A DNA stretch of 63,912 bases, the filler included, from Neolecta irregularis DAH-3 (lineage: Eukaryota): assembly GCA_001929475.1 (NCBI GenBank). It is 7 parts of 7 records of this genome, joined end to end, with 100 filler letters (N's around TTAATTAATTAA, not from the genome) between each part and the next. Parts side by side here need not be neighbours in the genome. Positions count along the whole stretch, not along the records: positions 61,147 to 63,912 come from LXFE01000780.1; 6 more parts are not named here. One strand, given 5' to 3'. Below, piece after piece: positions 1-63,912 of the stretch; the stretch's first letter is position 1; each line of letters begins with the position of its first letter. The notes beneath the pieces were generated by a model. It was not told where the DNA came from and made no database searches. It was given only the letters and a program-made list of their open reading frames with translations. The translations under genes and the position numbers were made by a program.

Positions 1-851
1 CCTGCCCGGCCCGCCCCCCATAGACGACTTCACCCAGCGCGTCATCAACTTCCTCGGCCCCTTTTGCGCAGACTTTGCCTTCAGGCATCTCGAGGTCCCG
101 CCCCCCGCCCAGCCCCCTCCCGCGCTCACCCCGCAGATCGAGGCAAAGCTCGGCACCTTTGTCCATCCAAAGACTCGCCAGCGCATCGCCCTCCCCTTCC
201 AGTCAGAGGGCGTCATCCACTCGCCCCAGGTCGACGCAAACTTCCGGTCCACAATCACCCCCGTACAACCACCCCTCCGCCCGCTCTCTAATCCCAGAAA
301 CAGCACTTCCACTTCAACCAGCTCCTGAACCAGCAGGTCGTCCATGGCCTCACCTACTCCCACTCTAAACTCGTCGACAACTTCCATCCAGACTCCTCCT
401 CCACAGACCGCAGAGGGCCCCTGATCAGAGTCACCACCGTAGAATCAACGTCGGAAATAAAACAATGCGTCCAGAAAAAACGTCTCGCAAATCTAGATGT
501 CTACTCCCCAAACGATCTCTTCGACTGGCGCATCTCCGTAAACTCGGAAATCCCAGGTCATTCCTTTCCTCTCAGTACTAACCTACAGTAAATACCCCTT
601 CCACTCCCTCCCTTCGCTCCCGCCGCAAAGACCGCAGAACATACAACTCCTCCTTTGCCAGAATAGATCTCACAGAAGTCATCGCCGCCGAGGAAAAATC
701 TTGGGAACTAGAAATGGAAATCGAAGATCTCGAAGATTTACGTTTACATGCTGTTCGTTATCAATCAGGCAAGGAAAACAGGTTTGGCGAATTGGTAAAG
801 TTGTTTGTCGAGCAGTTTAGAGCGTTTGTCACTCGTAGGATCGATGCTTGA
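1..851 (+). CDS. CET1: mRNA capping enzyme beta subunit / RNA 5'-triphosphatase (CYTH family), 5' end outside window, 3 introns
   Basis: Manual splicing gives HLE|IEAKLG (motif A), IRVT, KKRLANLDVYSPNDLFDWRISVNSE, RRKDRRTY, RIDLTEV and ELEMEI (motif B); stop TGA at 849-851. Missed by the ORF track. Confidence 0.88.
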
Positions 852-912
852 TCAATCAATTGCCTAGCTTAATTCATAATGGATGTGACAATGTATATTT
901 ATCTCGGAATCC

Positions 913-983
913 ATGCTTGCAATATCGACATAAGATATCAATTAATGCTTGTTGCAATATTGATATTCATAAGATATCAATTA
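913..983. repeat. Two-copy imperfect tandem repeat (about 32-39 bp)
   Basis: atgcttgcaatatcgacataagatatcaatta followed by atgcttgttgcaatattgatattcataagatatcaatta. Confidence 0.7.
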
Positions 984-1091
984 CCAGGTAAACGGTTATT
1001 CACCAGCTCTTGGATATCTATTGAAAATTAAACTTGTTTGTATTTCGAAATATCTATATTCCTAGCACTTTGGTTTCTAGCATTCCGGGAC

Positions 1092-3027
1092 TTATTGAAA
1101 GGTTCTTTGCGCAAACCCAATCTAAACGTCAGTTGCTGTCTAAATGGAGATCAACCCTCGCTATCCCATCATTCATGTCGAAAATCGCGTATACACTCTT
1201 CAATAGAGAACCCCCTATTCATTCAGTTTCACTTCTTGCAAAGAGGTTATACCAAAGATCCACGCAGGTGTGCTATGCCTCATTTTATCAATAAAGGCAG
1301 CTCCAATTATTCCAACGATACATTTCGAAGGATCAAAATCCTCCTAAACAATTAGTTTTTCTCTGTCGCAATAGATACTGGTCCAAAGTTCATATCCCTC
1401 GAATCTAAAGGCCAGCTTCGTCCGGCAAATACTACTTCGAACCGCGGAAAGTTTATGCACGGAACATTGTAATACGCAAACTCATCAGAACTATTCTCGG
1501 ATCTCTTTGCATCCTGTGTATTCCAAAAGAGTGTTTCCAAAGTTTCCGGAGAAGTCATAATCAGGGTAGAGCCAGAATCAATAATTGCGTCATGTTTCCA
1601 GAAGAAGGCATCCCTATCATTGATTTTCATGCCGTCAAGCTTAATCTTCCAATAACGACTGATCTTCTCCGGTATTACCACGCTCCAAGATATGTCCCCA
1701 GTGAAATCTGAAGATTCTATTGCCCCAAAAGTAATCTTTGAAACACCCTTATTAATGGTGTATCGGTTTAACGATAATGAAAAGAGGTTCCGTGTCAATG
1801 AACAAGATTTAACGAGATTTTCAAAAATGGGCAGTGAATTGGTTTGTGACAGGCCTTGAAATGCAAGTCCTAGAATACCATCCATAGGAGGTGGCATGCT
1901 ATCCGCTTGCTCAAAATCCCTTGTTAATTAGTCAAAGTCATCCAGTGGCATACCTACACGACAAGAAAGTTCTGCTGCTCGACTGTCAAATCCCCCAACA
2001 CCATGGTATCCGAGAGGAGTTTTCCCGTTACTGTTCCGCTGCCATATCTACATTCAAAATATTTTCCGAGACTTTTAGCAGTGGAATTGAATTTATAACC
2101 ATTCTTGCCGAGGTAGTTGGTACAATTTTCCCCTGGCACCCAAATATCAGACGACCCGGTGTCGAAGATCACGTTAAAGACTTGCGGCGGGTTTCCTATT
2201 GACAAATGTCCATACCATTCTGCAACAGATTAGTTTTTCCAGAGTCTATATCTAACCCATATCCGTATTCTCCTCAGGAATGTAGAAATCAGTCAACTCT
2301 ACCGTGGTCGCTGTTCTTGCTTTCCTTTTATCTTTGTACGAATTAAGATAGTGCCTTCGGTTGACTGCTCGAGATACGTTAATCGGTGGATCGGGCACTT
2401 CATTTCCGTATTTATCCTAGTTCTATTAGTTATATCTCCAACAGAAGGCAATTCCTTCAACTTGTTAACTAGCGCCTTTAACGTATCATGAGTGCCTGTC
2501 GCTTTTTCCGTGTTATTGTTTGGTAAGTCATCCAACATTCGAAAATGTACTGTCCGCTTCCCTTTGGCAGAGATTGTCCCTTGAACATGGCGTTTTTGGA
2601 GTGGAAATTTCGGCAAGATCGCGGAATCAAGGCAGGTTAATCTTTTGCAAAACTTTGGGTCGAAATGACCAAAGTCAACTCCAAAGGAAGAATGACTTTG
2701 CCCGCAATGAGAATCATCTTGTGTTATTTCAAAAGCAGGAAACGACGGAGATGCAAGAATGCCGGGTGCTTGGGATTGTGCCTCTAATTGAAACCTAGAA
2801 CATAAATTTATCACTCAAGAGGAGGATTACTCTGAGTGAAAAGATTCTGGTTCCCCATTGATGTTTGTCTGAAGTATTTGTTCAACATTTTGCGAGGAGG
2901 GCTCGAGTGATACGGGGGAATAAATCTCCTGCAACAGCGGGGTTTGATCGGCATGAACCCCAAAAGTAATACCGCATAATGATTCAAAGATACTGAAAGA
3001 GAGAAAGATTATGCCATAATTCAACAT
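1092..3027 (-). CDS. Secreted pepsin-like aspartic protease (A1 family), multi-exon
   Basis: Signal peptide MLNYGIIFLSFSIF; IGNPPQVFNVIFDTGSSDIWV; flap YGSG; DGILGLAF; AIIDSGST; C-terminal WIF|GGSLLKSVYAIFD...IGFA. Confidence 0.9.
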
Positions 3028-3875
3028 GGTGACGAACAACTTTAAGCAGAAAACATCGCTGATATTTATTATTTGGATACCAGGGAAATTTTCTAAGAAA
3101 GCTCGGGGAAATAGATTGGCCCTTGCCTCTTACAATTAGCTGTCACACACCATTTTTGTTAGCCGACTAGGGGGTCAGAATGAAAAATGTAAGCGGTAGC
3201 GCGACTATTGATGCGATATAGAAAGCTTGTAAACCCATGCATTCCAATAGTCTTAATATCGGATTATTCCTGCAGGAATCTGGTTTCAGAATGGTAACCG
3301 TCACAGACAATTACTTCTGACAAAGACCAAAAGGGTTGAAGATTCTGTATCCCCTGGATTGTCCTACATTATGAAACAGCTTGAAGAGGTTTCAGGGCTA
3401 AAAATCAGCGAGCTCAGAGCAGCTAACGAAGTTCAAGTTTGAAACACGCAGAGGAAATCCACGATGGGTCTTCAAGTTTTGCGACTATCGGTGAGTGGGG
3501 AAAGTGAGGAGGACGAGTTGAAATGAGAGAAAATGTATATTCCAAGGCTGGCTCCAGGTTCATTCTTGTAAAAGCAGAAGATTCCCAAGGCCTTCTTTTT
3601 TCCTGCAGAATGTGAGCTAACTAGAAAAATACAAAAAACTATTAAAAGCTATTCGCAAAGGAGAAGGAAAGGCTGACCACTGGTGACTCGGCGTTTTACC
3701 ATTTCGTTGAAGAAAAGTCGAATTTGGGATTGGCTCCTATTGATTTTCCAAGTGGTGGGCCTTGTTTAGCAGGGCTTTCACGTTCCTTAGAGTCGAGTAT
3801 TGGATAATTGTGCCAGAAGGAAGGAAGAAAGAAAAGTTCTTCAAATAATATTTTGTGCGAGGAAGTGAGGTGTGT

Positions 3876-4360
3876 TGTGAGCATGTCGAGTATCCGGGCT
3901 AGTATTCGGGTAGGCTTCCGCTTAGGTGAAATGGTTGATTTGCGTATATACTCAAGATCAAAGCAACTACATAAAGTCAAGGCCTTGGTGAAGCCTTGTT
4001 TGCTAATCAAGCCAGGCGCTACTTATAACACAAACAGGCATGTGCTCATTTCCTAGCTCTGTTCGCCTCCCCACTTACATTTCTGGTGGCAAGACCTGTG
4101 ATAGTCTTCAATGGGCAAGATGGTTCTTCTTGCCACCATACGTAATGTCTAATCGCGGCATGTGGGAAATCAGCACGTTCCCACAGGTGTCACTGTCTTC
4201 CAGAGTCATATGCAGCTTCCAGGGTTTCCTGGTATGAGAAAAGAAAGGGAGCAGGGAGATGATAGGGAATACTTTCGAGAGAGAGGATAAGTCATGCGGC
4301 AGTGATTTATGGTGTCCTTTTAGCTGCAGTAAAAATGGCGAAAACGTGTCTCCCATCACA
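3876..4360 (-). mobile_element. Solo LTR-like copy, family B (degenerate)
   Basis: TG...CA ends; shares aaagcaactacata...gctaatcaagccaggcgctacttata...ggtggcaagacctgtgat with 35850-35990 and (reverse complement) 60850-60990. Confidence 0.55.
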
Positions 4361-4539
4361 AGTGCATTTCAAAGTGGTAGTTTCCTAAGATAGCGTATAT
4401 CCGAGAAATCTTGATACACGTTCGGACATCTCTCGATCAATACCGTGAAACCCCGGACAGGACCCCGGTTTAACCATATCAACACTTTGGCATTATCAAT
4501 GCATAACACTTTGGCATTAGAGCTATGAATAGCTTCACA

Positions 4540-4579
4540 TGAGCCCATAGGCTGGGCTTTGGCCCATCCACAACACTGC
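4540..4579. mobile_element. DNA-transposon (hAT-like) terminus fragment
   Basis: gcccataggctgggctttggcccatccacaacactg; reverse complement begins CAGTGTTGTGGATGGGC; similar end at 6590-6622. Confidence 0.4.
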
Positions 4580-5346
4580 AAGGCAAAGAGTCAGAGTGCG
4601 ACCCCTGAGAGCTGTGGCATCCCCAGACTTCCTCAGTAAGAAGTCTTTTGTGGTAATTGAGATAAGCTGAGACTGAGGGCAGAGATGGAAGCAGCTTAGG
4701 CGTCCTGGAGGTGCATCGAAAGCAGAAATCTATTGGGTTGAGGGTGAGACACAGGATAAGAAAGTGTTCAGAAGAAGTGTAATTTCACCGGGTGCGCAAC
4801 CCGTGCTACAGTACTGTATGCATGTCCTACGCAGGTGTCTCATATCCCGAGAGTGGAATATATATTTCACTCGCTCTCCTTATAGGCAGTCCTTTTCATC
4901 AACATGTTATTTTCATGGTATTGCCTTGCCTCAAACTTGTTTTTATTCTCACAGGTCGCTATGGCTTGTTGCCCTTCCTGTTTTTCATCTTGCTGCATCA
5001 CATCAGTTTGGAGAAACCTCGGTCGTGGTCGACAACACTGTACAGCAAAGCGTAGAGGCATGGAAACACTTACTCAGTCACAACCCTAAATCAGGCCTTC
5101 CAATTTGTAAACCGGACGCTTACGAAGATATCAAGAAGTTATACGGAACTCCCTTCCTGTTCGTTGCCCTCGTTTTAGATAGATGTGATGCTCGTTCACC
5201 ATCGCACAAGCCGATTCTCTCACGTCGTAGTTCCATGTCACGTCGCGTAAAGTTGCGAAATTCTGCGAGAGAATTGGTAAATACCTGCACTTTTAATTAC
5301 ACTAATTTACCAGTACAAAATAAAAGTTCTTTCACCTTATCAAAAC

Positions 5347-6116
5347 ATGGCTAAGGATATCATTGCACAAATTTCACGAAGGGACGATTCAAAAGAACAA
5401 GAACTTTGGGCACGTAAAAACCTTGTAAAACTTGCGAGTCCATTTCCCCAGATCGACAAGACACTTGAATCGCCTGGGTTCCTGGATTGGTCACCACCCA
5501 GAAATGCAGCGTCCCAATTTGGAACGAGTTGCCCTCCTCGAAGCCCCAACCATAAAACAACCAAACGAAAATGGCAATTGCACACCGGGGTTGAACCTCA
5601 TAAAGTGGCAAGGATCGATAATGTCTATGTAAATTCTGAAATTGGCGCGTTTCTACTACCAGAGGATTTGCTGACAGCACAGAAACACCTTCGCCAGGTC
5701 AAGCCACAAGCACTTTGTATTTTTTGCCGGATGATGTTGTCCCTCTTGGATCTTCAACAGATACAGTTGGTGGAGGTAGTCATTCTAAAATTGACGAATC
5801 TTCTCTACAATGGGATTTGGCTGTACAGTATCATCTTTCTGAGATGGGCTATATCAAAATACCCTTACCCCCTCATTTCTTACAGGACAATCCGGTCTCT
5901 GATATAAGAGGCACTCCTTTTGCAATTGACGAGGTGGATTGGGACGATATCCTAAAAGCACCAGATCAATCACCAAGCACCTTGGATTCCTTACCAAAAG
6001 ATCTTGTCCATCATGGATCTTCAGCAGAAACAGTAGGCGGAGGTAGTCATTCTGAAATTGACGAACTTCTATCTCAATGGGATCCGGATGGCAGCACAGA
6101 AACATATTCGCACTAG
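5347..6116 (+). CDS. Orphan hypothetical protein, probably one intron (about 5629-5676), with an internal duplicated segment
   Basis: ORF 5347 joins ORF 5715 via a GTAAAT...CTGACAG intron; GSS(T/A)(D/E)TVGGGSHS(K/E)IDE..xQWD occurs twice. Confidence 0.45.
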
Positions 6117-6139
6117 GAGACATGAAAACACTGCAATTA

Positions 6140-6295
6140 AAAGATTAGAGTATATAAGGAAGAGAGATACTTCTACCTCGCTTGAATTACTTTTATATAA
6201 CTCAAGTCAAGTATGTCTCGGGGATTACGTTCATATAACTTAGGTTGGACAATTAAACCTGGTCTTCCTTGTACCTCAGGCATACAACTTAGACA
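6140..6295 (+). mobile_element. Degenerate solo LTR, family A (3' part)
   Basis: acttaggttggacaattaaacctggtctt...caacttagaca resembles the ends at 12270, 24653 and 35525. Confidence 0.45.
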
Positions 6296-6359
6296 GTCGA
6301 ACCTGGCTATAACGAAGTAACTTGGCAGCGTGTTCAGTGACGGGATGAATGGGATAAAC

Positions 6360-7100
6360 AGGCGGGGGAGAAGGAGCGCGAGGTGGGAGAGACGCGCGAG
6401 AAGTGCGTGCGAGGCTGCAGAGGCGGGACGGGAGAGGCAGGCGAGACGGGTTGGTGAGGCGGGCAGGCGAGGCGGGTAGGAAGGCGGATAGGGATGAGAC
6501 AGGGGGGAAGGGCTGCCCTAAATAGTATTATCTCATATCACGTGAAAAGGCCCGTCTTGGCACATGGGCCGATGGGCGGGGCTTTTCATGGGCGAGGCTT
6601 AGCCCATGGCCCGTCCACAACACACTTCTTGGGTGAGCAACTAGGATTTGGTGTTGAAAGGTGAAAAGGCAGGTGGCAATATCACAATGAGAGCAGCTTG
6701 TACCAGTTAACAAAAACTCCAAGAAGATAAGAATATAAAGATATAATTGTTATAATTATGGTGGGGGAGGTTGGGAAAGGTACAGTTTTAAAATTGGAGT
6801 GGTGGTGGCAGTATGTCAACTGCCTGTACAGCCAATAATTACAGAATGTGAAAGAGTATTCAGCGAAACAGCAAAACTGATTTCTGATGAAATAAACCAC
6901 ATTGGGGATGACACAGTTGAAGCAGGCGAGCTGAAGAAATGGCCTGATAGAAATCAATTTATATTAGCAATTATTGTTATTTAGTGAATTCGGGATTGCA
7001 CCTATATAAATTGTTAATAATTGCTGCCACCGGGGAACTATTGACCCGCCCGCCGGAGGGTCTCCAACCGCGGCCGGCGGGCGGGCGGTTGGACACGGTG
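6360..7100 (+). mobile_element. hAT transposon remnants: G-rich subterminal repeats, C-terminal dimerisation-domain fragment (6799-6945) and GC-rich terminus
   Basis: PIITECERVFSETAKLISDEINHIGDDTVEAGELKKW matches the hAT dimerisation consensus (ERVFS...L.D.T.EA...LK.W); followed by a CCCGCCCGCC...GGCGGGCGGG hairpin and ggacacggtg end. Confidence 0.75.
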
Positions 7101-7171
7101 AGCGACTGACCATCAAATCTTCATGTCCAAATACTTTTAATCTCCGCTCTTGTTCCATTCATCCTAATCCG

Positions 7172-9316
7172 ATGTCTACCCAGACAATTCATTCGACAAA
7201 TTTAATTCAGTTGAAACACCAAATTATTGGCCATCCTCAGAGGAAGTTGGAGTTATTTTCCCAATCACTGTGTCAGGATATTATCGCTTTATTGGACACA
7301 GGTGACGTGGCTCAACGGGTTCAATCTACCATAATAATGGGCTCTTTAGCGCACGGCATTACCGTCTCCTCAAACAGAGAGAGCTAACAAAAGGTGGTGA
7401 GCGTATATCCCAAAGTTTGCTGGAACGCGGTGTAGTTCAACAACTGCTGTCGAATTTAAAGGGACCGATAACCCTGATTTCACCATCCTTGAAAGCTCTT
7501 CGAACCCTGACTGGATATCAATCTCACGAAAATCAACATATCTTTCAACCAGATATCCTCGAAAGACTCAAAACTCTGCTTCCAGAGTTTTCGTCATCTA
7601 TCTCAACCATCATCGCGAACTGTACGATTACCAACGATCAGCAACGTCTTCTATCCGATTCTAATATAATGGAAACGCTTTTATCATGTTTACGGAATAA
7701 TGAAAAAGCGGTGTTGAAGGCACTCTGTGCTGCCTCGTTGGACAACATGGACATCTGCATGTTGATTGCGTCTCGAGAGCTGCCATATATTGTTGCCTTA
7801 CAAAAATCTCAAGATCCCGAAATTCAGCTTTCGGCTGTTAACCTAGTTGCAAACTTATATCAACAGGCTTGTATACCGGCTACGTATCGAAGGAGGTTAT
7901 TAGATACAAGCATTCCTATTCTCGTGAGACTGTTTGAAATGGGGGATGCCCCAATGGTATTATGTATCTCAGGTCATGTTTGAACATATTACTAAACTCT
8001 CAAGCCAAATTGATTTCCCAAGGAGAAGACCTCCAGAAAGCAGCGTTCGCAAGCGGTGTCATCGATAAACTCAATATACTTCTCTCAAATTCTCTAGGGA
8101 GCGCAAACCGTTATGAGGTATATGTTGCCCATCATTTAACTGAGATCAAGTCCGCCCTAAATCTCACCGCAACTCTTTCTCTTACACTCGATACACACAG
8201 AAAAGCGGTTATCTCGGCTGGATTAATTCCACATATAATCGCCTCCTTTCAGCATCCTAATGCCAAGGTCCGTGCTGCGGCAGCTTTTGCAACAAGAAGT
8301 CTATCGCGAAGCGTGTGTATCCTAAGGACATCTCTCGTCGATGCCGGGATCGCTGGTCCATTATTCAAACTTCTGAATGATAGTGATGAGAGTGTACAGG
8401 TTCAGGCTACAGCTGCAGTTTGCAATATGGTTTTGGAATTTAGCCCGATGAAAAAAGTACCCATTAATCTGTGACTTCGTCTGAATCATAGATTATCATG
8501 GATCAGGGAATTCTACCAGTATTAGGAAAACATGCATTGAGTATGAACCCAGAGCTACGAACCAATGCTTGCTGGGCCATTAAACACCTCGTCTATAACG
8601 CAGAGATTGATACTAAAAAGATGGTAGTTGAAGCAATGGATCTTGACTTTCTTCTACGGTATAATCCTGTCTTTCTTGGTTGATTGTGTAGTTTATGTAA
8701 TGACGGAATTCCAAATGTTGAAGAACAAGCTCTCGAAATCATTCGAAACATCGCTAGCGGTGGTTCATTAGTATTTGTTTTCAGAGAACTATCCTGACAA
8801 CCTAGAGTGTTGAGCTGATACTTAGAAGTGAACAAGATTGTCGGAATATCTTCAGTCTTCTCCTCCGAAAACTTGCTTCAAACACAAATCAATTAATCAG
8901 TCCAGCAATCTATGTTATCGTCCACATCGCCGCAGGCAATACAGCTCAACAACAATTCCTCTTTCAACACGATAACATCTTGATAAAATCACTTCTACGC
9001 TTTCTTAGTTCTTTAGATAAAGATATTCGATTGGGCGTTGTCTGGACCATTATCAACCTGACTCATTCCGAAGAAAACACTGATTACATGGGTATTCAAA
9101 TTCCCTACGAAAGCTAAAGGCGCAGAATCAGCAAGGTCAGCTCGCACACTAAACGAGTTTGGCTTCCTATCAAAATTGCTCAAAATGAAAGAAGATCGCG
9201 TGATGGATATTCGAGAACGTGTGAAAAATGCAATCACACAATTTTCTATTCAAGGAATTGCCGAAAATCACGCAATCGAAATTGATGAGAACATGGAAAA
9301 TGAGGAGTTTGCGTGA
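7172..9316 (+). CDS. VID28: Armadillo-repeat protein ARMC8/Vid28(Gid5)-like, GID/CTLH ubiquitin-ligase subunit; about 6 introns
   Basis: LKHQIIGHPQRK, GSLAH|GG, RSLSRSVCILRTSLVDAG, CNMVLEFSPMK, NACWAIKHL, VWTIINL, MDIRERVK. Confidence 0.85.
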
Positions 9317-9469
9317 ATGATAGATTGTACAAGAACAAAACCATCGAGGTTCTGGGGTTGAGAGCGACTGATATTTGTGTAGAACTACGGCTTTCAAATA
9401 GAAGGCCCGCGCTATAGCGGGGACTATTTGTGCCGATGGTTCGATTGGCCGTGCTTTGAAGACAGGAAA

Positions 9470-10070
9470 TCAGTTGGTTTTTCGGGCTTTATATAGTTTT
9501 TCCTTGGCGTCCTGCAAGAACTAAGAAAGCCATCATGCCAAATTATCTACTAGGTGATGCCATGAAGTTTGACCAGCAGCTCCTTGGTTATTATTTCGAT
9601 ACAGTCATATAACCATCAATGCTGAAATGCATAGTCCATAACTTTCTATAATAATCAAATGAATTTGTTATGTGAAAAGAGATATAATTTAGCGTATATC
9701 AGATTGCCGACTTCCTTGCAACAACTGCAAGATTATACATGATATTAATATCAGATGATCTTCTCTCAAATTACAGGGAAGGTATCATATACAGCGTTTC
9801 CGTGGAAAATCTGCAAAGAGTCTGTCTTCATTAATGTCTCATTATGTTGGACGAAGATAAATAAATGCATTTGTCGCTAACCTTCGAGGATATGAATTTT
9901 AGGTTCCAGGTCATATCTCACATGCTCCTCCATAGAAATTCGTAATTTTACTTTTGCTCGACCTTGTTGCATTGCGAAGCTTCATTAATTATCCACTAAC
10001 CCTAAACCCTAGCACTTTGTTTCAGCAACTTACGAGATCTCCCAATGTCCAGCTGGATCAATTCTTCCAT
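9470..10070 (-). CDS. Possible small multi-exon hypothetical gene
   Basis: ATG (MEELIQLDIGRS) followed by a GTAAGT donor, further GT..AG segments and a final DAKEKLYKARKTN* frame; could not be assembled unambiguously. Confidence 0.25.
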
Positions 10071-10191
10071 GCCTTTGCCTTTAGACACCTTTATTACGGA
10101 TGATATAATATATTAGAACTCTCTCTTCAATACTTGCTTTCATACGGCACAACACTTTCAATCAAACCAAGAAAAATGAGAAACGAAATCG

Positions 10192-11263
10192 TTAGATATT
10201 CATCAACTTGTCTCTCCATTCGCGATACAAGGCGTCCATCTTTTGACGCACTTCCAGACTTTCCTCCATTCTGCAGTCTTCCACCACAGTCTTTCGGATC
10301 TTTTCTCTTCCCATTCTCGTTGTTCCACTTCCCCATTTGTAGCTACTATCACCCTTCCCCAATGCGCAGAATATAATGCTCGAGGCTCCCTTCTCGGCGG
10401 TGACCGGATGCCACGGACTTCCCATCCATCTGACCAAATACATTAGAAACACCATAACCCAGACTAATGGCAATGACAAGTGATCGCGAAATATATTAGT
10501 TGCGCAGACTCCAGGATGGCATAAATACTCATCCTTCTTCGAAGAGACATGTAACATATCCATCAATCTCTTAGAAGATCCGTAGGGATAGGGGGTTTGC
10601 AGTCCTTGAATATCATTGATCTGGAAACTACTAGGATAGGCCTCGAGGCTAGATTCCCAGACTACTCGTTTATGGATATCGATGAGCCGTTGTTGGATGT
10701 AGTAGTGAGCAAATACATTGACCTGGAAAACATAACCAAGGCCGTCCATTGTACGTGTCCCAATCTTCTGAATTTTGTAGTTTGAATGTGTTATAGCGTG
10801 AATTGGATTTGAGAGTAAAGCGGTGATTGCAGCACCCCATGAAAGACCGTTGAAGTCGCCAGCCCCAGCGTTGAAAATCAGAGTATGAAGATGCGGAAAC
10901 AAACTTACTACTTTAGCGAACGTCAAACAAGCGCAGTGAGAGGGAAGGAGGGAATAATTCTGAGAAATCTAGGAGGTAACGTACCTGCGAATTTCTCTCA
11001 CTGCCACCTCGACGCTCCTCATATCCCCTAAATCAAGGCAAACAAACTTGACGTTGATGCTTTTCCCAAACTCTTTTTGCAGTCGACCCAGGGTATCCAT
11101 TGCCCGTTGCTTATTTCGGCAAGTGATAATCAAGTCTGCATTTAGATCCATCAGTAAGAGCCGGCGACATATTCCATATCCAATACCACTGTACTATGAA
11201 AATGAATTACGAATAATTAGCATACGCATTTGCACCGGTAATCAGGGTTTGAGGAATGGACAT
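10192..11263 (-). CDS. ERG27: 3-keto-steroid reductase (SDR family), 2 introns
   Basis: LITGAN|AGIGYGICRRL, IITCR, LIFNAG, DGLGYVFQVNVFAHY, WESSLEA, YGSSKRLMD, HPGVCAT, GSPWH. Confidence 0.93.
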
Positions 11264-11588
11264 CGTATTTTGTAGATTAAGCGAAAAGAAGACAATGTTA
11301 GCTGGTTTAAATACCCTGCAATGTTCGGCTAAAAGTTTTACTGCTCACTGATAGTCTCGGGGGTTGGGTTGCCGATTTATCAACCCATCTAACGCGTGGT
11401 TGTGGCCAGGTAGAATGGAACATGTGACGGAAGAGTTTCGATTTTCTTTACCACTGTCTTCCACATCCGACCCGCATTATTGGAATCGGAAGGATGCGCT
11501 CAATTTCGCCTCGTCCAGAGAACAACGAAGATAATGGTTTTTAATTGCCCTAAGAGTATTTTTCACATTTATCTAGTAGCTCGTTTAT

Positions 11589-11775
11589 TGTAAGTATGAG
11601 ACCTCGATACGAATAAGACTAGGATATATTTCTAGCTTCTTGAGATACGAGAATCTTAGCTAGGTACGTCCTTATGTAACGTATATTGAGCAGTATCCCT
11701 TCCATTCATCGCATATTCTAAATCTGAGTACCTTTGTGGATTTTAAAGGAATTATATGTTATGTATATCATAACA
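11589..11775 (-). mobile_element. Solo LTR, family A (inverted relative to 12088 copy)
   Basis: TGTAAG...TAACA ends; tcgatacgaataagactagg is the reverse complement of the motif at 12236-12255; no clear TSD. Confidence 0.55.
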
Positions 11776-12087
11776 TATGGTTCACAGATAAAGCGAATCT
11801 GCACAATATCGAGCAAGCCTCGGCCTAGCATTGAAAATCAAGCACTGCTCTTATCTGAAGAAGCGAATGTATTGTGTTTTCTTCATACAGGATCAAGTGA
11901 TGGGTTATCCACATCTACTAGTCACCACAAATTTTTCTCGATACAAGACTTTAAAGCAAAACCAAAATCAAGCTACAGAGAGCATTATAGAACTGGGCGT
12001 TTATTGTTACACAATACTTTTGGTCCTTACTAAAAATGTTGTTCGTAAGAAAGATCCCTGCAGCAGTGACAGCTGTGGGACGACCTA

Positions 12088-12270
12088 TGTAAGCTTATGC
12101 CCTCGGGTATGGCTTCCCATTACGGAAGGAAAGCTTGCAATGATATTTCGGCATTTTAATTTGTCCTAATTTATCAAAGGTAGATAGGTGTTCGTACCTA
12201 GTCAAGTTCAAGTCACTTAGGCTAGTATAATAAATCTGGTCTTATTCGTATTCGAGCTTCAACACTTGCA
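12088..12270 (+). mobile_element. Solo LTR, family A (183 bp)
   Basis: TGTAAG...CTTGCA ends, flanked by ACCTA/ACTTA (5-bp TSD with one mismatch). Confidence 0.7.
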
Positions 12271-12427
12271 ACTTATGACTTCATAGGACATAACTGAACA
12301 TCACCGGCTGAAAAGAAGGATATGCAATGGCTCTAACAGATATCATAGATTTGCACGTGCCTAACAGACAAAAACTTTTCACCAGTACCAGCACTGACAA
12401 CATACCGAGTTCCTGTACAAACATATC

Positions 12428-13780
12428 ATGGTTCTGCGTATGAGTTATTCTCTAGCCGACATAATAATCCAATTCGGTAGGGTCTCTCAGACGTTCCATT
12501 CATGCGTCCTCTTATATCTTCAAAATCGCGACCCATCGCCAAAAGAATTGGTCAACTGGCCATTCAGCATATCATGTACAACTACTGCTCGTCCACATGC
12601 TGACCATCAGGTGTTCTATCAAAGAGCATGCAAATTTGTCGAAAACGGATTTCCTTTACCGGCCGACCTCAGCTCAGATTTGATCGCAGCGATTCCTACA
12701 TTCAGCGATAAACTGCAGACTTCAGCATATACAGTTTTGATAGAAGGAAATTCCCATCGTCAGGCCTTCCTCGATAGAATATATGAACAAGCTAAATTCA
12801 AAAGCCGGCTAAAACATATTCGTCTTATTCTTACACTCATCGCAGAACGTCAAGTTCTGATAGGCAATCCAGAGCTCGGGGTAGATATGTTCCTTGAAGA
12901 AAGAGGGATTAATGGTCATCTACCTGAAATTCTAGAAATCCTTTATCGGAGGAAACGAATGGATTTAGCTCAAAAGATCGTTGCCAGAAAAGATGTTGGA
13001 CTTCATCGATACATTGAAGAACTTGCAAAAATGGATTATCTTTCCGCTGAAGGACTCTCGCGTGATCTCCGATTCAGAGATTTTCCGCCGCTTAAACTTC
13101 TACAATCTGCCAGGAATGAAACTGATCTTCTTCGATATTGGAATTCTTGGTCTCCTGCTCGGAAACGTCACTATGGAAAATCTATGATTGCAGTATGGGG
13201 AAAACTGCATCCTGAGCAATTCTTTGAAATCTTTTCTCAGAGAAGCTTCAGCGATAAGTCCTCCATATTGAAAGAATTTTCATTGGGCAAACCAGAACAC
13301 GTCGTCCTTTTGGAAATATTCCAACTTGTAGTGACCTGGCGCAGGCTAATCGAAGGCTACCTATCCCAAAATAACATTTCTCGGGCAGAGGTGGCTATGT
13401 CAACTGCATTTGGTCAAATTCCAGACTCCCAAAGAGATGCTTTGTTTGAGCTATACGAACCATTTCTGGAGTACTACTATGAGCAACGCGATTACTTTGC
13501 CCTAAAATCTACAGTTGATAAGGTTATTACACATCTATCGAGAAAAAGATTCGCATACTGCAAACATTTAATTTGGATATGCTGGGAAGAAAATATGAAA
13601 GCGGAGGCTAAAGAAATTGTAAGCACAATGAAGGAGGCTACGGATCAACCAGCTTGGCAAGAACGGACGATGTTGTTTGCTCTTGACGCACTCACTCCGC
13701 CTAAGGACTGGAAAAAAAATGAACTAAGGACGAATGAAGATTTAGGCTGCGTTCGGCTGCCACCAGAAACAGAATCATGA
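12428..13780 (+). CDS. Hypothetical alpha-helical protein (main exon; further small exons likely upstream and out to about 14106)
   Basis: 450-codon ORF with natural composition; GT..AG intron candidates at both ends; no motif recognised. Confidence 0.7.
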   Translation: MVLRMSYSLADIIIQFGRVSQTFHSCVLLYLQNRDPSPKELVNWPFSISCTTTARPHADHQVFYQRACKFVENGFPLPADLSSDLIAAIPTFSDKLQTSAYTVLIEGNSHRQAFLDRIYEQAKFKSRLKHIRLILTLIAERQVLIGNPELGVDMFLEERGINGHLPEILEILYRRKRMDLAQKIVARKDVGLHRYIEELAKMDYLSAEGLSRDLRFRDFPPLKLLQSARNETDLLRYWNSWSPARKRHYGKSMIAVWGKLHPEQFFEIFSQRSFSDKSSILKEFSLGKPEHVVLLEIFQLVVTWRRLIEGYLSQNNISRAEVAMSTAFGQIPDSQRDALFELYEPFLEYYYEQRDYFALKSTVDKVITHLSRKRFAYCKHLIWICWEENMKAEAKEIVSTMKEATDQPAWQERTMLFALDALTPPKDWKKNELRTNEDLGCVRLPPETES

Positions 13781-14237
13781 AATTCTAAAACGGGAAATAT
13801 TAGCAAATATGTTTTGTCAAAATTTGAAAAATGGAAGCAAAAATATGTTCAGAAGTGGGTTCCAAGAATGGCTGAACGGGTCCGGTAGAACTATTCAAAT
13901 TCTGTTCTTTAAGAGGCCCGAAGATATCTTGAAAAGCCGCGGGATTCATGACCGTTGTACAATAATTGTTGAATGATCATCGGCACCTTTCGTGCTAAGC
14001 CTCCAGTAATGACTATTACGACAATAGAAAAGTACGAACATATCTAGAACTTGGAGATTGTAATCATTGATATTCAAGCAATTCTCGATGAGATGTATGC
14101 AGTCTAGATATCTAAGGGAAAATGAGTGTGGCGAATCATATTTAGAAAAAGTAATTACTCAATGTGTCCTAGAATTCATCCCCTAACCTACCACAAGCAC
14201 CTGGCTCCAAATTATAATGCGTCATTAAGATATCTCC

Positions 14238-15783
<1,546 letters not shown>

Positions 15784-16545
15784 AGATGTTTGGTGATGTG
15801 GGACTATCGTTTTTAAGCCAAGGATAGAGAAAGGAGACACAATATCCCGCAAATACTGGAAAGGGCCAGCGAAACCGGAAGGCGGCGTAATCGCAGAAAT
15901 TAAATCTGATCCGATCGAATTCGGGTAGGTTTCTCAGATGAAGACAAACACAACCGCTTATCTTTAATGGGGGAACCTACAAACTAGTAGGTTAATTTTA
16001 TAGGTATCAGCCATGTACTGCATACTTCTTTTATTCAAATCCAAGTTCATGGCCCCACGAATTGAAAATGCTAGTGCATGCAAACCCTGCCCCAATCAAA
16101 TACACACCTTTCGTCTTCACAGGTTGTTGCCAATCACGCACTCGCTCTACGATGGCGCAAATCCCTGATACCAAGCAATAACACGCCCTACCAGATATGT
16201 TTTTGGTATCATATGCTTTGCAAATGAGGTGAGTATGCATAAAAGCTTCTGTCAATAAAAATCGGTCTCTTAAATAGCGATAAATGTCTGTTACCCAATG
16301 AGTTCTCAATTTTATGCTATCTTTTATAGGGATAATAGACTTTACTAATCATCTTTAAAAGAATGAGGGCATTTTTCAATATAGGATAGATAGGGTTAAG
16401 GTTAGCCATAAATGTTCGAGTTTTACATAGGCCAGAAACCCCCCTTGTCACCAGATTTTTCTTCTTGTATTTTGGAAAGTGGAACGCCACTTAAAGTGGG
16501 TAATATCTTGTGTATATGTTCCATCCTCTGAGCAAACCTTTTGAG

Positions 16546-18096
16546 ATGCTTCCTTCATATCTTTCGGTCAACTACCCGCGACATCATTTCTTTAATTCTC
16601 TACGTATGAACATTGAGGATATACACTGACGGGAGATTTTTCTTCATTCTTTACCCCGCGCAAAATACGAACAATCTGTAATAACGAATTCTCGCAAAAA
16701 CAACAAGAAACCACTCGTCGCTTTGCACATAGAGAAAATCCCGAAGGCTGGACGCCGACAAGGGATACGAGGAAATATGATAGAAATGTCTCGTTTGTTC
16801 ATCCGGAGATGAACAAAACAAACTCAGGCAAAATTTTCACGAGTGACCGAAGGGTTAATCAGCAAAAGAACACAAATGGCTTCGACAAATCTTCATTTGT
16901 TCCAAGGCCTTCAGGACGTCACGCTCAAAGTAAGTATGGAGATGATCGAATGTCATTCGCAAGATACGAAGATCTCAGGGCAACGAATCACGACCAAAAC
17001 GATCCTATATATCGGCCCCTGAAAACAAGTCACTCCTACAACAGGTCGGAATTTTCTGAAGGGTTCAAACCCCGGGACCTGGAACCACTTGTCCCTCCGA
17101 CGTATTCCACAAGAGCCTCGAAATCCGATTTTCTCTCCACCAGGACGGTGAACGGTTCACAGCTAATCAACATACCTCCTTCATCTGCAAGGTACTCTGT
17201 AAATGCAACTGAAGGTCATGATTTGTTATATGGGACGAACGCCATAGTTTCCGCTTTGAACGCGAATAATCGAAAATTTTGGCGATTATTAGTATGGAAT
17301 CCAGATCCATTGGTTTTGAAATTGGCTTCCTCACGGAACGTCAAAGTCGTTAACGTTGAGAACAAAGGGGTCTTGAATAATTTAAGTAATAATCGTCCTC
17401 ACAACGTACCACATTTAACTAGCTACTTCTCATGGATAGGGATATGTCCTTGAAGCTTCTCCGATCAATGTAAAATCAATCAGATCCCTTGGGCGAATTT
17501 CAGAAGACAAATATGTGGTCGTTTCCCATACTGATGAGGTCGAAACATTTCAGACACCCGCAGGGCGATATCCATTGTGGGTGTGGCTTGATAGAATTAC
17601 GGATCCTGAGAATATGGGCAGTATAATTCGCACATGTAGTTACCTGGGCGTCGAAGGGATTTTAATATCCGCGAAGAATAGGCATCTATCTCACACGGGC
17701 CATACTGATCTGAATAGCGCAAGTTTGAACCCAGTAGTGGCGAAAGCTAGTAGCGGAGCTTTGGAATGGGCTTCGTTATTCGCTGTCAACTCAGGGACAG
17801 ATTTCATCAAAGCTAGTTCAAAGTGGAAGTTTGTTGCTGCACACATGGGCGAACCTACTACGGACATGAATGATATTGCTCAAATGGTCAAAGAATATCC
17901 ATGTGTCCTCCTCTTTGGATCTGAAGATATGCCTTCTCTTCGGGGCTCGGCTAAATGATCAGGCAAAGGTATATCTCAGGATGTACTCCGCAGATGTCAC
18001 CATACCATCTCAATCCCTGGCGCCCCTTTAAACAAAGTTGACAGCCTGAACGTCGGTGTTGCGGCCGGAATATTAATAAATCAAATGCTGTCATAA
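16546..18096 (+). CDS. MRM1: Mitochondrial large-subunit rRNA 2'-O-methyltransferase (SpoU/TrmH family)
   Basis: LYGTNAIVSAL, NRPHN|GICLEA, LDRITDPENMGSIIRT, KASSGALE, LFGSE|GKG, VDSLNVGVAAGIL; long low-complexity N-terminus. Confidence 0.9.
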
Positions 18097-18827
18097 CGAT
18101 AATGATGTAGGAAACCAGTAGCCTTCAGCCTAAGTCCACCGACACCTAGTGCTCTGCGGTAGTATATTTTCAGATCTCGAGATTGATCGCATGGATCCTC
18201 CATTCCTTCCTCAACAACATCTTCAGCAGAAATTCTAATTTTACAATCATTTACTTTACACATCATCTACATATTTCCAAAACGATAGATTCAGTATCAC
18301 CACCATGGTTACGTGGTATGTACTTTGTTCGGCAAATCAACTCGGGAGGTCGTTTGTGGCCCTGGTTCCAGGATATTTTTATGGCGGTCATGACAGAAAG
18401 TCAGGCATAAGTAGGCAGCTAAATTTAGGCGATTTTGTATATTGCAAGAAACCACTGGCAGTTGGGATTGTTGATATACCTGCTATAGATAAAGAGTAAA
18501 GGTCCGTGTCAATGTGATTACTCTAATATGTATTACTATATTATCCGAACCATGCATAATGTAGTTTAGTTGTACAATAGTGGAATAATTAGCAATATAG
18601 ATCGACTCTCAAATCAAGGTGGTTTCACAATATTATCCACAGTTAGATTTACTCAAGATCACCTGTAAGCCGTCTCAGAATCTCTCGGGTTCATATAAAA
18701 GTCGTAACATAATTCAAAATTGTAGTTGCATTCCAAAAAATAAATTGTCTCTCTTACTCGTTTCAAACGTGTACCAGTGATACCTCAAAAGATCTGAAAG
18801 ACCAAATAACCATATGCTAGAAGAAAC

Positions 18828-20967
18828 CTATGCGACCTTTTTACTTTCTTCCTTTCGAACGCCTCTCAAACTCTCTACGCAAAATTCGCGTCCTTCAGGA
18901 CGTCCAATTTCTATGATGAGAAACCGAGCAAATTCACGACTAGACCAGTAGCTCCCATGCGCGCCGATCATGCTCAAATATTGATTTTCCACGACTCCTT
19001 GAGGTTCCAATACGAAATCAAGCTGGGAATAGTCATTTAACATTCCAAAGCGATTTTCTGCGATGGATTCTCTCGAAAAATCATGGAGTGACAGCTCGAT
19101 TATTGAGGGTTGGCGAGTAGTTTGAGGTGGAGAAGTTTCAGAGCCAGGGAATAACGATCTAAAAGAAAACGTTGAAAAAAGTGATGCTGAAAGGGGTGGT
19201 ATTATTGTAGGAGCAAGTAATGAAGCGTATCGAGAATCCACCGTTGGAGATAGCTTTTGCGCAACAGCTTTATGTTAATAAAAGCAGCAAGGGCAACTTA
19301 CGATCACAGGAATGATATATGTTGTAGATATTATCGACGGCAGGACAGCCGTATCTTCCTACACCATCATGGGCAATCCCCGCTTCAGCATCTTTGGTTT
19401 TTCTACGTCCAGCACGAGGGATGAGATTTGTGCGGTGAAGACTAAGTATATTTTAGCACTCTGTAAGCGGTAACAACAATACAGCATGAAAAATCCACAT
19501 GGACTTCCAACTGCGAAGAAACTCTTCGTATCAAATTCAAAGATATCGGTACGAATTGGACCTGTGAGATTTGGTTGAAGAGTAGTTGGTTGATTACTCA
19601 GAATATCCATAGCGATGGCACTTCCAAGACTATTCTATCAGTATGTAGATAGAGAGAGACCATTACGAATGACCGAGTATATGTACTCGTCCTTTGCATT
19701 CAAAACCAGGATTGTTTTCACACCATAAACGATAAATGCGGTTCGTTTCTTTGATCACTGTTTCTTGGATCTTTGTTTTATGATGGCTTAGATAATATGG
19801 AATATCCAAAAGAACATCTCTAATGATAAGCTGCCGTTTTAAACAGGTTAAATACCCAACCATACTACGTACAGCAGGAATGCCATCAGGTGTGATATCT
19901 TCCAGACTGAATTCTGCATCGCTGGTTGAACTAGTACCAATAGGTATATTCTCAAATTGTATTATTGAGCGCCAGTTTATGGGAAGAATTTGGGGACTGA
20001 AATTTTCTCTGAGGTTGGACCGCACTGCCGCCGCCTCGGAATGAAAGAGCAGACGAATGCTATTCGTTGCATGTGTAAATACAAAAGATTCCATTCTTTC
20101 CGAGAGTTTCTGGCCAATGCTTCAAGTTAATTCTTATCTTCAATAGAGCGCACCCATGAATTACAAGAACCAAATCTGTCGGTTCGGGAAATGGAGCGTC
20201 GTCTTCAGTGACTTGTTTGTCAGAAACTTGCTCGACTGATTTTGGACGTTTGTGTTTTTTGGTAATGCGGTCAGGATGATAACCTCTGATAACACTAGCA
20301 CCAGGATCTTTGCCTCTCGAAAGGCTCGAAAAAATGGAAGCGGATAGACGATGAGTAAGACCCTTTCTACAATATTAGCCTTTTAATGTAACTCAAAGGG
20401 AACTTGCGTTACCAGGTAAGCTTGCTCGTAATCTTTGTACAAAATATATCTTCCATCTCCATTAGGATATCGAATCTTTTCTTCTGCTATATCGCCTACC
20501 TCCAATGCAGAATTTAATTCCTCTTCATATGCAGCTGTGTAGGGTTTGATTTCATTGTAACCTTTCTCAAGAGTTTCTGTGAGCGCAATATCAACTGGAA
20601 GCATTGTATCTGAATAAAACCACCATGACCGATATACTTTGGGAGGGGAGGGAGTAATTGTGGCCCAGTATATGGGGTACAACATTCCTTCGGCAAAGTC
20701 TACATAGTGCAGTCGTTCGATGCCGACGATTGCAGTCGAAGCACATTTATATTGGGCCCCTAGCACCTTGACGTCGCGAGCAGAGAAAGGAGTCCATGAA
20801 GCTGCTGAGGAAGCGTTTGCTAAGATGGGAGATTTGATATCGTCGAGGTTAATTGGACTGCTGTGGAACCACCATGACGAGGCTTCAGGAGATGTATAAT
20901 AAAAATGTTTGCTGTCATCTTTATGGGATGGTTCCGCTGTCAACCCTCCGTTTTCAGGCTTATTCAT
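18828..20967 (-). CDS. DDHD-domain phospholipase A1 (PA-PLA1/Ddl1-like), multi-exon; start uncertain
   Basis: LVLVIHG|IGQK, LPINWR, DITPDGIPAVR, LLDIPYYLS, GHS|LG nucleophile motif, FAVGSP, NIYHSCD|PVA, QLDFVL, HGSYW. Confidence 0.9.
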
Positions 20968-21801
20968 CGAGGACACTGAGATCTGCCAGACCTATATGAA
21001 AGCTCGTGCCTTGTGCTGTTTTTTGGCACGTGGGATAGGGGTGTGGATGAGATTTCCACGTGACCTTTCCATGGAAGCGTTCAGGCACCTGGATGATTCA
21101 AAAAACCAACCAATAATATAAAAGTAATTAAGCAACCAACTCAATTTACATATATATGAAGAGAATGACATCAGCAGCAGGGATACCCTCACGATTGCCC
21201 TGAAGTAAACAGAGAGCATTCATATAATCAAACATGCTCCTAATTACCATGCAAAGCACAAAACAACATGGAAAAGAGATGGAAAGAATAGAGAGTTCCC
21301 ACAGAAAAAGAGAAGATTATTACATAAAAACATCAAGAATAAAAAGCGAGCTTCAACAACCTCGAAACCAAAAAAACACAAGAAAAAGGAAAAAAACAAC
21401 AGAAATCGCAACTAATAAACCAACCGGAGAAAAAAACAGGTTAATGGTACCACAGTACATCTTTCTTTGCTGCTGAATTTAGCTTGTCTTCGCCCGCGCG
21501 CAAGCGGGCGTGTACGTCTCATGCTAACCCATGCCGCCACGGAAATAAAACAAGCAATGAAAAAAAGGCTGTTCGCTGATAGGTGATTAAAAAGCCCTTT
21601 CCATCATGGAGAGAATTGTACAATGTGAAGAAAAAAGAAAAAAGGAAAAGAAAAGAAAAGGGATGAGATGAGATGAGATGATATAGATTGTCACACACAC
21701 ATGGAGAAAAAGACGCCCTATAGGGCGTGCCCGCCCCTCCCAAAAAACAAACTCGCCAATGCCAAGATGTACAAATGTAAAAATTTTGAGAGGAGAGAAC
21801 G

Positions 21802-23327
21802 TCAACGGCTGGTGAAAGCAGGCATTCCTGGTGTTGAGAAATACGTCGCAGGGGGAAGATTTTGCAATCCTGGCGGACCGGGGAAAAAGCCCTGGTGCTG
21901 TGCACCGCCTTGCTGGGGTGCATAATCGTGCTGCTGATGATGATGCTGATGATGGTGGTGATGTTGGCTATTTCGAACACCCAAAGGGTTCTTGGAATAC
22001 GAGAGTCGGATTCCACCCTTGTTGCTATTGCTCAACATATGACCTTGCATTTCGGCCAGAGTAGCCGTCGAACACTGTTCGTTTTCAAATTCGACAAAGC
22101 ACATTGGTCCCTGTGCTTTTGTACGGAAACATAAACGTTTATATCCCAAACGCGAGCTGAACAACGCTTTCAGTTCATCTTCGCGAGTAGTCATGGGAAG
22201 ATTCCCGACGTAAAGAGTGTTACATGGTGGATTTTGGTCAGCTGGGTTGGCTGAGACGCGAGTGAATTGAGGCGCGATGGTTGTAGGGGAAAGTGTAGGA
22301 CTTGCTGAAGGGACAAGGGGTGGTTGGACTTGTCTAGAGTATTGAGTAAGCAATTCCGGGTTGATCGCGCTAGGTCGAGTTCGGAGGACAGATGCAGCTA
22401 CTGGCGTTGCTGCAACAGCTGGAGTCGATACAGAAATGGAGCGGTGTACTGGTGGACGATTTTGTGATGGAGAAAGTGTATGATCTTGGGAATGGCCAAC
22501 ATAAGTTGGCAACAAATCATCTGCTGCTTCTTGCAACAGTACCGATTTTCCCGTTCGGTAAGTTCCATTCAGATTAGGTGGACTAGTCGGCTGACACTGA
22601 CAATTTGTCTCACCTATAACGCTTGGAAATGCCTGTCTTCCATTGACATGGGTGCTTAATATAGGAGGACTAATTGGCGCAGAAGCAGATACCGAATGAA
22701 ATGCAGCGTAGGTAGGATCCTCAATCTTGGGAATACCGTTTGTAGAACAAGCATGCTGCGTACTGGGACGTTTATAACTGGAACCAGAAGAGTTGCTCGA
22801 TGAATATGGTTTTGCACTCGCAAAACCCGGAGAGAAAGTTGGCATGGGAAATCCTCCATAGTGACTATCCGTCGAAATTCGAGGTCGGTCACTAAATGAA
22901 GTCGCCGAAGATTCGCTATGGGCGCGATGACTAACTTCTACCAAAAGTGGGGCTAGATTATCGTCGAATTTCTTTCCGTGAAGAAGATTTCGCGCGTCTG
23001 TGGCAGTTTGTCTGCTGACGAATTTAGCGATCGCGATAACCTTGAGAAATTAACAACATAATATTTCTGAAAATGGCAAACCCCATGATTTTCTGTACAC
23101 AAAATATCGGTACCAGCGCATCCGGAAGCGAGAAGAAATAATGCTCGGAGTTCCCTTCTATTTAAATCTTCAGGTAAACCGCCGACAATTCGGACAATAG
23201 CTTCATCTTTAACTGTCTCCACGGTGGAGTTTGAAGGGAAACGATCAGGTGAACTTTCCCCAGAAGAACGGCTATAAGCTCCAGGCGCAGGGCTACTAGA
23301 AGGACGAAACGGAGGAGGACCCATCAT
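21802..23327 (-). CDS. WHI3: Whi3/Whi4/Scw1-family RNA-binding protein (C-terminal RRM plus degenerate N-terminal RRM), 1 intron
   Basis: [18 protein letters not shown]...GYKRLCFR...GPMCFVEF...[16 protein letters not shown]; His/Gln tract after the RRM. Confidence 0.92.
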
Positions 23328-24060
23328 CGCGATGTTGTGAAACAGATACCAGCCCCCAGAAGGCAACGAGAAAATCGAGATTGGAGGAGAATAAAACTTG
23401 TATCAACTTGAAGCAGGAGATTAAGCGATTGTGTAAACACTGAAAGCGACGCTTAACGATGAATATTGATCAAGTAATGGTTGTTGCGATTTTTGTTGTC
23501 GCCGTGCTTCGTGTGTTTCGTAAATAGCAGGCGACTGTCCTCGTCACACGTGGAACTTGAAGAGAAAGTGTTTAGAATGAAGATATTCGATGTTCGAGAT
23601 CAAGACGTGACGACAGAATGATGTGTGGAGAAGTGGAGGGTAGAGGTGTGGTGGTTTCTAAACTGCAGGGGGGATTTTCTGGTGGTTGGTTAGCCAGCCG
23701 CCCGTAGCCGGATGTGGCAGGAAAAGCAAATATAAAAATGTCTGCATTCAACTTCTTCACACTCGCCTTTTATTTCTATGTTGATCTTTGCAGTTTCCGC
23801 AAGAGGTTGGAGTGGTTTCATGAGGATTTATCCTGAAGACATGTGTGGGAGTCGGAAGACATGATTTGTACTAGACGAGTAGGATGCGCTGTTGGTGATC
23901 AACTTCACATTGGATCAAGTTGAATTTCCCGGCTACTATCCTGGGAATTAATGATTGTTATTGCTAAGCGGGGATTGTCTGAGGGGGTTGTTACAAATTG
24001 CCCTAATTAGCCTGGGAATGTCTCGACGTGGTATTGCAGGAGTATCCTAAACTAAGACTT

Positions 24061-24170
24061 CAGCGTTCCTAACCGACTGGACCAAGGGCTTGGCCTGTCT
24101 GGACCACTGGATTCCTTGGTCTGGTCTGTCTAAACAGACCATAGACCGGTCGAGTCGGTCTGGACCATCT
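24061..24170. mobile_element. Probable DNA-transposon end with subterminal GGTCT/AGACC repeats
   Basis: Starts CAGCGTTCC, followed by many ggacc/ggtct/agacc motifs in both orientations. Confidence 0.4.
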
Positions 24171-24302
24171 TAAACATTCTGAATGATATTTCTAATAGAT
24201 ATATGTTGTTTGGTTACAATGGGAATTTTTGTATTAACAATGATGTATCCTGTTGTCAACTTATACCTGAAGTCAAGGAGGTGCAATATAGATCAAGGTA
24301 CC

Positions 24303-24361
24303 GTTACTACCACTACTACTACTACCGCCACTACCACCGCCACTGCCACCGCCACTGCCAC
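24303..24361. repeat. Compound trinucleotide microsatellite (ACT/ACC/GCC)n
   Basis: actaccactactactactaccgccactaccaccgccactgccaccgccactgccac. Confidence 0.85.
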
Positions 24362-24587
24362 TTTTGAAATCTTTTTTCACTGCTAAAGCCAACTTCAATT
24401 CGCCTCGCCTCTACAGGATTCCCTTAACCAAGTACCTTTTCTCTTCTACTATTTCTTCTTAACTATTAACTATGTATATGAATTATTNNNNNNNNNNNNN
24501 NNNNNNNNNNNNNNNNNNNNNNNNNNNNNNNTTAATTAATTAANNNNNNNNNNNNNNNNNNNNNNNNNNNNNNNNNNNNNNNNNNNN

Positions 24588-24653
24588 GAAGTACGTCTAC
24601 TTAGGCTAGTTATAACACTTGGTCTTATCGTACTTCTAAGCGCATAGCTTACA
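24588..24653 (+). mobile_element. 3' end of family A LTR at contig start
   Basis: acttaggctagttataacacttggtcttatcgtacttctaagcgcatagcttaca nearly identical to 35471-35525. Confidence 0.75.
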
Positions 24654-25541
24654 TATTTGGAAGATCTGTAAACTCAATTTATGCTAAGAATCATGCTTTT
24701 GCTTTAAATGATTTCCCTATAATGGATACGAGCGCGGGTGTCTAATCCTAGAGTTCTCCTTTGTATTATCTATAAGTACTGAACTGATTTCACATTACAT
24801 GAGCAACAAGAAATAGTACGGCACCTGTCTGCAGTTTTTTCACTTCAGTTATTAGCGGAAGATAAGCATAGGGATTATGACGATTTGAAAATTTGAAAAT
24901 AAGTTTGAGACTCTTTCCTGGTCTATCTCAGGGTCAGACATCCACAGAGAATAGACTAAGCATTTTCTATCAACGCTCTAGAATCGAAAAGGAAACGATT
25001 TTCTGTTCTCTAAAGATGTCTACGCCAAAATTTTATCATTTCACAGGATCAGTACGCTAGTCTTTAAGGACCAATATAGGCCCAATCATAGGTGTCGAGT
25101 CATGTTCTATTTCCTTGAAAAAATGTGCCGAGGGAATTTTGCATTAGAGGAGTCTTTACCTGCTTCATGATATCAAGATGGAATGTCCTCTATTAAAATG
25201 CTGCAATCGATCAACATGCTTCATCTTTTTCCCACAAGCTATTTAGTGTTGAGAGATTTGTGCTACTTATCATGGGCTGTCCTTGACCTTTTCCGTAGCT
25301 CTTCACTCGTTCCATTCAATTAGCTTGACTAAAGAGTGTGCGTCTGGAAAGAAAGCTTATCAACAGGAAAGTGTTCAATCTATTCGTCGAATGTGCACTA
25401 GGGTAATATAACGTTAATAACTCATCGCCCACTAGAATTCTTAGCGCAGTTCTCAGCGCAGCAAAAACGTTGGGTATTTTGCCCTGATTCATCCTTGCCA
25501 GATATCAACATCTGCAATTTCCTGTCAACCTACTTAGCAAT

Positions 25542-26486
25542 ATGGAAACTCAAAGCAAAAAGCTCGAAGAACCATTCATTGAGTCGAACGAGATAACTCG
25601 CGCTCAATCGACCATCACAATCCCTCATGAGATTTGCGACAAGATGTGCACCCGACCGAGCCAGCACGAATTGCGCAATGAACAAAAGAAATATGCGAAT
25701 CCAAATGCTCTTGGTTTAATCGGACTGGTATTGGTTCTATCACCGCTTTCATGTGTTCTCATGGGTCTGAGAGGAGCTACAATTCCTGCTGGTCTAGTGT
25801 ACTCTATATATTATTGTCCTAGAAATTTGTTAATCCTGCAGTGGTCCAATGTATGGCTCTGGGGCTTTCGCACTTATCCTTGGGGGTATTATGGAGTTCC
25901 TGACAGGGAATACGTTTTCCTTGATAGTATATTTCCCATACTGGGTTTTGTCTTATCGTCGTTGTAGGTGTTTATTAGCTTCGGTGGGTTATTTATATCA
26001 CTTGGTGTCACATCCAATCCATCAACCTCTGGCCAATCGTCGTTTGGAGATGATCTTGGACCGCTTCATGCCTCCTTAGGTAGGTCGTTTCGCCGGCATT
26101 GAATGCTGATCTTAGGATTTTACTTCCTGTTTTGGACTCTTCTTGGCTTTCTTTTTTTGATTGCTTCCTTAAAGACCAATCTCATTTTCTGTTGGATCTT
26201 TCTTGCTACCGATATTGCTTTTGCTCTGTTGTCTGCCTCGTATTTCACCAACGCCCAGGGTGAAGCTGATAAGGCAAAAAGCTACCAAAAGGCTTATTTC
26301 TTGATGTCCTCTTCAGTTATTAATCGATAGGCTGCAGGTGTTCTGGGACTCCTCGTCGTAACGGGAGGATGGTATGGTTTAGCTGTACTGATTATGGAAA
26401 GTGTCGATTTCCCGTGGAATCTCCCTGTTGGTGATCTCTCAGGGCTGTGGGTTAAGAAAGACGTTGCCGAGAATGGGCCAGTTTAA
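25542..26486 (+). CDS. Gpr1/Fun34/YaaH (Ato) family acetate/ammonium transporter, 4 introns
   Basis: YANPNALGLIG (variant of NPAPLGL), GIMEFLTGNTF, GFYFLFW..L..LFLIASLKTN, KAAG...GWY, LPVGDLS. Confidence 0.9.
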
Positions 26487-27622
26487 AAGCTCAAAGATGT
26501 TATATTATGTTGGGAAGTCAATAGAAATATATATCTCTATAACAGTTTACTGAGCAGATGTGTTACCCTGTTGTTTATCATGTTCTGGTCTCAACTAGAG
26601 GTGTCTGATTAGGACGAGAAGATAAATGCGTTCTCTACATGCCAAAGGCTCTCGTGACGACGATTTATATGTTATATATTTAGGGCTACAAACCAAATGT
26701 TTCGATGCCTGAACTCAGCATATTCCACTTGAGTAAAACCCAGTTTGAATGAGATATCATTTCAATTAACCTTTCCTTTTGGATTCTCGGGCCACCCAAA
26801 CATGGGAACATAAACATTTGCTACGAAGATGTCGGAAAGTCGACTATTTTGTATAACCGCCATATCTCTTTCTCATGCAGAAAGTAGGTGCTAGAAGGAA
26901 GAGCTTTGGAGAAATTACTTAGTTGCTTATTATTCAACACAATAGTTGAGATAATCCTTCATAGAAATATTGAAAGTAATTTTTGAATGGGATAAAGGAC
27001 GAACTATTAAGGCAAAATGTACGGTTGCATTTTATTGCCAGAAGAGCAACCTCAATATAAAACTCGTTGCCGATATACGAGCTTTACTCAAGACGCATAA
27101 CAATATCCTTGACCCTTTTTTATCGACTGAAATCTCGACCACAAGAAGGTGTACTTCATGAGACCAAATTGAAAATAACACCCAGTATATCAAAGTAGCC
27201 AACCCAGTTCTAATATTCGATCAATCATGATCGGCAGGTTTGGTTAAAGCCTAGAATTTAAATCACTGTTTCTCATAACCCTAGGGGTCAAGAATCGAAC
27301 TTATGAAGAGAACCGGATACAACAAATTCCTGCATCGCATTGGTTTCAAAGCCACTTATTTGAACATGTATTACTACTGATTGGCTTGTTAAATACCTAA
27401 TATGACAATATAATACCTATGAGGCACCATAGGGAACCTAACGTTGTTTTCTTTGACGCTTCAACTCGTCCTTTTCTAGTTCTTTGATCTGCTTCCTGCA
27501 TAAAGATATTGGTAGTCGTAAATATTGAGACATTTTATTGTAGGCCTCAGTTTCGAACTCTCGCCATTGCTGCAGAATTGCGGTGCTCTGGAGGGTCTCA
27601 GTTTCCTTCAAAGGTAGACGAC

Positions 27623-28443
27623 CTAATATACCCCATTTTCAGAGCTTTTTTGACAAGAATCCTTCAGTGCAGCAAAATGGACTTTCAGAGCATTACCTGT
27701 GCTGGTTGGAAAGTGTTTTCGCTGTATATTCTTCCAAGGAACGTCCTTATTCTATCGGTTTTAAATACAACCAACACAGACAGGCATACTCGTAACATGA
27801 TGATTACTTGATCTTCTTCCACACTCCACCGACCTCTGAATTTCCGGCGGAACACTTTGGTCTCAATATCTTTCAGCATCTCGCCATCTGCTTTCTGTGC
27901 ATCATCTGAATCGGAATGCGAATGATCGGGCGGTGTTTGCAGAGATTCTACAGAAGAGATGCCGCTATTTTCGAATATCGGACTGCTGCGTTCTCTATTC
28001 AAGTAGAGGGAATCATCGTGTTCATAAGTAGCGTCATATCCCTCGTCTCTCTTATCGTTTTTCGATGGCAAGACTTCATCTAGCGCGTGTGAATTCATTG
28101 GGCTCCTTAAGCATATTTCCGTTGGATTAACATATGCCACGCCAAGCTCGGGAAACGCAAACAACGTAGAACTGTTAGAGCCAAGCAGGCGAACCGTGGG
28201 ATCTAGAATTTGATTCCTGCTAAAGTGCAATCTCCTACCATTCGCAATACTCCTTGGAGGTCCAAGTTGATCCATTGCTGCCGGATGAAGGGGATGATAA
28301 ATATGAGAGAAGTGGCAAATTCGCTTCCGCCAGAGAGACGCGCCAGAGTTTTTAAGTCGTTTTTGGGGCTTAGTATTGAAGTGCGCCTGACAAACATGTC
28401 CCAAACCTCTTTAGGTTGGAAGCGAGAAGCAGAGAACAGCATC
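27623..28443 (-). CDS. Putative transcription factor with C-terminal Myb/SANT-like domain (5' structure uncertain)
   Basis: Spliced: RGRWSVEEDQVIIMLR|NKDVPWKNIQRKHFPTSTGNALKVHFAAL, with Myb-type W spacing, after an acidic/Ser-rich region. Confidence 0.6.
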
Positions 28444-29458
28444 CCGGCATCACTTGCAACGCTATGATAAGCAAGCTGGATCTTGAACGTTAACAATGAG
28501 CAGGTCTTTTCAACGTCGAAATAGTTCTAACCGAGATTTGAGCGTGTCATCCGTGTAACGGTAATAAAACAGCTCCGAGGTCCTTTCCATATTTACTACT
28601 TGAAGGAGACCGGCCATCTCTACAAGAAGATTAAAGGTGGCGAAACGTCCTAAAGTCGATTATACCAAAAAGGCGCGGGATTTTCTTCGGAGACCCCCGA
28701 GTCGTCGTACTGTAGCAAGTGACAACGGAATGATAAACTATCCAGGATCTTAACAATAAGCCTTCAACTCGGCTTTTGCGCAAATAAAACAGCTCGTCGA
28801 TACGGCGAGAACCTCTCTCTGTCACACCGGAGACTGCATTAAAGTATGTGTAATAAGAATCGAAAGCTCAGGATGTTATTTTTGGGCAGCACATATTCTT
28901 TGAATCAATATGCGTATGCCTCCGATGCGCGAGCCTAGAGCATTTTTGACAGGTTGAAACCGTTGGTTTAGCAACTTGCCCATATATTTATCAATTTTAT
29001 GGCTTTGGGATCACTAAAACATTTGAGTAGGAATCCGCCTAATGAGCTAACCCTGACAGACACGACTTTAGAAAGCCCTGATTCGAAGAGGAACCTCCAT
29101 AAACTGTCCTTGGGCAAATAAAGCATGTCCAAGCAGGTTCGCAAGTCCGAGAAACAAATTCACAGACATAACAGGCTATGTCTATAGTGAAACCTTTCCG
29201 ACCCTCACAAATCCACTTCACAGACTGGGAACTCATCCTCGATGAAGCCCCCACTAACCTGTAGGAGAACATCACTAACAGTTCAAGGCCATGAAATGAA
29301 GTCTGAGAATTTCGGCCGTTCGCCTACTAGCGGATAAGCGGATAATCATCCGCTTATGTGGTGTAAATTGCGTTCAGTCAATCTTGATCAGGAGTAGTCC
29401 CTAGTGATCATATCGTCAATCGCCCTCTTCTTCTGAATAATATGCCATTTCGATGTAT

Positions 29459-30600
29459 TCAGGATTTGAAGCGAAATAGAGAAGCCTGTGCGAACGCCCA
29501 CGTCAAAAGAGCCGTGCGAGTAGAATAAAGGTCGTGAATATAAATCTGTGCCGGGCAGTGGCACCTCATATGAGATATTTGAATGAGTGCCGGTGATGGC
29601 TGCGATGTCGCCCGTTTAAATTTTCTTTTTTTTGGGAGGGGGAGGGGCAACTCATAAGATATAATAGTACTATTAGACCATGGTAACACATTAATATGTA
29701 CGCGAGAGCATCTCTGTCGGTGATTTCGACAATTTATCATGATCTGAATACTAGGTGCTTTGAGAAATCGGTAATATTTTGCGTTCAAGACTAAAGAGTC
29801 GTATTATTCTTCAAATGAAGAGACCATTCGCCCAAAAGACAGTGGAAGGTCGGAATGCTAGAAGGTCGGAATGGTAGATATTCACTTCCACTGAACCTTT
29901 TCAGTTGTGCTCGGTACTTTATACGTATCTCAGAAAATGAAATCGCAAGACCGATCTTGGCAAATATGATCTTTCGTACAGAGATATCCGTCATTTCATC
30001 TGACAGTTCTCAATTATGAGTAGAGCAAAGAGATATCACAATTATTATCGGATTCCAACGGCAGATTTTACCAGGAGTGTGAGAATTCGGATTGTCACAT
30101 TGAGCACTTGACTGGAATGTGTCATTAGAGGCCAAGACTGCCCTTATTCATCTCGGGGCTCGGTAATGTACCTTACAACATTCGCCTCAAGCTCTTGTAG
30201 AGTTTGAGAGCCATTTCCTGAAATTAAAGATCCCGAAGGATATTAAAGGAGAGATTTTACAACTGTTGTATTGTATCCTAACTAGCATGCACATCGTATA
30301 CAGCTGTCAGACTGTTATGACCAGTCGTCGCCTGGCACATGAAGCACCCTTAATCAGGATTTACAGTCCTGCGAAGTTACCGAGGAGATGGATTTACCAA
30401 ATACCCCCTTTAAGAATCTTCAAGTTATTCTGGGAGAGATGTTCAGTTAGCGGAAAAAAATCTCGATCATGAATAAGAATGCAGAGGTATACATTGTTTT
30501 GATTTCTTGTCTTCTTGGATATCTTTTCGTATTTTCTTTCTATCAACTTGATGGTGAGTCGTCTTTATTCTGGAATCCGGGCTGATTGCCTGACCGAACA
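29459..30600 (-). CDS. Possible multi-exon hypothetical gene
   Basis: Successive short open frames separated by GTA..CAG segments; basic PKKRKFKR motif; not assembled with certainty. Confidence 0.25.
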
Positions 30601-31437
30601 ATGATTCTACATATCCAATATATGTCCCTCCTTAAGATGCATTCAATATACATAAGGCCTGCCTTCCACTCTGATTCACGAATGACTTTGTCATATCTCG
30701 CAAAGTCAGCAAATCGGAAATTTCTCTTCCGGGTATCGCACTTTGATTTATTTTTTGCTCTTCCGAGCTAACAATCTTTAACCCATTCTTTTCGGCTTTA
30801 TGCCGATATAAGCTACCTACCTTATCTTCTTTGGGAAAGTTGGTCCTTGATTGTGAGTTTCAAAAGTTACTGCCATCATTTGCATGATTATACCACATTG
30901 AAACCTAGTAAAAGCCTTGAAATACAGGGTTTAGCGCTGTAGTCAAACCCACTCATATTTAAATCGGCCTATTTTTCGTGCCAATTCGGCCCTTGACGTT
31001 ATTGGATTGATATAATTGTTTGTTCGGATAAACTGCGCTTACAATAGAGACAAACACCTTTACGGATAGGACCTTCCTTAGATGGTCTCTTTCTTAGTTT
31101 TATCAACGATATCGTTGTAGGTTTTTAGATCAGTATGTCAGGGATCAGAATCTCTTACGGTTATCTTAGAAAGTTATACATATGCGCAGACAAGAAAGAA
31201 AAAGTAGCGACATGAAAGACTTGATATTTTCTCAGTTTGATGCTGTTCCTGTATCCACCCATGCTATGCTCTAACACGTTTCACATAGCAGTGATTTTCT
31301 AACAGCTAAGAAACTACGAAATGCGAGAAAAATCAAACGAATAACGTGACTATCTAAATCGCTGGCTTGGCTCCAAACAAAAACAAAGACAGAGCCACTA
31401 AATCAATTAGCGGCGACTTGGCCCTTTTCCTGTTCTG

Positions 31438-32745
31438 ATGACTGATTCTTCTCCTGATCCGCTGGCTTCTTTGTGTTCGCCGTCTCGTAAACGTGTTCGT
31501 TCCCCATCCGCTGTTACCTCGCCGCGTAAACCACTTGTTCGGCTGCCTGTCAGTCCTGCTGTAACGCCTAGATTTAAACTTCAGTATCTCGAAGTAGAAC
31601 CTGAGGACGTATATTTTGTTTAGCCAATTAAGTTGATGTATCTATAGATGGATGACATCAGTGCTGTTATGGAGACCCTCAGCCCTCCACCATCACGAAT
31701 GGCAATGGACGAGATCAATGAAGACAGTGGGCCTATAGTAAAGATCGAATCAGATCCTGTGAACGATGAAGAGACCAGAAAGCATGTTTCTTCACCCTGT
31801 TATACCTGACACACTAGGCAAAAGCGCAAACGAAAAAGCCTTGACAAAACAGATCGAACCTATCGACCACCGTCTAGTTCGAGCCATGTATCAAGTACAG
31901 AAAGCGCAATAGTGTGAGTATATGTCCTATGTATTTATTTACGCTCTAGTGAAATCAGAGAAATGCGCAAGCCTGCACGGAAACGTCGAAAACCTCTAGA
32001 TCATGCAATGTACAAACAAGATCAAATAGACAATATGTGTGAAACTAGCGAAACGACAAACGCGCATGCATTTTGATCACAATGGCTGCTTATATATAGT
32101 AAACGAGCTCGTCACCCTGCAAAATCTCAAGCATCTAATGCTAAAGCAAGGGCACCGGTTAGATCGCGACAGTCAAGCATAACATCGAGAAATTCGATAC
32201 ATATCGAATCTCCTGGCAAGCTCAGACCCTCGTTACCGAATATTGAGTCATCCGATCTGGCGTTTCCTCCACCTGAAATGATTACAGTAACCTCGTCTGC
32301 TGCAGCTGCGGATTATGCTGCTCAGGTCCTAACTCAGCAACAATACGATCGGGTCCATCAATGGAACACGTATCATTGGCGAGTTCTCGAGAGTCTTCTG
32401 GAAGAAGTTGGCCCAGTAGCTGCTATTGAAAAATTCATTGAAACGGAAGGTTTTGGGCAGAGAGAAATCGAAAAGCGAATCAAAGTCCTTGAAATTAAGC
32501 GCGGATTGAAGGATTCTGATAAGAAAGATTGTGGATCGCGGGCCCAGAGTGTCGAGACAGATACCATGTCGGTTGCAGATAATGCTAAATCGACGGACGG
32601 AAAGAGTGTCACGACAATAGCTACTATTGAGGATTTTGTGATTCCGCCGACCGCAGAGAAAATCTCCCAATCACCCGGAATATGGAACAGGCTGTTTGGT
32701 TCAAAATCCAAGAGTGAGCAGAAGAAGCGAGGTTGGCTTTGGTGA
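31438..32745 (+). CDS. Hypothetical Ser/Pro/basic-rich protein, about 4 introns
   Basis: Exons join via short introns; SP/TP-x-R/K sites, basic clusters (KRKRK, RKRRK), helical C-terminal block QWNTYHWRVLESLL. Confidence 0.65.
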
Positions 32746-33570
32746 CACTTATTTAATGACCACAACTGGCATGTCGAACATTTGACCAGAGTTCTCTCTT
32801 TTCGGCTTGTTCATACACTCTCTTGAGACGATTTACTATGATGATAATAGTACATTCTTTTTGAATATGACTTATGAGAGGGTTTCTCAATACCATTTGT
32901 AGGTATTTGGTAATCTTGTGAGACATCCATGGAGCGTAGATTCGATCTTTAACAGACATACCTCGTTAGATTCTAAGAATGGAACAGCTGATATAAGCAT
33001 CTATGTTCTTTATCTTTCCATCAACAGTGCCTGTAGTTTCTTGTTATAGGGCTCGATTTTCTATGACGCTGCATCAGTAATGTCTAACATAGTTTGCTAA
33101 ATATGGCAAGTGTTGTTTTGCACCAATTCTCTTGAGGACGTTTCTGAGATGTGCCTACCGTATGGCAATCGAGGGTTGGTTGGACGATGAAAGAACCGTG
33201 CAAATCTATCTCTGGCAACTACAACCCTTATTTCCTTGGATTCCTTTCCCAATAAGTTAGCCAAATGAGAGTACGTAATCACAACAAACCCTGACTCACT
33301 TCAACATAGAATGAATTTCATGACAGTCCGAGTGCTGAAGAGGAGGCTGGGAGAAAGTAATCTATATCAAAGTGAAAATGCAGGATCCAGTTTTTCAGAA
33401 ATTAAAAGGAGAATAGCCCGTGTAAGAGAAGGAGAAATTAGAACGAAATTCCATACAAGAGATAGGTCTAAAAAGCCCATAGCTATAGATAAAATCGCAA
33501 AGTAGGTAACTTGCTTAATATAGTGACCTACAGATCCTGGGATTGGAAGGGATGGGAAAGTCTCATGATA

Positions 33571-34086
33571 TCAAGAAGATAAAGGCTTCTTTCTCCATTT
33601 AGCGAACTCAATATCCCAACTTTCTTCGCTAACAGGGCATCTCTCCAAGAATAAATTCCATGAGCGTTCTCGTATAATTTCCTCAGTTATTCTTTCTCTT
33701 CTCAGCAGATTTCGGAGCATCGCTCGTTCAAATTCCTCGTGCTCTGATTCATCGGTGGCGATTTTCTCGCAATAGTCTAAAATATCTGCTCGCCCTATCC
33801 ATGTCGAATACATGTACGTTTGAAACCTTTCACAAACTGATGGCGATACCGATCGTGAAGTAGTCCGACGGGCGGGGCCAGTATGGGACCATGGCGCAAT
33901 TGAACTGAGGGAGTTGAGATGATTAGTGATCGAATCATCAACAGATGCTCTTGACTGACGAAGAAAAGCTAACCAAACTTAGTACTGGGCTAAAACATTC
34001 TTGCTTTTGATATACGAAGGGTTGAAGCAGTGTTTTGGCGTAAGCGACGGTTGTTTCGGTGCGGAAGGAGGGTTGAACGTCATCAT
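33571..34086 (-). CDS. MIX23: Mix23/Cid2 (caffeine-induced death 2) mitochondrial intermembrane-space protein, 1 GC-AG intron
   Basis: LTPKHCF...FLRQSRASVDDSITNNLN...CERF...W..R..ILDYC...EEIIRERSW..FLERC. Confidence 0.85.
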
Positions 34087-34511
34087 TGCTGAGAGATCAA
34101 AGTTCATCAATAATCATCAAAACGAGATGTTCATTTAGTCATCTATAACCCACAAACAGTTTGACATCGCTGCTTTGCATAGCAACAGTTTTAGTTAGAC
34201 TTGGCATTGTATTGCAGTTTCTTCGCAAATTTGGGTATCTTGGCGCACGTACTTATTACTACATATTTAGCTTTAATCAAGGGCCTTTCTTTTATTATAT
34301 AAATGCCTTGCTTCTACTTTGTATTTCCTTATATTATCAAATAGACTCCGGTAATTATCACAATGTTGACTAAACGAGCATTCCGGCTAGTACTGAGTTG
34401 CTCGATGTGAACTAGGGCAGCTCTATTAATCTTTCCAACAACTACATCATAAAGCACAGCTGCCACAAGGTCGCGATAGAATGGCAATGTAGAACCAGAG
34501 AGGCTTGACTC

Positions 34512-34660
34512 CAGTGTGGCCACCCGCCCGCCCGCGGCCTTTGGAGCAGACTGGCTAATAAGTAAACAAAGCAAGTAAGCAAGCAAGTCTGGCTGACAAA
34601 AATTGGCAAGTAAGCTAGTACAAAAATGTAGACTTGCTTGAATGGACTTGATAGACTTCA
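34512..34660 (+). mobile_element. hAT-like left terminus with GCAAGT/ACTTG subterminal repeats
   Basis: CAGTGTGGCCACCCGCCCGCCC...; inverted counterpart at 36350-36518. Confidence 0.6.
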
Positions 34661-34844
34661 GTTTAAGGCTTTTAATGAGAAATTGACTTCTTTCTTAATA
34701 CCTCTACCATATATTGTCTGTGTTGTCCCAAGATAAATTATTATATTGAAATGTCAATTCCAATGGTCAATATGGATTCCAGCATACCTCAGGATCTTAC
34801 CACAGCCAACATTTCAATTTTTCAGTACCAGACACCTTCAATAT

Positions 34845-34929
34845 TGTGGGGACACGACTTTAGCACAACGTCGCAACCCCCACCAGCTTGCCACCGCCAC
34901 CGCCAAAGTATCGGAACCGGCACAAGCAG
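34845..34929 (+). mobile_element. 5' part of family B LTR, truncated by gap
   Basis: TGTGGGGACACGACTTTA...ccgccaaagtatcggaa nearly identical to 60729-60810. Confidence 0.7.
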
Positions 34930-35029
34930 NNNNNNNNNNNNNNNNNNNNNNNNNNNNNNNNNNNNNNNNNNNNTTAATTAATTAANNNNNNNNNNNNNNN
35001 NNNNNNNNNNNNNNNNNNNNNNNNNNNNN

Positions 35030-35249
35030 GGACGAGGATGTGCTAACAGCTGACTGGATACGAGGATCTGGAATCAATACTACAAATCTCCTCGATCTGG
35101 GGTCTCGTGTCATCGACCATCCCGCCAGTGGATACCCCTGGAAGGCAGACTTCGCGAAAGATACAATCATGGTGCATCAAGTGAAAACCGCACAGCTATG
35201 GGCACAAACCTTGGATTATTTTGCCTCAAATGTTTTTGCATGGACATAG
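35030..35249 (+). CDS. C-terminal fragment of a probable GT31-type glycosyltransferase (5' part lost in gap)
   Basis: DEDVLTADW (EDV motif) and IMVHQVKT..LW (H-x-x-K motif) before the stop. Confidence 0.5.
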
Positions 35250-35358
35250 GACCAGACTTGCTATAATTGTGAGTCTTGTGCAGAGGTGGGCAGGCAGTTG
35301 GACTCGAAAATAGAAGATATATTAAAATCTTTTAAATTACCACTTAATATACCCCAGC

Positions 35359-35525
35359 TATAAGGATATACCCAAAGGGTATATCTTACCAATACAGCAA
35401 GGTGGCTTAATGGGAAGTATATAAAGGCAGAAGTCAGATATTCCTAAATCCTAGCCAAGTACGAACGAATACTTAGGCAGGTTATAACACTTGGTCTTAC
35501 CATACTTCTAAGCGCATAGCTTACA
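35359..35525 (+). mobile_element. Solo LTR, family A (167 bp) with perfect TSD
   Basis: TATAAG (from TGTAAG)...CTTACA, flanked by CCAGC on both sides (35354-35358, 35526-35530). Confidence 0.8.
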
Positions 35526-35773
35526 CCAGCTGTGCTGGCACTGCATTGCTGCAATAAATTTTGCCAGTGGTTGTATTTCCTTTAGCAGGCTTCCCCAAAT
35601 TCTCTTTTCGTGGGACTGAGCAGGAGAAGGTATTTATATTCAGAGGAGGGAAGACAGATGGAGGGAGTCTTGTAGGTATTGCTTTTCTGCAGATTGTCCG
35701 AGGAAACCAGGATTCATCTGTTGTCCTCTGTAGCTTTTGTTTTAAGCTATCGGAAATATAGTCTGCTGGCTCT

Positions 35774-36150
35774 TGTGAGCGTTAGGTGTCCGGACTTGCC
35801 GCTCAGGAGGCTTCGCTGGGAATATACGATCGCGATTCAGAAATAAAGGCAACTACATATATTATTGCTCCGGTTTGGCCTGACTTGCTAATCAAGCCAG
35901 GCCCTACTTATAGAAGAACTAGCACATGCGCTTCCTTCATCTCCTCTGTTTGTCTCCCTGCCTACCTCTCGGGTGGCAAAGCTTGTGATCGTCCTGACTT
36001 GACTCGGTGGTACTGCCTGCCACGCTCAGGCTGCTTCAATCGGCGTCGCCTTCAGTGGGTCCTTAACCGTTGGGGGAGTCATGGTAGCTTGAGATGTGGG
36101 GCGCCGGCAAGAGCCGACAGCCTGTCGGATCTTGGGGCCTGATTACGTCC
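35774..36150 (-). mobile_element. Solo LTR-like copy, family B
   Basis: TGTGAGC end; gctaatcaagccaggccctacttata core shared with the copies at 4000, 40625 and 60930. Confidence 0.55.
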
Positions 36151-36349
36151 CCTTCGCTCTGGAATTGTCCAATATGAAATATAGAGTTATGGGTAGGTGG
36201 TAGGAAAATAAAATATTGATTGGGAGAGGGTGGGAGGGGTAATGATGTGAGGTGGTCGGGGTAACGCAATAATAGTAAGGTATAGATGATTGGGAAAAAC
36301 TGATGAAAATGTGTGGTGTACGGTGTACCCAACCTCTACTATGATATTA

Positions 36350-36518
36350 CTGTCAAGTCTACCAAGTCCAAGTAAGCAAGTCTACCCTTTTAGACTTGCT
36401 TACTTGCTAATTTTGGACCTCCAGGCAGGTGGTTCATATTTCTTGGGGGGCAGGCAGCTTAGACATCTGCCCAAATGCCTGCCGGAGCCTCTCCAGTGGG
36501 CGGGCGGTGGACACATTG
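36350..36518 (-). mobile_element. hAT-like right terminus
   Basis: Reverse complement CAATGTGTCCACCGCCCGCCC...AAAATTAGCAAGTAAGC...TAGACTTGCTT matches 34512-34660. Confidence 0.6.
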
Positions 36519-36865
36519 TTCATGGATTGGGAGAGGGTTATCATTTCCCCTTGTGATCTCCTTTTTGGTCTAGTCGCTCGTCATCTATCAAATATCCATA
36601 ACCTTGAATGTCAATCGCGGAAAGATGTCGTTAAAATCACCGAATACTGTCAAGTCATCTCTTCAGAAATGGGCATCCTCATTATACTCCAAAGACAGTT
36701 TATGTGTTCCAAATGATCCATGCTCATTGTAGAAACCAGATGCTGATTCAGAACTATCGCAAATCCTGAGACTAGTAGTATTCAGCAATATGGTTCTTCA
36801 GAAAGCAATCTTGGGCTGACATTTGTTCGGTTATGATTTTGGACAACTATATTTGATTATCACTT

Positions 36866-38527
36866 TCATGTATTCATCAATTTTGTGACATAGTCAAGCC
36901 CCATTTGCCAAAAGGCAGCTTCCAACCTTGTTGCGTGTGCAAAAATATCCACAAGCTCTGCTATTCGGCTTGTACTTTGTTTCAAAGCATGCTCTTCAAG
37001 CAACTCTTGACCTAATCGAACAGCCCGTTCATAATCTTGTCCAGCATAATTTTCAATCCATCGATGATAAGGATTATTCTCTAATATCAGGATTATTTGA
37101 ATATGGGGGGTGGACAAACCCCTTTTTATTTTAGAATCGGTAAGCAACCTTTTTGCAATAACTCCATATCCTAGCAAGCATGGGCTTAACCCAACCTGAA
37201 GACCCATCCAATCGCCTTGCAACCCAAGATCAAGCAGATACCGTGAGTAAGCCATCGATTCAACACTTTCTGGAGTGGTGTTTATATCATTTTCGCTGAT
37301 GCCAAAGTCGTCAAAGAAAGACTTGTGCAAAACTATCTCGCGCTCGATATATAGCACAATAGCAGCTGAACTAGCAGACTGAGATAGGGTGGATGCTTTG
37401 TACCCTGCGAGAGAATGTGCCCTAGCATAATGCCTCAACCACATGTAATCTACCTTATTAGAAAGAACTTGCAGATTGATAAACCTTGAACCAGATAATA
37501 CATGAAAGCTTTTTTGTCCAATGTTCCCTCCGCCAGCTGACGAACAAATGAATGATCTGCCGCTCAATTGGTAAATTCTCAAAAAACCCTGCTTACCAAC
37601 GTATTCGGTCCATATATTGCATATTTTGGGATGTCTTATCAAATAATCGTAAAATTTACCTTTGTAGAATGGTAATCGATATATGCTGACGGTATGATTG
37701 ATTGGACCGTGACCTTTCCCAAGGGAAACAGCCTCAGATAATGCAGCTTGGACATAGTGAATGGCATTTTCTACGGCTTGGATGACTGGTTGAGATAGTG
37801 CCAAATTGGAAGCAATTGCAGCGGCTAAGGAACATCCAGTACCATGTGTGGAGGTAGAGTCCACAAATTCGGATTTAAATTCCCAAAATCGCGAGCCGTC
37901 ATACAAGATGTCGATAACAAATTTCTTCTTGATCGTATTTGCATCAGTCAAATTCTCCATGTATGGGCATTGCCCACCTTTTACTAGAACATAAGACGGT
38001 CCCAAGGCTTTTATATCCCTGGCCAAGCTCATAGCATCGTCTTTGCTGTCAGAACAGTTGCTGTTTGTTTGGCATAATAGCAACCGAGCTTCGTCTCTGT
38101 TTGGTGTCAAGATTAATGTCCGTGGCAGCAGAAGTTTGGCATAAGTTTCGACAGCACTAGGTGAAAGCAAAACACTGCCGCTTGTGGAGACCATAACCGG
38201 GTCAACGACAGTGTTGATTAACTTATGTCTGTCTATTGCAGCTGCGACTTCTGCCACGATCTCTGGCGAAGCAAGCATTCCTGTTTTTAATACATCTATT
38301 CCGATGTCCTCAATGCAAGTATCGATTTGTTTTCGGACGAACTGTGAGTCCATAACCTCGATGCCATTCACTTCTTGAGTATTTTGAGAGGTGAGAGCTG
38401 TAATAGCGGTCATGCCATAGACTCCATGAGCGGTCAGGACCTTCAAATCAGCCTGTATACCGGCTCCTCCAGAAGAATCGGAACCGGCAATAACTAATAC
38501 TCGAGAGAGATATTTTGAAGTCTCCAT
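36866..38527 (-). CDS. THI20: HMP/HMP-P kinase fused to TenA (thiaminase II), 3 introns
   Basis: IAGSDSSGGAGIQADLK, KTGML, VDPVMVSTSG, TPN, KGG, THGTGCSL, GHGPINH; TenA part YL.QD, SPCLLGY, NPYHRWI..Y, LEAAFWQM. Confidence 0.95.
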   Translation of the reverse strand: METSKYLSRVLVIAGSDSSGGAGIQADLKVLTAHGVYGMTAITALTSQNTQEVNGIEVMDSQFVRKQIDTCIEDIGIDVLKTGMLASPEIVAEVAAAIDRHKLINTVVDPVMVSTSGSVLLSPSAVETYAKLLLPRTLILTPNRDEARLLLCQTNSNCSDSKDDAMSLARDIKALGPSYVLVKGGQCPYMENLTDANTIKKKFVIDILYDGSRFWEFKSEFVDSTSTHGTGCSLAAAIASNLALSQPVIQAVENAIHYVQAALSEAVSLGKGHGPINHTVSIYRLPFYKGKFYDYLIRHPKICNIWTEYVGKQGFLRIYQLSGRSFICSSAGGGNIGQKSFHVLSGSRFINLQVLSNKVDYMWLRHYARAHSLAGYKASTLSQSASSAAIVLYIEREIVLHKSFFDDFGISENDINTTPESVESMAYSRYLLDLGLQGDWMGLQVGLSPCLLGYGVIAKRLLTDSKIKRGLSTPHIQIILILENNPYHRWIENYAGQDYERAVRLGQELLEEHALKQSTSRIAELVDIFAHATRLEAAFWQMGLDYVTKLMNT

Positions 38528-38606
38528 GACAATGGTTCACTCAATCAAATGGAGTTTGTTATTGAGTTACACGTGTACATTAAACCGGTTTGAAAAAAAT
38601 ATCTAC
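38528..38606. promoter_or_regulatory. 79-bp bidirectional promoter between THI20 and THI6
   Basis: Between divergent ATGs; palindromes TACACGTGTA (38568-38577) and AAACCGGTTT (38582-38591), inverted repeat ACTCAAT/ATTGAGT (38539-38567). Confidence 0.7.
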
Positions 38607-40341
38607 ATGGTTGACTACACCCTATACTTGGTCGCGTCACAGTCATTTCTCCCACCAGGTGTTGACTTGCTTACACAAATTCAGTATGCACTCGAGGGCG
38701 GGATCACAGTTCTTCAACTGCGAGAAAAAGAAATCACCACTGCAGCATTTGTCAGGCTGGCAAAACAAGTCCTTGCTTTGGCTAAAGGATATAATGTGCC
38801 TCTGATTATCAATGACCGGGTGGATGTCATGCTGGCCGTGGATGCAGATGGAGTACACATTGGCCAAGATGACATGGGTAGGGTGCTCTATTCTGCATCG
38901 GTTTAAAGTTTCCCCAGACGCAGCTACAGTTCGACAGCTCATTGGCAGCAAGAAAATCCTAGGAGTTAGCACCAATACAGTAGAAGAAGCACAGAAAGCT
39001 ATCAATAATGGCGCAGATTATATTGGTAAAACTCTGCCTAGATCGTACCTATTGTCAACTTAGGCATTGGAGCTATCTTCCACACCCAGACCAAGGCATT
39101 GACAGTTCCTCCTTGTGGAATTGCAGGATGTAGAGGTATGATCTTTTGGTATACTTCATATACTAAATGCATGACAGAAATTATTAAATACTGCAAATTA
39201 ACCCAGCAATCGAAAATTAAAACTGTTGCAATTGGAGGCATTAATTTGTCAAATATTCAACGAGTGAAGTATCAAACAGCTATCCAGATCCCAAAAGACA
39301 ACATCCAGTTTACTCTTGATGGAGTCGCTGTAGTCACTGCTATAATATCGTCTGCAGATGCCAAATCCGACACAAAAGCGTTGAAAGAATCCTGGAATAG
39401 GGGCATTTGTTCAAGATTAGATTTGAATCTCTGTCCGAGAAACCTAGACACCTTGAAACAAAGAATCGGAAGCATACCTGAGAATGTCCTCAAGACAAAC
39501 CCCTTGATACACCACATAACAAATAATGTCTGTTCTACAGACTATTAGCTGTTTAACAGTATCAGGTGGTCAAGAATTTCTCAGCCAATATTACTCTTGC
39601 TGTTGGAGCTTCTCCGATAATGAGTGAAGAGAGAGCAGAAATAGATGGTATCTTTTAGAGTTCGACACAATCTTACCGTCAGATCTAAGTAGAGCTTCCG
39701 GAGCCTTATTACTCAACATGGGCACTCTCGACACTCAGCGGACAGAAACCATGCTTTATGCGGTAAAGAAAAGCAACGAAAATAAAGTCCCCATTGTGTT
39801 TGATCCAGTAGGTGCAGGAGCGTCTAATTTCAGAGCCAATGCAACTAGAGAGTTTCTAGAGTCGGGAATCATGAATGTTATCAAAGGCAACGAGGGCGAA
39901 TTATTGACGATATTGAAGGGAAAAGGGGCTATGAAAGGTGTTGATTCAATAAGCTGCGGAACTCTCGAAGACAAAGTCCATCTTGTAGAAGAAATTTCTC
40001 TACGGGAACGTACTGTGGTAGTGTGTACGGGAAGACACGACGTGATTAGTGATGGCAGATGTACAGTGGTGTGCTCCAATGGTCATCCTGTACTTGGACA
40101 GGTGACAGGTACTGGCTGCGCTCTGGGAAGCGTTATTGCTGCATGCTGTGCCGTTGAGGAGGATACATTCTCTGCTACTGTTGCGGCTGTGGCTTGGTAT
40201 GGTATTGCAGCAGAGTTGGCAGCGGCAGAATGCAATGGGCCGGGCAGTTTTATGCCTACATTTATTGACCGACTGAGTCAAGTACAAAAAAGCGAGGTTT
40301 CCTTGTGGATGTCGAAAGTTGATCTTGAAATGATTCAATGA
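38607..40341 (+). CDS. THI6: Bifunctional thiamine-phosphate synthase / hydroxyethylthiazole kinase, 5 introns
   Basis: VDYTLYLV, QLREK, INDRVDV, GVHIGQDD, VAIGGI, HHITNN|VVKNFSAN, GASPIM, DPVGAGA, IKGNEGE, TGTGC. Confidence 0.95.
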
Positions 40342-40508
40342 GAAATTTGTTATATCACTACCACTGAGAGGAACGAGGATTTGTGTCCCTGATATGTAGT
40401 TTTGTGCTGCGAGTCTAGAAGCCAATACTGGAACTCAGGACAGGTTGCAATTATTTTCGTGGCACATAGAACGAAAAATATAAAAATGGCCTCAATACTG
40501 TAGATCGT

Positions 40509-40660
40509 TGTCAGCACGCGAACTTGGATTTGGTGCTGCTGAAGGCTCAAGTCGGGTACTCTAGCTCAGTTACTTATGAAAGATGTAACTGGGTATATTG
40601 GATATCTCGTGAGTGGCCTCCCCGCTAATCAGGGTAGGCGCTACTTATATACAAATCTGC
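40509..40660 (-). mobile_element. Partial family B LTR
   Basis: TGTCAGC end; gctaatcagggtaggcgctacttata core. Confidence 0.45.
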
Positions 40661-40699
40661 CCATCTGCACGGTATGAGGACGTATTGGGGCTCGTTATT

Positions 40700-41005
40700 C
40701 CCGAAAACGCTTCTCCTGTCCCCAACCTCCCGGCTGCCTTATCGTTCTCAGCAGACACCTCGTCTATATCGGTTATCTTGCTACAACACCTCCACTCCGC
40801 ATCTCGCTTATTCTCGCTTGCTTCTCCCGCCTACGCCGCCTCCTGCTAGTGCCCGCTAACCGCTGCGCCGCCATGCGTCCGTCGCTGTCTCCCCGCCATG
40901 GCTGCCCTGCGCATCTCCTGCTCCCGCCCTGTCCCACGACTCGGGCGTTTCTGACGGCACCAATCCGCCGCTCCTGCAACGCGTAATCGATCAATAGAGG
41001 ATTGC
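40700..41005. repeat. Dispersed C-rich repeat (MITE/hAT-derived), copy 1
   Basis: cctgtccccaacctcc...cagcagacacctcgtctatatcggttatcttgctacaacacctccactccgcatctcgc highly similar to 55350-55770. Confidence 0.8.
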
Positions 41006-41310
41006 GAAAATTGATATTTCCAGGATTGTCTAGTTTAGCGCAGCGATTGATGTTGTCACATAATTCTCCTCCTGCGAAGAAAAATGGTTGGGTTAAAATA
41101 AGGGACTGCAGCGTAGTTGAGAAACCCGTGTTCATCGATCTCGAGAAAGTGAGCTTGTTTCTGAATGCTAATGAAGAAGCAAATGCCGGGAGTATAGCCG
41201 GGAGTATTGCNNNNNNNNNNNNNNNNNNNNNNNNNNNNNNNNNNNNNNNNNNNNTTAATTAATTAANNNNNNNNNNNNNNNNNNNNNNNNNNNNNNNNNN
41301 NNNNNNNNNN

Positions 41311-41614
41311 TACAATAAGGCCACTAATTAGTGGCTACAGAATATAGTGGCACATTCTATTACATTCCATAACCTTCCACCACTAGACTGCATCTGGTGT
41401 TCATACTAACCACCAGAGCACATTCCTTACAGGTAGTAAGTAAGTAGTCCATGATAGTTAACCATAAATTCTTCTCTGGAAATAAAGGTCATAGCCTGTC
41501 TGACNNNNNNNNNNTAGGGTCTACTCTATATATATATGACAGGGGTGTAGTGTCACATGTGACTATGTGTGTAACCATCACACTGAGCTACACACCTAGC
41601 TAGTCAATCCTTAC
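41311..41614. mobile_element. LTR fragments at the start of the retroelement nest
   Basis: 41311-41504 nearly identical to 42311-42500; CCTTACA LTR ends at 41431 and 41614. Confidence 0.6.
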
Positions 41615-42285
41615 AGGGTGGAGGTGTGAGCATTGGCAAAGATTAATGCCAATGCAGTAGACAAGTTCCTCTATGAGGAGATTTTATGCCAGTTTAGTGA
41701 ACGATTGGTAGTTGATGGGGGTCCTGAAAATAAAGGACTTGTACATGAAATTTGTGAGAAGTACAAGGTAAGGGTTAGAGAAATTAGCCCTTACCAGCCA
41801 CAATCCAATGGGATAGTTGAATGGGGGCATAAGTCTATCATAGATGGACTTGCAAAAATGACAGGAAGTTGGGTGGATAACCTGGCTACAGTGTTGTGGG
41901 CAGAAAGGTTGATGCCTAGGAAGACAATGGGGTATTCCCCATACTTCCTTATGATGGGCTGACATTGCCAAAATATGGCAGATGCAGAATTCGAAGAAAA
42001 AGAGATGGATGAGGTGGAAGATACTCTAGAAGAGCAGTTGAAGTCTGTAAATAATAGTATAGAGTATATAGAAAATGTGGCAGAAAGCTTAAATAAAAAT
42101 AAGCCATGAGAAAAATAAAGATTGGTTTGACAAGGCAAACAAAATAAAATGAGAAAAGAAGCCTTGGAAGAGGGGGACTTGGTTTTGGTTTATGAATCCT
42201 GGTTGGACAAACAATGGTCTAATAAGCTCAGCTTTCAATGGAAAGGTTCATATATCATTGCAACAGTCAACAAAAATGGGTCATA
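41615..42285 (+). pseudogene. Ty3/Gypsy integrase remnant
   Basis: FLYEEILCQF...VDGGPENKG...SPYQPQSNGIVEWGH...GYSPYFL; downstream GDLVLV and W.G.Y.I (GPF/Y-like), with stops. Confidence 0.85.
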
Positions 42286-43199
42286 GTGGGGTCAGCCAAT
42301 TTACTTATAATACAATAAGGCCACTAATTAGTGGCTACAGAATATAGTGGCACATTCTATTACATTCCATAACCTTGCACCACTAGACTGCATCTGGTGT
42401 TCATACTAACCACCAGAGCACATTCCTTACAGGTAGTAAGTAGTCCATGATAGTTAACCATAAATTCTTCTCTGGAAATAAAGGTCATAGCCTGTCTGAC
42501 CTGGGGGTCTCTGAGTTCTATATCTGGTATCCCTTGCTGATCATAAATTTGTCTGATGTAGATTGTAAAGATGTTGGTGACTATTCATCCTGATTCTTTC
42601 TGAAAGATTGAATTAATTGCTTCTTGAATATTTGGAAACTTGAGTTGCTGGAGTCTGATCATTTGTTGCTGATAAAATTCTCTGATATGATTGATTTTCT
42701 CTTCTTCAGTTTGTGCTCCTCTGTTGTGTAGGTGGATTTCTGGTTGAAAATCTGCCAAGGCTCTTCTTCTGTATTTGTTAATGGTATCTGCTGCCATCAT
42801 TCCTAGGATAGGTATTTTGTAAGTATGCTGTACATACTCACAACATTCACAGTGGTCAGCACACAGTGTCATATGACCTGCAATAAATATTACCAGCAGG
42901 ACTTAGAGGAAATCACCAGCAATATTCACCTATGCAGCAAACCAATTATCTCAGCAGATGAAGTACTCCCAGCATCAGAATTTGAAGGCAAATCTAATGG
43001 TCAACCAGGAATCTTATTTTAGGAATGTCCAAGGAGTATCTATCAGTAAACAACAGCAAAACGCGATCATATTCAACTTGACCCTAAGAAATAAAAAAGA
43101 CCATGAAAAGATGTGCCTTGACGAGGGCTTTCCAACGAGCCTAAAATCGTCATGATCAGATGTCTGTAGACCTCACAAATCTAGTTTTAGTGTTCTGGC

Positions 43200-44118
43200 A
43201 GTGGAATTTTGACCCCACCACCACAAACCTAACACCCAACACAATGGATTAGACCTACCCAAACTGGTATTCCTAGATGCTGGATAACTATAGCCATTAT
43301 TTGAGACTCTATTGAGGCAGAAAGATAGAAACTAATATTTTTTTTGGGAGGGGGGGAAGCCATTCCCCATTCTATATAGCCTAGTCTGACTTCCCCTATG
43401 GAAGCGGGCTTTACACCTACTACTTGAATAGATATAGTTACTCTCTCAGTCACTATCATCCATCCACTTGTTAACTTAAAGTCCCATAAGAGAGTTTTAC
43501 CTTCAACAAGACAAAGACTCTCACATATTTCATTCTGTAGTGTTTCTGCTAGGTTTTCAATAAGAAGATCATTGAGGTCTTGATGAACTTCTTCATAACT
43601 TCCAATGCTGATGGTTGATTCTTGAATGTCCAGTGTTGTGTGATAAGATGAGAATCCAACAGTGCTTGATGAATCATTGCTACAACAGGAATAATTGACA
43701 GTTTCAACCAAACACAAACCATACAAGGGCACCTGGAAATCAGAACAGACAAAGAGCAGAACTTTCCTATGCAGATGTTGCATGACAAGCAGGAAAATCT
43801 AAAGCCAAGAATGGACCAGAGATAGTAACAGTTAACCTGTCACTTGGAGGATGAGAGGTACAATGCCTTATTGATACAGGTAGCATTGTCAACTTGTTTG
43901 CCTTGTCCTTTGCACATTTAAACAACTTACATGCAAAATGGTCCAAAGATCCTACAATGCTTAACTTCATAGTCAAGGGCAGCAAAGCAAAGACAACAGC
44001 CGATATTGAGCTGGATACAGCTCACATGAAGCTACCAGAATGGGTATCCAAGCAGAAGTTCCTGATTGCCAACATGAACAATTATGATGCATTACTAGGT
44101 ACACCATTTGTCAGCTGA
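43200..44118 (+). pseudogene. Gypsy gag/protease remnant
   Basis: CLIDTGSIVNL (about 43864) and YDALLGTPFV retropepsin motifs; frameshifts and stops. Confidence 0.7.
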
Positions 44119-44119
44119 A

Positions 44120-45110
44120 TTACCAATAAATGTTTTTAGATAATCTTCTACCACCCAGTTCATCCTTTCAGATAGAGCATCTGTTTGAGGATGGTAGGCA
44201 GTTGAGAGTTTGATGTCAGTGCTGGCTTCCAGAACTCTTGCCAAAATTTCCAGTCAAACTGTGGGCCTCAGTCCAATACAATGGATTTCGGAATGCTATG
44301 CAGGGGGTAATACTGATCTAAAAGTAGTTTGGCAAGATCCTTCCCAGAGCATGTTGTCTTTGAGGGCCAGAAGTGACATCTTCGAGTAGCTCTGTCGATA
44401 ACAGTTAGGATTGCATTGTACCCTTCAATTAGTGGCAGTCCAGTGATGAAATCCATTGTGATTTCTGACCAGCATTCATCTGGGATATCAAGGGGGTGTA
44501 ATAGTCCAGCTCTTTTCCTTGTATCTGCTTTGACTTTAGCACATACTATGCAGGAGTTACAGAAATCTTCGACTTGCTTAGACATCTTTTTCCAGTAAAA
44601 CCTTTTGACCAGAGAGGATAAGAGATTCCTGGGTCCAGGGTGGCCATTCGATGGGTTATTGTGGTAAGTTTTTAGCAGTTCCGGAGTACATTTCTCTGGG
44701 ATGCAAACCCAATTATCCCATAGGAGTAGTCCATCTTGTACATCAAAGTCCTTGAATGTTATTCCTTTCAATAGTTTTCACCAGGTATGCTTCCAATCTG
44801 ACTGAGAGAGCAATTGCCAAACTTTATCCATCCAAGAGTCATTGTTCTCTAACATTACTGCTAGACATTCAAATTCGGTTTTCCTGGAGAGTGCATCAGC
44901 AACAAGGTTAGCTGCTCCAGGGATGTATTCAACTTCGAAGTCCGAGAATTCTGCCATAAATGCTAGTATGTGAATCTGCTTGGGATTGTGTTTAGGTTAC
45001 TTCAGGATATACTGAAGTGCTTTGTGATCAGTTCAGATTGTAAACCTGGCTCTATGTAATAAGAGGCCTAAACTTCTCCAGTGCTTTTCTGATGGCAAAC
45101 AACTCCTTGT
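44120..45110 (-). pseudogene. Gypsy RNase H-integrase remnant (Tf2/chromovirus-like)
   Basis: TDHKAL, YIPGAANLVADALSR, H-x6-GHPG...C-x2-C, ITMDFITGLP, VLD*GPQF, STAYHPQTD. Confidence 0.9.
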
Positions 45111-48100
45111 CATGGGTTGTCCAGTTCTTTTGATGCACATCTAGTTTCTTGGACATGAATTAAGTTTATTGAAGGGGATGTCTTCTCTGTCCATTCCCTC
45201 CTGGGCTTTTCCCAACTCCACAGCAATGATATTTCATTTTCTGCAACTGCTGGATTTCTTCTTGAAGATGAATTTATCAGGAGGTTTGTTTCCAGGGTAG
45301 AAGAAGCAGTTCTTCTTCGTGTGCCCTTTACTGGATTTCTAACCCTGTCAATCAACTTTAATCTCAAATGGGGTCAGCCCTGTTGAGCTGTTCAAGGAGT
45401 TGTTCATCCAAAATTCCATCATTTGTATGTGCTCAGCCCAGTCACTCTGAGACTCATCCACACATGCTCGTAGTATCTGGATAATTGTCTTGTTCAATCG
45501 CTCTGATGCACTATCAGTTTCTGGGTGGAATTCAGTACTCATTCTTAACTATATGCCTATTAATCTGTGTAGTTCTCGCCATAGTTCACCAGTGAATCTT
45601 GGGTCTCTGTCAGAGACTATGGCTTTTGGTAGGCAAAACTGGCAGTACCAATTCTGCCAGAGTATCTTGGCTACTCCTAGTGCTGAGATAGACATCTTTA
45701 TAGGTTCTATCATGAAGAATCAAGATAATCAGTCAGTTACAACAAAACTACCATTGAATCCCCCTGATTGCTGCATTGGACCCAAAAAATCCATTGCAAT
45801 TTCGTCAAACTGTAAATATGGTACTGGTACTGGAAGGGAAGAAAGGAATCCAGCACAAGCCTGGGTTTTCGATTTCACTCTTTGGCACTTATCACAACTT
45901 GTGACATATTTCTTTACCTAGCAAGTCATGTTTGGCCAGATATATCATTCCTGCATGCTGTGCAACGTCTTGTCAAGGTCCAGATGACCCTGCTGGTCAT
46001 GGCATTGTTGCAGCAGTTTGCGACGGATTTGTCCTTTGGGGAGGAGGAGTCAATCACCATGGTAGATAAATTCCTCCTTCTTACTGAAATTCTTATAATG
46101 TTCAGGGTTATTCTCAATCTTCTGAATGAAGTTATCCTGACTGTATTCTTCTCTGAGAAGCTTGGATTCTTCTTGGGAGAGTATACTCTCTGCTATAGTA
46201 ACTGATGCTATAGACATATCAGTCCTTGACAATGTATCAGCAAACAAATATGTTGAGCCAGGAATATACTGGATTTCAAAGTCAAAATTGGTCAACTCCT
46301 CAAGCCATCTACTTTGATGACCTGATAAATTCATCTAACATTGCCAGAATCGCAAACGTTCACAGTCTGCAGAATAATGAATTTATATCCCAATAGCAGG
46401 TGTTTCCATTTCATTAAGGCTCGAATAACAGCTAGCATTTCACGGTCATAGATTGAGTTTTTTGACTCTACCTCACTAAACACTTTGATGTGAATGCTGC
46501 TGGTCATGCTGTATGCCAACCTAGCCCTTGGGATATTACTACCCCACTGCCTCTGTCACAAGCATCACAGATGAGCCAAATCTATTCACTTTGTGCAATA
46601 CGCCTGTGGTCCACTGGCCATAAGTAATCCAATTTGGATATTAATTCTTTTAGAATTCTGAAGGCATTATCTTCAATACTAGTACATCGGAATGGGATAG
46701 TCTTCCTTGTCAGTTGCGATAGTACTGTTGCATGGGCTGCAAGCACAGGAATAAATGGTAATAGGTAGTTGATTAACCTAAGAAATCCTGTGATTGCTCT
46801 ACTGGTTTTTGNNNNNNNNNNAGAATGGGATAGTCTTCCTTGTCAGTTGCGATAGTACTGTTGCATGGGCTGCAAGCGCAGGAATAAATGGTAATAGGTA
46901 GTTGATTAACCTAAGAAATCCTGTGATTGCTCTACTGGTTTTTGGTCTTTTCCACTGGGCTATCTTGTCTACCTTGCCTGTATCTGTCTCCAGGCCCTTC
47001 TTTGTTAACTAACCAATGCCCCAAGAACTCAATTTCTTTAGCAAATAGTACTGATTTCTTTGGGCTAATTGTGATTTGTGTATCCCGTAATACTTTCAAT
47101 ATATTAAATATATTTTGCTTGTACTCCTTTATTGATTCTGAAAAAATAATAATATCATCCAAATATATATAATGGCATATTCTGTTATAAGCTCGTAGTG
47201 TATAATTCATAAATCTTTGGAATATCTCTGGGCTATTGCAAAGTCCCTGTGGCATCACAATCCACGTGAGCACCCAGTACAGAGTTTTGAATGCAGTTTT
47301 GTAAATATCTGGCTAGTACACATGTATTTGATAGTATGCATCTTTCAAATCTATTTTTCCTTTAAACTTTGCATTAGCTACTATCTCTAATAGGTCCATT
47401 TGTATTGAGATTGGTGTACAGTCCTTTACTGTATAATCATTCATTGCTGAATCATCTTTCTTTTCTGTCATCATAGTTGATGATGAATATTAACTCGATG
47501 AATATCATATTTGTCCACACTTAAGTGCATCTTCAAGGAAGCCTTTCAGCTCTGGTTTCCACTTATGTGGAATCTGATAAAGCTTGCCATTGATTGGTAC
47601 TTATGGCTTTTCTATTAGCTTGATATAATGCTTTGGAGCCTCTTTTGGTGGAACTTTGGGTGTAGCAGTATCTCAAAAATATCTTTGAAATGACAACAGT
47701 ATGCCTTTTCTCCTCCAATCTTGGTTCAGTTGGTTCTTGCTCAACATTGGCTGCAGCAACCAAGCAAGGTTCTTTGATTTCAGGGCTCTTTTCCTTGTTA
47801 ACCTTGTCTTGTGGCAAGATAAGGTTGGAGTTAGAATCCTTCATTGTGGCCCACCAGGAGAATGATTTAATTGTAACTTGGAATTTCTTAATAAATGGAT
47901 CACCCAAACTAGCTTCATATTTTTCCAACTGTACAATCAGAAACCTCATCTTTTTCTTAGAAATGAAATTAATCAAAGGAATCTTGATTGGTAACTCAAT
48001 ATACGCCTGGATGATTTCTGAATGTCCATGCAAGGCCTGTGACAATCATAGACCTTGATCTTGGTGCTTTATCTCAACTTTATCCAGTAATTTGTCTGTT

Positions 48101-48660
48101 ACTGTTGATGCAATCAGATTGCAATCTGTGCCTGTGTCAAGGAAAGCCTTATTACCTGACCAGCAACTGTGATTCCCACCATGAGCTTCTGCTTGGTATC
48201 ATGGTATGGTTTTGTTGTTCTGGTAACATGGCAGTAAACAATATCTTTATTTTTTTCATCAGTAGAAACTGACCTAACATTCTTGTGACTATTTATTGAA
48301 AAATCAGATTTTGGTTTTCCAGAGCCTTTCATACACTCTTTGGCATAATGTCCTTGAATTCCACATTTAAGGCATTCATTGTTCTTCATTCTTTGCTTCA
48401 TCTGAGCTTGGTAGCTTGTAACACTTCCAGATCGAACCTTATCTGTGGTATCTCAAGCAACTCCATGATTGACTGCTGATTCCCCATTCAACCCTGCATC
48501 AATGACATGTTGCAAGGTTGTCATTATGGACAAGTGTGCAAGTGTCATTGCAATATTCCATTTAAGTCCATGAGCAAATTTCCAGATCATCAATGGTTCA
48601 GTATAAACACAATGGTCTAACTGAGATAATAATTCTTCAAATTCTGCTGCAGCTCATAAA
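45110..48660 (-). mobile_element. Decayed Ty3/Gypsy element: gag zinc knuckle, protease region, RT, RNase H, integrase
   Basis: CLKCGIQGHYAKEC; MPQGLCNSP...YLDDIIIFS; YDREMLAV..AL.KW; YIPGS...ADTLSR; SDRDPRF; STEFHPETD..SERLN; Gypsy domain order; many stops. Confidence 0.92.
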
Positions 48661-48689
48661 TCAGAACTCTCTGAAGACCCTTAAAAAAC

Positions 48690-49640
48690 TTAAATGGATC
48701 CTGACACGTTTGCATGAATTATGGAGCAAGTATCTGCATCAATTGGCACAGCAGTAGCCTTGGCCATAGACCAGGCAATCATATGAACCCAGGAGCACCA
48801 AGCTGCAAATACTGCAGCCTTGGAAAATAGATTCAATGCTACAGTGGCACAAGTGGTCACTGATGCTGCAAAAACAATAGCCCTTGCAGTCCAAAGGGCT
48901 GCCCACACCCCTCAATTCCCAAAATTCTCAGGAAAGGAGGATGTTAACAACTGGTGGTTTAGTATAGTGGAGATATCTATGGGACATCTATTCGAGATGT
49001 CGGAATTCAAAAGATTGATATTCAAAAGCTTGAATGGATATGCTAAAGAATGGTGGCATGCAAACAAAGATACCCTGGATACCGACACTTTGCTGGAAAT
49101 AATTATCTAGTTGTTTCAAGGAGAGTTCATCCCACAAGGCAACCTGTTCAAGCAGCAATTAGCCTTTGACAACTTAAAAGTCGGCAATTCTATCACCAGA
49201 TTCATCACCTCATTCCAGAAACTGAAACTCCAGGTCGATTACCCATAATCAGACCTCGTCCACTCATTCATTTGGGCTTTCACAAGCTTTCCAGCCTGTC
49301 AAGATAAGTTGATCGACAGAGCACTCGATACAATCTCAGCAGCAATTACAATCACTCACAAATTCGAATTGAAGAAATCCATGGTCAAGGGCCCTAACAG
49401 TGATAGGGTTGTTACACCCCTATGGAAATCGACGAGGTTCAGAAGAAAGGGTATTGTAACTGGTGCAAGTCCAGCAAGGGGCACACAAAGAAAGGTTGTT
49501 TCTTTTACCCTAGCAATAAACCCCCGGACAGCTTTGCCTATAAGAAAAAAGGTGGGGGACGGCAAAGACAAAATGTGAACACTGTTGAATCAGGAAAAGA
49601 GCAAGAGGGAATGGAAGGAGAAGCCATCCCCCCTCAGTAA
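48690..49640 (+). pseudogene. Retrotransposon gag remnant
   Basis: PKFSGKEDVNNW, L.GYAKEWW, zinc knuckle CNWCKSSKGHTKKGC; internal stops. Confidence 0.75.
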
Positions 49641-51361
49641 AATCATCTGACAGTTGTTATATAGATCAATCTATCACTGTCCCAAAACCTTCTCCACCGC
49701 TTGAAATTATGAATGTCACTCTATCCGGTGTCAACAAATTAACTCTTGGGTAGTTCACTGAACCAGGTTATGTAAAGTTAACCAAACTTGCTGAACCTGG
49801 TATACTTTGCAGAACTCCTCAATCCTTCAAGATAACTGATTGGCACTCAGATAACCCAACAATAACAAGAACCCAGAATTTTCCCTTAGATGCTACTTGA
49901 TCCCAATTCAGGACTTAATAACACCTTCAGTAATACTCTGAACTCTATACAAAACTTAACTTGAGACCCAGTAAGGGTTTACAAGTTTACAAACTCCAAA
50001 AACCTTGAATATCCTTTCAGATCATACAAGATGTTAAACCAATACACAAAATTGTTAATGGTAACTCTTGATTGACAGATAAGACTCTAAAGAGTAGATT
50101 CCAAGACTTTTGATGTATAACTTTGAGGTCTTTTCCTAGGCAACCTCAATCCCAACAGATGGCTATCAACCAAGTAGACAGGTTCAACCAAAAGACACAG
50201 ATGTAATAATAGTAACTCTTGTTCTACTGACCCAAGCCAACTGAGTAAACTGTGAACTTTTTATGTGTAACAAAGGTAATTCTTATTGCTGCACAGAAAG
50301 GAACTTTTCTTTCCCCTTCATATATCCTGAGGTCACCTTACCATCGATTTTTGCCAGGACCAATGGAATGTCCTTTTTCCACCAAACACACTCTAAATAC
50401 AAAAATATTTCTAAGTTCCCCAACCACCACCACATTTTCACCACTATCTCGCGATCCGAGTAAGCGAGGTATAACAAACTTTACACCAGCATGTAGAGCA
50501 CATTGAGGCGGACATCCTTTGTCTATAATTCATATGGTGGATCATCGTAGTTAAGGAACCGTTCATGGTTTAATGCATGAATTTCTCTCTTTTTCACATA
50601 AAACATTGGCGTTCTGCTTAATCAATAAGGTAAGGTACCAAAATCTTTACACGCCGGATAGAAATCATCGAGCTGAGTATTGCCGTCCTATATTTGCCAT
50701 GCTGGATCATGGTGGTTAATGAGTTATGGAGCTGTGAAGCAAATATTTTCCTTCAAAACCACCCCAATAGCAGAAGGCTATCTCCAATCATCCATAAACT
50801 GCATTGACGATTGTTCGAGGCAATAGGGAGCATCAAGACGATCCTTTCTGTAGGTTAAAGATAGCAGTTATCTTTCTTCCAGCCAGAGATATTGATCTTT
50901 AAGTTTCCTTGCTGATCTTATCATCCTAATCNNNNNNNNNNNNNNNNNNNNNNNNNNNNNNNNNNNNNNNNNNNNTTAATTAATTAANNNNNNNNNNNNN
51001 NNNNNNNNNNNNNNNNNNNNNNNNNNNNNNNCTTTCTTGAGCCAGCCGGGTTACAATGGACCGGAACTAAAAACATTTACTACATGATACATTGTGAACC
51101 TAAGGACTTCAAAATTAGATTATGCCACCGCATTGATATTCGCAGAACGCTATTTTGCATTCTAAGAGTTCGGTACAAATCCTTGAACTTAGATGGGTGT
51201 TTTTTGGGCGAAAGCAAAATCAACTAATTTCGTCCCTCAATCAGCTTGCTAAGACAGAGCAAGCCTCGAATTAATGTATCTCATTAGAGCAGCGATAAGA
51301 TAATTACAAAACAAATCAGGGTTTGATCAAACGAACTGAAAACACAACAATTACGACCTGG

Positions 51362-54169
51362 TTATTTCTGCTCATTCGCAAAGACTTGTGCCATATAATT
51401 TTTCATCTTGTAAAGGAACTCGACAGGTTGTTGTTCTATTTCTGCGCTTGAGTATGGATAGCATGACATGATGTCCATAATTAAATGACTGAAGACGATA
51501 TTTGCATCCAATCCAAGAGCGACAAAATTTGAGTGTTCAATCGAGATCGGCTCATAAGAAATAATGGGAATGATGTGAAATTTCAAACTTGAGCTTATCT
51601 TTATTAGTTGATTAGCAATAGCCCTACCGGTTTCATGAGAAACGTTCCCCTTACTTATAACGATTGCGCGTCCAGTTTTGATCCACATCCTGACTAGGCA
51701 TATTGGCTGATTTTGAGTCTCTATTTTGGGTATCCAAAAAAAGAGTATGGATTCCATGGGCGTTATGAAAGTGTTACGGTTCCAGAGAAAATCCGAAGAC
51801 TGGAAATAATTTTCAGAACCATTTTCCTGATAGTTACTATTTCCAAAGGCGAGTTCATTTGCATCAAGGAAAAGATGTTTTCTCTTGACCTGCGCTGAAC
51901 TATGACCATATTGAATCCTCGCGAAGAGATCGAAGGTTTCTGCAGAAATTTCAGCTCGAGGGTTTGCTAGCGTTGAATACAGCTCTCTATATTGCTGTGG
52001 AATGGAGGATGCTTCTGGGATTTCGATCTTGGGTAGGTCCATCGGGTCAATAATATCCTTCAGTTCTTTCTTCGAGTTTCCAATAGTCTTGACATAAGAT
52101 TTTAAAAACTCATCCAAATCACTATTGTCTTTATTATTTTTCGGTTTATTAGTAGATTTTTGCTTTTGGGGTTTATTGGGTTTCGGTTTCCCGCGACCAT
52201 TACTCTTGGACATGGGAACAGAAGCGGGCTTAACCAACGAATTCTTTGGTCTCTGGACATTATTTCTTTGATCCAAGTGATCATGGACCGCATTGACCAC
52301 ATTGACATTAGCTTCCGTGGATGTTTGACTGGATGACATCAACGAGCTTTGCAATCTTGGCTTTGACGACACTGAAGAAGACAATTTGTGTATAGATTCT
52401 TGAACCCCAGCTTTATCATTTTTGCTCGATTTGTGTGGAATTATTTGAGCCGTTGACATATACCTAGACAGGGAAGAGGTGCCAGATTGTTTGTCGTTAT
52501 TTCTGGATACGTCTGAAGCATCGGTATTTGAAGGCGTCTTGGATTGTGGGACATTCATGGTAGCTTCTTCCTTGGGCACCTTTTTGGAATGAATTTGATC
52601 ATGATCATCCTTCATTGCAAAGTCGACTTTCTTGACTTTCTTGGGCACATTTTTAAGTTGAATTTGATCATGATCGTCCTTGTGCTGGTAATAATTTGCT
52701 GCGGAATTCGAAATACTACTAGAAGAAAGCCTTTCAGCAATATGTCCACTTCTCATATTGCCGTTGTCCTTCGTCCAAGATTTTGAGGACGGGTCGACTT
52801 TAACTTGAGTGACGACTTGCGGGAGCGGATTCGTTAATTCCTTTTTGTTAGAACCGCCCTTCCAATTGGAACTCTTCGTTGGATATTTCGGGCGGCTAGG
52901 ATGTATTCCACTCGACTGGAGATTGACATCAGCGTTGCTCCCATTCATACTTGCGAGTTTAGATGGTTTTTGCTCTTCTATTTTAACATTATTCTTTGGA
53001 GGATTTGCAATCGACGAGTAACTTTTTCTTGAACCCTTCAAAGGATGACTAACAGAGGGCCCTTTTTTACGATTATTGAAATTTGTATTCTGTGTCACCA
53101 GTTTTGTTTCAGGCGGTGTTAAAGGTTCCGCTTTATACGTGATGACTACTGGGCCATCTTTGTCATCGGATAATATATCTGAATTATCAGAACTGAGACC
53201 AACATGTTTGGAAATGATTGATTTTGCACGGGATTCTATGGTTGAGGGCACTTCAAATAGATCTCTGGTTGAGGACGATCCAGTCAGATCCTTAGTTGGA
53301 TACCGATGTGCATCAGATTTCAACCTTCAATGTGAGTTTTCAAGTATATAGGCACACATACGAAAATTGTCCAAAGTACGAAAAGCGCCAAAAGTTATAT
53401 GTGTGAAATTGTCGATCTTCAGTTGTAAAATATCTGGGTATTTCCGAAAGTAGCAAGCAGTGCGAGAGAGCGAACCACAAATCTGGTTCCTGAACATTGT
53501 ACTCCCTCGACAGATGAAAATCCCTTGACGACTGAAAAGCATTACAACTATCTGCACGTTAGCAAATCTTTCAGGGTTACATGGTTCTTACGTCTATCAA
53601 GACAAGCTTGAGCACAAGAATCATGATCATAAGAGTCCTGAATTTCGAACAATCCAGACTTTAGAGCTTCCTTTTCATCTTTGGACACCACCACAAGCTG
53701 TTCAAAGGGAATAATTTCGAAATGGGATTTAAGCTTCAATTGACCAACGATAGAATCTGCCAGAATATCCTTGGAAAGCATATATTGCGCAACATATTGC
53801 AGTTCCTTTGCCAACAGAGAACCATCAAGGCTTTGGTGACGATCAGGAATGTTTGATAATAACTGACAATGAAAATTTTGGAACCAGGTAGTTCGCTGAT
53901 TCCTGTTTTGTGATATTTGGAAAGCTTTGCAAGATTCTGTATGATATTAATTAAGTGTCTCTAATGGAGATCATACCAGTTTCCATGCACAATTGAGCAC
54001 AGCGATCATGAGCTGTTCCATGCACAACATCGAAGAATGCGGAGTCAAGAGCCGCAGGGTTACTGGGGGAAAGAAGAGTAAGAGATTCTTCATGAACAAA
54101 GAGGTCTTGTAGAAAGTGAGCTCCAGCTATCGAGATGACGGCATAAAAGAACCAAAAGGCGTGTCCCAT
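51362..54169 (-). CDS. Large orphan protein with predicted signal peptide, Cys-containing N-domain, long S/K/N-rich linker and C-terminal globular region; about 3 introns
   Basis: ORFs at 54169, 53814, 53557 and 53323 join by GTATGA/GTATGT..AG introns; N-terminus MGHAFWFFYAVISIAGA; 653-codon last exon. Confidence 0.65.
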
Positions 54170-54943
54170 TGTGAGTTAGATAGGTTGATCTTTTTTGTCA
54201 CTCGAATGGGTTTAGGTAGGCTAGTTGTCGTATAACTTCAGACAATTACTTGTATTGAACCCGTTTATCGGAAACAGCTGTCTTTATATAGTGCTCACTG
54301 TGGCGTTATTCGCTCCTGTTCACTGGCCCCATTATGGATACCAAGTTCCATTGTCTGTCTTACTGCATCGAGTCCTAAATACCTATTTGCAGCATCCGAT
54401 ACGGATCACTCGTTAGTGATATAGACAAGCTTTTTATCACCATCCGTATTTGTTGGCGGTTGGGGGTGTTCCAAGAGTGCCTACAGCATTGTTTAATGTC
54501 GGCCAAGAGAATTCAAACTGCAGAAATGACAAGGGAACGCCCATGTAATGTGCACTAGGTCAAACATGTCCCACCTATGGTTGTCACCAAGACATTGACT
54601 ACAGAATAGGGCTTGGTAGTTGAGACTGCTATTTCCAGGGAGTTAATCTGAGACATAATTTTAGAATTGCAAGATATCCAACTGGCATCTTCAGATCCAA
54701 AACACGTCAATCTGGGATAGCTTTGGAGCTGAGAGAAATTCTCTTATTAAAAGGGGTCCAAATTTCTCCTTTCTCTTGCTTTCTAGTCTCAACTTTTGGT
54801 TGTAGACTCTGAGACAGCTCTTAATAGCTACGGCAAGAGCAAATGGCTGACTCTTTCTCAACATAAATGTTTCAGAATGTCGGAATGTGTTGGGAAATGC
54901 GCTTATTTCTGGGTGAAGCTGAACCAGAGCAACCTCACGAGAT

Positions 54944-54975
<32 letters not shown>
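54944..54975. repeat. (CAG)10 microsatellite
   Basis: Direct reading. Confidence 0.95.
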
Positions 54976-55145
54976 CAGACACAAAGGTGGCGAGGGCAGT
55001 AGCCGCAAGGGGCGCAGGAACGCGGATATGTGTGAATTCGTAGAGCAGGGCGGGAGGTAGAGAGGCGGACATTGGAGTAACATTTCCGGATAAGGGAAAT
55101 TATGAGACCAGAGAACAGAAGTCTCGGACTCGAATGGATGAGGAA

Positions 55146-55270
55146 AATCCTGAGTGAAACAAGGCTATTTGTGAGATAATATCTTAAAGATTATTCCACA
55201 ATTATATGTGGACAATCCTAAGTGAAACAAGGCTGTTTTGTGAGAAAATATCTTTTGAAAATTATTCAAA
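55146..55270. repeat. Two-copy tandem repeat (about 68-bp period)
   Basis: aatcctgagtgaaacaaggctatttgtgagataatatctt and aatcctaagtgaaacaaggctgttttgtgagaaaatatctt. Confidence 0.8.
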
Positions 55271-55349
55271 AGAGTGACATGAGAGAAAAAGAAATCAAAA
55301 AGAAATCTTGTCACTTTCTCAGCAAACCCGTTTTTGCGTTCTTTCTTTG

Positions 55350-55812
55350 AACGAAAACTCTTCCCCTGTCCCCAACCTCCCAGCTGCCTTATTTCCTACC
55401 CGTTCACAGCAGACACCTCGTCTATATCGGTTATCTTGCTACAACACCTCCACTCCGCATCTCGCTGCGCCCGCCGCACGCTTTCTGCCGCCTACGCCGC
55501 CTCCTGCCGGGGCCGCTGGTGCCCGCTGACCGCTACGCCGCCATGCGTGCCCCGCTGGGCAACCGCGCTCGCCCTGGCCGTCTCAGGCCGTCTCTGTATC
55601 CCCGCCATGGCTGCCCTGCGCATCTCCTGCTCCCGCCCGGTGCTTCCAGGTATATCCCACCACTCGGGCGTTTCTCACCAATCCGCCACTCCTGCTGACT
55701 CCCGACGCCTCTCCTGCGTCGCTGTACTCAAATTGATATATATATAATCAATCAATCAATCCCGGATTGATAATCCGATTGATTGATGGACACACTGCGG
55801 GTGGCCACATTG
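55350..55812. mobile_element. Dispersed C-rich repeat copy 2, ending in a hairpin and two stacked hAT-like termini
   Basis: Homologous to 40700-41005; ATCAATCAATC..CGGATT/AATCCG..ATTGATTGAT stem; GGACACACTG (ends 55797) then GGGTGGCCACATTG (ends 55812). Confidence 0.7.
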
Positions 55813-56339
55813 AGCACAGTCTTGCACTCACTAAACCCCTTTAATCTTCTTCAAGTCAGATATTATTATTTGAATAATTATCGTTAAATCCTTGTCCTCG
55901 GTTCCCCTCAGGTTCTTTCATAAGATTATCAATCGATATACAATAGAATAAATGGAGTTGAAAGAACAATTATAATTGACATCAGACATGTTCTCAGTAT
56001 GGTTAAAGTGATATTGATAATCAAGCACAATAGTGTGTATATTAAGGTGTATGTATATCACGGCCATTGAAGCAATGATATAAACGCAGTCTAATCAAGA
56101 TTCAGAGTACATTGTGATCGTAGTGTAATAATAGGATAGACATGGAAGCATGGAATACGCATAACAAATGTGTCACAGACACGGCGAGCACGTTGAACGT
56201 GAATGGAATTCGGTGGTATCGCTCTGTCAAACATTCCAGAGGATCCAGCACGATCGGCGATGTATCTGATGATGTTACACAAGTGATATGAGATGTTGTA
56301 ATATGCGGAAGTAGATGAAGTGAGAATGGAGAATGATGA

Positions 56340-56437
56340 ATGATATGATGAAAGACAACAAATGAAGTGGAGGGTGGAAATGAGAATATTATGACAACAA
56401 ATGAAGTATATGGTATAAATGAGAATAATATGACAAC
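56340..56437. repeat. AT-rich minisatellite (about 39-40 bp unit) running into a gap
   Basis: gacaacaaatgaagt...aaatgagaatattat repeated. Confidence 0.7.
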
Positions 56438-56970
56438 NNNNNNNNNNNNNNNNNNNNNNNNNNNNNNNNNNNNNNNNNNNNTTAATTAATTAANNNNNNN
56501 NNNNNNNNNNNNNNNNNNNNNNNNNNNNNNNNNNNNNCTTGGATAAAGTCGACCGCGGGAGATCATCCATACATGAGCTCGCCTGCTCGTATCGAAGTCA
56601 TAGTAATTGAGGAAGTCGGTGGTTTCGTATCCTTCTATTGGCTAAAAGATAAAAATAAAAATAAAAATTCATAAACAAACTTTGTAACTAAGTACATAAG
56701 TTTCATCTACTGTGGACTGCGAGCACAGAAGCTCCCCGAACCGCAGTTAATCTACCATATGAAGGATAGTTGATTACAGCACCCGCGCTACTCGTCCTCC
56801 CTGGTTCCAGGCTCACTCCCACTAATCATCCCAGAACAAACTTTGAATAGAACGTTGGGGAGATGAATATATGAGGCGCGATTTATTTTTTTGGGTGGCC
56901 GGTTCAGGGTGGTGGCCGTTTCATCGCCGCCCAGCTGAACTGCGGGTGTTTCTTCGCAGCCATCAAAACA

Positions 56971-58113
56971 ATGACTTCGGGAACGGAAGATGTCAAAAGA
57001 TCGCAGTATACAAAAGCGCAAAAACTTGGTGAAGGTACTTATGCAGTGGTCTATCAAGGGGTACAGATAAGTACTGGTAGAACAATAGCAATAAAAAAAA
57101 TAAAAATCGGGCAGTTTAAAGAAGGCTTGGATATGTCTGCCATTCGGGAAGTAAAATTCTTACGCGAGCTCCAACATGAGAATGTGATTGAGGTTTGTCT
57201 CTTGTGATTCTGCCAACAATATTCACTGGGGTAGTTGATTGATGTTTACTCTTCAAAGGCAAACCTCAATCTAGTGCTGGAGTTCCTGGACTCGGACTTG
57301 GAAATGCTGATTCGAGACAAGAGTATCTTATTCACTGCAGCGGATATCAAAAGTTGGATGGTTATGATCATGAGAGGAGTTCACAGCTGTCATCGAAATT
57401 TTATTTTGCACCGAGTCTGTTGTCACTTACTCATCCTAATGAATTCTAATATGACAGGATTTGAAGCCAAACAATTTGCTCATCTCGTCGGAGGGAATAT
57501 TGAAAATCGCAGATTTTGGTCTTGCCCGGGATTACGCTGAACCTTATCGGACGATGACATCACAAGTCGTTACCCGTTGGTACCGAGCGCCAGAACTTTT
57601 ATTTGGAGCAAAGATCTACGGTATAGGGGTTGATATCTGGGCGGTTGCCTGCATCTTTGCAGAGCTACTACTACGAAATCCATTTTTACCCGGGGAGACG
57701 GATATGACTCAACTTAACACAATATTTCGTGCGCTTGGCACGCCCACAGAAGAACAATGGCCGGGAATGAAGACTCTAGCTGATTACTGCGATGTTGGTA
57801 ACTATCCTGCCCCTCAATGGGAGGCATTGTTCAGCGCAGCTGGACCCGATGCTTTACTGCTGCTGCGAAGAATGTTCACCTTCGATCCAGTGAGAAGACC
57901 AACTTCTGTGGAGATCCTGGAGTTCGAATACTTCTCAAACAACCCAAGGCCTACCAGACCGGATAATCTTCCACGAAAAGTCTCCTATACTATCTTAGAT
58001 GGTTTCTGATTCTCAAGGGCAATGCTGTAAAAGTAGCAAATTCTATAAAACGGAACCCAGAGGATGACTTAATGCTGGAAGACAAGAAGGTATCCAGAAA
58101 ATTAGTGTTTTGA
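56971..58113 (+). CDS. KIN28: TFIIH/CAK kinase CDK7 (Kin28/Mcs6), 3 introns
   Basis: GEGTYAVV, GLDMSAIRE, HR|DLKPNNLL, DFGLAR...MTSQVVTRWYRAPELLFGA, C-terminal SRKLVF. Confidence 0.95.
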
Positions 58114-58360
58114 TCAAGCAGCATTGTCTAAACTACTGATGAGATCTTAAGTAGCATCAGTAATGAATCGATATCATAAGCAGATTCCTCGGTTTATCCT
58201 CCCTCTTGTTCGGAATAAAACATCATCGAAATTCTAGCTATAATAATGTATTTCTTATGAATATTTTGGTTCCCCGAGAACTTTGTAAATCTGGCAATCA
58301 ACTTGGACAAGTGACCCCACGCTTGATCTCGCCTACTCGATCTCAACCTTTTTGAGGAAT

Positions 58361-60045
58361 ATGGCGGATGATTTTGAAGATGAACTCCTGGCTCTTGCAG
58401 GAGAAGCATCTGAAGACGGAGCCTCTAGATCAACAAAGCCTAAGAAACCTAAGAAGTCGAAGAAGAAGACCGACTCGTAATTTAACTCACAGGCGGAAGT
58501 TGTTGATTTTTAGCGAACCCGAAGATTCAGAGGAGATATCAGCAGATGAAATTGACGATTTACAAGGGGAAGTCGAAAGCGATGAGCATGAAGAAGACGA
58601 AGATAAGAACCCTTACCCCATAGAAGGAAAGTATAGAGATCTTGTTGATCGTGACCAGTATGGCAACAATGAAATCCAGCTAATAAAATGTAAGACTTCT
58701 GGCTCTTCCTGAGATAGAACGCGAACAGATCTTGTATGAAAGAGAAGAACAGGTACCTCGTCTTACAAATAATATCCTCGTTGAATCAGCAGATCAACAA
58801 ACTTGAAGAAAGAAGGCGTATTGCGGCAAAATTAAGGCAGCAGAATTCACAGAAGGCTAATGATGCGAGAAGTTCTTGACCAAAGTAAGCCCCTTACTTA
58901 TCTTTAGGGTCTTCGAGGGTGTCAAAAGAAACCACCTCGGCGCGAGGGAGTAAATTAAGCGAGTTAAAGCGCAAGAGAGAAGAGAAATCTACGAGATCCA
59001 AGTCAAAAGTATCATCCATTGCTCATATATCATTATTGAGTGCCAAAAGTCAAAAGCCGACGGATCGCCCTCGAAACGTCAACATGGTGATAGTAATGAA
59101 AGATCATTTTCCGAAACGTCAGATGATGACCACAATTACTCAGCACGAATTAATACCGAAGATGTTAATGCAATCCGTTTATCACGTCGATTCTTGGCCA
59201 AAAACTCAAATCATCCTTTATTAGAACAGACCATACGTGGGTGTTTCCTTCGTATCAAAATAGGAGAAGATCAGCATCACGGGGGTGTCTATCGAATGTG
59301 CCAAATCGATGGTCTTCGCCCATCCAAAAGATCATATCAAGTGGATGAGATGTCTGTTAGTGTAAGCATAGATTGTAAGCACGGAAAGAGTGTGAGGACA
59401 TTTGACATCACTTTTGTCTCGAGCGATAAAATCACAGACGTATACAAACTTCTACCTCCTCCTGATATATAGCGCGAATTTGATCGGTATAAGCGACAAA
59501 TGGAAGATGACAAACTCAAGATGCCATCAAGACATATGATTGGAAAGAAAACAGGAGAATTACGGTATATGGAGAACTATAGGTGGACGGACGTAAGATG
59601 ATAGAAGGCATGATCAAAGTCACTGACATTGAAGGAAGATATTAACGCTCATCTCGAGCGTAAAAAGGCTGCGCAAAGGATTCCTGGGAATTTCATTATT
59701 ACAAAGACAGAGTTAACGCAGCGACTTGCTCATTCTCAAACAACAGGAGACGTCGAGGAAGTCGAAAGATTGCAGGACGAACTTGCTAAACTCGAGGAAC
59801 TTACTACAAATCGGAAAGCACCCATTCCCACGTTAGATTCGTTGGCCAAAGTGAACGAGAGAAATAGGCAAAGGAATCTCATGGAAATTCGGAAAGCTGA
59901 ACTCAACTCTCGACGCAAAGTTGCTATGCCTACAAAAGTAAAAGAGGAACCATTCCCATCTATGGAATTTACAAATGTCAAAGTGCTTGGTGGAGTTGAA
60001 GAGTTGATTGCAAGCACAGATCTTGGAATTGATTTGGATATTTGA
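58361..60045 (+). CDS. RTF1: RNA polymerase II-associated protein Rtf1/Prf1 (Plus3 domain), about 7 introns
   Basis: MADDFEDELLALAG, NPYPIEGKY, EIEREQILYER, LSELKRKR, GCFLRIKIG...YRMCQI, LAKVNERNR..N..IRKAE, terminal IDLDI. Confidence 0.93.
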
Positions 60046-60308
60046 GTGCCCTCTAGCCCATAGATTGAGTATCCATGTATTTTATGCACATTATCTTAAT
60101 TCATGTCCATAAAAGGCCTATGATAAGTCGCTGACCGATAGATATATCTTCAATGAAAATTTTCTGTCTACATCCAGCAAGCCAACTACCTCCTTTCCGA
60201 CATACTTTACTTGACATCTCAAAGCCTGGCAAGGCGAACTAGTTGAAAACCCAACGCGAATTTCCCGGCTTTGCGGTGCGTGTTCCACGCCTTCCTCAGT
60301 AAAAAGAC

Positions 60309-60427
60309 CGCCCGATGAGGGGCTCGAACCCTCGACCTTGGGATATTCAGCCTAAGTGGAACACACATTCAGCAGTCCAGCTCCACAGCTTAAAAGTCCC
60401 ACGCGCTACCGATTGCGCCAACCGGGC
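60309..60427 (-). tRNA. tRNA-Lys(UUU) with 46-nt intron (60345-60390)
   Basis: GCCCGGT acceptor, TGGCGCAATCGG A box, TGGGA-CT-TTT-A/intron/A-TCCCA anticodon arm, GGTTCGAGCCC B box, downstream TTTTT terminator. Confidence 0.95.
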
Positions 60428-60728
60428 ATGCGATCAGGCTGAACAGCATGCTTATCTTTCAACTTATACATCCTGGGAAGTTGGGTTGTCCTGCATAAAG
60501 ATTTCCGTCCTTAGCTATGTTTAAATTTCGACAGAAAATCTGGGTCACAGAGCACCTAGGAGGAATTTCAGACAACTCTCAAATGAGTGCTTTTTACCTT
60601 GAGCTAGTCAAACGAGGTCTGAATCATTTCCTGAGGAAGGAGTAGGTCGGTAGGTGACCAAACCAAGTTGCTATTGCTTATAACACATGTCTAAAACAAC
60701 ATTTGGACTGGAAATTTTGAATATCTCT

Positions 60729-61033
60729 TGTGGGGGCACGACTTTACCCCAACGTCGCAACCCCCACCAGCTTGCCACCGCCACCGCCAAAGTATCGGAA
60801 ACAGCACAAGTAGCAGCAAGGGTCGCCGATCATCCCAGGCGGGCCAGTCACAGGCATCGCCACCCAGCAGATCGACAGAAGGGCAGGCAGGCAGAGGACG
60901 GCAGCAGCCCATGTGGCGACTCTGTACATAAGTAGCGCCCATATTAGCTGGCTAGGCTTTGACCTGATATTCAATATACATAGTTACTCTCTTTAGCAAG
61001 TATCTACGGCAGCATATCCAACCTAAGTCCACA
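60729..61033 (+). mobile_element. Solo LTR, family B (about 305 bp)
   Basis: TGTGG...CCACA inverted ends; TATA-like cataagtagcgcc; matches the 34845, 35774, 3876 and 40509 copies; no TSD seen. Confidence 0.65.
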
Positions 61034-61153
61034 TCAGCGCCCAACCNNNNNNNNNNNNNNNNNNNNNNNNNNNNNNNNNNNNNNNNNNNNTTAATTAATT
61101 AANNNNNNNNNNNNNNNNNNNNNNNNNNNNNNNNNNNNNNNNNNNNAAAAGAA

Positions 61154-61680
61154 TCATTTCTGCAGTTGCTTTCCAAATTTTGTTTTGATCTTACTGAAAA
61201 GCCCTGGAATGCCTCCTTTCTTTTCAATACAATGGGCACCGCCTGAGATAGTTTGGCAGCCATTCTTACAACTCGTTCGTTCGACCCCAAAATCCCATGC
61301 ATTTCCCGAGTCTTGGCGGAAAAGAAGCCCAGTGAGCAGTACCTTACCGTCACAACGAGGATACATTCGCTCAGTGTCACCAGTGGTTGCCCATATCTTC
61401 AGGGCTGGATCCTCGTCGACGCAATGCCCTTCGAAACAAGCAACAGGACAGGTCATTATATAGCGGGAACCAGTGATCGAGTCATCTTCCACAAACAAAG
61501 CTTTTCCATCGCAATATCTGGCACCGCTTGCGAATTGACCATTTTCGTTGTCATAGAAGCTATTCAAGTATTAATTTGCAATCGAATCAGCCAAAATAGG
61601 GCGTACTTTTCGTCCATATGTCGGCGAAGTAAGGCTCCCATGATAAGAGGAGCAGCGAAGAGAAAAGCTACAGGTTGCAT
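61154..61680 (-). CDS. Small secreted cysteine-rich orphan protein (about 159 aa), 1 intron (61560-61606)
   Basis: Exon 1 MQPVAFLFAAPLIMGALLRR (signal peptide) splices in frame into the 137-aa ORF; 8 Cys. Confidence 0.75.
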
Positions 61681-62124
61681 GTTGACGATTGATTTGACTT
61701 GGACGATCTGAATGTAGACGATTGTCTGAAGGTATGATAGTTGTTTTCATGAGTTCTCCAGGCTATTTATTAGTTTCCACGAACTGCTGAGGCTCCAGCC
61801 ATGTTCTGTAACCGGTAAGACATTAGAGGCTGGTGAATGCCAACTTCGCCACTTGAGAGATGATTTCCAAGTCAAAACGACGCGGATTTCCACATCCGGC
61901 GTATATTTCGAACCACAACCCGGTTTCAGCACGGTCAGTGGCGTTTACAGGCGGTTGCAGATCACCCGCGTCCCGTATTTGGTCCGGGTGGCTTGTGGTG
62001 ACGCTTCCTGCAATCTCGAATCATGTCTCAGATGTTGTCGTATCTTCCCGCCGTTGATCATTCATACTCCGCGTCAGCAAAGTTGGATAGAATTAACAAA
62101 AACATAAGATTATTGTGTAAATAT

Positions 62125-62345
62125 TAGGGTGCGTTCGCCAGTCACTATTTTGAAAAGCCACAATATTCAAAAAAGGGAATATTCTTTGTTTTGGTGGAAA
62201 TTAAAATATTAGGATATACTTTCCGGGAGAGAGGTGGCGGGCGAGGCGGGCGGGAGGGACGGGCGAGGCGGAGAGGTGGGAGAGAGGTGGCGGGAGAGGC
62301 GGGCGAGTCGGGCGGGAGAGAGGTAGCGGGAGAGGCGGGCGAGTC
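62125..62345 (+). mobile_element. Putative hAT-like left end (TAGGGTGCG) with G-rich GGCGGGAGAG subterminal array (62225-62345)
   Basis: Repeat array read directly; TIR assignment is inferred from similarity to (C/T)AGGG/CAGAGTGCG-type hAT ends. Confidence 0.5.
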
Positions 62346-62395
62346 AAGTAAGCACCAATAGAAGAGCTGCTTCACATTGTCAATAACTAAATTTC

Positions 62396-63814
62396 TCAAG
62401 ACTGTATGGTTGCTACATTTAATATTTTTTCCAAGATATTCCCCAAAACTTCAACAAATAGTCTTAGTTCCTCAAAAGTATTGTATAGTGCAGTAGGAGC
62501 AACTCTAATAACATCCGGTCGTCGGGCATCCACTGTAATCTTATGGTCTTTTAACCTGTCAAAGACATTCTGCATTTTTCCATTTCGGAAATAAAGACTC
62601 AGTTGTGAGCCAGATAATTCCGGAGTAATGATATGGAATATCTCCGAATATGAAGGAAGATCTAGGAGTAATTTCTTCAAGTAACGGGTGAGAAGGTTGG
62701 ACCGGTTCGTGAGTGTGGCCATATCAGTTTTCCCATAAATCTCTAGAGAGGAGTAGAGAGAGATTACATCAATGACAGAGGGATTTGAAAGTTGATATCC
62801 AGATGCTCCTGGCATTGGCTTAAACTCTTCTTGTTAGTCCATTTCGTACATAGGTCATACTGTTGATCATTTCAAAGCGAGTTTCTCTATCATGACCCCA
62901 CCATCCAGCAAGCCTATTCAGGTTACATCAATATCAAACATATATCATACCGCAACTGTCCATCATATCTCTCATTAACAAATAGCCCAGCAATAGCACC
63001 TGGTCCAGAGTTCAGATACTTGTATGAGCACCAAACTGCGAAATCGACATTCCACTCTGATAACTTCAACTCTACATTTCCCACTGCATGAGCAAGATCC
63101 CAACCAACAATCATCCCACAATTTTGGGCATACCTGGTAATTTTCTCCATCTCGAATAACTGACCAGTATAGAACTGAACTCCAGAGAGAAATAATATGG
63201 CTGTTTCATCTGCATGTTGATCAATTGCTCGAAAGATTTGTTCAGTGGTTAATCCATAGGATGGCCCAGTTGGATCAATTGTGACTAACCCTTTTTCAGG
63301 ATCAATCCCGTGATGCTGGATCTGACTTTCGATGGCATACTTGTGCTATCAGAATATGTACAGAGGAAAGACTCACGTGGTCGCTTGGAAATGCTTTCCC
63401 CTCAATAATGATTTTGTAGCGTCCATTGACATTCGGCCTATAGAAACTCGCCATTAAGAAATGAAGATTACTAGTTAAACTGCCCATTGCGATAACTTCC
63501 TTTTCTTTTGAACCTACAATTTTAGCTAACTGTGGAACAACGAGTAAGTCGATATTTGCCCAAGCTCTATTTCCGGCACGACTAAAGTGCCCATTTATGG
63601 CATGAGTTGCCCAAATTCGAAGTTCTTCTGTGACGTATGCTTGAAGCGATTTCGGCTGGAGCCCAAGAGAATTTCCGCAGAAGTAAATCCCCTCTGGAAG
63701 ATGGAATTCGCTGCGGAGAGATGGATATTGCTCATCCATTTTCATGGCAAAAGCCTGAGACCTGGGATCGAGAGACAAAGTCGACAATTGATCTTCCAGA
63801 ATTAAATTGTCCAT
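62396..63814 (-). CDS. BNA5: Kynureninase (PLP-dependent), 3 introns
   Basis: YFCGNSLGLQPK, MGSLTSNLH, EGKAFPSDH|Y, GWDLAHAVGNV, WCSYKYLNSGPG, GWWGH, RVAPTALYNTF. Confidence 0.96.
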
Positions 63815-63859
63815 ATTTTGTTGCTTTTTGGCGGTCTGCTTGGTTTCGATCTGACACGG

Positions 63860-63912
63860 CCCGTCTCTCTCCCGCCTCTCCCGCCTCGCCCGTCCCGCCC
63901 GCCCTCTCTCCC
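63860..63912 (-). repeat. C-rich array, inverted copy of 62225-62345 (continues beyond window)
   Basis: ctctcccgcctctcccgcctcgcccgtcccgcccgcc is the reverse complement of the ggcgggagag/gacgggcgaggcg units. Confidence 0.85.

Follow-up and report, generated by a model that had tools for sequence, protein, structure and literature searches.

A kynureninase gene between inverted G-rich repeat arrays in Neolecta irregularis, a candidate for repeat-associated duplication or capture

Cut-and-paste transposons that have captured host genes are known mostly from plants, and the captured genes are mostly dead fragments. In the Pack-MULE and Pack-type transduplication of plants, TIR ends bracket a host-derived sequence of which a parental copy lies elsewhere; Pack-MULEs are usually fragments or chimeras present in many copies, and functional replacement of the parent gene is unusual. 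The kynureninase (BNA5) locus of Neolecta irregularis described here resembles a Pack-MULE in having repeat ends around a host gene and a second copy of that gene elsewhere. Kynureninase is a PLP-dependent enzyme of NAD synthesis, and fission yeast is not known to have the de novo NAD synthesis pathway.

In Pseudocercospora fijiensis and its relatives a hAT element captured and amplified histone H3 (Dhillon et al., 2019, PMC6710886). The element there is 9.5 kb long, with a transposase domain and, in 99 complete copies, a 20-bp TIR and 8-bp TSDs (PMC6710886). The BNA5 locus would be similar in that a fungal TIR transposon received a duplicate of a complete housekeeping coding sequence, the original persisting elsewhere. 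It differs in forming one composite at most, without transposase and with the right end and its TSD beyond the contig, and in that the captured histone copies are described there as dead whereas the copy between the repeats in Neolecta reads as the live one. In maize, Ds2 and Ds-l4 take up filler DNA and gene fragments (Du et al., 2011, PMC3260210), and the likeness to the BNA5 locus would be that of a non-autonomous hAT element keeping its ends and subterminal motifs, the interior being replaced by host DNA, introns included. That work calls capture rare for hAT (2 Ds2 and 9 Ds-l4 elements) and describes gene fragments as cargo and an AAACGG hexamer as subterminal motif, whereas the BNA5 locus has a nearly whole working gene and G-rich units of 9-13 nt (PMC3260210). 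The Neolecta genome has 14.5 Mb and 5,546 genes, about 2.6 kb per gene (PMC5309816). In the literature we found no description of Neolecta transposable elements, the main text of the genome paper having 0 occurrences of 'transpos' (its supplements might list repeats).

The window, i.e. the whole stretch of 63,912 nt of N. irregularis DAH-3 DNA that was analysed, is a chain of contigs joined by six N44-TTAATTAATTAA-N44 linkers, with two N10 gaps in addition. The contig carrying BNA5 occupies 61147-63912 (2,766 bp) and stops at 63912 inside the array to the right of the gene, so that the right terminus and right TSD of any element lie beyond the data. Two public runs, here X1 and X2, cover this contig, and both are stored as contigs, which makes the depth figures rough. 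X2 is recorded as 'DNA?' and was handled as cDNA-like because of five GT..AG-type skips on the minus strand; as it shows spliced joints, the two runs count as differing libraries. In X1 the left 930 nt of the BNA5 contig lie on one contig of depth 398, which served as the single-copy reference. The gene itself was modelled as follows.

62396-63814, minus strand: kynureninase (BNA5) coding sequence, gene model of 4 exons and 436 aa, equal to OLL24477.1 (P0361), whose public name is Kynureninase
63814-63377, 63339-62951, 62913-62861 and 62826-62396, minus strand: the BNA5 exons of the gene model

The introns measure 37, 37 and 34 nt, and the gene runs from an ATG at 63814 to a stop codon at 62396-62398. 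The exons are 99.3-100% identical to P0361 (tblastn per exon), and exons 2 and 4 match Aminotran_5 (E=5.9e-9) and KYNU_C (E=4.9e-16) in Pfam, while no Pfam family was matched by exon 1. The gene had been described at first as intact and intron-containing, and it is: the 436-aa model has no internal stop codon, its frame is intact, and introns 2 and 3 are confirmed by spliced joints in X2 contigs. The protein is also colinear with P0001, a cDNA-like JGI protein 87% identical to it, and the exact copy has an X1 depth of about 380 against the reference of 398, i.e. it is single-copy. We read the gene as the functional kynureninase of N. irregularis.

P0001 is taken to be an orthologue from a sister lineage, since a THI20-like query has a similar JGI companion. 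In a maximum-likelihood tree of 25 rows, a phylogeny that the preliminary description had proposed to build, Neolecta BNA5 pairs with P0001 (support 100/100), and the pair falls inside an ascomycete clade with Saitoella, Tuber/Terfezia and Orbiliales (99/96). The tree thus points plainly to vertical descent of BNA5 within fungi, which counts neither for nor against capture. Horizontal transfer from Cytophagales had been raised by exon-1 identities of 54-58% and was rejected, the Cytophagales grouping elsewhere in the tree. A metagenome scan with P0001 gave no flank information: 528 of 597 matched stretches encode relatives, the best match among the 80 loci kept was 53% identical, and the 1,552-nt contig of P0001 itself is absent there.

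On both sides the gene adjoins a G-rich array.

62225-62345, plus strand: left G-rich array, of degenerate units GGGAGAGAGGT, GGCGGGAGAGGC and GGGCGAGKC, containing GGGCGGGAGGGACGGG
63857-63912, minus strand: right array, G-rich on the sense strand of the gene, multi-copy and polymorphic, ending with the contig

The left array ends at 62345, 50 nt from the BNA5 stop codon, and the C-rich right array starts at 63857-63865, 42-50 nt before the ATG, in agreement with the distances of about 50 bp past the stop and 45 bp before the ATG that had been given for them. Their reverse-complement relation, also claimed from the start, was found again by blastn, which aligned 62248-62286 with 63904-63865 in inverted orientation over 40 nt at 92.5% identity. 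The local score of the left array against the reverse-complemented right array was 64, reached by 0 of 500 shuffles (mean 35.3, sd 5.7, maximum 54), whereas the same-strand control scored 6 against a shuffle mean of 8.8. The core motif GGCGGGCGAGGCGG occurs 10 times in the window with ≤2 mismatches, where 0.06 occurrences would be expected; none of 100 shuffles reached 10. The two arrays are related inverted copies, beyond shared composition.

At 90% likeness the inner left array is single-copy (X1 depth 336, bin 62263-62355), and the bin of the right array (63844-63912) has an X1 depth sum of 2072. Next to the BNA5 5′ UTR the right array exists in at least three versions, in X1 record 8, in an X1 contig of depth 183 and in X2 record 14, and this polymorphism accounts for the assembly break at 63912. 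X1 contigs extend the right array by a median of 68 further array-like letters, and X2 record 14, of 2,362 nt, begins some 2.2 kb upstream, passes through about 60 nt of array and enters the BNA5 coding sequence. In that record the 30 nt just beyond the right array are no mirror image of the left terminal segment, with which they have only an ATAT-CTTT motif in common by eye, and this outer flank has no further copy in the window. For the left array taken alone, no match was seen by eye to a candidate TSD at 62346-62353.

Further to the left, the preliminary description had placed a repeat end at 62125, next to a neighbouring gene.

62125-62223, plus strand: terminal unit of a repeat that is dispersed, with TAGGGTGCGTTCGCC at its start and about 6-7 copies by summed contig depth
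62117-62124, unstranded: candidate 8-bp TSD GTAAATAT, without a partner within the contig, which ends in the right array
61154-61680, minus strand: left neighbour, a small orphan gene found from ORFs, with exons 61680-61607 and 61559-61157 and stop codon 61154-61156
62067-62103, minus strand: 37-nt 5′-UTR intron of the left neighbour, from an X2 joint of 62066 to 62104 with CT..AC ends (record 9, 1,146 nt)
62184-62219, minus strand: 36-nt intron inside the repeat unit, from an X2 joint of 62183 to 62220 with CT..AC ends and depth 17.8

TAGGGTGCG begins at 62125 and is preceded by GTAAATAT. To the left of 62124 (two X1 contigs) and of 62131 (one X2 contig) the sequence differs, and rightwards all match; in the bins covering 62077-62262 the X1 depth was 2896 and 2273, against 398 for single copy. 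With contigs of both runs breaking there and a depth 6-7 times that of a single copy, 62125 is the genuine and sharp limit of a repeat present in several copies. In five X1 contigs the unit continues to 62223 and is followed by non-array sequence, and in one X2 contig, which comes from another locus, it runs into the array sequence GGCGGGAGAGG; unit and array are thus joined at one other locus, yet not at every locus. Within the window the unit has neither a second copy nor an inverted terminus partner, and no copy was found there of the sequences that follow it at other loci. In a scan of the BNA5 contig it matched nothing in Rfam and no tRNA, so it cannot be recognised as a SINE or ncRNA. 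Inverted, the 62125 terminus would end in ...CGCACCCTA. In the same region, AAATATTAGG occurs again at 62204-62213.

The left neighbour is spliced, an X2 joint skipping 61560-61606, and its protein has a hydrophobic N-terminus and several cysteines; it matched no Pfam family, and its best Atlas score was 0.77. Its upstream exon runs from 62104 across the 62125 boundary to about 62172 or further right (X2 record 9), and the RNA spliced at 62184-62219 runs leftwards out of the left array. The transcripts of the left neighbour start within, or read through, the proposed element.

The assignment to hAT had been drawn from a relic on another contig of the window.

6341-7166, plus strand: non-autonomous hAT-like relic of 826 bp, with ends CGGGATGAATGG and (reverse complement) TAGGATGAATGG
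6360-6500: G-rich array of the relic, directly inside its left end
about 6823-6960: putative hAT dimerisation remnant of the relic, in ORF 6739-6981
7045-7096: GC-rich palindrome inside the right end of the relic

The remnant, first described as clear, is weak by Pfam, where ORF 6739-6981 matched Dimer_Tnp_hAT with E=0.023 and 14.9 bits, below the cutoff of 21.4; among its 30 named Atlas hits, 29 belong to the Dimer_Tnp_hAT family. The similar array said to lie beside it is present, its likeness to the BNA5 arrays being marginal (scores reached by 16 of 500 and 33 of 500 shuffles). Each end of the relic differs by one indel from the Ac TIR, (C/T)AGGGATGAAA (PMC3260210), and no 8-bp TSD was found around it by eye. 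As read from its sequence, the relic shows that the genome has probably held hAT-like elements with a layout of terminus, then G-rich array. At its ends the relic has GGATGAATGG, which differs from TAGGGTGCG. YARNG is given as a terminal motif of hAT TIRs (PMC3014272), and the left terminus TAGGG fits it; the site at 62125 can also be read as TTA + GGGTGCGTTCGCC (TTA + GGGTGCG), which is Harbinger-like. The element flanking BNA5 may accordingly be called hAT-like by inference, through a link made weak by the sub-cutoff Pfam score and the marginal array likeness.

A search for short relatives of the protein brought up a second kynureninase in the same strain, OLL26623.1 (P0241), broken and of single-copy depth: it has 95 aa, is frameshifted and lies on a 128,338-nt contig. 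X1 contigs about 9% diverged from BNA5 match it; their depth is 324-424, that of the exact copy about 380. The differences agree in detail, T70A corresponding to 63607, D16N to 63769 and the frameshift after GNR to a -1 at 63566; in all, the diverged contigs carry deletions of 1, 6, 1, 1 and 3 nt. One of them spans intron 1, which suggests that the paralogue was copied as DNA. The 5′ end of the paralogue is present in X2 (depth 74). The paralogue is not in the window, where tblastn of P0241 hit the BNA5 locus only.

The likeness of the two copies ends close to the right array, which sets off one further segment.

63804-63856, minus strand: putatively non-ancestral 5′ segment, i.e. the first 11 nt of the coding sequence (ATGGACAATTT) and the 5′ UTR up to the array

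The paralogue contig fits the window to 63803 and is then unlike it for more than 255 nt. Up to 63803 the copies are about 95% identical (aa); past it, their identity is at chance level (6 of 30 in register), and the local score of paralogue against window past 63803 was reached by 661 of 1000 shuffles. The homology break falls 11 nt inside the coding sequence, in codon 4, about 53 nt from the right array. The N-termini are MSILEDQL in the paralogue and MSSLENQL in P0001, in a common register, and MDNLILEDQL in the window copy. Since the paralogue and P0001 share the start register, the window copy would be the one with a new 5′ end; the argument is weakened by resting on two residues and the alignment register. 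By parsimony, then, the first 11 coding bases of the window copy, its 5′ UTR and the sequence further upstream are probably not ancestral. The statement that almost no native promoter or terminator remains is to this extent strengthened, the native 5′ end appearing to be gone, with no likeness to the paralogue. At the other end the paralogue loses 90% likeness and gives no depth left of 62449, and the window protein matches P0001 to about 62430. The 9-residue C-terminal extension of the window protein could be a simple stop-codon loss, and the paralogue, given its early loss of 3′ likeness, could be a partial, derived copy.

The best reading of these results, which we hold tentatively and at somewhat less than an even chance, is a repeat-associated duplication or capture of BNA5, a single mobile Pack-hAT unit being only a candidate form of it. 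The ancestral kynureninase would have been duplicated at the DNA level, introns included, and the duplicate placed inside a short, non-autonomous element of TIR type, between its two inverted subterminal arrays of G-rich sequence, an uptake that may be likened to the entry of filler DNA into Ds-like elements in break or gap repair. The copied segment would have begun at about codon 4, start codon and 5′ UTR would now come from the sequence beside the right array, as presumably would the promoter, and the parental copy on the 128-kb contig would have decayed afterwards. We infer that the window copy is the derived one and that one event made the whole arrangement. The strongest form of this reading, in which the sole working kynureninase is a copy captured by a hAT-like element, translated and transcribed from the element side and replacing the decaying ancestral locus, we regard as possible and rather doubtful. 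Capture is supported by the matching layout of the relic in the window, terminus then G-rich array, and the decayed, intron-keeping BNA5 copy elsewhere supplies one thing that it needs. Five X1 contigs that have the 62125 unit and no array after it argue against it, as does the single-copy state of the intact gene, with one composite at most. Of the claim that BNA5 is Pack-hAT cargo, the inverted arrays, the 62125 boundary, the parental copy and the lost 5′ end speak in favour, while the right flank, which is no mirror of the left, and the weak link to hAT do not.

Other arguments against capture coincide with those for a native BNA5 locus, an account that we consider possible and rather doubtful. 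Two separate insertions of the array repeat would have struck the flanking spacers, perhaps after local transposition, the copy on the 128-kb contig being an older unrelated duplicate; the upstream insertion, with a small deletion or filler, would have put other sequence in place of the first codons and the 5′ UTR. With one gene in every 2.6 kb or so (PMC5309816), the genome is so compact that any intergenic insertion must fall near the end of a coding sequence. The transcribed 5′ region of the neighbour holds both the left unit and the left array, a position that an ordinary insertion between genes would also take, and the transcripts of this gene cross the proposed terminus. The paralogue loses likeness before the end of the coding sequence, and so might be a truncated, derived copy, whereas in the window copy the orthologous C-terminus is still present. 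The flank outside the right array is no mirror image of the left terminal segment, and the right end lies beyond the contig. Against this, a native locus needs three independent events, namely two insertions of a family of about 5-7 copies within 1.6 kb and a duplication, and also a lucky in-frame ATG. A simple insertion would moreover have kept the 42-50 nt between ATG and array homologous to the 5′ UTR of the paralogue, which is not so. Capture is favoured over unrelated insertions because the paralogue and a homology break beside the array are expected under it and are otherwise coincidences, and because the non-homologous spacer between ATG and array is not predicted by unrelated insertions.

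The arrays might also be unstable minisatellites of G-quadruplex type that recombination created or spread, the inverted pair marking a fragile site at which a BNA5 duplicate was put in or rearranged by end joining with no transposase involved. The different versions of the right array at one 5′ UTR in X1 and X2, where the assembly broke, would fit such a process, as would the four G3 tracts with loops of 1-2 nt found in each array, the single-copy state of the inner left array at 90% likeness and the marginal likeness to the array beside the hAT relic. We think this improbable, however, as the left array borders on a unit whose multi-copy boundary is sharp and begins with TAGGG, the 62125 unit meets an array at one other locus too, and the hAT-like relic likewise shows a terminus and then an array. 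An assembly artefact, with the right array misjoined from reads of the left array or of other loci, might be suspected from the end of the contig in low-complexity sequence and from the 'opposite strands' joints of 62291/62317 with 63866/63891, by which the arrays cross-match. It is very improbable all the same, given that X1 record 8 (282 nt, 0 differences) and X2 record 14, from the other library, join the 5′ UTR to the array and continue beyond.

With the copy between the repeats apparently live and the other copy dying, the locus would be the reverse of the documented fungal hAT cases with histone H3. If the capture reading is true, a DNA transposon would have relocated a gene of an essential pathway and given it a new start codon and promoter, so that, in a fungus, a Pack-type element would have moved a complete gene to a new place; it would also be the first description of DNA-transposon biology in Neolecta. 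Even on a conservative reading, a metabolic gene of this fungus would have had its 5′ end rebuilt at a polymorphic G-rich repeat.

At least three sequence versions of the right G-rich array (63857-63912) adjoin the same 5′-UTR of BNA5, the intact kynureninase gene, in the contigs of the two public runs X1 and X2, and therefore this array is a polymorphic minisatellite. Each of the two arrays flanking BNA5 contains four G3 tracts separated by loops of 1-2 nt, and both are sequences of the G-quadruplex type. The first 300 nt of the window (1-300) are C-rich with a strong GC skew (e.g., 82-142); no alignment of this stretch with the BNA5 arrays was possible, and it may be coding.

A G-rich array also lies in subterminal position in the following element, which contains a dimerisation-domain remnant as well:

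6341-7166: relic of a non-autonomous hAT-like element, 826 bp, with Ac-like ends (GGATGAATGG)

The relic carries a GC-rich palindrome at 7045-7096, and no TSD is visible around it.

The genome has a paralogue of this kynureninase gene on a different contig, 128,338 nt long. The paralogue is frameshifted, its annotated protein has 95 aa (OLL26623.1), and its 5′ end is present in the cDNA-like run X2. In BNA5 itself, introns 1 (63340-63376, 37 nt) and 3 (62827-62860, 34 nt) end in AAG instead of the usual YAG, and the ACTAAC box of intron 3 lies very close to the 3′ splice site, at a distance of about 8 nt.

Six linkers show the window to be composed of separate contigs joined in a row; adjacent pieces are not necessarily adjacent in the genome:

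24488-24587, 34930-35029, 41211-41310, 50932-51031, 56438-56537 and 61047-61146: N44-TTAATTAATTAA-N44 linkers

A gap of a different kind, N10 at 46812-46821, is bordered by two near-identical flanks of about 115 nt each (46697-46811 and 46822-46940), which are an overlap left unmerged; their single mismatch, CACAGG versus CGCAGG, hints at allelic variation within the sequenced material. On a single contig of 6,181 nt, two genes are arranged head to head and look like a small gene pair for thiamine synthesis:

36869-38536, minus strand: THI20-like gene (HMP kinase and TENA)
39628-40341, plus strand: gene encoding a hydroxyethylthiazole kinase domain of the THI6 type

Upstream of the left gene, a small orphan gene, two tiny introns are spliced from the RNA, at 62184-62219 (36 nt) and 62067-62103 (37 nt). 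One of them falls within the repeat unit, the terminal part of a dispersed multi-copy repeat, and thus part of the repeat has become exon sequence in a 5′-UTR that exceeds 450 nt in length.
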